IMG/VR virus record: IMGVR_UViG_3300035049_000578
Coordinates: 1 to 27,857 of that record
DNA from: a virus
Taxonomy: Duplodnaviria; Caudoviricetes
Strand: one strand, 5' to 3'
Length of the DNA stretch: 27,857 bases
The notes under the pieces are model-generated. The model was not told the origin of the DNA. It made no database searches and was given only the letters and a program-made list of their open reading frames with translations. Positions within the stretch are counted from its first letter, which is position 1. Every line of letters starts with the position of its first letter. Of the stretch, positions 1 through 27,857 are shown one piece after another. Made by a program: the position numbers and the translations under genes.

Positions 1-266
1 AGTCTGGCAAGCCCGTAAAACTCTCCAAGATAATCCAGCACAGACCCATCAGCATAATAAAGTAAATTCCCTTTGCCTGTATTGTTGATCACCACCCGCT
101 GCTGGGCAATTATTGCCGCCAACCCTGCCAAAAACAGCCGGACCGGGTCTCCATCCGCCAGAGAAACCCCTACAAGTCCCTCGTATACAGTGATTACATC
201 AGCCTCTACGGTTTCAGTGTCGGTCTCGCAAAAACTAACATCCGGCAAATCCGTTACATTACTCAA
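1..266 (-). CDS. Baseplate J-like protein, N-terminal part (runs off the window edge)
   Basis: Read by hand: TTG start after GGAGGGG gives MSNVTDLPDVSFCETDTETVEADVITVYEGLVGVSLADGDPVRLFL...NLLYYADGSVLDYLGEFYGLAR, typical of the gpJ N-terminus; follows the gp25-like gene. Confidence 0.85.
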   Translation of the reverse strand, partial: MSNVTDLPDVSFCETDTETVEADVITVYEGLVGVSLADGDPVRLFLAGLAAIIAQQRVVINNTGKGNLLYYADGSVLDYLGEFYGLAR

Positions 267-597
267 TTTCAATCCCCTCCTTTATCCGTATGCGTACCCC
301 CGGTATCACTTTGCCTTCCCCAGCATTTGACGCCGTTTCTTTCCATATCAGCTTCACTACCTCCACCCGGGGTTCGTATTTCTTTATCGCCTGTACAACC
401 TGTGCAGCAAACAGCGCCCGGGCGGCCCGGACAGGGGCATCAATGAACGCCGGGTCAAGCCCGAAATCACGATCAAGTGGCACTGTCCCTTTTACAGTTG
501 ACAAAATAGTTTTTACATTCTGAGCAATTTCCTTTACACCGGTTGCCCCGATTTCAATCTCTTCAAGCGTTGCCAGCACATCAATGGTACTTGCCAT
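259..597 (-). CDS. Baseplate wedge protein, GPW/gp25 family
   Basis: ILST.KGTVPLDRDFG and AIKKYEPRV motifs. Confidence 0.9.
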   Translation of the reverse strand: MASTIDVLATLEEIEIGATGVKEIAQNVKTILSTVKGTVPLDRDFGLDPAFIDAPVRAARALFAAQVVQAIKKYEPRVEVVKLIWKETASNAGEGKVIPGVRIRIKEGIEIE

Positions 598-599
598 CC

Positions 600-983
600 T
601 TATATATACTCCCTCAAACTCAACGCCAGTTCAGCCACCAGCAGGTTTCCAAGATTGTCAACATTGGTCCAGGATTCCTCCAATCTCACCAGGACAAAAT
701 CTCCCAGAAAAACTTCACCAACGATCAAAGGCCGGGCTTCACCAGCGGCCAACATTCTGCGCATCATCCGGACCTGTTCTGCTGGATCAACCCCAAGGCT
801 TATATCCAGGCGCACGGAAAACTGAATTTCATCCAGCGACACGCCCGTGAATTGTAACCGTGGCTTGTCATCCAGAACGGCATGCTCGGCAAAATTCGCC
901 TCTCCGGACCGCGTAAACCCGGCAAAGGTCAACACCTGTTCCCTGCTGACCTCAAAAACAATATCCGCAAAAGTGCCGATCAT
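600..983 (-). CDS. P2 GpU-like tail protein
   Basis: MIG.F.DIVFEVS, EH.V...KPRLQFTG, C-terminal LSLREY. Confidence 0.88.
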   Translation of the reverse strand: MIGTFADIVFEVSREQVLTFAGFTRSGEANFAEHAVLDDKPRLQFTGVSLDEIQFSVRLDISLGVDPAEQVRMMRRMLAAGEARPLIVGEVFLGDFVLVRLEESWTNVDNLGNLLVAELALSLREYI

Positions 984-994
984 CTTTTCCTACC

Positions 995-1636
995 TCAATG
1001 AGTGTGATGGTTCGTGTTGCCACCGGTATCTGTAATTGATCCTGTGGCGGATATGCTGCCTGATACAGCCAAATCCCCGGAAAAAGACGACCCGCCTGAA
1101 GCACTGATAGCCCCTGTGATCTGAGTTTGCCCGGTGATTTTTACAAGAGGGGCTGCAATCTGCACCACGGTTCCGCCCTTGACGTCCACCATGGTTCCGG
1201 CAGAAACAGCCACCTGGCCGGTTGCCGTCAACTCAACATCCCCTGCCACACTTCCTGTCAATTTATGCGCGGCCCTGTCATACTCAAGAGACGTTCCGTC
1301 CTTAAACAGGATGTGAGTCTTATCTTTGCTTGCCACCGGCACGGTATCTGCCCCGGAAAAAAAAGCACCAAGGACAAATCCCTGTGACAACCCCAGGGGA
1401 AGAAACAGACATAACACCTGCTCACCAACATCAGGCATGGCATAATATTTGTCATCCTGGGATTTTGGGACCAGCACCGGCAAAGAATACGAAATAATTC
1501 CGTCTGCATCTGCCATTGATACCCGCACAGTTCCGTCATCCACATTAACGCTTTCAACCGTGCCCACCCGGACAAGCTGATTCAGCCGCGCCTCAAGTTC
1601 GATTACCCGTTGTTCAATATCGTACATAGTCACCAC
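995..1636 (-). CDS. Baseplate assembly/spike protein V
   Basis: VRVGTV, P.VGEQV.C, F.DGT.LEYDR, C-terminal NHHTH metal-binding tip. Confidence 0.93.
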   Translation of the reverse strand: MVTMYDIEQRVIELEARLNQLVRVGTVESVNVDDGTVRVSMADADGIISYSLPVLVPKSQDDKYYAMPDVGEQVLCLFLPLGLSQGFVLGAFFSGADTVPVASKDKTHILFKDGTSLEYDRAAHKLTGSVAGDVELTATGQVAVSAGTMVDVKGGTVVQIAAPLVKITGQTQITGAISASGGSSFSGDLAVSGSISATGSITDTGGNTNHHTH

Positions 1637-2646
1637 CCCAAGGTTTTACGAGCCTTGACAGCGGTCTGATAACCGGCTCCACGGCTATATGTATGGCTGG
1701 ATTCTTCAATCAGATATTTACCGTCAAAGGCTCCAAACCCAGCCACTGTAATCGTCAAACCCGCCTGAAAATCAGGATCTCCCATAATGGTAAAATCCGC
1801 TGTGATCTCCTGGCGGTTTTTTCTCCGCAGCGCCCCCTTGGCTCTTTTCTGGGCCTGGGCCAAGGATTCCACCCGCTGGTTGACTTGCAGTGTCTGCCCG
1901 ACATCCGGCGCATTCGGCGGTGTAAACGTATATGTCTGTTCCTGCTTTTTCACAGGATCAAAATATTTGATTTTACATGCCTTATAGACATCAAAGGTCT
2001 TTGTTTCAAAAGAGTATTGAGATAAAAAAGAGACGCCCCTTTGCAGGGTGGCGACAGGGGACAGGTCCTCCAGGTTTTTTCCCGTGGAAATGACAATCTT
2101 TTCACCCGTCACCTTCAGATTCAAATCTTCGTCCTTGCACAAGCGATTTAAAAAAGCCAGGTCTGACTCTTCTCGCTGATCCTCCCGGGTGTATGACGGC
2201 GGATCATCCGCATCAATCCACAAACTCAGGCTGTGGGCCTCTGCAATATCCGCTGCAATCTGCGGCAGGGTCATATTTTCCCATGCCCGGCATTTTTTCT
2301 CTCGCTTAAAATTCTTTGTGGTCAGGCTGGACACGCCCTTGATAGTCACCGTGTCCGGCGGCCCAGCCGCTGTAATTTCATCAATTGAAAAGGTGCCGCA
2401 ATTCAGACTTTTTTTCTGCCCTGAAAAATCTGTCTTGATGGCCGCCTTCAAAGTGGCCCCCTTTGACGGAAACCATGATCCGGTCCAGTTGCCTGAAATA
2501 TTCTCCAGATTCACCTGCAAATCATCGGCCTTGCCACCCAAAGCAGATGTTACGGTAAAGCCGGTCAAATAAGAGGAGACATCCGCAGATATATCCACCC
2601 CGTCATAAGTCAGTTTCAGCGCTGCCGTGCGGATCATCTCTCCCAT
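1630..2646 (-). CDS. Late control D / baseplate hub protein (GpD-like)
   Basis: G.F.IDEI...GPPD, Q..ESDL.FL.RL, FG.FDGKY.I. Confidence 0.92.
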   Translation of the reverse strand: MGEMIRTAALKLTYDGVDISADVSSYLTGFTVTSALGGKADDLQVNLENISGNWTGSWFPSKGATLKAAIKTDFSGQKKSLNCGTFSIDEITAAGPPDTVTIKGVSSLTTKNFKREKKCRAWENMTLPQIAADIAEAHSLSLWIDADDPPSYTREDQREESDLAFLNRLCKDEDLNLKVTGEKIVISTGKNLEDLSPVATLQRGVSFLSQYSFETKTFDVYKACKIKYFDPVKKQEQTYTFTPPNAPDVGQTLQVNQRVESLAQAQKRAKGALRRKNRQEITADFTIMGDPDFQAGLTITVAGFGAFDGKYLIEESSHTYSRGAGYQTAVKARKTLGW

Positions 2647-2843
2647 GGCGGCAGGCTCCCGTTATCAATATCTGTTTCGTCAATATCCGGGACAACAAGG
2701 ACCGTTCCTGCGGAAAAGATAAACACATTGGCCTGGCCAGGATTAGCCTCAATCAACTGATTCATCAGCACTTCCCTGCCCCACAACCGCTTTGCAATCC
2801 GGTCAAAGGTATCCCCATGTATGGTGGTGTAAGTACTACTCAT
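2634..2843 (-). CDS. Tail protein X (LysM-like)
   Basis: YTT..GDTFD.IA...G, L.EANP, terminal LPPW. Confidence 0.92.
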   Translation of the reverse strand: MSSTYTTIHGDTFDRIAKRLWGREVLMNQLIEANPGQANVFIFSAGTVLVVPDIDETDIDNGSLPPWER

Positions 2844-5097
2844 ACGCCAGCCGCCTTTCCCGGGCCAATTGCCGCCGGGAATCCATCACCCCGTTATTCA
2901 CACCGGCCTGCACCGCCCGTTTTGTTGATTCCGGGTCTGACCCCTGAGCATTGACGGTGACATTTATATTGTTGTTCTGGGAAACTGAATTGTTGGCCTG
3001 GACTGCCTTTGACAAGCCCGCTGACGCACTGTCAAGGGAAAACATAGCGTTTGCTTCATCCGCCGTGGCCCCTTTCACTTTTTTGTCATCGCCACCGAAG
3101 CCTGGTATAATATTCATCAGCTTTTTAGCAGCACCGAACATACCCTTGATTTTTTCCCACAAATCAACAAAGAATGTTCTCAACGGCTCCCAGTGCTTGA
3201 AAACCAGATTAGCACCTGCCGCGAATTGCCCGACACCTGGAATCAGCCAGGCGATTTTGCTGATAACCGTATCCCACAAATTGAAAAGAAACTGCTTGAT
3301 AGGCTCCCAGTTCTTATAAATAAGGTAAGCGGCACCGGCCAGGGCTGCCACCCCGGCGATCACCAGACCAATAGGATTGGCGTTCAAGGCAACATTCCAC
3401 GCCCACTGAAGTGCCGCCGCAAGTTTTGTTGCGATATTCAGCCCCTTTACCCAGATAATTGCCATCTTAATGGCGGCAAAGGTACTCATAAAACTGGTGA
3501 CGACATAAGTTGAAGCAAGGATCGCCACCTTGGCCCCGACAAACCCGGCAGCCAGAAGGCCAACCATGCGCGTTGCCACAGGAAACCGTTGTGTCAATGA
3601 TGTCATTACTCCGGCAATTTTAGTCAACCCGGCGGTGATATCCTGCACCACAGGTAAAAACAGAGTGGCCGCTGAAATCTGCAACCCTTCCATAGCGGAT
3701 GCGAACCGGCGCATTGCCCCCATGGTGGTATTCTCCATCTCATCGGCAATTTTTTTGCTTGCCCCTTTACTGTCCGTGACAAGATTTATTTTAGCCAGGA
3801 TGTCGCCAGAACTTGATTTATTAAGCAATTCAGCCATGGCTGATGCCGGCTTGATCCCAAAAATATCTCTAATGTATCCAAGTTTGTCAGCAGACCCCAT
3901 CCCTTCCATAGCCTTCGCCAAGTCCGCAAAAATACCGGGAATATTTCTTAAATTACCTTCCGCGTCTGTGGTCTCAACATTTAATACAGCCAAGGCATCC
4001 GCCGCTGCTTTAGGTGGTGCTGACAAGCGGATCAACGACGCCCTTAAAGCCGTTCCGGCCTCAGACCCCTTGATACCTACATCGCCCAACAACCCAGCCA
4101 TGGCCGCCGCCTCCTGGAGAGACACACCGGCAGAAGCGGCAGCCGGGCCAACATACTTCATAGTCTCGCCCAGCAACTCCAGAGTGGTATTACTGGTGGT
4201 GAATGTTTTTGTCAGCACATCTCCCAGCATTCCCATGTCTTCAGCCTTTAACCGAAACGCGGACAGCATGTCCGATGCAATATCAGACGATAGTGCCAAA
4301 TCCGTATTGCCGGCACGGGCAAGATTCAACACCCCTGGCATGGCAGCAATTGTCTCATTGGTTTTAAACCCTGCCATGGCAAGGTATTTCATACCAGCTG
4401 CCGCTTCGCTGGCAGTAAATGATGTGGTGGCCCCAAGCCGCTTGGCTGTCTCTTCCATGGCCCTGAATTCATTGCTCGTTGCCCCCGATATAGCCTTAAC
4501 CTCGGCCATTGCCTGCTCAAAATCAGCGGCCACTTTCAAAGGAGCCGCCAGGGCCATAACCGGTAAAGCCGCTCCGATAATCTGCCCGCCGATTTCAGAC
4601 CGCCGGTTGTCCGCGCCCTGCTTCATGGTCATGGCTGACTGAAGCTTTGCCTGGGCCTTCCTGGCCTTTTCCGTCTTTTTGGCAAGCTTTTCCTGGGCCG
4701 CCGCAAGTTTACTGGTAGAAACCCCGGCAGCGGATAAAGACTGTCTCAACCCGCCCAGTTCCCGCCGTTCACTCTTCAGCCGGTTTTCAAGCCGGTTCAC
4801 TGTCAGCGCCGCCGCCGCAAGCTTGTTTGACATGGCTTTTGACGGCGGACCAGCATTCACCATCTCTTTTTTCAGCCCGGCAAAATGCTCCCTGGCCCTC
4901 ACCAGCTCCGTGGATGTAACAGACAACCCTTTCTGCAATTTGGAAAACTGCCCGGCCTGGGCCTGGATTTTATCCATGGCCCGGATCCGCCCGGAAAGCA
5001 CCCCTACTTGCTTTGACGCACGGGTCATGGTAGATTGATAGGTGGAGCCAAGAGCGGCCCCGATGGAAAAGACAACACCGAAAGTTTTAGCACCCAT
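2836..5097 (-). CDS. Tail tape measure protein (TP901-type core)
   Basis: 753 aa, Ala-rich, LGATT.FTASEAA.GM, G.L.D.GIKGSEAGT, ANPIG and W..I repeats. Confidence 0.96.
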   Translation of the reverse strand: MGAKTFGVVFSIGAALGSTYQSTMTRASKQVGVLSGRIRAMDKIQAQAGQFSKLQKGLSVTSTELVRAREHFAGLKKEMVNAGPPSKAMSNKLAAAALTVNRLENRLKSERRELGGLRQSLSAAGVSTSKLAAAQEKLAKKTEKARKAQAKLQSAMTMKQGADNRRSEIGGQIIGAALPVMALAAPLKVAADFEQAMAEVKAISGATSNEFRAMEETAKRLGATTSFTASEAAAGMKYLAMAGFKTNETIAAMPGVLNLARAGNTDLALSSDIASDMLSAFRLKAEDMGMLGDVLTKTFTTSNTTLELLGETMKYVGPAAASAGVSLQEAAAMAGLLGDVGIKGSEAGTALRASLIRLSAPPKAAADALAVLNVETTDAEGNLRNIPGIFADLAKAMEGMGSADKLGYIRDIFGIKPASAMAELLNKSSSGDILAKINLVTDSKGASKKIADEMENTTMGAMRRFASAMEGLQISAATLFLPVVQDITAGLTKIAGVMTSLTQRFPVATRMVGLLAAGFVGAKVAILASTYVVTSFMSTFAAIKMAIIWVKGLNIATKLAAALQWAWNVALNANPIGLVIAGVAALAGAAYLIYKNWEPIKQFLFNLWDTVISKIAWLIPGVGQFAAGANLVFKHWEPLRTFFVDLWEKIKGMFGAAKKLMNIIPGFGGDDKKVKGATADEANAMFSLDSASAGLSKAVQANNSVSQNNNINVTVNAQGSDPESTKRAVQAGVNNGVMDSRRQLARERRLAYE
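5008..5036 (+). promoter_or_regulatory. Putative sigma70 promoter for the antisense membrane-protein gene
   Basis: TTGCTT-17 bp-TAGATT with TGn extension, inside the 5' end of the tape measure gene. Confidence 0.4.
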
Positions 5098-5108
5098 GGA
5101 GGAACCTC

Positions 5109-5357
5109 ATGAAAAAATCAGTCATAAAGATTTTATGTACCTCAACCGCATGGACCATGCTGTTCTCCTGTCTTGTCTGGGTAATGCTGATAAAAGATGT
5201 TCTGATCGAAGTATTTGCAGGATCAACAGCCCCTGCCGTGGATCAGATATTTACAACGCTGTTCTTCGGCGTACTGACAGGTGCCGCATGCGCCGTTCCC
5301 GGTAAACTTGCGGCCCTCACTTTCTCGACCCTGTTCAACAGGGAATTCACTGTTTAG
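5109..5357 (+). CDS. Small two-helix membrane protein, moron-like, opposite to the tail operon
   Basis: GGAGG RBS, two hydrophobic segments, fills the gap between chaperone extension and tape measure. Confidence 0.65.
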   Translation: MKKSVIKILCTSTAWTMLFSCLVWVMLIKDVLIEVFAGSTAPAVDQIFTTLFFGVLTGAACAVPGKLAALTFSTLFNREFTV

Positions 5358-5490
5358 CGGCTTTGGCCGCCACATCCGCCCACTTCGACAATTCCGGCAA
5401 GGTCAAATCAAGCCAGAACTCAACCCCGCCGCCGGTGAGCATGGCAAGCTGGACACAGATCCTGCGCAGCTTGCCGGGGTCTACAAAAAA
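5347..5490 (-). CDS. -1 frameshift extension of the tail chaperone (GpE'-like)
   Basis: T TTT TTG slippery site just before the TAG stop; -1 frame reads FVDPGKLRRICVQLAMLTGGGVEFWLDLTLPELSKWADVAAKAAKQ*. Confidence 0.8.
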   Translation of the reverse strand, partial: FFVDPGKLRRICVQLAMLTGGGVEFWLDLTLPELSKWADVAAKAAKQ

Positions 5491-5741
5491 GCACTCACCT
5501 TTTCCGACAACGCCACATAGTCCGAAAGATCCATCTCTTTCAGGGCTTCCGGCTCCAGCCCCGTGGCACTGGAAATAATATACAGGGTCTGGGTGGCAGG
5601 CCCGGGAGAAACAATCCCCCGCGCCGCCATCTCAGCTTCGCATGTCAGCAAGTCTTTTGTTTTCAACCGCCCGTTAAAATCAACGGTCTCAATGGTCTTT
5701 CCCTCATATTCAAAAGGGTGTTTCAGAGTAATGGTTTCCAT
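5481..5741 (-). CDS. Tail assembly chaperone (GpE/gp41-like)
   Basis: ITLKHP, L..MDL.DY motif; lies between tube and tape measure. Confidence 0.9.
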   Translation of the reverse strand: METITLKHPFEYEGKTIETVDFNGRLKTKDLLTCEAEMAARGIVSPGPATQTLYIISSATGLEPEALKEMDLSDYVALSEKVSAFL

Positions 5742-5744
5742 TTT

Positions 5745-6272
5745 TTACATCCCCAGCCCAAGGGCTTCTCTGGTTTCAGCCAAGAAATCAATGCCGTTGA
5801 TAACGCAGATAAAGTTGAATTTATCAATCTCCAGACGGGAAATTCCACCGATGGAAACCTTGATATAGGACACTTCAAACTCCGAACTGCTGTCCTGTGT
5901 GGCCCCGGTATCCATTTTCCCAAGCCCGATCTTTTTTGGATTTGCCTTGACCACAATCTTCTGGGCCTGGGTAGAGTATGTGCCGCTTGCCGCATCATAT
6001 ATCTGCACCGCCCCGCGCAGCTCCAGATGATGAGCCACTGGGGTCGCCAGCAGCATCAGGTTGCCGGACACCGTGCGCCAGTTCAGAGTCATAGACATGG
6101 AGCTGTAATGGCCCACAACAGGCGTGTCAATTTCACCCGCAATCCCGGCGCCCTTGACCGTATCCGTCATGGCTTCGATATCGGGCAGATCCACATCCGC
6201 CATGCCAAGCAGATCCACCCCGTCCAGGTATACCCGGTAGCTTGACAGCCGCTCCTGTATTTTATTTGACAT
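5745..6272 (-). CDS. Major tail tube protein (FII-like)
   Basis: G.ADV.LP, GAGIAGEI, EIDK.N.I..ING.D.L. Confidence 0.95.
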   Translation of the reverse strand: MSNKIQERLSSYRVYLDGVDLLGMADVDLPDIEAMTDTVKGAGIAGEIDTPVVGHYSSMSMTLNWRTVSGNLMLLATPVAHHLELRGAVQIYDAASGTYSTQAQKIVVKANPKKIGLGKMDTGATQDSSSEFEVSYIKVSIGGISRLEIDKFNFICVINGIDFLAETREALGLGM

Positions 6273-6294
6273 GTTTCAAACCTCCTTACCGTGT

Positions 6295-7731
6295 TTATCC
6301 AAACAGGGTTTCAATGTAATCCGGGTCATACTCAAGGACGAACTCAATCTCCCGGGCAGGGCTCGGCGGTGTCACGTAAACATGGAAAGTGATAATGCCG
6401 TCCATAAGATCGGTCACCGCGTTCTCATCCTCCTGGAACTCCACCCGGCCACCCAGAATATACTGCCGGGCGGCAAGGCCGTTGAGCCAGATGTTGAGCG
6501 AATCAACAATGGTCTCAATCAGCCGCCGGTTGATCGGCGCGTCCACCTTCTGCCAGTAAGTCAGGATAATGGTGTTTGCAATCCAGTTGAACATGCGCCG
6601 GATGGGGATAAAGGCGTCTTTGACATCCGTGGTGGCAGGGTAACACCCGGTACGGTTCCCCCAAGCTACCCAGCCGCCATAAAAATTCAAGGCAGTGACA
6701 ATGCCCTGGCCGTTGAGATACGCCGCAGAATCCGGACCCAGCCACACCTCGTCCCCGTTCGCCACCGCCGAGTCCATCTGAAGACTCTTGTTTGACGGGG
6801 AGACATACGGCACATCGTTGTTGTCCGAATCGGTCTGACAGATCAGGGCAGCCAACTGTGATGACAGCCAGAACTCCTTGCCGTCCAGGGCCACCTTGGG
6901 CCAACACACAACCAACTGATTGTCCGTCAGGTTGTTGCTGTTTTTCTCGGCTGACACCTCGTCATATTTTGTCACGGTGTCGGAATCAATATCCACCAGG
7001 GCGATGCACTTGAAATGCCCGTTGATATTTCCGGCCTTGGCATGCATGACCGCCGCCACACCGGAGTTCACAGAATATCCCGGGGAAACAATCTGCCCGG
7101 GAACCAGCCCGAACATGGGAAATACGGAATCCACCAGCTCAAGACCGGTTGAGGCCCCTGTGGTGCCGTCAATCCCGCCGATGATATCATCGGTTGTCAC
7201 CTGGCTTGGATCTCCATAGGTATATGAGACGCTCAGGTTTGCATCTTCGGCAATGGACCCGCCGGAAATAAGCGTGATTTCCCCTGTGGACCGGTCAACC
7301 GTATAATCGGTATCTTCCACATAAGTGGTTGTCTTGGTGGAATCCTTCACCACAAGAGTTCCGGAGATAATGCCGTAATGGGCAACCACCCCCTCATCAC
7401 CATCCAGACTGACCACTTCATCATCCACATCCGTCTGGTGTTCATCCGGATCAAACACGTTGACAAAAACCACGGGAGACACTGAAAACAGCGCAAACAT
7501 GGCATACATGAATTCACACAAATTCCACTTTGCAAAATCGCTGGAATACCCGAACGTGGAGACAGCATCCTTGTAAGAATATATCAGCTTGGGCACATTC
7601 ACAGGCCCGTCAGCATCCAGAAAATGGATAGGCGCACACCCGACCACAACGGGCAGCCCGGCATCCACCGACGCCGCCGGAACAATACTGGTAGCCTGTT
7701 CAGAGACAGACACGCCATGGGAATAGGTCAT
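6295..7731 (-). CDS. Tail sheath protein (FI-like)
   Basis: Y.HGV, SPSNK, LN..GI.T, WGNRT, FIP.RR, PP.PA..I.F. Confidence 0.96.
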   Translation of the reverse strand: MTYSHGVSVSEQATSIVPAASVDAGLPVVVGCAPIHFLDADGPVNVPKLIYSYKDAVSTFGYSSDFAKWNLCEFMYAMFALFSVSPVVFVNVFDPDEHQTDVDDEVVSLDGDEGVVAHYGIISGTLVVKDSTKTTTYVEDTDYTVDRSTGEITLISGGSIAEDANLSVSYTYGDPSQVTTDDIIGGIDGTTGASTGLELVDSVFPMFGLVPGQIVSPGYSVNSGVAAVMHAKAGNINGHFKCIALVDIDSDTVTKYDEVSAEKNSNNLTDNQLVVCWPKVALDGKEFWLSSQLAALICQTDSDNNDVPYVSPSNKSLQMDSAVANGDEVWLGPDSAAYLNGQGIVTALNFYGGWVAWGNRTGCYPATTDVKDAFIPIRRMFNWIANTIILTYWQKVDAPINRRLIETIVDSLNIWLNGLAARQYILGGRVEFQEDENAVTDLMDGIITFHVYVTPPSPAREIEFVLEYDPDYIETLFG

Positions 7732-8087
7732 GATTTACCCCCTTTCCTGCTGGCCTGGTAGGCAGCAATCACCGCCTGATAGGCTTTCCCCAGCACACTG
7801 GTTTTATTTTCGATCTGCAAACGGGCCACCGCCAGATCCGCCACCGGGACAAACAGCTTTGCAAAAGCCTCGTCCTCATCACAACGGGCCTGCACAAACT
7901 TAGGCAGCCCCCCGCTGTAAATCCTGAACCGGGTCATGGGCAGCTCCCCGCCCATGTTCGGCCCCACATAAATAAGTTTTTCCTTTGCCACCGGCACCAC
8001 CTCCTGTTCTTCTGTTGTATCTTCCACGGCTTCGTCCGTTTCAACCGTTTCCGCATCGACCGAAACGGCATCATCCAAAGTTTCCAT
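7728..8087 (-). CDS. Conserved-type phage protein upstream of sheath
   Basis: IYVGPN and LFVPV motifs; start placed at METLDD (8087), overlapping the previous gene. Confidence 0.7.
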   Translation of the reverse strand: METLDDAVSVDAETVETDEAVEDTTEEQEVVPVAKEKLIYVGPNMGGELPMTRFRIYSGGLPKFVQARCDEDEAFAKLFVPVADLAVARLQIENKTSVLGKAYQAVIAAYQASRKGGKS

Positions 8088-8598
8088 AAACACCTGTCTC
8101 CTCATCAACGGGACAGACCCGGTCAAACGCCGGAACCTGCCATTTTGTTTTAATCACGCCTTCGTAGTAAGGATGCGGCTGGGCATGATGCCCGCGCTCA
8201 TCCCCCAGGGAATAAGTCAGGGGCCAGTCCAGCAGAAACCGGCCAGACAGGATCTGTGATTCAAGAATCACCCGCCTGCACCGCATCACCATGTTCATGA
8301 TGTCATTCTCGCCGGGCTCAACCCCCTGGGCCGTATAAATGCCGCACAGGATCTCGACACTGGCAATGGATTCATCCTGCCGGTCCTCACCGGATGCTGC
8401 CCGGATAACGATATACGGGTAATCACTTTGACGCTCATCGTTGCCCGGGTCATTGCCCTTGCGCCTGGCAGGTATGGCCCCTATAAAAAACTGCGGGGCC
8501 GAATACTCGCCGGGGTCTGATTCCGTATGGCGAAACCGCACATGCTCAAAACCTTTTTCCAACAAATCTTTAACTGCCAGTACAAGTTCAAAGGACAT
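8071..8598 (-). CDS. Probable tail terminator/completion protein
   Basis: YPYIVIR, QPHPYY motifs; position. Confidence 0.65.
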   Translation of the reverse strand: MSFELVLAVKDLLEKGFEHVRFRHTESDPGEYSAPQFFIGAIPARRKGNDPGNDERQSDYPYIVIRAASGEDRQDESIASVEILCGIYTAQGVEPGENDIMNMVMRCRRVILESQILSGRFLLDWPLTYSLGDERGHHAQPHPYYEGVIKTKWQVPAFDRVCPVDEETGVYGNFG

Positions 8599-9158
8599 TA
8601 TTTAACCCCCATCTCGCGGCCCATCTCATGGTCCAGATTCTTTTCAAATCTTGCCAGTGCGTTCTCCTGAAGCTTTGCCCGTACATTATCCCGGGCCACC
8701 ATCTGTGGCACGGCCAGTGAATATTTCTCTTCAATAGGTAAGGATGTCCCCCCGCTGCGCTGGAAAACCCCCACATGCCCGGACTTCATCCGGGCCACAA
8801 ATGCATGGGATACTGATTTTCTCTGTCCTTTTTTCACCATGACGCTGACACCCGCCTTTGGCCGCCGGGCTTCCGGCTTTGACGGCCTTGGAGCAAAACG
8901 GATCAACGGCAGCCTTGTCCCGGCCACATCCACAAACGCCTCAAGACTCCCTCGTGTAGCTTTTCGAACAGATAAAGCAGACCGAACCGTCTTTGCGTTG
9001 ACCGCGTACTCCTGCCGCACTTCCTTAACGACATCGGTACGCACCCCCGCCACGGTCCGATTCACAGACCGGGTAACAGCCTTCTTGGCTCTGGAACCAA
9101 AGGCATTCAAAAACCCCTCGGCCTTGTCCAGTCCCGTGCCTGTAATCTCAATCCTCAT
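8598..9158 (-). CDS. Minor tail/neck protein Z-like
   Basis: Basic; AF.A.M.SGH.GVF.R and LPIEE motifs. Confidence 0.8.
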   Translation of the reverse strand: MRIEITGTGLDKAEGFLNAFGSRAKKAVTRSVNRTVAGVRTDVVKEVRQEYAVNAKTVRSALSVRKATRGSLEAFVDVAGTRLPLIRFAPRPSKPEARRPKAGVSVMVKKGQRKSVSHAFVARMKSGHVGVFQRSGGTSLPIEEKYSLAVPQMVARDNVRAKLQENALARFEKNLDHEMGREMGVK

Positions 9159-9493
9159 GCCAGGAACCTTTCAAAATAGATATCATACTCATAATCAAGC
9201 CCAACAACCTTCTCCACCCGCCAGTAATCGCCATCATCCACCTTGGCGGCATCCAGGTTGAGCCTGATTTCATCCCCCACATCCGGGACCACCGCAAGGT
9301 CGGACCGGCGGACGGACACCAGCTTTCTGACCACATCCGTACCCGCGTCATAAGCCTTTGTCTCGACATCGGACACCAGGGCCGGGATCTGATCACCATC
9401 CCAGTCGATCAGCCGGTCCTGGCCATCCTCGCCGTACTGGTTAAAATCCAGCTCCGCCGCCCGTATTTCCTTAACGGTTGTCATGTTTATCAA
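9155..9493 (-). CDS. Probable head-tail joining protein
   Basis: Size, acidic beta-rich composition and position after the capsid cement gene. Confidence 0.6.
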   Translation of the reverse strand: MINMTTVKEIRAAELDFNQYGEDGQDRLIDWDGDQIPALVSDVETKAYDAGTDVVRKLVSVRRSDLAVVPDVGDEIRLNLDAAKVDDGDYWRVEKVVGLDYEYDIYFERFLA

Positions 9494-9843
9494 GCCGCAG
9501 CCACTTCAGCGGCACCGGCATTCAACAACACATCCACGCCCGCATCCGCACCGGCAGCCGCTGCAAACGCAACCCCGGCAAAGGTGTTGTCCGTGGACGT
9601 AGCCGTGATGTCACCGCTGGAATTCAGGTACACCTTGGCCCCCTGGGTAATCGCCTCACTGGCATTCTTGGGCAGCGTCCAGACCTCGGTCACTGCCACC
9701 GCTCCGGCATCACCCACGGCAATGTCCACCAGGGCCACGCCCACCAGGGTGCCGATAATCACCGCGTCCCCGGATGAGATGGCCGCACTGCCGCCGTTGG
9801 TATAATCAATCACATCGCCTTTCTGCACATGATTTGTTGCCAT
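9490..9843 (-). CDS. DUF2190-family capsid cement/decoration protein
   Basis: MATN.VQ.G..IDY, GVA..DIA.G..G, G.KVY. Confidence 0.9.
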   Translation of the reverse strand: MATNHVQKGDVIDYTNGGSAAISSGDAVIIGTLVGVALVDIAVGDAGAVAVTEVWTLPKNASEAITQGAKVYLNSSGDITATSTDNTFAGVAFAAAAGADAGVDVLLNAGAAEVAAA

Positions 9844-9861
9844 TTTTTAAACCCTCCTTAT

Positions 9862-11925
9862 TTACGCGCCGGTGTTCTTGATGATCCGGTGAGACATGGC
9901 ACCCACACCAAAATCAATCCGGCATTTGTACTTGATGCCGTCCGTGTCAAAATCAATCATGTCCTCAAGATACGGGGTCTGCACGCCGTCCAGGAACGCC
10001 ACTTCAATGGCATCGGACGCAGTCTTGTCCGGAAAGAGGAACCATGCATCTTCGTCCAGGCCGTCCTGAACCGCATCAATGACCGGGGTAATCTTGGCCT
10101 TGAACGGGTTAATCACGCCGGAAGACATGTCAGTCTCAGGAAGAGCCGCTGACAGCAGAATGATATCCACATCCGTTTCATACATGGACCCGCACACCAG
10201 ATACTTGGGTGTCAGGTTCAGATTCACGATGTCTCCCGGATCTTTGAGCTGCCGCATGAGCTGCCGCCCCTGGGAAATCGTGGCCTTGGCCGGAGCCCCG
10301 GCGGTGGACATGATATTGCCGTGATCCGCATGGAAAAGCGCCTTGCCGTCCGCCATCTCAGGATTTGAATTCAGCAGGGCATACACATGCTGATTGATGG
10401 TCCGCTTGGCAGCCGCGCCAAACATCCTGGGCACCTTGAGGAACACCCGCATGTCATCATTCACGATCATGTGCCGCGTCATCTTGAACATGTTGCCGAA
10501 AGTCTTGATCATGTAGGACTCGCCGGTTTCGGAAATATGAACATCCTTGTATTCACCGGATTCTCCCAGCAGATCCAGCACCGGCAGGGCGGAAATATCA
10601 ATACCCTGCATGGGTTTGAAATCCACGCCGTCAACGATGCTGCAAAACACATCCCAAGTCACGGCGGCCTCTTCCCACGCCTTGAGCAGGCGCTTATTGG
10701 CCACATTGGACATGATCAGCGGAAAATCACTGGTTGAGGTTGTCGGCACACTCCTGCCGGACAGCCCCAGGGCCATGCCTGCAATCTCCATCTTGTTCAG
10801 GCCCCGTACATTGCCGCCCGCCATGGCCACACACTCCTCGGCCAGGCGCAGCAATGACCGCCCCCGGAAATCCTCATGGCCCGCCGCAGGTTTTTCAACC
10901 CCCATCCCGGACCGCAGGCAGATGCCGTCAATGGCCGCCGCCCGGAATTTGTCACGGGCCTCCACAACCACCTGCGTCCTGCCGGAACCCACTGCCGGGT
11001 TCTTTTCGGCCAGCTTGCTGAAAATCTCATCAGACACCGCATCCATGGTAAGGCTTCTCTGGATCATGTCTTCAGCCACACCGGCATCCAGCCCGGCCAC
11101 ACTGCACCGCCTGCGGATCTCCATGCACCGGTCGGTTTCCGCCCGCACGGCATCGCGCACCAGCTTATCCACAGCGGCCTGGTCCGGTACCGCAGCGGCA
11201 CGGGTTTCCTGTTTTCCTGAGTCCTGTCCACCACCGGAAGGGGCAGGCTGAGCAGTCTCAATCCTTGCGCCCTGGGTATCGGCTTGGGTCTCAGGCGTTT
11301 TTTTCGTCTCTTCTGTTGTGCCCGGCATTGATTTCTCCTTTCTGATCTGGTTATCACTTCTCGCCTTGGCGTATTCATCCGCGCCGATAGGGGTAGCGGA
11401 CAACTCTTTTAACTCCCACCTGGTTACAACCCGGACAGGCCCTTCATACTCATCAGATCCAATGATCTGCTTTTGCCCGTCCGGAACAAAATATGATTCA
11501 AGCACCCGGTACCCGACGGAATAATCCGTCAGGTGCCCTTCATTTGTTTTCTTTGCCGCGATTTGTCCCTCATCCGTGGCCGAATAAATAACTTCTGTTT
11601 CAAGGGCACGATACCCGCCCGCTTCGGCCTGGGTAAAATCCCCGGCACTGCCCAGCACCGAAGCCACACCGTAACGGTTATGACTGTCGAGCAGCGACAC
11701 CCGCCCGGATGCAGGCAGGACAACGCCGTCCATGCGCAGCACCTCATCCACATAATCATAGACGTCATAATCAAACACCCGCACCGGCTTCTCCGTGGTG
11801 GCCACGGCCCGGACAGCGCTTTTCTTTTCATCAAAGCTTGCCGGGGCCATGGCTACCGCACGGGTGCTGATATCAGTCTGGACTCTACCCGCATCATTTG
11901 ATTGTTGCGTGTTTACATCAGGCAT
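9862..11925 (-). CDS. Prohead protease - major capsid protein fusion
   Basis: N-terminal LLDSH, SVGY, WE..E.S..PIGAD (HK97-type protease); C-terminal TSDFP, ANK.L, LFHADHGN, DFG (Mu gpT-like capsid). Confidence 0.93.
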   Translation of the reverse strand: MPDVNTQQSNDAGRVQTDISTRAVAMAPASFDEKKSAVRAVATTEKPVRVFDYDVYDYVDEVLRMDGVVLPASGRVSLLDSHNRYGVASVLGSAGDFTQAEAGGYRALETEVIYSATDEGQIAAKKTNEGHLTDYSVGYRVLESYFVPDGQKQIIGSDEYEGPVRVVTRWELKELSATPIGADEYAKARSDNQIRKEKSMPGTTEETKKTPETQADTQGARIETAQPAPSGGGQDSGKQETRAAAVPDQAAVDKLVRDAVRAETDRCMEIRRRCSVAGLDAGVAEDMIQRSLTMDAVSDEIFSKLAEKNPAVGSGRTQVVVEARDKFRAAAIDGICLRSGMGVEKPAAGHEDFRGRSLLRLAEECVAMAGGNVRGLNKMEIAGMALGLSGRSVPTTSTSDFPLIMSNVANKRLLKAWEEAAVTWDVFCSIVDGVDFKPMQGIDISALPVLDLLGESGEYKDVHISETGESYMIKTFGNMFKMTRHMIVNDDMRVFLKVPRMFGAAAKRTINQHVYALLNSNPEMADGKALFHADHGNIMSTAGAPAKATISQGRQLMRQLKDPGDIVNLNLTPKYLVCGSMYETDVDIILLSAALPETDMSSGVINPFKAKITPVIDAVQDGLDEDAWFLFPDKTASDAIEVAFLDGVQTPYLEDMIDFDTDGIKYKCRIDFGVGAMSHRIIKNTGA

Positions 11926-13450
11926 TGACAGCCTCCTCTATTTTCAATCGTTCAGCCCTTTTCCGGGCCAGATCAATCAACCGGTCCTCTTCCCGAATCA
12001 ACTGGTCCATGGTTTCGTCCCAGTCATCACCACGGTTCCCGGCGATCCGCCGCCGGGTGGTGGTGCAGTTGGCAAGATCCATATTGGCCGCCTTGCTGTC
12101 ATTGGCCGGATCAACCCAGGTCCAACCCGGATTCTGCCATTCCACATCCGTATAGGCATCCGGGTCTTTCTCGTACGCAGGCATTATCATGATTCCGGCC
12201 AGAAAAAGCCCTTCCACAAACCATTCAGCCAGCCGGTCATTCATTTTTTCATTGATAAAGTTCTGCTGACCCTGGTAAGAGAGCCGCTCGTCAAGCTGTG
12301 AGGACCGCTCCGCCGAATATGAGGAATCAGACCTGTCATTGGCAAAGGCCCCGTAACTCATACCGGACCCGGCACTCAGGCTTTTAAGAGACTGCTTGAC
12401 GTAGGGCTCATAGGTTTCGCCGGGCCGTTTGTGGCTGGCAATCTGGATCTCCGTGCCCACGGGCAGCATCTGGATTCTACCTGGCTCAATGTATTCGCCC
12501 ACATCGGTCAGGCCGTTTGTGGTGGTGCCGATGGCAGGCCCGCCGCCCATCATCTCGGGATACTGGCTCTTGATGAACAGACCGAATGCAGCGGCCAGCT
12601 TGGCCCCAATCCGCTCAAAAGACTGGTACTCGGACAGGTCAAACGCCTCCATGATGATCGCCACAAACCAGGAAACACCACGGGTCTGGGAAGCCCGCTC
12701 CTTTTCGTAAACATGGATCACATCCCCAGCATCCAGCACACGGATGTCGTTATAATGGATAAACTGATAATCGCCCGGATGGTTTGGCAGGATATGATAA
12801 GCCACAGGCCGTCCGGTCTGGGCGTCCATCTCAATGCCGCGCCGGGCAATGTTGCCGTTCTTCATGGGGCCGTCCACGAAATCAGCCAGCATGTCACACT
12901 CCAGGACCTCAAGCCGGAACGGAGCCACGCCGGTTTTACGCATGGAGCGATCCCACACCCTGTGAATCAGCACCTCACCGTCGGTCCAGATATGCCGCAG
13001 CACCAGTTTTTGAATACTGGCAATAGAGTCATGGCCTGAAATATCACAATATTTCTTCTTGCCCCACCGCCTGAAATGCTTTTCAAACAATGTGTTCATG
13101 GCGACATCCGGCTTTCCGTCCCGGCCCTTGATACGGAACTGCGGAAAAATACCGTTCCGGATCACATTGTCACAGATTTTCCGGATAGCGCCCTTGATAT
13201 AGGGATTGTTCCGGGCCAGATCCCGGCACCGGGCCGTAATCATTTTAATGCCGCGCTTAATCTCGGCATCGCCGGAAGTGTTTCTTGGCAGCCATTTCTT
13301 GTTCGCGCCCCGGGTGGTACCGGCCACGTAGGACCGGTACTGATGCCGCCCGGAAACATAAGACACGGCAGCCCGGCCAGAGAACAGGCTCAAGAGGCTG
13401 CCGAAAAAGGTGGTGACCGTGTCGTATGAACGCTGCTTGAAATTCATCAC
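11918..13450 (-). CDS. Portal protein, lambda family
   Basis: R.RDL.RNN, DGEV, GIE.D..GRPVAYH, Q.RG.S, W..PGW.WVDP. Confidence 0.96.
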   Translation of the reverse strand: MMNFKQRSYDTVTTFFGSLLSLFSGRAAVSYVSGRHQYRSYVAGTTRGANKKWLPRNTSGDAEIKRGIKMITARCRDLARNNPYIKGAIRKICDNVIRNGIFPQFRIKGRDGKPDVAMNTLFEKHFRRWGKKKYCDISGHDSIASIQKLVLRHIWTDGEVLIHRVWDRSMRKTGVAPFRLEVLECDMLADFVDGPMKNGNIARRGIEMDAQTGRPVAYHILPNHPGDYQFIHYNDIRVLDAGDVIHVYEKERASQTRGVSWFVAIIMEAFDLSEYQSFERIGAKLAAAFGLFIKSQYPEMMGGGPAIGTTTNGLTDVGEYIEPGRIQMLPVGTEIQIASHKRPGETYEPYVKQSLKSLSAGSGMSYGAFANDRSDSSYSAERSSQLDERLSYQGQQNFINEKMNDRLAEWFVEGLFLAGIMIMPAYEKDPDAYTDVEWQNPGWTWVDPANDSKAANMDLANCTTTRRRIAGNRGDDWDETMDQLIREEDRLIDLARKRAERLKIEEAVNA

Positions 13451-13674
13451 CCGCGCACCCCGAACACAGCCGTTGAATGGCTCAGACAGCCATTGCGCTG
13501 GAGCATGGAGATTCTCAATTCAAGTTCGGCAATATGCTTGTTCAGCGTCTCCAGATCCGCCCGCGTGGTGGACCTGCCCCCAGGAGCATCAAACTCCTGT
13601 CCGCCGATCAGCACCGCCCGACGTGCCGCCTTAAATTCTGAAAGCTCTGTTTGAAGTTCTTCGAGAGTTGCCAT
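13447..13674 (-). CDS. gpW-like head completion protein
   Basis: GQE, TRADL..L motif, immediately upstream of portal. Confidence 0.8.
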   Translation of the reverse strand: MATLEELQTELSEFKAARRAVLIGGQEFDAPGGRSTTRADLETLNKHIAELELRISMLQRNGCLSHSTAVFGVRG

Positions 13675-13745
13675 ATTACCCTTCCCGGAAAATTAAATTT
13701 CAGATTGTCAAGTAATATGACGCAATATATTGCGAAAAAAAAGAC

Positions 13746-13787
13746 AGTCGGTACTACTGGTAGTATATACTACCCATAGTACCGACT
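13746..13787. promoter_or_regulatory. 42-bp near-perfect palindrome upstream of the head operon, probable late-activator site
   Basis: AGTCGGTACTA-CT-GGTAGTATATACTACC-CA-TAGTACCGACT; 38 of 42 positions self-complementary. Confidence 0.6.
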
Positions 13788-13811
13788 TTTTAAAGAAGGC
13801 ATGATTATTGC

Positions 13812-14009
13812 TTAATCAATTTCAATTTCAACAGTTTTGCGAACCTCGCCATCCGGCCCGGCATATCTCCGAAACCGGACAAAGGTATCCGGGCCGAACA
13901 CACCGTCAAACCGCTGGCGGTACTTTTTGGCCCCTGGCGCATATCTGCCAAGGCTCTTGACACACTTTGCCCAGGGCCAGAAATTTCTTTTCTTTTTTAA
14001 ATTGTCCAT
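13812..14009 (-). CDS. Small basic hypothetical protein (possible DNA-binding)
   Basis: Open frame from MDNLKKKR, fills the gap after the zinc-finger gene. Confidence 0.55.
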   Translation of the reverse strand: MDNLKKKRNFWPWAKCVKSLGRYAPGAKKYRQRFDGVFGPDTFVRFRRYAGPDGEVRKTVEIEID

Positions 14010-14023
14010 ATATGGATAAGATT

Positions 14024-14254
14024 TTATAAAGATTGAATGCTTTTTATCTGTAACCCCAGCCTGGCAGCCACGCATTCATCCACATTGCTACACCGGTGAT
14101 ACCGGATGCGGAAATTATCTTCCCATGGCCGGGTGGTGGCCACCGGCATTCGGCAGCCGCACACAGGACACAAAGCCCCATCCCTTGGTGAAAAATCAAC
14201 GCTTTGGGCAGCCTGCGCCCTGACAGATTCAATCAACACCACCGCAGCCTCCAT
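14024..14254 (-). CDS. Ogr/Delta-like zinc-finger late transcriptional activator
   Basis: CPVCG...T......RY.RC.N..EC; lies after terminase and before the late promoter region. Confidence 0.7.
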   Translation of the reverse strand: MEAAVVLIESVRAQAAQSVDFSPRDGALCPVCGCRMPVATTRPWEDNFRIRYHRCSNVDECVAARLGLQIKSIQSL

Positions 14255-14257
14255 ACC

Positions 14258-16270
14258 CTACCCCCAATAACTTGACCCGCCGGTAAACGGGTTCACGGTT
14301 TTTTTCTGCTGTTTCTTTTCCCGAACCACAGGCCCATACACAGGCTCAGCCAAAAGGTTTACCCCGCCGCCGGGCATCTCCCAGTCCGCCATGGATGCCG
14401 CTATGGCTTCCGCATCTAAGTAATGATTGTCATGTGTGCCGCAAAGCTCCCAGGTTTCCACACCCTTTTCATTGACCTGTTTGCGCTCCGCCGTCACCTG
14501 CCGGGCATAATCCAGCCCGGTCTCCTGGTGGACGTATGCCCCGCCGGGCTCCTGGTCCTTGGCTTTTCCCATGCGCTGGTGAAACAGGTCTTTAAGCTTG
14601 TCCGTATCCATAAACACCAGTTTCATACCCATCCTCAACGGCTTTCCCGAAGGGGTCTTATTGATCACGCCACCCAGCCGCAACTTAGTCGGCAGCGGAT
14701 GTGATGACCCTTTAATGCCGAACACCCGGCAGAACACAGACGTCATCATCTGGTCCTGCAGCCACAGATATGCCTCCTCAGTGGATGAAATATCTTTCTT
14801 GTACTTTCCGCCGCCGGTATCCAGCCCGGCCCGCCATATCATCATGTCCCTGCCGCCGCCATGCACAGGATACGACGCCCCGAACAAAAGATTTGCCACA
14901 TCCCGGAACGTGGGCAATGTGCCGTAATCAATCAGCCAGCTTGTCCAGTCCCGCGCCCATGCCCGCACCACATAAGGAAACCCGTACTTCTGCATATCAA
15001 TCCCGCAGGTCAGGGCCACCGCCTCCTGGGGCACGGTCTGAGGCGGCAGCTCCGCCTTGCATTTCAACACGTCAGCCTGGTCCGTCTGGATCAACACCTC
15101 GTACTCTTCCCAGGGCAGGGCCTCAAAGGAGTTACGAAAATCCTTTAACTTCTCCTTGCCCTTGAGCCCGTCGATAAACGCCCCGGCACACTCTGACAAC
15201 GATACAAAATAAGAGATCCATGCAGGCAGATGAAAGCCCACCCGCGCAGGCCGGAACCTGTCCAGGAAGGTATCCAGAGCAATCCCGGCCTCCCTGGCAA
15301 TCCATCTGCCGTCCCGCACTGCCATGTTCCGGATGTTGTCATCCCACCGCCCACCACAGTGTTTACACTCGTACCAGGCAAGCTTTTTACTCCGGATCCC
15401 CTTTGAATCCGCATCACCGCCGCCGTCCCACTTGATGTGATCCATGGACATAAGCTGGTCCTGGCTGCAAAATGGGCATCGTGCATGATAATCAAAAATC
15501 ACATCCGTGTTCTCGGTCAATTCCCGCCAGATCAGGCCGGTTGTCACAGACGGCGTGGATGTCTTGAAGTGCTTGGATATGTCCCGGTACGTATTCAGCC
15601 GCTTGTCTATCAGGTCCAGGGCTGATGCCTCCTTGCTGGCAGACCGGAACCCGGGCTTGTCGATCTCATCTGAGTTAGCATACCGGCAGGGCTTGTTCGC
15701 CATTGTGGAAACTGAACTGGCCCAGGCCCCGTAAATGGTCATGTGCTGCAAATTGATTCGGCTGTCGGACAAGTCCTTTTCTTTGCCCGTCAAAAGGGAC
15801 CGCAGGCGCACCGAATTTTTAAACATGGGGATCAGGCGGTCCTTGAAATTGGTTTTTGTGGTGGCCTCATCCGGATAAGTACACAGCCAGTCCCCCGGAG
15901 CCATGTCCACCCTGGACCCGATGTAGTTGTTAATACACTCGGATACGCCTGTCTGGGGAGCCTTGCATGTAATCACCTCCCGCACAAAAGGCCGGGCACC
16001 CGCATCCATGATCCCGACCAGATACGGGGTAACGCTGTTTTTCCAGGTGCCGGGAAGAACCGACTTCACCAGCACCCGGTGCTTTTCGGACCATTCCGAC
16101 GGCTTGATCTGCTTGCGCTTTTTAAGCCGCCGCCGTTCCGCCTTTGTGAAAACCACCCCGACACCCACCCGCCCGCCGGACATGCCGTCAACAACAGACT
16201 GCCACAGGTCAGCCGACATCCACGTCGGACACCCTTTCACTTTCATGGTTTTCGTTTCGGTAAACAGCAA
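14258..16270 (-). CDS. Terminase large subunit, GpA family
   Basis: W....TPYL..IMD, K..Q.G.SE, DEID, STP, CP.C zinc motifs, GID.Q, NHYLD. Confidence 0.96.
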   Translation of the reverse strand: MLFTETKTMKVKGCPTWMSADLWQSVVDGMSGGRVGVGVVFTKAERRRLKKRKQIKPSEWSEKHRVLVKSVLPGTWKNSVTPYLVGIMDAGARPFVREVITCKAPQTGVSECINNYIGSRVDMAPGDWLCTYPDEATTKTNFKDRLIPMFKNSVRLRSLLTGKEKDLSDSRINLQHMTIYGAWASSVSTMANKPCRYANSDEIDKPGFRSASKEASALDLIDKRLNTYRDISKHFKTSTPSVTTGLIWRELTENTDVIFDYHARCPFCSQDQLMSMDHIKWDGGGDADSKGIRSKKLAWYECKHCGGRWDDNIRNMAVRDGRWIAREAGIALDTFLDRFRPARVGFHLPAWISYFVSLSECAGAFIDGLKGKEKLKDFRNSFEALPWEEYEVLIQTDQADVLKCKAELPPQTVPQEAVALTCGIDMQKYGFPYVVRAWARDWTSWLIDYGTLPTFRDVANLLFGASYPVHGGGRDMMIWRAGLDTGGGKYKKDISSTEEAYLWLQDQMMTSVFCRVFGIKGSSHPLPTKLRLGGVINKTPSGKPLRMGMKLVFMDTDKLKDLFHQRMGKAKDQEPGGAYVHQETGLDYARQVTAERKQVNEKGVETWELCGTHDNHYLDAEAIAASMADWEMPGGGVNLLAEPVYGPVVREKKQQKKTVNPFTGGSSYWG

Positions 16271-16282
16271 GACGCACGCTCC

Positions 16283-16558
16283 TTATTGCTGGACCCAAAT
16301 CCGTGACAACGGGAACTTAACCCTGCAAAACACACAACAAAGCGGCCTTCCTTCCGGGCCTTCGGTCTCTTCGTTCGTCTCTCCGCACTCAGGACACACC
16401 CATTGCCAATAACTCACTTTTTTTACAAAAACCTCTTTCTCCTCTTTATCGTGAGGATTTCTGCCTGTGATCGTGTCTGCACCCGTTAACCACTTCACCC
16501 GGCTGGATGAAATCTTGCAGCCGTCGTCAGTTTCTGATTGTAAAGCCTCTCTTAACAT
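16283..16558 (-). CDS. Zinc-ribbon protein containing a 31-aa copy of a helicase segment
   Basis: AGGGGG RBS; W.CPECG..N and C..C; residues 8-38 identical to the helicase. Confidence 0.75.
   Translation of the reverse strand: MLREALQSETDDGCKISSSRVKWLTGADTITGRNPHDKEEKEVFVKKVSYWQWVCPECGETNEETEGPEGRPLCCVFCRVKFPLSRIWVQQ
16445..16538. repeat. 94-bp exact direct repeat, copy 1
   Basis: Identical to 21035-21128 by direct comparison. Confidence 0.97.
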
Positions 16559-16567
16559 ACAGCCCCC

Positions 16568-17098
16568 TTAATCCTCTAAAAACATAACCTGAAACGTCTG
16601 AGTTGTGGCGTACTCACTCAACTCAGCTTCAATTTCAGCCTCAATACACTCCATCAGATCAGCGCCCTTCTCGCTCTTTCCAGCGACCAAAGCCACCCAC
16701 TCCGTAATCTTTGACCGGACACGGTGTTTCAGGCCGGTGCCGAAAATCACGGCACGGGCCGCAAGCTCCAGCTCAAAATCACCTCTGGGAATATACCGGC
16801 CCATGTCCTTATCCAGTTCAAACCTCAACTTTTTTTCCTTGAGTTCCAGCAAGGAAACCTCTTTATCCGCCTTGCGCTGGTGGATATCCGACAGATCATC
16901 AATATTCCCACCCCGCCGCTGCAACGTGGATGCATACGCCCTGACCTCAGCCTCATCCACACTACCATCCGAATTCACCCGCAACAGCCCGGCCTGCTTG
17001 TCCCGGTAAATCTTGGAATCCGAAATCTTGTAACCGGCGGAATCCAGATGCTGAAGCACCTGCCGGGTTGATCCAAACTGTCTTTTCTCGATATCCAT
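16568..17098 (-). CDS. Probable terminase small subunit
   Basis: N-terminal HTH-like region (GYKIS.SKIY), coiled coil ending G.YIPR, upstream of terL. Confidence 0.75.
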   Translation of the reverse strand: MDIEKRQFGSTRQVLQHLDSAGYKISDSKIYRDKQAGLLRVNSDGSVDEAEVRAYASTLQRRGGNIDDLSDIHQRKADKEVSLLELKEKKLRFELDKDMGRYIPRGDFELELAARAVIFGTGLKHRVRSKITEWVALVAGKSEKGADLMECIEAEIEAELSEYATTQTFQVMFLED

Positions 17099-17117
17099 GG
17101 GAGATCCCCGCTAAACA

Positions 17118-17144
17118 GCCGTGGGCAGCCGGGCCGCCCACGGC
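17118..17144 (-). terminator. GC-rich hairpin after the antirepressor gene
   Basis: GCCGTGGGC / GCCCACGGC 9-bp stem; only a weak TGTTT tail on the minus strand. Confidence 0.4.
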
Positions 17145-17150
17145 AAATTG

Positions 17151-17957
17151 TTAATCCTCGACCACTGCGGCAGCCGCCAGCCGGATGCCGATATAGTAAA
17201 TATTACCGCTCTTTTTTCGTTCAAACCCGTCAGACATGATCTGACCAAACCGCTTCAGGGACAGCGCAGCAACGCCGTGTTCCCTTGCCCATTCGCAGAA
17301 GGAATCGTAAAGCACACTGGCCTGCTCCTGGTAATTGCCACCCACATCGCACCGATCAGACACCCATTTGGTAACGGCCTGCTGGGCCAGGGCCTTCGCA
17401 GCCGATGTGGCCGGGCCGAACCCAGGGGTTAACTTTCTTTCATCCAGCTCCTCAAGCAGGTCATCCACCGGCATGCCCGTGAAATAGTTCAGGGCCTTGA
17501 GCGCTGCCTTGCCCTCCAGGTACTTGTCCGCACTCTCCACAAGTTTCGCCATGGGGAAATACATATTCCCGGATCTGCGGACCCCTGCGTCATCCATGAG
17601 GTTTGGAGAGTCTGACCCCGGCATTTGGTAGGTTCCGGTTTTTCGGATGGCGGGCAGGACTTCCTCAAAAATCCAGGCTTCGAATTGTTCTGCTTCAGGT
17701 AAAGTTGATTTTACAATCAGGCGATAAACATCAGGCTCAAGGATTAATTGTGTTTGTGGATGAAGAGTCGCGATTCCCGACTCTTTAGCAGAGATGCCTT
17801 TTTTACAATGAGTTATAATTGCGTCTCTTGTATTCACATACCCTAAAGCACTTGCGACATCTTTAGCCACAAACAAAGAATTCTCATTTTCATCCTTAAC
17901 CACCAGCGCAAGGCTATCCCCAAAACAAAACGGTGTAACTTCCTTATTTGTCTTCAT
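17151..17957 (-). CDS. Bro-N antirepressor with C-terminal D5-type winged-helix domain
   Basis: FVAKDVA..LGY, I.E.DVYRLI.KS.LP.AE.FE.W..EEVLP.IRKTG.Y; C-terminus aligns by eye to the helicase C-terminus. Confidence 0.9.
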   Translation of the reverse strand: MKTNKEVTPFCFGDSLALVVKDENENSLFVAKDVASALGYVNTRDAIITHCKKGISAKESGIATLHPQTQLILEPDVYRLIVKSTLPEAEQFEAWIFEEVLPAIRKTGTYQMPGSDSPNLMDDAGVRRSGNMYFPMAKLVESADKYLEGKAALKALNYFTGMPVDDLLEELDERKLTPGFGPATSAAKALAQQAVTKWVSDRCDVGGNYQEQASVLYDSFCEWAREHGVAALSLKRFGQIMSDGFERKKSGNIYYIGIRLAAAAVVED

Positions 17958-18235
17958 ATTTTTCTCTCCAATGCACTTAAACGTAGATCAATTTTGTTGA
18001 ACTGTTCCTGGGCAATATTCACCAGGTATTCAATTTCATCTGCCGCCGCATCCACGATAGCCCCCAGGGCCATGACCTCTCCGGACCGGAATGTTTTAAA
18101 CGGGTGTTTTTTTGTGTCCTCATTCTCAATGATCGTGGAAACCATCTTGAGCTTGCTCAAGGGATGGCAAACCAGGAACAAGGCGTCATTGTCGTTACGG
18201 ATCTGCTCTTCGGTAAGAAAACTTTTAAGCTGCAT
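17954..18235 (-). CDS. Hypothetical protein of the antirepressor operon
   Basis: GGAGG RBS before MQLKSF; ATGA-type overlap with the Bro-N gene; the longer 301-aa call is rejected. Confidence 0.7.
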   Translation of the reverse strand: MQLKSFLTEEQIRNDNDALFLVCHPLSKLKMVSTIIENEDTKKHPFKTFRSGEVMALGAIVDAAADEIEYLVNIAQEQFNKIDLRLSALERKI

Positions 18236-18296
18236 GGGACACCTCCCCAAAAAACCAAACATAGAAAGAGGCGAAAGAAAAGAATTGAACGGGCAT
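18225..18296 (-). CDS. 23-aa leader peptide MPVQFFSFASFYVWFFGEVSHAA (icd-position ORF)
   Basis: AGGAGG RBS, overlaps the start of the next gene; read by hand. Confidence 0.6.
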   Translation of the reverse strand: MPVQFFSFASFYVWFFGEVSHAA

Positions 18297-18435
18297 AAGC
18301 GTTCCTCCTGTGAAAAAATTTGTTTACAGCCCTTTTCGCTGTCAAACAAAAAGGGCGCACCATGTCGGGTTGACAGAGCGGTCACAGGAGCCGCCGGGCC
18401 GAAGCCCCCCAACATGGCCGCCCAGATAAGGAGGA

Positions 18436-18532
18436 GCCATGCCACGGATACAAAAAATCCGCCATGAAAGGCGGAGCATCCGCCTGTGAACCGGGCTGTC
18501 AATCCCGCTTGCTGGAATTTGCCAGCAATGGA
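18436..18532 (-). ncRNA. C4/CI-like antisense RNA
   Basis: Three hairpins with TTGACAG in a loop and TTCACAGG in a linker; complementary CCTGTGA and CTGTCAA downstream at 18388-18370. Confidence 0.75.
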
Positions 18533-18535
18533 TTC

Positions 18536-18565
18536 ACCATACCAGATTCCGGATTCAACTGTCAA
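18536..18565 (-). promoter_or_regulatory. Sigma70 promoter of the C4-like/antirepressor operon
   Basis: TTGACA-18 bp-TATGGT with TGn extension. Confidence 0.7.
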
Positions 18566-18589
18566 CTTTTTCTTTACAGCTCCTCTTTC

Positions 18590-18839
18590 GATCCTCCCTT
18601 TTTTGTAACCTGCCAGAATAACAAGTGGATTCATTAAGAATGATATGCTGTTAAGCCAAGGGAGGATTGTTGTAACAAATTTCTTATATTTTTTTCTTAA
18701 ATAATTTTTCGTTTTTTCTTGTAATAATCCTCCCATCTTCCATAAGAAAAAAATAACAAATAAAAACAAAGAATTATAAGCAGAAGATAGGCAAAACGTC
18801 TGCCCCTCGATCCTCCCTGAAAAGCTGTTAATCCTCCCT
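18590..18839. repeat. AT-rich origin-like region with five RATCCTCCCW boxes
   Basis: Copies at 18590, 18726, 18809, 18830 and inverted at 18659. Confidence 0.65.
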
Positions 18840-18848
18840 GTCATGGCA

Positions 18849-20183
18849 TCACACCGCAACCTTTGTTTTGAAATTTTTCCCCGTGATCAACTCATCCGGG
18901 TGGTAAAGCCGCAAATACCAGGCAATCTCGTAATCATCCAGGGCAAGCAGCTCCTGGACACGCTGTTTGATGCACTGGGTTTTAAACACAGGGTTATAAA
19001 GCACTTCAATAGAATCGGGTGTGGCTGAAATTGTGATGGGGTGCTGGGACAACAGCCACTCAAGTTCTGCCATGGGAGACAGTCCTTCCGGTTTTTTATA
19101 CCCCATATCCACAGCGCTCATGCGCTGGGAAGGCGGCAGCCCGGCCACGACCCAGGCCCCTATATCAACACCAGCTGCCCAGGCTTCACCAGGGTCTTTC
19201 CCTTCCGGCACCGGCCACAGGCGAGCACTCTGAAAGTTTTCCCGCCACCAGTGCCACCCGGTTTTCCCCAGGCCTGCCTGGTCATAATCCAGGGCCACCA
19301 GGATGCGCTGGCACTGCTTCAGGGCGTAAAAAACAGAAGAGCCGGGCCGAATGGATACAGAGCCAAGAGCCACAACCCCGGCATGATTACCAGCCTCCTG
19401 GGCCACCAGGATGGCATCAAGCTCAGCCTCAACGACCACAGCCACAGCCGGCTGTGTCCCCACGGAAAAAACCTCCATGCCGGACCCGGGCAGCACATAG
19501 TATTTCACATCCTTATCGGTCTTCAGGTCTGCCTTTGGCCGCCGGATTTTAATCCGGTGCAAAGCGCCGTCACGGTAACACGGGATAACAAAACCCCTCG
19601 GAATCCAGAGCATTTTAGGCCGCCCGGTTTTTTTATTCAGGATTTCAGGGAGCCCCCAGGATTTACGCGGCCTGAAAGAACACGGATTGCCCTTCTCCCC
19701 GCCGTGCCACCCCAGCCGGAACCGCTTCACCGCCTCCAGAGAAATCCCCCTGGACGCCAGATAATCCAGCCCATGATTATAATCCAACAATGCTTGGTGA
19801 GCTGTCCCCACGAAATCCTCTGCCTTCTTTTGCCAGGTTTCCACAGGATCTGTGTGTGTTTTTGGTTCATACGCCGCAGGCGCAGTGGGTGCAGGGACAG
19901 GTTTATACCGCGTAGGGATATAAGCCCCGCCGCCCCTGCCAGCCGCTTCAAACGCGGCCTTGTATTCATACCCGCAAAAATCCACCAGGAACTGCACCAG
20001 ATCACCACCCTTGCCACACTGCCGACACCAATAAGACCCTTCGCCCCCCCTGTCAGCAGGCCAAACACGAAAACGGTCCCGCCCTCCGCACGAAGGGCAC
20101 GGCCCGGAATACTCCCCGCCCTTGGAGCTGGAAACCTTCTTGGCTTCAACCCCAGCCGTTGACAGTGCGTCCATGATGTTCAT
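18849..20183 (-). CDS. DNA primase (zinc-binding domain + TOPRIM)
   Basis: GPCP.CGG.DRF, WCRQC...GD, YL..RG, VE.E.DA, D.D.AG, GKDP; AAGGAGG RBS before MNIMD at 20183. Confidence 0.92.
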   Translation of the reverse strand: MNIMDALSTAGVEAKKVSSSKGGEYSGPCPSCGGRDRFRVWPADRGGEGSYWCRQCGKGGDLVQFLVDFCGYEYKAAFEAAGRGGGAYIPTRYKPVPAPTAPAAYEPKTHTDPVETWQKKAEDFVGTAHQALLDYNHGLDYLASRGISLEAVKRFRLGWHGGEKGNPCSFRPRKSWGLPEILNKKTGRPKMLWIPRGFVIPCYRDGALHRIKIRRPKADLKTDKDVKYYVLPGSGMEVFSVGTQPAVAVVVEAELDAILVAQEAGNHAGVVALGSVSIRPGSSVFYALKQCQRILVALDYDQAGLGKTGWHWWRENFQSARLWPVPEGKDPGEAWAAGVDIGAWVVAGLPPSQRMSAVDMGYKKPEGLSPMAELEWLLSQHPITISATPDSIEVLYNPVFKTQCIKQRVQELLALDDYEIAWYLRLYHPDELITGKNFKTKVAV

Positions 20184-20213
20184 CGCGCCTCCTTGACCCG
20201 CAAAAAAGAAAGC

Positions 20214-20481
20214 GGGATAATGCACGGGATAAAGAAACAACGCTTTTTTGTTTTTCCCGTTTGTTTTAACTCTTTGTTTTTATTCTTTATTTTATTTTCA
20301 ATGGGATAATGGGAGTGAAATCTATAGAAAAAAGTAAAAATAAAATAGAAAAAAAATATTCTAATATTATTGCGTTTTTCCTCCCACGCTCCCGACATGG
20401 CTATCCCTCTGCTTAATCTTTAATGTTTTTGGTAGGTTAAAAATCCACGGGACTATTAAAAGCCGCTTAAAATTAGTCCCG
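20214..20481. repeat. Second AT-rich origin-like region with GGGATA-type boxes
   Basis: GGGATA at 20214, 20226, 20303, inverted at 20402; CGGGACTA/TAGTCCCG inverted pair at 20448-20481. Confidence 0.55.
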
Positions 20482-20485
20482 CTCT

Positions 20486-22060
20486 TTACAGCTCATCTTC
20501 CCGCAACCCGACGCCTATGTATTTAATGTTGCTTGCCTTGACCTTCTCAAACCGCGCTGAAAACCACTGCCCAAAGCGTTTCTTTTTGGGCACCCTGTTT
20601 GACACGTTCTCTCGCCACCACTCATCAAATTTTTCGTACACCGCCGCCGCTGAAACGTGGAATCCTTCACCAACTACACAGCACTCGCTTATAAAATCTC
20701 CGACAGAATCCTCGTCCTGCCGGTACTCCTGGACAGCCTCTTTCACAGCCGCAGGCTGAATTAATTTGTGCCCTGCTTTTTGCCACTCCAGACACCCCTT
20801 TACAAACCAAGCCAGGATACTGGAATATACGGCCTCCAGTTTTTTAGGCAATCCGGGGTCTGCATCTCTTTCATGCTTGGCAAGTTCTTGATCCGGCGTC
20901 TGCCTTATAATAAAGGATACATCAAAAGGAAAAACGATCATGCGCCGCCAAAACGCGAAATCATCTGCCGACGCATGTGGCTTATGGTTGGTCAGGAGCA
21001 TCAATGTATGGGTAGGTTCAAAAGATACTTCATATTTATCGTGAGGATTTCTGCCTGTGATCGTGTCTGCACCCGTTAACCACTTCACCCGGCTGGATGA
21101 AATCTTGCAGCCGTCGTCAGTTTCTGATGCAAATGCCATTCTCAACCCGCGCAGCGCCATGATATCAGGTGTCGGGCCGGCAGAACTCGCCACCCTGTTC
21201 TGGTCTAAAAGCATCTCAGACCGTATGGACCCGGCCAGCGGCCCGAGAATATCCGAGATGGCCTTCACAATCATTGACTTTCCGTTTGCACCTCTCCCGG
21301 TCATGACAATAAAAACCGCCTGCATCACCTTACCAACCATAGCAAACCCACAGACCAGCCGGAAAAAATCAACGAGATCCTGACGACCATCAAAAATTTC
21401 CAGCAGCGCCCCCTCCCACACAGACATATCAGAAAAGATCCCGTCCTCCGGGAATGCTACCGGGCTGGCTTTCAACAGGTAATCTTTCTGTCTGCCGGGC
21501 TCCAGTTCGCCGGTCTTCAGGTTGACAACACCATTTGCGCAAGGCAAAAGCCATGGATTTTGATCAATCTCATCGCCGGCAATGGCAATCGGTTCCTTGC
21601 TTGTATGAGCAAACAAGAGGCAGTTGCTCCGACGGTTGCTCGACCGCAGCAAAGACACTCTTTTGTTTATTTGATCCCGGGTATACTTCAGAGAGCCAGC
21701 ATCTTTATTCTCAGCTTCCAGGTCAGATATTTGTTTTGACAGTCTTTTTGCCTCGTCCTGGTAAACCAGAGCAACTCCGTCCACTGACGCCGCAGCATCA
21801 TCCATCCTGTCCACAATCCAGTGATGACCAGCCCACCGAAGCCAGCAGTTCATTGATTTGTTGAAAATAAAGTCATCACGGTACAACCGCTTAAACAGAT
21901 CCCCGTCACCCAGTTCATTATTCAACAGACACTGCCTGATGAAATCAGAATCCAGGTCCGGAGGCCCTGTGCCGCCGCTGCTTTCGTCGGCATCCTTCAC
22001 CCGGCGTCCGACCTGCTCCCGGATGTCTTTGATATCAACCATATTGCCCATCACTAACAA
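20486..22060 (-). CDS. P4-family/D5-like SF3 helicase
   Basis: D5_N region (NGVVNLKTG), Walker A G.GANGKS, ASE, K.LTG.D.I..R, TNHKP, WRR, C-terminal winged helix. Confidence 0.95.
   Translation of the reverse strand: MLVMGNMVDIKDIREQVGRRVKDADESSGGTGPPDLDSDFIRQCLLNNELGDGDLFKRLYRDDFIFNKSMNCWLRWAGHHWIVDRMDDAAASVDGVALVYQDEAKRLSKQISDLEAENKDAGSLKYTRDQINKRVSLLRSSNRRSNCLLFAHTSKEPIAIAGDEIDQNPWLLPCANGVVNLKTGELEPGRQKDYLLKASPVAFPEDGIFSDMSVWEGALLEIFDGRQDLVDFFRLVCGFAMVGKVMQAVFIVMTGRGANGKSMIVKAISDILGPLAGSIRSEMLLDQNRVASSAGPTPDIMALRGLRMAFASETDDGCKISSSRVKWLTGADTITGRNPHDKYEVSFEPTHTLMLLTNHKPHASADDFAFWRRMIVFPFDVSFIIRQTPDQELAKHERDADPGLPKKLEAVYSSILAWFVKGCLEWQKAGHKLIQPAAVKEAVQEYRQDEDSVGDFISECCVVGEGFHVSAAAVYEKFDEWWRENVSNRVPKKKRFGQWFSARFEKVKASNIKYIGVGLREDEL
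21035..21128. repeat. 94-bp exact direct repeat, copy 2 (native, inside helicase)
   Basis: Identical to 16445-16538. Confidence 0.97.
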
Positions 22061-22134
22061 CCTTTTGAAAAGTAAGTAAAAACCCTAAACAGTTCCCCAT
22101 GCCCCACCCATTCTCAAAAAAAGTCAGAGCCAAA

Positions 22135-22182
22135 TCTCGCGCTCATCTGCACCTCAACGGAAAGAGTCCCAGAAGGACCCGT
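22135..22182 (-). other. Putative cos-like packaging site
   Basis: GGGTCCT (the lambda cosQ sequence) followed 32 nt later by CGCG, in a noncoding gap; phage has a GpA terminase. Confidence 0.45.
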
Positions 22183-22270
22183 GAAGAATTTCATCCCGCA
22201 TAAAAGATGTTTAGACTTTGGTTTGTTTGATATTTGAGGGGGCCTGGGGGATCTTCGCTGCCCAATGCCG

Positions 22271-22414
22271 TCAATCAAAATAAAAGTCAGGAGCCAGGTT
22301 ATTGTCCTCACAGCCTGACTCAAATTCCAAAGCGTAATCACAAGACTGGCAGGTGCATTCATCTATCAACTCTCCGCAATCAGGGCAGTATTCTGCCGTG
22401 TCGTTTCTGTCCAT
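22271..22414 (-). CDS. 47-aa acidic Cys-rich protein (not in the ORF track)
   Basis: AAGGAGG RBS; MDRNDTAEYCPDCGELIDECTCQSCDYALEFESGCEDNNLAPDFYFD. Confidence 0.7.
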   Translation of the reverse strand: MDRNDTAEYCPDCGELIDECTCQSCDYALEFESGCEDNNLAPDFYFD

Positions 22415-22429
22415 TACTCGCCTCCTTGG

Positions 22430-22957
22430 CTATTCAAACGTTAACGTATCCGCCCCCAGAACACCGGCTTCAATAAGCTGGTCATACAAAGACAACAGGG
22501 TGTCCTCAACATCCTGGCGGAACTTGAGGTCTTCTGTCTCTCTGATTCCGTCCGGATATAGATATGGGTTTAAAAATATTTTTTTGAAAATAATGAGATC
22601 GTAATGCTGGATGTGGTGTTCTGCATAAGAAAGCATTGCCTGTGCCTGAGACGTGAACCCGGCCACCAGTGAATAGGCAATGGTGTCAATGATGGTCCGG
22701 TCTGTTATCACCACATCGAACCTGGACATGGCATCGAATTCATGCTTGAGCTGTGCCGCAAATATCCAGGCTTGAGCTTGTTCTGTTGTTTGTTTGTTGA
22801 TAGGGTACGGACACATGGCTTCGATGTCCGCACTGAAAGAAACAGCAAGGTTGGTCTTAGATTCCTTCATAAATTCATAATACCGGCCCGCTCCTGTAGA
22901 CTTTCCAGTACCATGGCTGCCGGTATAAGAAATGACGGATCTTTTTTTATGGATCAT
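22430..22957 (-). CDS. P-loop nucleotide kinase-like protein (AAA_28/NadR-type)
   Basis: GSHGTGKS, DRT..D..AY, YDLI, DG.R. Confidence 0.8.
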   Translation of the reverse strand: MIHKKRSVISYTGSHGTGKSTGAGRYYEFMKESKTNLAVSFSADIEAMCPYPINKQTTEQAQAWIFAAQLKHEFDAMSRFDVVITDRTIIDTIAYSLVAGFTSQAQAMLSYAEHHIQHYDLIIFKKIFLNPYLYPDGIRETEDLKFRQDVEDTLLSLYDQLIEAGVLGADTLTFE

Positions 22958-22966
22958 GCCGCCACC

Positions 22967-23242
22967 CTAAGACCCCAGCTTGATGACAAAAGCCATGTCA
23001 TCATCGCCTATCAGTTCTTGGATTTCAACACCACGGGACATTAGATCAAGAAATGTCATGACGTCTGATTTGTACGTGCTGCCTTGAGGTTCACCCGCCG
23101 CGTATCGCATGACGAAACGCATACTGACAGGCTTTCCATTGTATCCATTGACCAACAGGTCAGCTATAAAGTTCTTTCTTCCTGCATACGTCACCAGGCG
23201 CTTAACTGCCTGTCTCTCCTCTTCAGAAAACCTCACATCCAT
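22967..23242 (-). CDS. Hypothetical early protein
   Basis: AAGGAG RBS, tight packing in the operon. Confidence 0.7.
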   Translation of the reverse strand: MDVRFSEEERQAVKRLVTYAGRKNFIADLLVNGYNGKPVSMRFVMRYAAGEPQGSTYKSDVMTFLDLMSRGVEIQELIGDDDMAFVIKLGS

Positions 23243-23254
23243 CTCGCCGCTCCT

Positions 23255-23440
23255 TTACAGCTTCTGCTGTAGCTCATGGGCCAGGCCGTAAGACGCGCCC
23301 ATGAATAACAATAATCCGCCAGTTGACAAATATATTTGGTACTCTATAAGATCACATGCGACTTCAGCCCCGGCCAGAACAAGACCAGCACCCCACAAGA
23401 CCGCATAAAACATCGCTTTGACACCCATTCCTAAAAACAT
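23255..23440 (-). CDS. Small two-helix membrane protein
   Basis: Two hydrophobic segments, operon orientation; start uncertain. Confidence 0.6.
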   Translation of the reverse strand: MFLGMGVKAMFYAVLWGAGLVLAGAEVACDLIEYQIYLSTGGLLLFMGASYGLAHELQQKL

Positions 23441-23483
23441 CCTTTTGGGGCCGTTTCCGGCCCCGGTCTAAGGAGAGAAAGAT

Positions 23484-23515
23484 ATTGACCGCCACAGCCA
23501 ATCACTCTCTTTCCT
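23484..23515. repeat. 32-bp direct repeat copy A, inside a hairpin (23471-23515)
   Basis: ATTGACCGCCACAGCCAATCACTCTCTTTCCT, 30/32 identical to 25225-25256. Confidence 0.9.
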
Positions 23516-23609
23516 GTTGGTTAAATATTACTTATTATTCAGCATTAAGGACTCATCAAAGTCCTGTTCAATTTCTTCAAACAGCGCCCGTTTTGCGGAC
23601 AGTTTTTGT

Positions 23610-23816
23610 TCATCTGTCCATGTCGTATTTTTTCTGATCACGGCCATAAGAATCCTGGTAAAAGATCGGCCGAAAATTCAGCCGATCTTTTTCGTCATCC
23701 TTAATCAGATTTTCTATTTTCTGTATGACGTTTTTATGTTGCTTGCCAAACTTATCAGCCACGGTCAAAGAGTCTGTAAGCACTGTTTGTTTTTTAGTGG
23801 TAACAAGGTCCATCAT
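23610..23816 (-). pseudogene. rha: Truncated Rha-family regulator
   Basis: DSL.VA..FGK.HKNV...I and Y.D..GR....Y.MDR, then a stop where DGF..L.MGFTG normally follows. Confidence 0.75.
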
Positions 23817-24040
23817 GCAACCTCCTCGGCCCGAAGGCTTGCAAACGCTTCTCGAAGTTGGTCCGGCGTGGCGTTTTTCCAGCCCTGGACATCCATCCAG
23901 TGGAACTCAGCGGCCAGAGAGCAAGCAAAAGGCCAGGACACAGCCTCTTTGCCGTTTAACAGCAAACTAATCTTAGCTTGGCTTATTTTGCTGTCATGTT
24001 TTGCCTTAAAATATTTAGCTATTTCAATTTGAGTCATCAT
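23813..24040 (-). CDS. Cro-like HTH regulator
   Basis: MTQ.EIA....ISQA.IS.LLNG; divergent from the repressor. Confidence 0.8.
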   Translation of the reverse strand: MMTQIEIAKYFKAKHDSKISQAKISLLLNGKEAVSWPFACSLAAEFHWMDVQGWKNATPDQLREAFASLRAEEVA

Positions 24041-24046
24041 GGCTAT

Positions 24047-24075
24047 AGCATATTTGTAGCACGAATTGTTGTCAA
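24047..24075 (-). promoter_or_regulatory. Lytic early promoter
   Basis: TTGACA-17 bp-TATGCT. Confidence 0.8.
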
Positions 24076-24140
24076 GCAAAAAATATTATAAAAACCAATA
24101 ATTTTTTATAAAGATATAGATATTCAACAAATATGAGGTG

Positions 24141-24169
24141 TTGAGAGACTTTTAATGGTGTAGTATTTT
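24141..24169 (+). promoter_or_regulatory. Repressor promoter
   Basis: TTGAGA-17 bp-TATTTT. Confidence 0.55.
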
Positions 24170-24175
24170 ATTAAG

Positions 24176-24761
24176 ATGGAAGATCTAATGGAAAATAAAA
24201 ATAAAATATTTGCAATTGGTATAGATAAAATACGTCGAAATAAAAATTGGACACAGAAAAACCTGGCTTCCAAAATAAAAGACGGAAAAAGGGGAACTGT
24301 TTCAAGTTGGCTTTGCTGCAGGACTAAGCTCCCAGAAGAAAGGTTTGAAGAATTTGCATCCATATTCAATACCACCGTAGACGCTATCCTTATGATTGGC
24401 CGGGAAGAAATATCAAAAAAAGAAGGATTCAAAGCCAGGGAATCAGACATCGAAAAAAAGACTTGCTGAAATTGAAAAAAAAATAAGCAACAAAGCCCAG
24501 CAACCGGCAGACATTACCACTGAACGCCACCGGCAAACCATTGAACAATTCCAAGATAAAATACTCGCCCTTGAAATAAATATAGAACTTGTAAAACTTG
24601 AACAGCTCGATAAGGGCCAATTAAAGGAAATACTTGGAATAATAAAAGATAGGAAATTTAGGTTAGAACAAGAATCACAAAAAAAAGAACCGGCATCAAA
24701 CGGGGAAAATAGGTGTCTCATCATACCATTCCCGCTTACCAAGGGCGGGTTGATTGAATAG
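24176..24761 (+). pseudogene. XRE-family HTH phage repressor, split by one extra A in an A7 run
   Basis: WTQKNLA...TVSSW HTH; removing one A at 24453-24459 joins the two track ORFs as ...SDIEKRLAEIEKK... Confidence 0.75.
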
Positions 24762-24788
24762 TTTTCAATCTTTCAAAGGGGAATTATT

Positions 24789-25170
24789 ATGAAAAAAATC
24801 TTGATCGCGTTGTCCATTCTGGTTGCCTTTTCTACATCCGCCTGGGCGGGCAGCTTAACGGCTTCCCAAAAAAAATGCAGTCCGATCCGCAAAACAATAC
24901 CTGTCCATGACCGGCTTTTCAAGGGCCGGATTAATCCAACAGCTTTCGGCAGATTTTGGTGACGGGTATTCTGTCCCTGATGCAACCGCCGCAGTAGACA
25001 GCATGGATGTAGACTGGAACGAGCAAGCAGCCCGTTCCGCAAAACAGTATATAGAAATGCAGGGCTTCTCATGCAAAGGGCTTGTTCAGCAGCTTTCATC
25101 AAGCGCCGGAGATAAATACACCGTGGATCAAGCGACCTATGGAGCCCGTAAAGTAGGGGTTTGTAAATAG
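24789..25170 (+). pseudogene. Ltp-family secreted superinfection-exclusion protein, split by one extra A in an A8 run
   Basis: Signal peptide MKKILIALSILVAFSTSAWA; removing one A at 24868-24875 gives QKNAVRSAKQYLSMTGFSR and two Ltp-type repeats (VDWNEQA..SAKQY, GFS..GL..QL). Confidence 0.85.
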
Positions 25171-25188
25171 ACAACAATTTTTTTCTGT

Positions 25189-25217
25189 TTGACAATGCAA
25201 AAATAATCTGCAATCCT
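25189..25217 (+). promoter_or_regulatory. Promoter for the structured leader RNA / rightward early operon
   Basis: TTGACA-17 bp-AATCCT with TGn extension; -10 is imperfect. Confidence 0.6.
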
Positions 25218-25223
25218 ATGCAC

Positions 25224-25331
25224 GATTGACCGCCACAACCAATCACTCTTTTTCCTTGCAACCGCCAGGAGGTAAGGATGAGAGAACATCACAGCAAAAC
25301 CCGTGTCATAATCAATGACAACGGGTTTTTT
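25224..25331 (+). ncRNA. Putative three-hairpin leader/small RNA containing repeat copy B (25225-25256)
   Basis: Hairpin GATTG/CAATC, hairpin 25246-25284, terminator hairpin; both first loops carry ACCGCCA. Confidence 0.65.
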
Positions 25332-25391
25332 GTATTCACACTCCTATCCCCCGCCTCCCTTCTTTTTAAAGGAGGATATCTGTGGACATAA
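25278..25391 (+). CDS. 37-aa leader peptide MREHHSKTRVIINDNGFFVFTLLSPASLLFKGGYLWT
   Basis: AGGAGG 5 nt before ATG; spans the terminator and overlaps the GTG of the next gene. Confidence 0.5.
   Translation: MREHHSKTRVIINDNGFFVFTLLSPASLLFKGGYLWT
25296..25331 (+). terminator. Intrinsic terminator
   Basis: AAAACCCGTGTCAT-AATCA-ATGACAACGGGTTTTTT stem with U-tract. Confidence 0.8.
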
Positions 25392-26899
25392 TCATAGATG
25401 CAGAAACCACCGGGACAAAGCAAAAAGACCAAGTCATTGAGCTGGCTATCATCAACGCAGAGACGGCAGAAACCATCTTCAACAGGCGCATGAAGCCCAC
25501 AGTTGAAATCAACCCAGAAGCCGCCGCCGTCCACGGAATTCATGAAAAATATCTCTCCGGGTGCAGCACATGGATGGATTATCACGCCCACATCATGGGT
25601 ATCATCAGGCATGCCAAATTAGTTATAGCGTACAACTCAAGCTTTGATACCCGGATCATAGAGCAAACGGCCAGGGCCTTTAATTGTTTTTGGCCCCGTG
25701 CCGGAATACGGCACCTTTGCGAAAACCTGGACAATGTAAATCCACGGGCATTGTTCCCCCAAGGAAGAATCAATCTCCTGGTAGCCTCTCCGGAATGCAC
25801 CCACCACAGCAATGCCAGGGGTGGTGTGCCCTGTTCTGATCAATCCAGGGCAACGGCCTGGAGGGTGGTGGACTGGGCGGCCGCCATCTACATTGATAAT
25901 ATCCTTATTGAAAATGTTCCGGAGTTTCAATCCTGGGGACCACTTGGTGCCGATGGAAAGCCGATGAAATCAAAAAAAGGGGCGACATTCCAGGCTTTTA
26001 AGATTGCCCTTGAATCACTTGGTTACCGGGTTGATTATCGGGTTTTAAATGCGGCCGACTATGGCGACCCAACCTGCCGGAAACGATTTTTCCTAATTGC
26101 GCGCCGCGGTAACAAGCGAGTCCACTGGCCTGAACAGACACATGCAGAGCATGCCTGCCGGGATATGTTCGGGCACGAGACAAAACCATGGGTACCGGCC
26201 AGGAAAATTATTGATTGGAACATTGAAGGGCAGTCAATTTTTAACCGGAAAAAACCGCTGGCGAAAAAAACTTTGGCCCGTATTGAATATGGGCTTCGAA
26301 AGTTTGGCGGAGAGGACTTCTTGGTTAAATTTTTCGGCACCGGCCAGGGTGTCTCTCTGGATAAACCCATGGACACCGTTACGACCAGCGGGAACCACCA
26401 TGGTCTGGTTCAGCCTTTTGTCACTATCATGAAGGGTATGAGTAAAACCCGGGGCGTGGACAAGCCTTTGCCAACACTCACAACGAAACAACACATATAG
26501 CTTTGTGAATCATTCCTGATTGACCTGAATTATTCCCATGCTGGTCCTGCTCGAGTACGCTCCCTGGCCCGGCCGGCACCGACCGATGTCACTCAGCAGA
26601 ATTACGCCCTGATCCATGCACACCTGATTAAATATTTTGGTACCGGCATGGCCCAGAGCGTTGATAAGCCATTGGATACGGTCACCACAAAGGACCGGTT
26701 CGGCCTGGTAGAAATTTTTGAGAAAACCCCTGGGCTGGATATCCGGTTACGTATGCTGCAGCCGCATGAGCTGGCCAAGGCCCAGTCCTTCCCGGATGAT
26801 TACAAGTTCTGCGGGGATAAGGGGGAGATTGTTAAGCAGATTGGGAATGCAGTGCCAGGGAAAATAGCCGCGGCTTTATGCCGGGAACTTATAACGTAA
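25382..26899 (+). pseudogene. Fusion of truncated DEDDh 3'-5' exonuclease and N-truncated C5 cytosine methyltransferase, with an in-frame TAG
   Basis: DAETTG and AYNSSFD then SPECT, ENV, RKR; no ExoIII or FxGxG motif; TAG at 26498-26500 followed in frame by motifs IX/X (RML.PHEL..AQ.FP, QIGNAVP). Confidence 0.85.
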
Positions 26900-26942
26900 A
26901 AATAAAGTTAATGGGCTGAACAATGCCCGGGAGGAAAAAAAT

Positions 26943-27176
26943 ATGACAACAGAACAAGATTTATATCCGTTTCCGGCAACGGTTGATGAGGTGATTGACC
27001 GGGCAGCAAAACATTTACCGGAAGGATATTCAATCAAAATAGAGATTGAGAAAGATGGTTACAACGTCGGCCTTGAGCGCCCTGACGGATCGGAGGTCAA
27101 CTCTGTGGATGGCGGAGACGGAATAAGGTCAGATATTAATGAGGCTATCTGCATCGCTAATGGATTTGTGGATTAG
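26943..27176 (+). CDS. Hypothetical phage protein
   Basis: GGAGG RBS, 77 aa. Confidence 0.75.
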   Translation: MTTEQDLYPFPATVDEVIDRAAKHLPEGYSIKIEIEKDGYNVGLERPDGSEVNSVDGGDGIRSDINEAICIANGFVD

Positions 27177-27397
27177 CCCCTGATCAAAAGACCACGAAGA
27201 AACGACAAAAAACACCGGTTCGTCGGCTTTGATTCCTTTTGCCTGTCCTGGCTGCATCGGTTTTTCGAGGATTCTACCCCGGAGCCGGGACCGCAGGTGA
27301 TAATGGGCAGGTCCGCAGTTATCCGGAATATCCGGACAACTTACAAACAGCCCATGGCCCGGGCCGGGTTCCGGCGTGGGCAGAGGAGGGAGAAGTG

Positions 27398-27721
27398 ATG
27401 CAAGAGCACCGCATAGTGACACATCTGACAGAATTGCCCGGCGAACCGAACCCATGGAGTGCGTTCATTTTTCAGCCAGATTCGCCCGACCAAACGCCTG
27501 ACGATTACATTGCATCGAATTGCGGGATGTTGGATACCTTTGACTTGATTGCGTTTGGGAAAACAGAAGCCGAAGCCGTTTTCAATCTTTTCAAAAAGCA
27601 GGAGCCAGTCAAGAAGGCAGACAAGGACGTTAAGGAAATTTTTCATAAAAACAGCAGCTTTGGTCCGGGATATCAACCTCGCCAAGGAGGGTACCCCGGC
27701 ACACCCCCTGGTGATGAATAA
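27398..27721 (+). CDS. Hypothetical phage protein
   Basis: GAGGAGGGAG RBS before ATG 27398 (MQEHRIV...). Confidence 0.65.
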   Translation: MQEHRIVTHLTELPGEPNPWSAFIFQPDSPDQTPDDYIASNCGMLDTFDLIAFGKTEAEAVFNLFKKQEPVKKADKDVKEIFHKNSSFGPGYQPRQGGYPGTPPGDE

Positions 27722-27747
27722 ATTAATTTAAGAGGAGATTAACTTGA

Positions 27748-27857
27748 ATGGAAGAGTATCAAAAAAGAGTCGTGATTGAAAAGCACGGACTTGATGACAA
27801 GATAGAAAGACTCGCGGCCTTTATGGGTAGTGAAGCATTTATGAAATTGAATGATAT
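27748..27857 (+). CDS. Small phage protein, crAss001_48-like, partial
   Basis: GAGGAG RBS; MEEYQKRVVIEKHGLDDKIERLAAF matches the remembered YQ.R...E...L..K..KL..F pattern. Confidence 0.65.
   Translation, partial: MEEYQKRVVIEKHGLDDKIERLAAFMGSEAFMKLND

Follow-up and report, generated by a model that had tools for sequence, protein, structure and literature searches.

Temperate phages need their excision and accessory early genes to be on only once the repressor is gone. In the stretch of viral DNA analysed here (27,857 nucleotides, referred to as the window), the promoter that would have to obey this rule is separated from the operators by cI and cargo, so that a link is needed: how could a second early operon be told that the repressor has gone? 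An earlier note had proposed an RNA-RNA switch formed by two copies of a direct repeat on divergent operons. The computational follow-up described below covers the window and a second phage (genome G006, locus L036), and the locus offers a link that would consist of RNA only.

A direct repeat on two divergent operons

The two copies of a 32-nt direct repeat (23484-23515 and 25225-25256, spacing 1741) are identical at 30 of 32 positions and have cro and cI between them. By self-BLAST the repeat scores 50 bits, compared with a maximum of 37.4 in 40 dinucleotide shuffles of the window, and the flanking of the immunity region that the earlier note had described stands. The leftward operon with copy A and the genes between the copies comprise:

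24047..24075, minus strand: candidate lytic promoter P-cro, which would transcribe copy A (consensus scan 10/12)
23813..24040, minus: cro-like gene (75 aa), assigned by position, which opens the leftward (lytic) operon
23610..23816, minus: truncated Rha-family gene (PF09669, positions 1-60 of 91)
23660-23691: 15-bp inverted repeat within the Rha gene
23528..23647, minus: 39-codon ORF, a putative gene by its translation, ending 13 nt ahead of copy A
23484..23515, minus: copy A, the predicted trigger, in an intergenic gap of the cro operon (counterpart L036:904-940)
23469..23483, minus: 3' arm of hairpin A, pyrimidine-rich; with A bound, it can fold over the ribosome site that follows
23447..23464, minus: GC-rich hairpin with a GAAA loop, lying after A and ahead of the next ribosome site (fold)
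23255..23444, minus: ribosome site (23438-23444) and 57-aa hydrophobic ORF (ATG 23428), the first gene after A
24176..24761, plus: cI-like repressor, frameshifted in an A-run near 24454-24461 (PHROG repressor families)
24789..25170, plus: frameshifted gene for an Ltp-family superinfection-exclusion lipoprotein, cargo located between cI and B (PF07553, phrog_15667)

The cro-like ORF has no Pfam or PHROG match; its product is 61% identical to that of the gene in the cro position of locus L018, where an intact 168-aa homolog of the cI-like repressor is also found. In G006 the cro position is taken by an HTH gene, with a promoter-like site (11/12 in the consensus scan) at the matching place ahead of it. 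Copy A is predicted to supply the 5' arm and the loop of a hairpin, which folds with a z of -3.8 on the minus and -2.2 on the plus strand in the window and is weak in G006 (z -0.67). The gene that follows differs between the phages: the 57-aa ORF (19-residue hydropathy 1.73) has no PHROG match and is not conserved in G006, where a soluble protein of 117 aa (0.55) is encoded after A. A GC hairpin of different sequence occupies the same position after copy A in G006.

The prophage in the window is decayed, with cI and the Ltp gene frameshifted, both in A-runs, the Rha gene truncated, and the exonuclease fused to the methyltransferase, both broken. Among the sequencing runs listed for the locus none is of RNA; the letters of cI are identical in contigs of runs X1 and X6. 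Runs X7 and X10, from one study, contain the cro side with copy A unchanged and share a loose end at 24383 within cI; positions 24548-26115 are without cover and no contig bridges the gap, which is too little to establish that copy A exists without B. The window also holds a second, longer duplication of 112 nt, and G006 has direct repeats of 75 and 58 nt; in both phages these repeats adjoin rearrangements.

On the rightward side, copy B forms part of a leader:

25189..25217, plus strand: predicted promoter P-B (TTGACA, 17 nt, extended -10), start predicted at G25224
25224..25244, plus: B hairpin 1, open 11-nt loop with an invariant 9-nt seed (fold)
25225..25256, plus: copy B, the target, spanning hairpin 1, a linker and the 5' arm of hairpin 2 (counterpart L036:3997-4034)
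25246..25284, plus: B hairpin 2, locking the leader ribosome site (fold)
25278..25391, plus: 37-codon leader ORF, crossing the terminator and overlapping a GTG at 25382
25296..25331, plus: predicted intrinsic terminator hairpin with U-run, giving a short RNA of ~108 nt (fold)
25338..25375, plus: ribosome site of the next gene and a pyrimidine tract able to pair with it or with the leader site once freed
25382..26899, plus: start of the guarded operon, where a deletion has joined a 3'-5' exonuclease to a broken C5 methyltransferase (PF00929, PF00145)

The call of P-B rests on its conservation in G006, where 25 of 36 positions are identical, compared with 15 of 60 directly upstream. Neither P-B, whose -10 matches at only 3 of 6 positions, nor the terminator was listed by the consensus scan, so that of the earlier note's two calls the promoter has conservation on its side and the terminator its fold and its retention in G006. 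An operator at P-B was ruled out, as comparison with the cro-cI gap gave no operator-like match (shuffles were as good in 11/60 and 60/60 cases); P-B is common to phages with different repressors.

The fold reproduced hairpin 2 as the earlier note had drawn it, with the AUG at 25278 buried and the AGGAGG at 25267-25272 enclosed. Its loop repeats 7 nt of the seed (25261-25267) next to the AGGAGG, an arrangement invariant in G006. The claim that both copies expose their loops was half right: opening the loop of B hairpin 1 costs a computed 0.03 kcal/mol, whereas in the minimum-energy fold of the window G-U pairs close most of the copy A loop, which is left with 3 nt and costs 7.3 kcal/mol to open (3.5-7.3 kcal/mol across the two phages). 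For B, the z of the window fold (25224-25290) is -4.2 on the plus and +0.45 on the minus strand, and in G006 it is -5.05 on the plus strand. The leader ORF was found as claimed, and its frame is open in both phages (shuffles: 0.19, 0.13), while the other two frames have 1-3 stops; in G006 it is fused in frame to the next gene. The distance from the leader AUG to the terminator is 18 nt in the window and 17 nt in G006.

The methyltransferase is intact in G006 (524 aa; 81-87% DNA identity with the window). There, gaps of at most 70 nt run from the leader through a 90-aa HTH_17/AlpA-like gene and an integrase; the 90-aa gene may be xis-like, which we treat as a lead (Atlas 0.92). No N-like gene was found among the annotated genes (Pfam/PHROG annotation).

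Counterparts in a second phage

Both copies occur at matching places in G006/L036, with a spacing of 3.1 kb compared with 1.7 kb in the window, in keeping with the co-conservation that the earlier note had made a check on its proposal. The surrounding genes have diverged: cro gives no alignment, cI is 29% identical over 55 aa, and the cargo is different. Within each phage the copies agree at 30/32 (window) and 33/38 (G006) positions, and between phages at 26/37 and 28/38. A and B thus change together, including a common insertion of 5-6 nt; the similarity ends where the pairing segment ends, and loop positions 14-15 differ between A and B in both phages. The B promoter, three hairpins, leader start and terminator are all kept with compensatory changes, among them a double change in the terminator; over 31 pairs the B structure shows 2 double and 6 single changes and none broken. 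A leader ORF with a sequestered ribosome site coupled to the next gene is predicted in silico in both phages. This comparison is one of two independent phages, and G006 was recovered with a pattern built from B, so the conservation of the B seed and Shine-Dalgarno sequence follows from what the pattern selected; copy A, promoter, terminator and layout lay outside it. The relative G001, of the same cro/cI type, has neither copy; two cargo genes and the integrase come after its cI, and no second early operon is present there.

Sequence searches added no further homolog. An exact 23-base pattern gave no matches in viral and metagenome contigs, and a 19-base pattern in GTDB genomes gave seven, none homologous (20-23-nt matches only). 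One of 12 matches to a twin-seed pattern in viral contigs was a homolog; a common-core pattern returned four rows (two from the G006 contig, two by chance) and a gapped pattern five matches in metagenomes (one the same contig, four by chance). With a two-sequence covariance model run on 40 sources, only its two training sequences exceeded 23 bits, and BLAST searches of GenBank phages and plasmids with A and B gave nothing meaningful. Anchoring on the helicase yielded eight loci, seven of which end within ~1.2 kb upstream of the helicase, so that the region of interest is not visible in them; anchoring on cro yielded one locus and on the exonuclease none, and 93 homologs of the cI C-terminus came without genomic context. 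Rfam gave no match at gathering score in the window and none at E <= 10 or 5 around the elements, and the P4 CI, P1 C4 and IsrK models matched neither. Protein homologs point to Desulfobacteraceae as the probable host of the window phage, and both phages are likely viruses of sulfate-reducing bacteria.

Predicted pairing and its consequences

In the window, the RNA of copy A (minus strand) and that of copy B (plus strand) pair at 31 of 32 positions with a computed duplex energy of -53.4 kcal/mol, which bears out the proposed complementarity. The loop-loop duplex amounts to -17 kcal/mol in both phages, and the next-best duplex of either RNA within the window reaches -33 to -39 compared with -54 kcal/mol for A:B. 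No complement of the 7-nt seed lies near B on the plus strand; copy A, on the opposite strand, is its one strong partner. As computed, pairing starts with a 9-bp seed on the open B loop, extends to 31-35 bp and opens hairpin 2. The cost of opening the leader ribosome site falls from 17.2-17.9 kcal/mol free to 4.1-6.7 kcal/mol with A bound in the window, and from 14.1-17.8 to 4.0-4.6 kcal/mol in G006 (four nascent lengths each). Hairpin 2 was opened in both co-folds of cognate pairs and in neither of the two cross-phage pairs.

An alternative antiterminator helix was ruled out, as the terminator remains folded in the A-bound folds. The tract behind the terminator forms duplexes with the leader site (-18.8 kcal/mol in the window, -21.7 kcal/mol in G006) and with the downstream site (-12.2 and -13.6 kcal/mol); in a long read-through RNA it could recapture the freed leader site, the opening cost then being 13-15 kcal/mol. 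G-U polarity, with -53.4 for the proposed and -53.9 for the opposite strands in the window and -54.7 versus -50.3 in G006, does not favour the proposed strands in the window and does so only mildly in G006; it was dropped as proof of strand.

We consider it somewhat probable that copy A is the trigger and copy B the lock, the RNA of the cro operon opening the leader so that expression passes the terminator into the second early operon; that A activates the B operon, the sign and direction of the switch, is what we infer. Copy A would be transcribed only with the repressor off, as part of the cro operon, while P-B, presumably outside repressor control, would have the lysogen make a terminated RNA of 108-113 nt. 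Pairing of A RNA with leader RNA B would unlock the hairpin over the short leader gene, and a ribosome on the freed leader, 17-18 nt ahead of the terminator, would block the terminator and next melt the hairpin over the following ribosome site. This modelled geometry fits leader translation averting termination. Antitermination would require pairing and ribosome loading within ~75 nt of transcription, which counts against it; if pairing is too slow, the same event may instead activate translation of leaky read-through RNA, in the manner of IsrK. Accumulated short B RNA may soak up leaky A and so set a threshold. The claim that pairing frees the leader and lets expression pass the terminator is backed by co-conservation, covariation and the cognate-only opening of the ribosome site, while read-through itself is predicted only. 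With the methyltransferase and, in G006, an xis-like gene and the integrase in the guarded operon, the switch would take the part that O-L plus N play in lambda, for a promoter cut off from the operators by cI and cargo.

Rival readings, known systems and meaning

The terminated B RNA may instead be an immunity or safety RNA that silences the lytic operon (replication genes) downstream of A, the leader ORF being secondary. We regard this reading, which the earlier note had also raised, as rather unlikely. Silencing would proceed by folding of the 3' arm of A onto the next ribosome site or by RNase III cutting the duplex. B does have a promoter and a terminator of its own, as OrzO and IstR-1 do (PMC3919570), and in both cognate co-folds the arm reaches past the GC hairpin to pair with the ribosome site behind it. 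Binding of B raises the downstream pairing of the arm from 0.03 to 0.76 in the window, but in G006 the arm pairs downstream even without B (0.66, rising to 0.80), and the opening cost of the next site shifts by only 0 to 2 kcal/mol, varying with the stretch folded. With this mixed outcome in silico, silencing of the lytic operon by B appears weakly supported. Nor does it account for the open leader frame, its conserved distance to the terminator, or the exact match between the co-varying part of the repeat and the arm that locks the leader start of B.

That the repeat acts at the DNA level, as a duplication scar with gene conversion, a module-exchange boundary or a protein-binding site, with B an ordinary attenuated leader under other control and no RNA pairing in vivo, is quite improbable. 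The other direct repeats adjoining rearrangements (112; 75 and 58 nt) and the indecisive G-U polarity agree with it, but the copies keep their two positions in phages whose immunity genes differ, similarity halts at the ends of the pairing segment, A and B differ from each other at loop positions 14-15 in both phages, and the repeat spans exactly the toehold and the locking arm. Reading copy A on the plus strand from an antisense promoter (23323-23352) would give it the same loop as B, so that both RNAs might bind one protein or common target; a 10/12 promoter-like site 130 nt before A, the bidirectional hairpin at 23660-23691 that could end such an RNA, and the seed occurring twice in B, as suits a repeated binding motif, are compatible with this. 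We give it a very small chance, as the G006 site there is 9/12, unrelated in sequence and at chance level (12 found, 9.6 expected), copy A folds better on the minus strand (z -3.8 vs -2.2), and no other target in the window comes near A:B (-33 to -39 vs -54 kcal/mol). Equally remote is a divergent type I toxin-antitoxin pair with B as antitoxin RNA and the 57-aa ORF as toxin. A divergently read direct repeat and a small RNA with its own promoter and terminator, as PMC3919570 describes, would suit it, as would the hydropathy of 1.73; copy A lies inside the cro operon in both phages, and the soluble 117-aa protein (0.55) at this place in G006 leaves no conserved toxin across the two phages, for which this candidate was dropped.

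The locus was compared with described systems. In lambda N/nut and HK022 put, antitermination depends on a protein or on an RNA acting in cis, and the sites are oriented alike on the two transcripts; the likeness lies in tying read-through of an early operon that ends in xis-int to the lytic state, the difference in copies that are direct repeats on divergent operons and complementary as RNA. Kissing pairs such as CopA/CopT are cis-encoded, fully complementary and expose two loops, whereas here the loci are separate, 1-2 mismatches occur, and only the B loop is open. The C4/icd/ant system of P1 regulates an early operon at its 5' end through RNA-RNA pairing and targets the ribosome site of a leader ORF. 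The CI RNA of P4 (seqA/seqC) likewise acts at an early operon 5' end (PMC4825925). Like our locus, both have a short target motif in repeated copies, one of them at a leader ribosome site, and termination as output. CI and C4 are excised from the very transcript under their control, with the complement inverted on the genome, and act as repressors, while the partner here comes from the opposite operon and is a predicted activator.

Among the closest natural systems is IsrK/orf45/anrP of Gifsy-1 (PMC4825925): a prophage leader with short terminated and read-through isoforms, whose leader ORF is coupled to the next gene and has its ribosome site freed by RNA pairing in trans, features that are predicted here. 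There the short isoform, which stems from the same transcript, acts as activator and pairs inside orf45; at our locus the partner belongs to the divergent cro-operon mRNA, 1.7-3.1 kb away, and the leader ORF begins before the terminator and crosses it. In zorO/OrzO, tisB/IstR-1 and shoB/OhsC a direct repeat is read divergently, the small RNA has its own promoter and terminator, specificity sits in a variable stretch, and 18-21 nt of pairing represses a small toxin (PMC3919570). A divergent small RNA complementary to an untranslated region of its partner mRNA is present here too, with 31-35 bp, no conserved toxin, and a small RNA that is a leader with an ORF. Synthetic toehold and RATEX devices (PMC13285474) use a trigger RNA to open a hairpin over ribosome site and start, and leader translation to avert termination; the partner-specific exposure is shared here by computation. 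RATEX is engineered and stalls ribosomes on TnaC or TrpL, while our locus is natural, has a hairpin loop as toehold and carries no identified stalling motif. For the exact layout no description was found, in agreement with the earlier note, in the literature searched, which covers older P1, P4 and N15 papers thinly. Its parts are known: in zorO/OrzO and tisB/IstR-1 divergent RNAs pair through a direct repeat, and in IsrK an RNA activates translation of a prophage leader.

A fuller version, tentative and to our mind a little short of even, is a natural toehold switch in place of N: the cro mRNA would open the xis-int leader, a ribosome would take transcription across the intrinsic terminator, and the duplex would meanwhile shut the next lytic ribosome site, making the control reciprocal, phage-specific and thresholded. 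Among the literature matches listed there was no work on RNA regulation in phages of sulfate reducers, a field that the locus, small enough for testing in E. coli, would open. It provides two natural pairs that are orthogonal by computation, cross pairs being predicted not to trigger. If the trigger-and-lock reading is true, the mRNA of one operon would report the state of the repressor to the other, a natural RNA-only substitute for the phage lambda protein in this job and a natural counterpart of toehold-switch and RATEX devices.

The repeat pair in two phages

The elements of the window considered here are:
23484-23515 (-): copy A of the repeat, in the leftward, lytic cro operon
25189-25217 (+): P-B, predicted promoter
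25225-25256 (+): copy B, at the start of the rightward leader RNA
25224-25244 (+): hairpin 1
25246-25284 (+): hairpin 2, with AGGAGG at 25267-25272
25278-25391 (+): leader ORF of 37 codons; next start, GTG, at 25382
25296-25331 (+): predicted terminator

The direct repeat is present as described in the earlier note (30/32 identical) and scores 50 bits, whereas 40 shuffles gave no more than 37.4. That description also holds for the leader ORF and the next start that it overlaps. Plus-strand RNA from 25224 is predicted to fold as proposed: hairpin 1 has an open loop, hairpin 2 covers the leader AUG, and the terminator follows (z of -4.2 and -6.0 in the two stretches of the B region that were tested). 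For copy A a hairpin with an exposed loop had been suggested; the minus-strand fold is favoured (z -3.8 versus -2.2), but G-U pairs close most of the loop, which costs 7.3 kcal/mol to open. Two features had escaped the earlier note: a pyrimidine tract 3' of the terminator, and a second 7-nt seed copy, which lies within the hairpin 2 loop immediately 5' of AGGAGG.

A pattern of B's two seeds and the Shine-Dalgarno sequence (SD), run over viral contigs, gave 12 matches, one of them homologous: locus L036 of a second phage, record G006. This locus also has copy A, which was outside the search pattern, in a leftward operon; there it follows cro and another gene and lies 3093 bases away from B. G006 cro does not align to window cro, the cI proteins are 29% identical over 55 aa, the cargo genes differ, and DNA similarity comprises five stretches only, B among them (76.6% over 137 nt). 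P-B is 25/36 identical, compared with 15/60 in the sequence upstream. All 31 predicted pairs of the B structure are kept, with two double and six single changes between two sequences, from which statistical covariation is not obtainable. A and B are more alike within a phage (30/32 in the window, 33/38 in G006) than are same-role copies between phages (26/37 and 28/38). Both G006 copies carry a 5-6-nt insertion, and the A:B duplex is interrupted in both phages at the same loop positions, adjoining an invariant 9-bp seed (about -17 kcal/mol). The co-conservation in a relative on which the proposal had been made to depend is found, with both copies changing together.

The relative G001, with cro and cI of the window type, has neither copy; its order is cI, two cargo genes and integrase. 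Patterns in viral contigs and metagenomes and a covariance search gave no further homologs of the pair, and the window and its elements had no match in Rfam. Judged from the sequences of two phages, we consider A/B a real, conserved, co-varying RNA pair absent from Rfam.

The second seed copy is invariant between the phages (window 25261-25267, L036:4038-4044) and adjoins the leader SD; it may be a second docking site for A, an SD lock or a protein motif. A promoter-like site antisense to the cro operon (window 23323-23352, +) and a bidirectional terminator-like hairpin within the Rha fragment (23660-23691) could produce a 340-nt cis-antisense RNA across copy A; G006 shows no evident conservation of this arrangement. 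An inserted 117-aa ORF in G006 is surrounded by duplications of the GC hairpin and ribosome site after A (L036:359-405 and 843-889) and of the AAA_28 gene start (G006 714-788 and 2044-2118). The cro operon of G001 contains, in antisense, an ORF of 76 codons (L018:5353-5583, -) that has a strong SD and overlies a terminator-like hairpin; the hairpin is seen again in G006 (825-860). Pieces resembling the window's rightward operon are placed in G001 3' of terminase and an Ogr-like gene (L018:14540-16600), one 130-nt stretch being 99% identical to the window.

Computed effects of pairing

Opening costs were computed at four nascent lengths per phage, with the repeat free or bound by a partner. At the leader ribosome site of the window they fall from 17.2-17.9 (free) to 4.1-6.7 kcal/mol (bound); the corresponding G006 values are 14.1-17.8 (free) and 4.0-4.6 kcal/mol (bound). 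Hairpin 2 is opened in the cognate co-folds, with a net -22 and -30 kcal/mol; in cross-phage co-folds pairing occurs at the 5' end only and hairpin 2 stays shut. The terminator remains folded in the A-bound state, and therefore no RNA antiterminator helix was found. It lies 18 nt (window) or 17 nt (G006) from the leader AUG, about one ribosome footprint, and in neither phage does a stop interrupt the leader frame across it (probability by chance 0.19 and 0.13). The window's leader overlaps the start of the following gene; in G006 leader and following gene form one continuous frame, and this gene has its own predicted hairpin-locked ribosome site. In the computations, the post-terminator tract is able to pair either with the downstream site or with the leader site once the latter is freed. 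It could relay the signal or damp it, and when the transcript is long it brings the cost in the bound state up to 13-15 kcal/mol.

The earlier note had also suggested that B silences the lytic transcript. In both cognate co-folds the released 3' arm of A folds onto the next ribosome site, with a large shift in its pairing in the window (0.03 to 0.76). Because the shift in G006 is small (0.66 to 0.80) and the energy at the ribosome site after A changes by 0-2 kcal/mol, varying with context, the models argue weakly for silencing as a possible effect, and as the main alternative account of the pair we regard it as unlikely.

Among phage RNAs, P1 C4 is set beside P4 CI for comparison. The nearest natural case to our pair is IsrK of Gifsy-1, whose short isoform activates, in trans, a leader ORF on the read-through isoform (PMC4825925); according to the same paper, P4 CI operates within its own transcript and causes termination. 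Direct repeats that give divergent RNA pairs are already known in zorO/OrzO and tisB/IstR-1 (excerpts of PMC3919570), and RATEX, an engineered device, shares its logic with the proposed lytic-mRNA switch (excerpts of PMC13285474). The sections consulted of a 2025 phage small RNA review (PMC12197685) and of PMC7067206 describe no inter-operon switch of such layout. Targeted searches of the open literature returned none either, and within that scope the earlier statement that none is described for phages held. On the features tested, the element falls outside the CI/C4/IsrK families, type I toxin-antitoxin loci and nut/put sites, although its modelled behaviour resembles that of IsrK and of a toehold switch.

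Genome context of the window

The window is a linear virus record of IMG/VR with a P2-like tail, lambda-like portal and terminase, and primase and D5 helicase on the minus strand. Its DNA occurs in oil-field metagenomes, and since its AAA_28 protein and the protein at the cro position have homologs assigned to Desulfobacula and Desulfobacter, we infer a Desulfobacteraceae sulfate reducer as host. It reads as a decayed prophage, with frameshifts in cI and the Ltp gene, a truncated Rha and an exonuclease fused to a broken methyltransferase; contigs of sequencing runs X1 and X6 (the source sample may be among these) have the same letters at these genes. Both frameshifts (24454-24461 in cI, about 24868-24875 in the Ltp gene) lie in runs of eight A and may reflect either decay or slippage-type switching. 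Contigs of runs X7 and X10, from one study, diverge from the window at the same base, 24383, inside cI. A 112-nt direct repeat (16445-16556 and 21035-21146, 105/112), probably a rearrangement scar, duplicates a helicase-gene piece in a small ORF before terminase, and an AT-rich imperfect 96-nt inverted repeat (72%) lies on both sides of the primase gene (18686-18779, 20264-20359). Six of eight helicase-bearing viral loci (L011-L017; window about 22150) break off close to a G-rich run, 170-450 bases upstream of where the helicase matched, which suggests a hard-to-assemble element such as an origin.

The putatively guarded operon and the proposed switch

In G006 the leader is followed by a C5 methyltransferase, DUF5131, a 90-aa gene and an integrase interrupted by an IS element, with gaps of at most 70 nt. 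Look-alikes of the 90-aa gene in the Atlas are HTH_17/AlpA-type (0.92); since it has no Pfam or PHROG match, an excisionase is a lead only. Because the window ends before any integrase, the integrase endpoint is taken from G006. P-B is common to phages with different repressors, and its comparison with the cro-cI gap gave no operator-like match.

From steps computed or inferred in the two phages, we lean towards the pair being a switch by which the lytic mRNA opens a second early operon. P-B would fire in the lysogen, its RNA stopping at +108 to +113, and the guarded operon would open only once A arrives from the cro operon. As short B builds up, it would compete with the leader for A and may thereby set a threshold.
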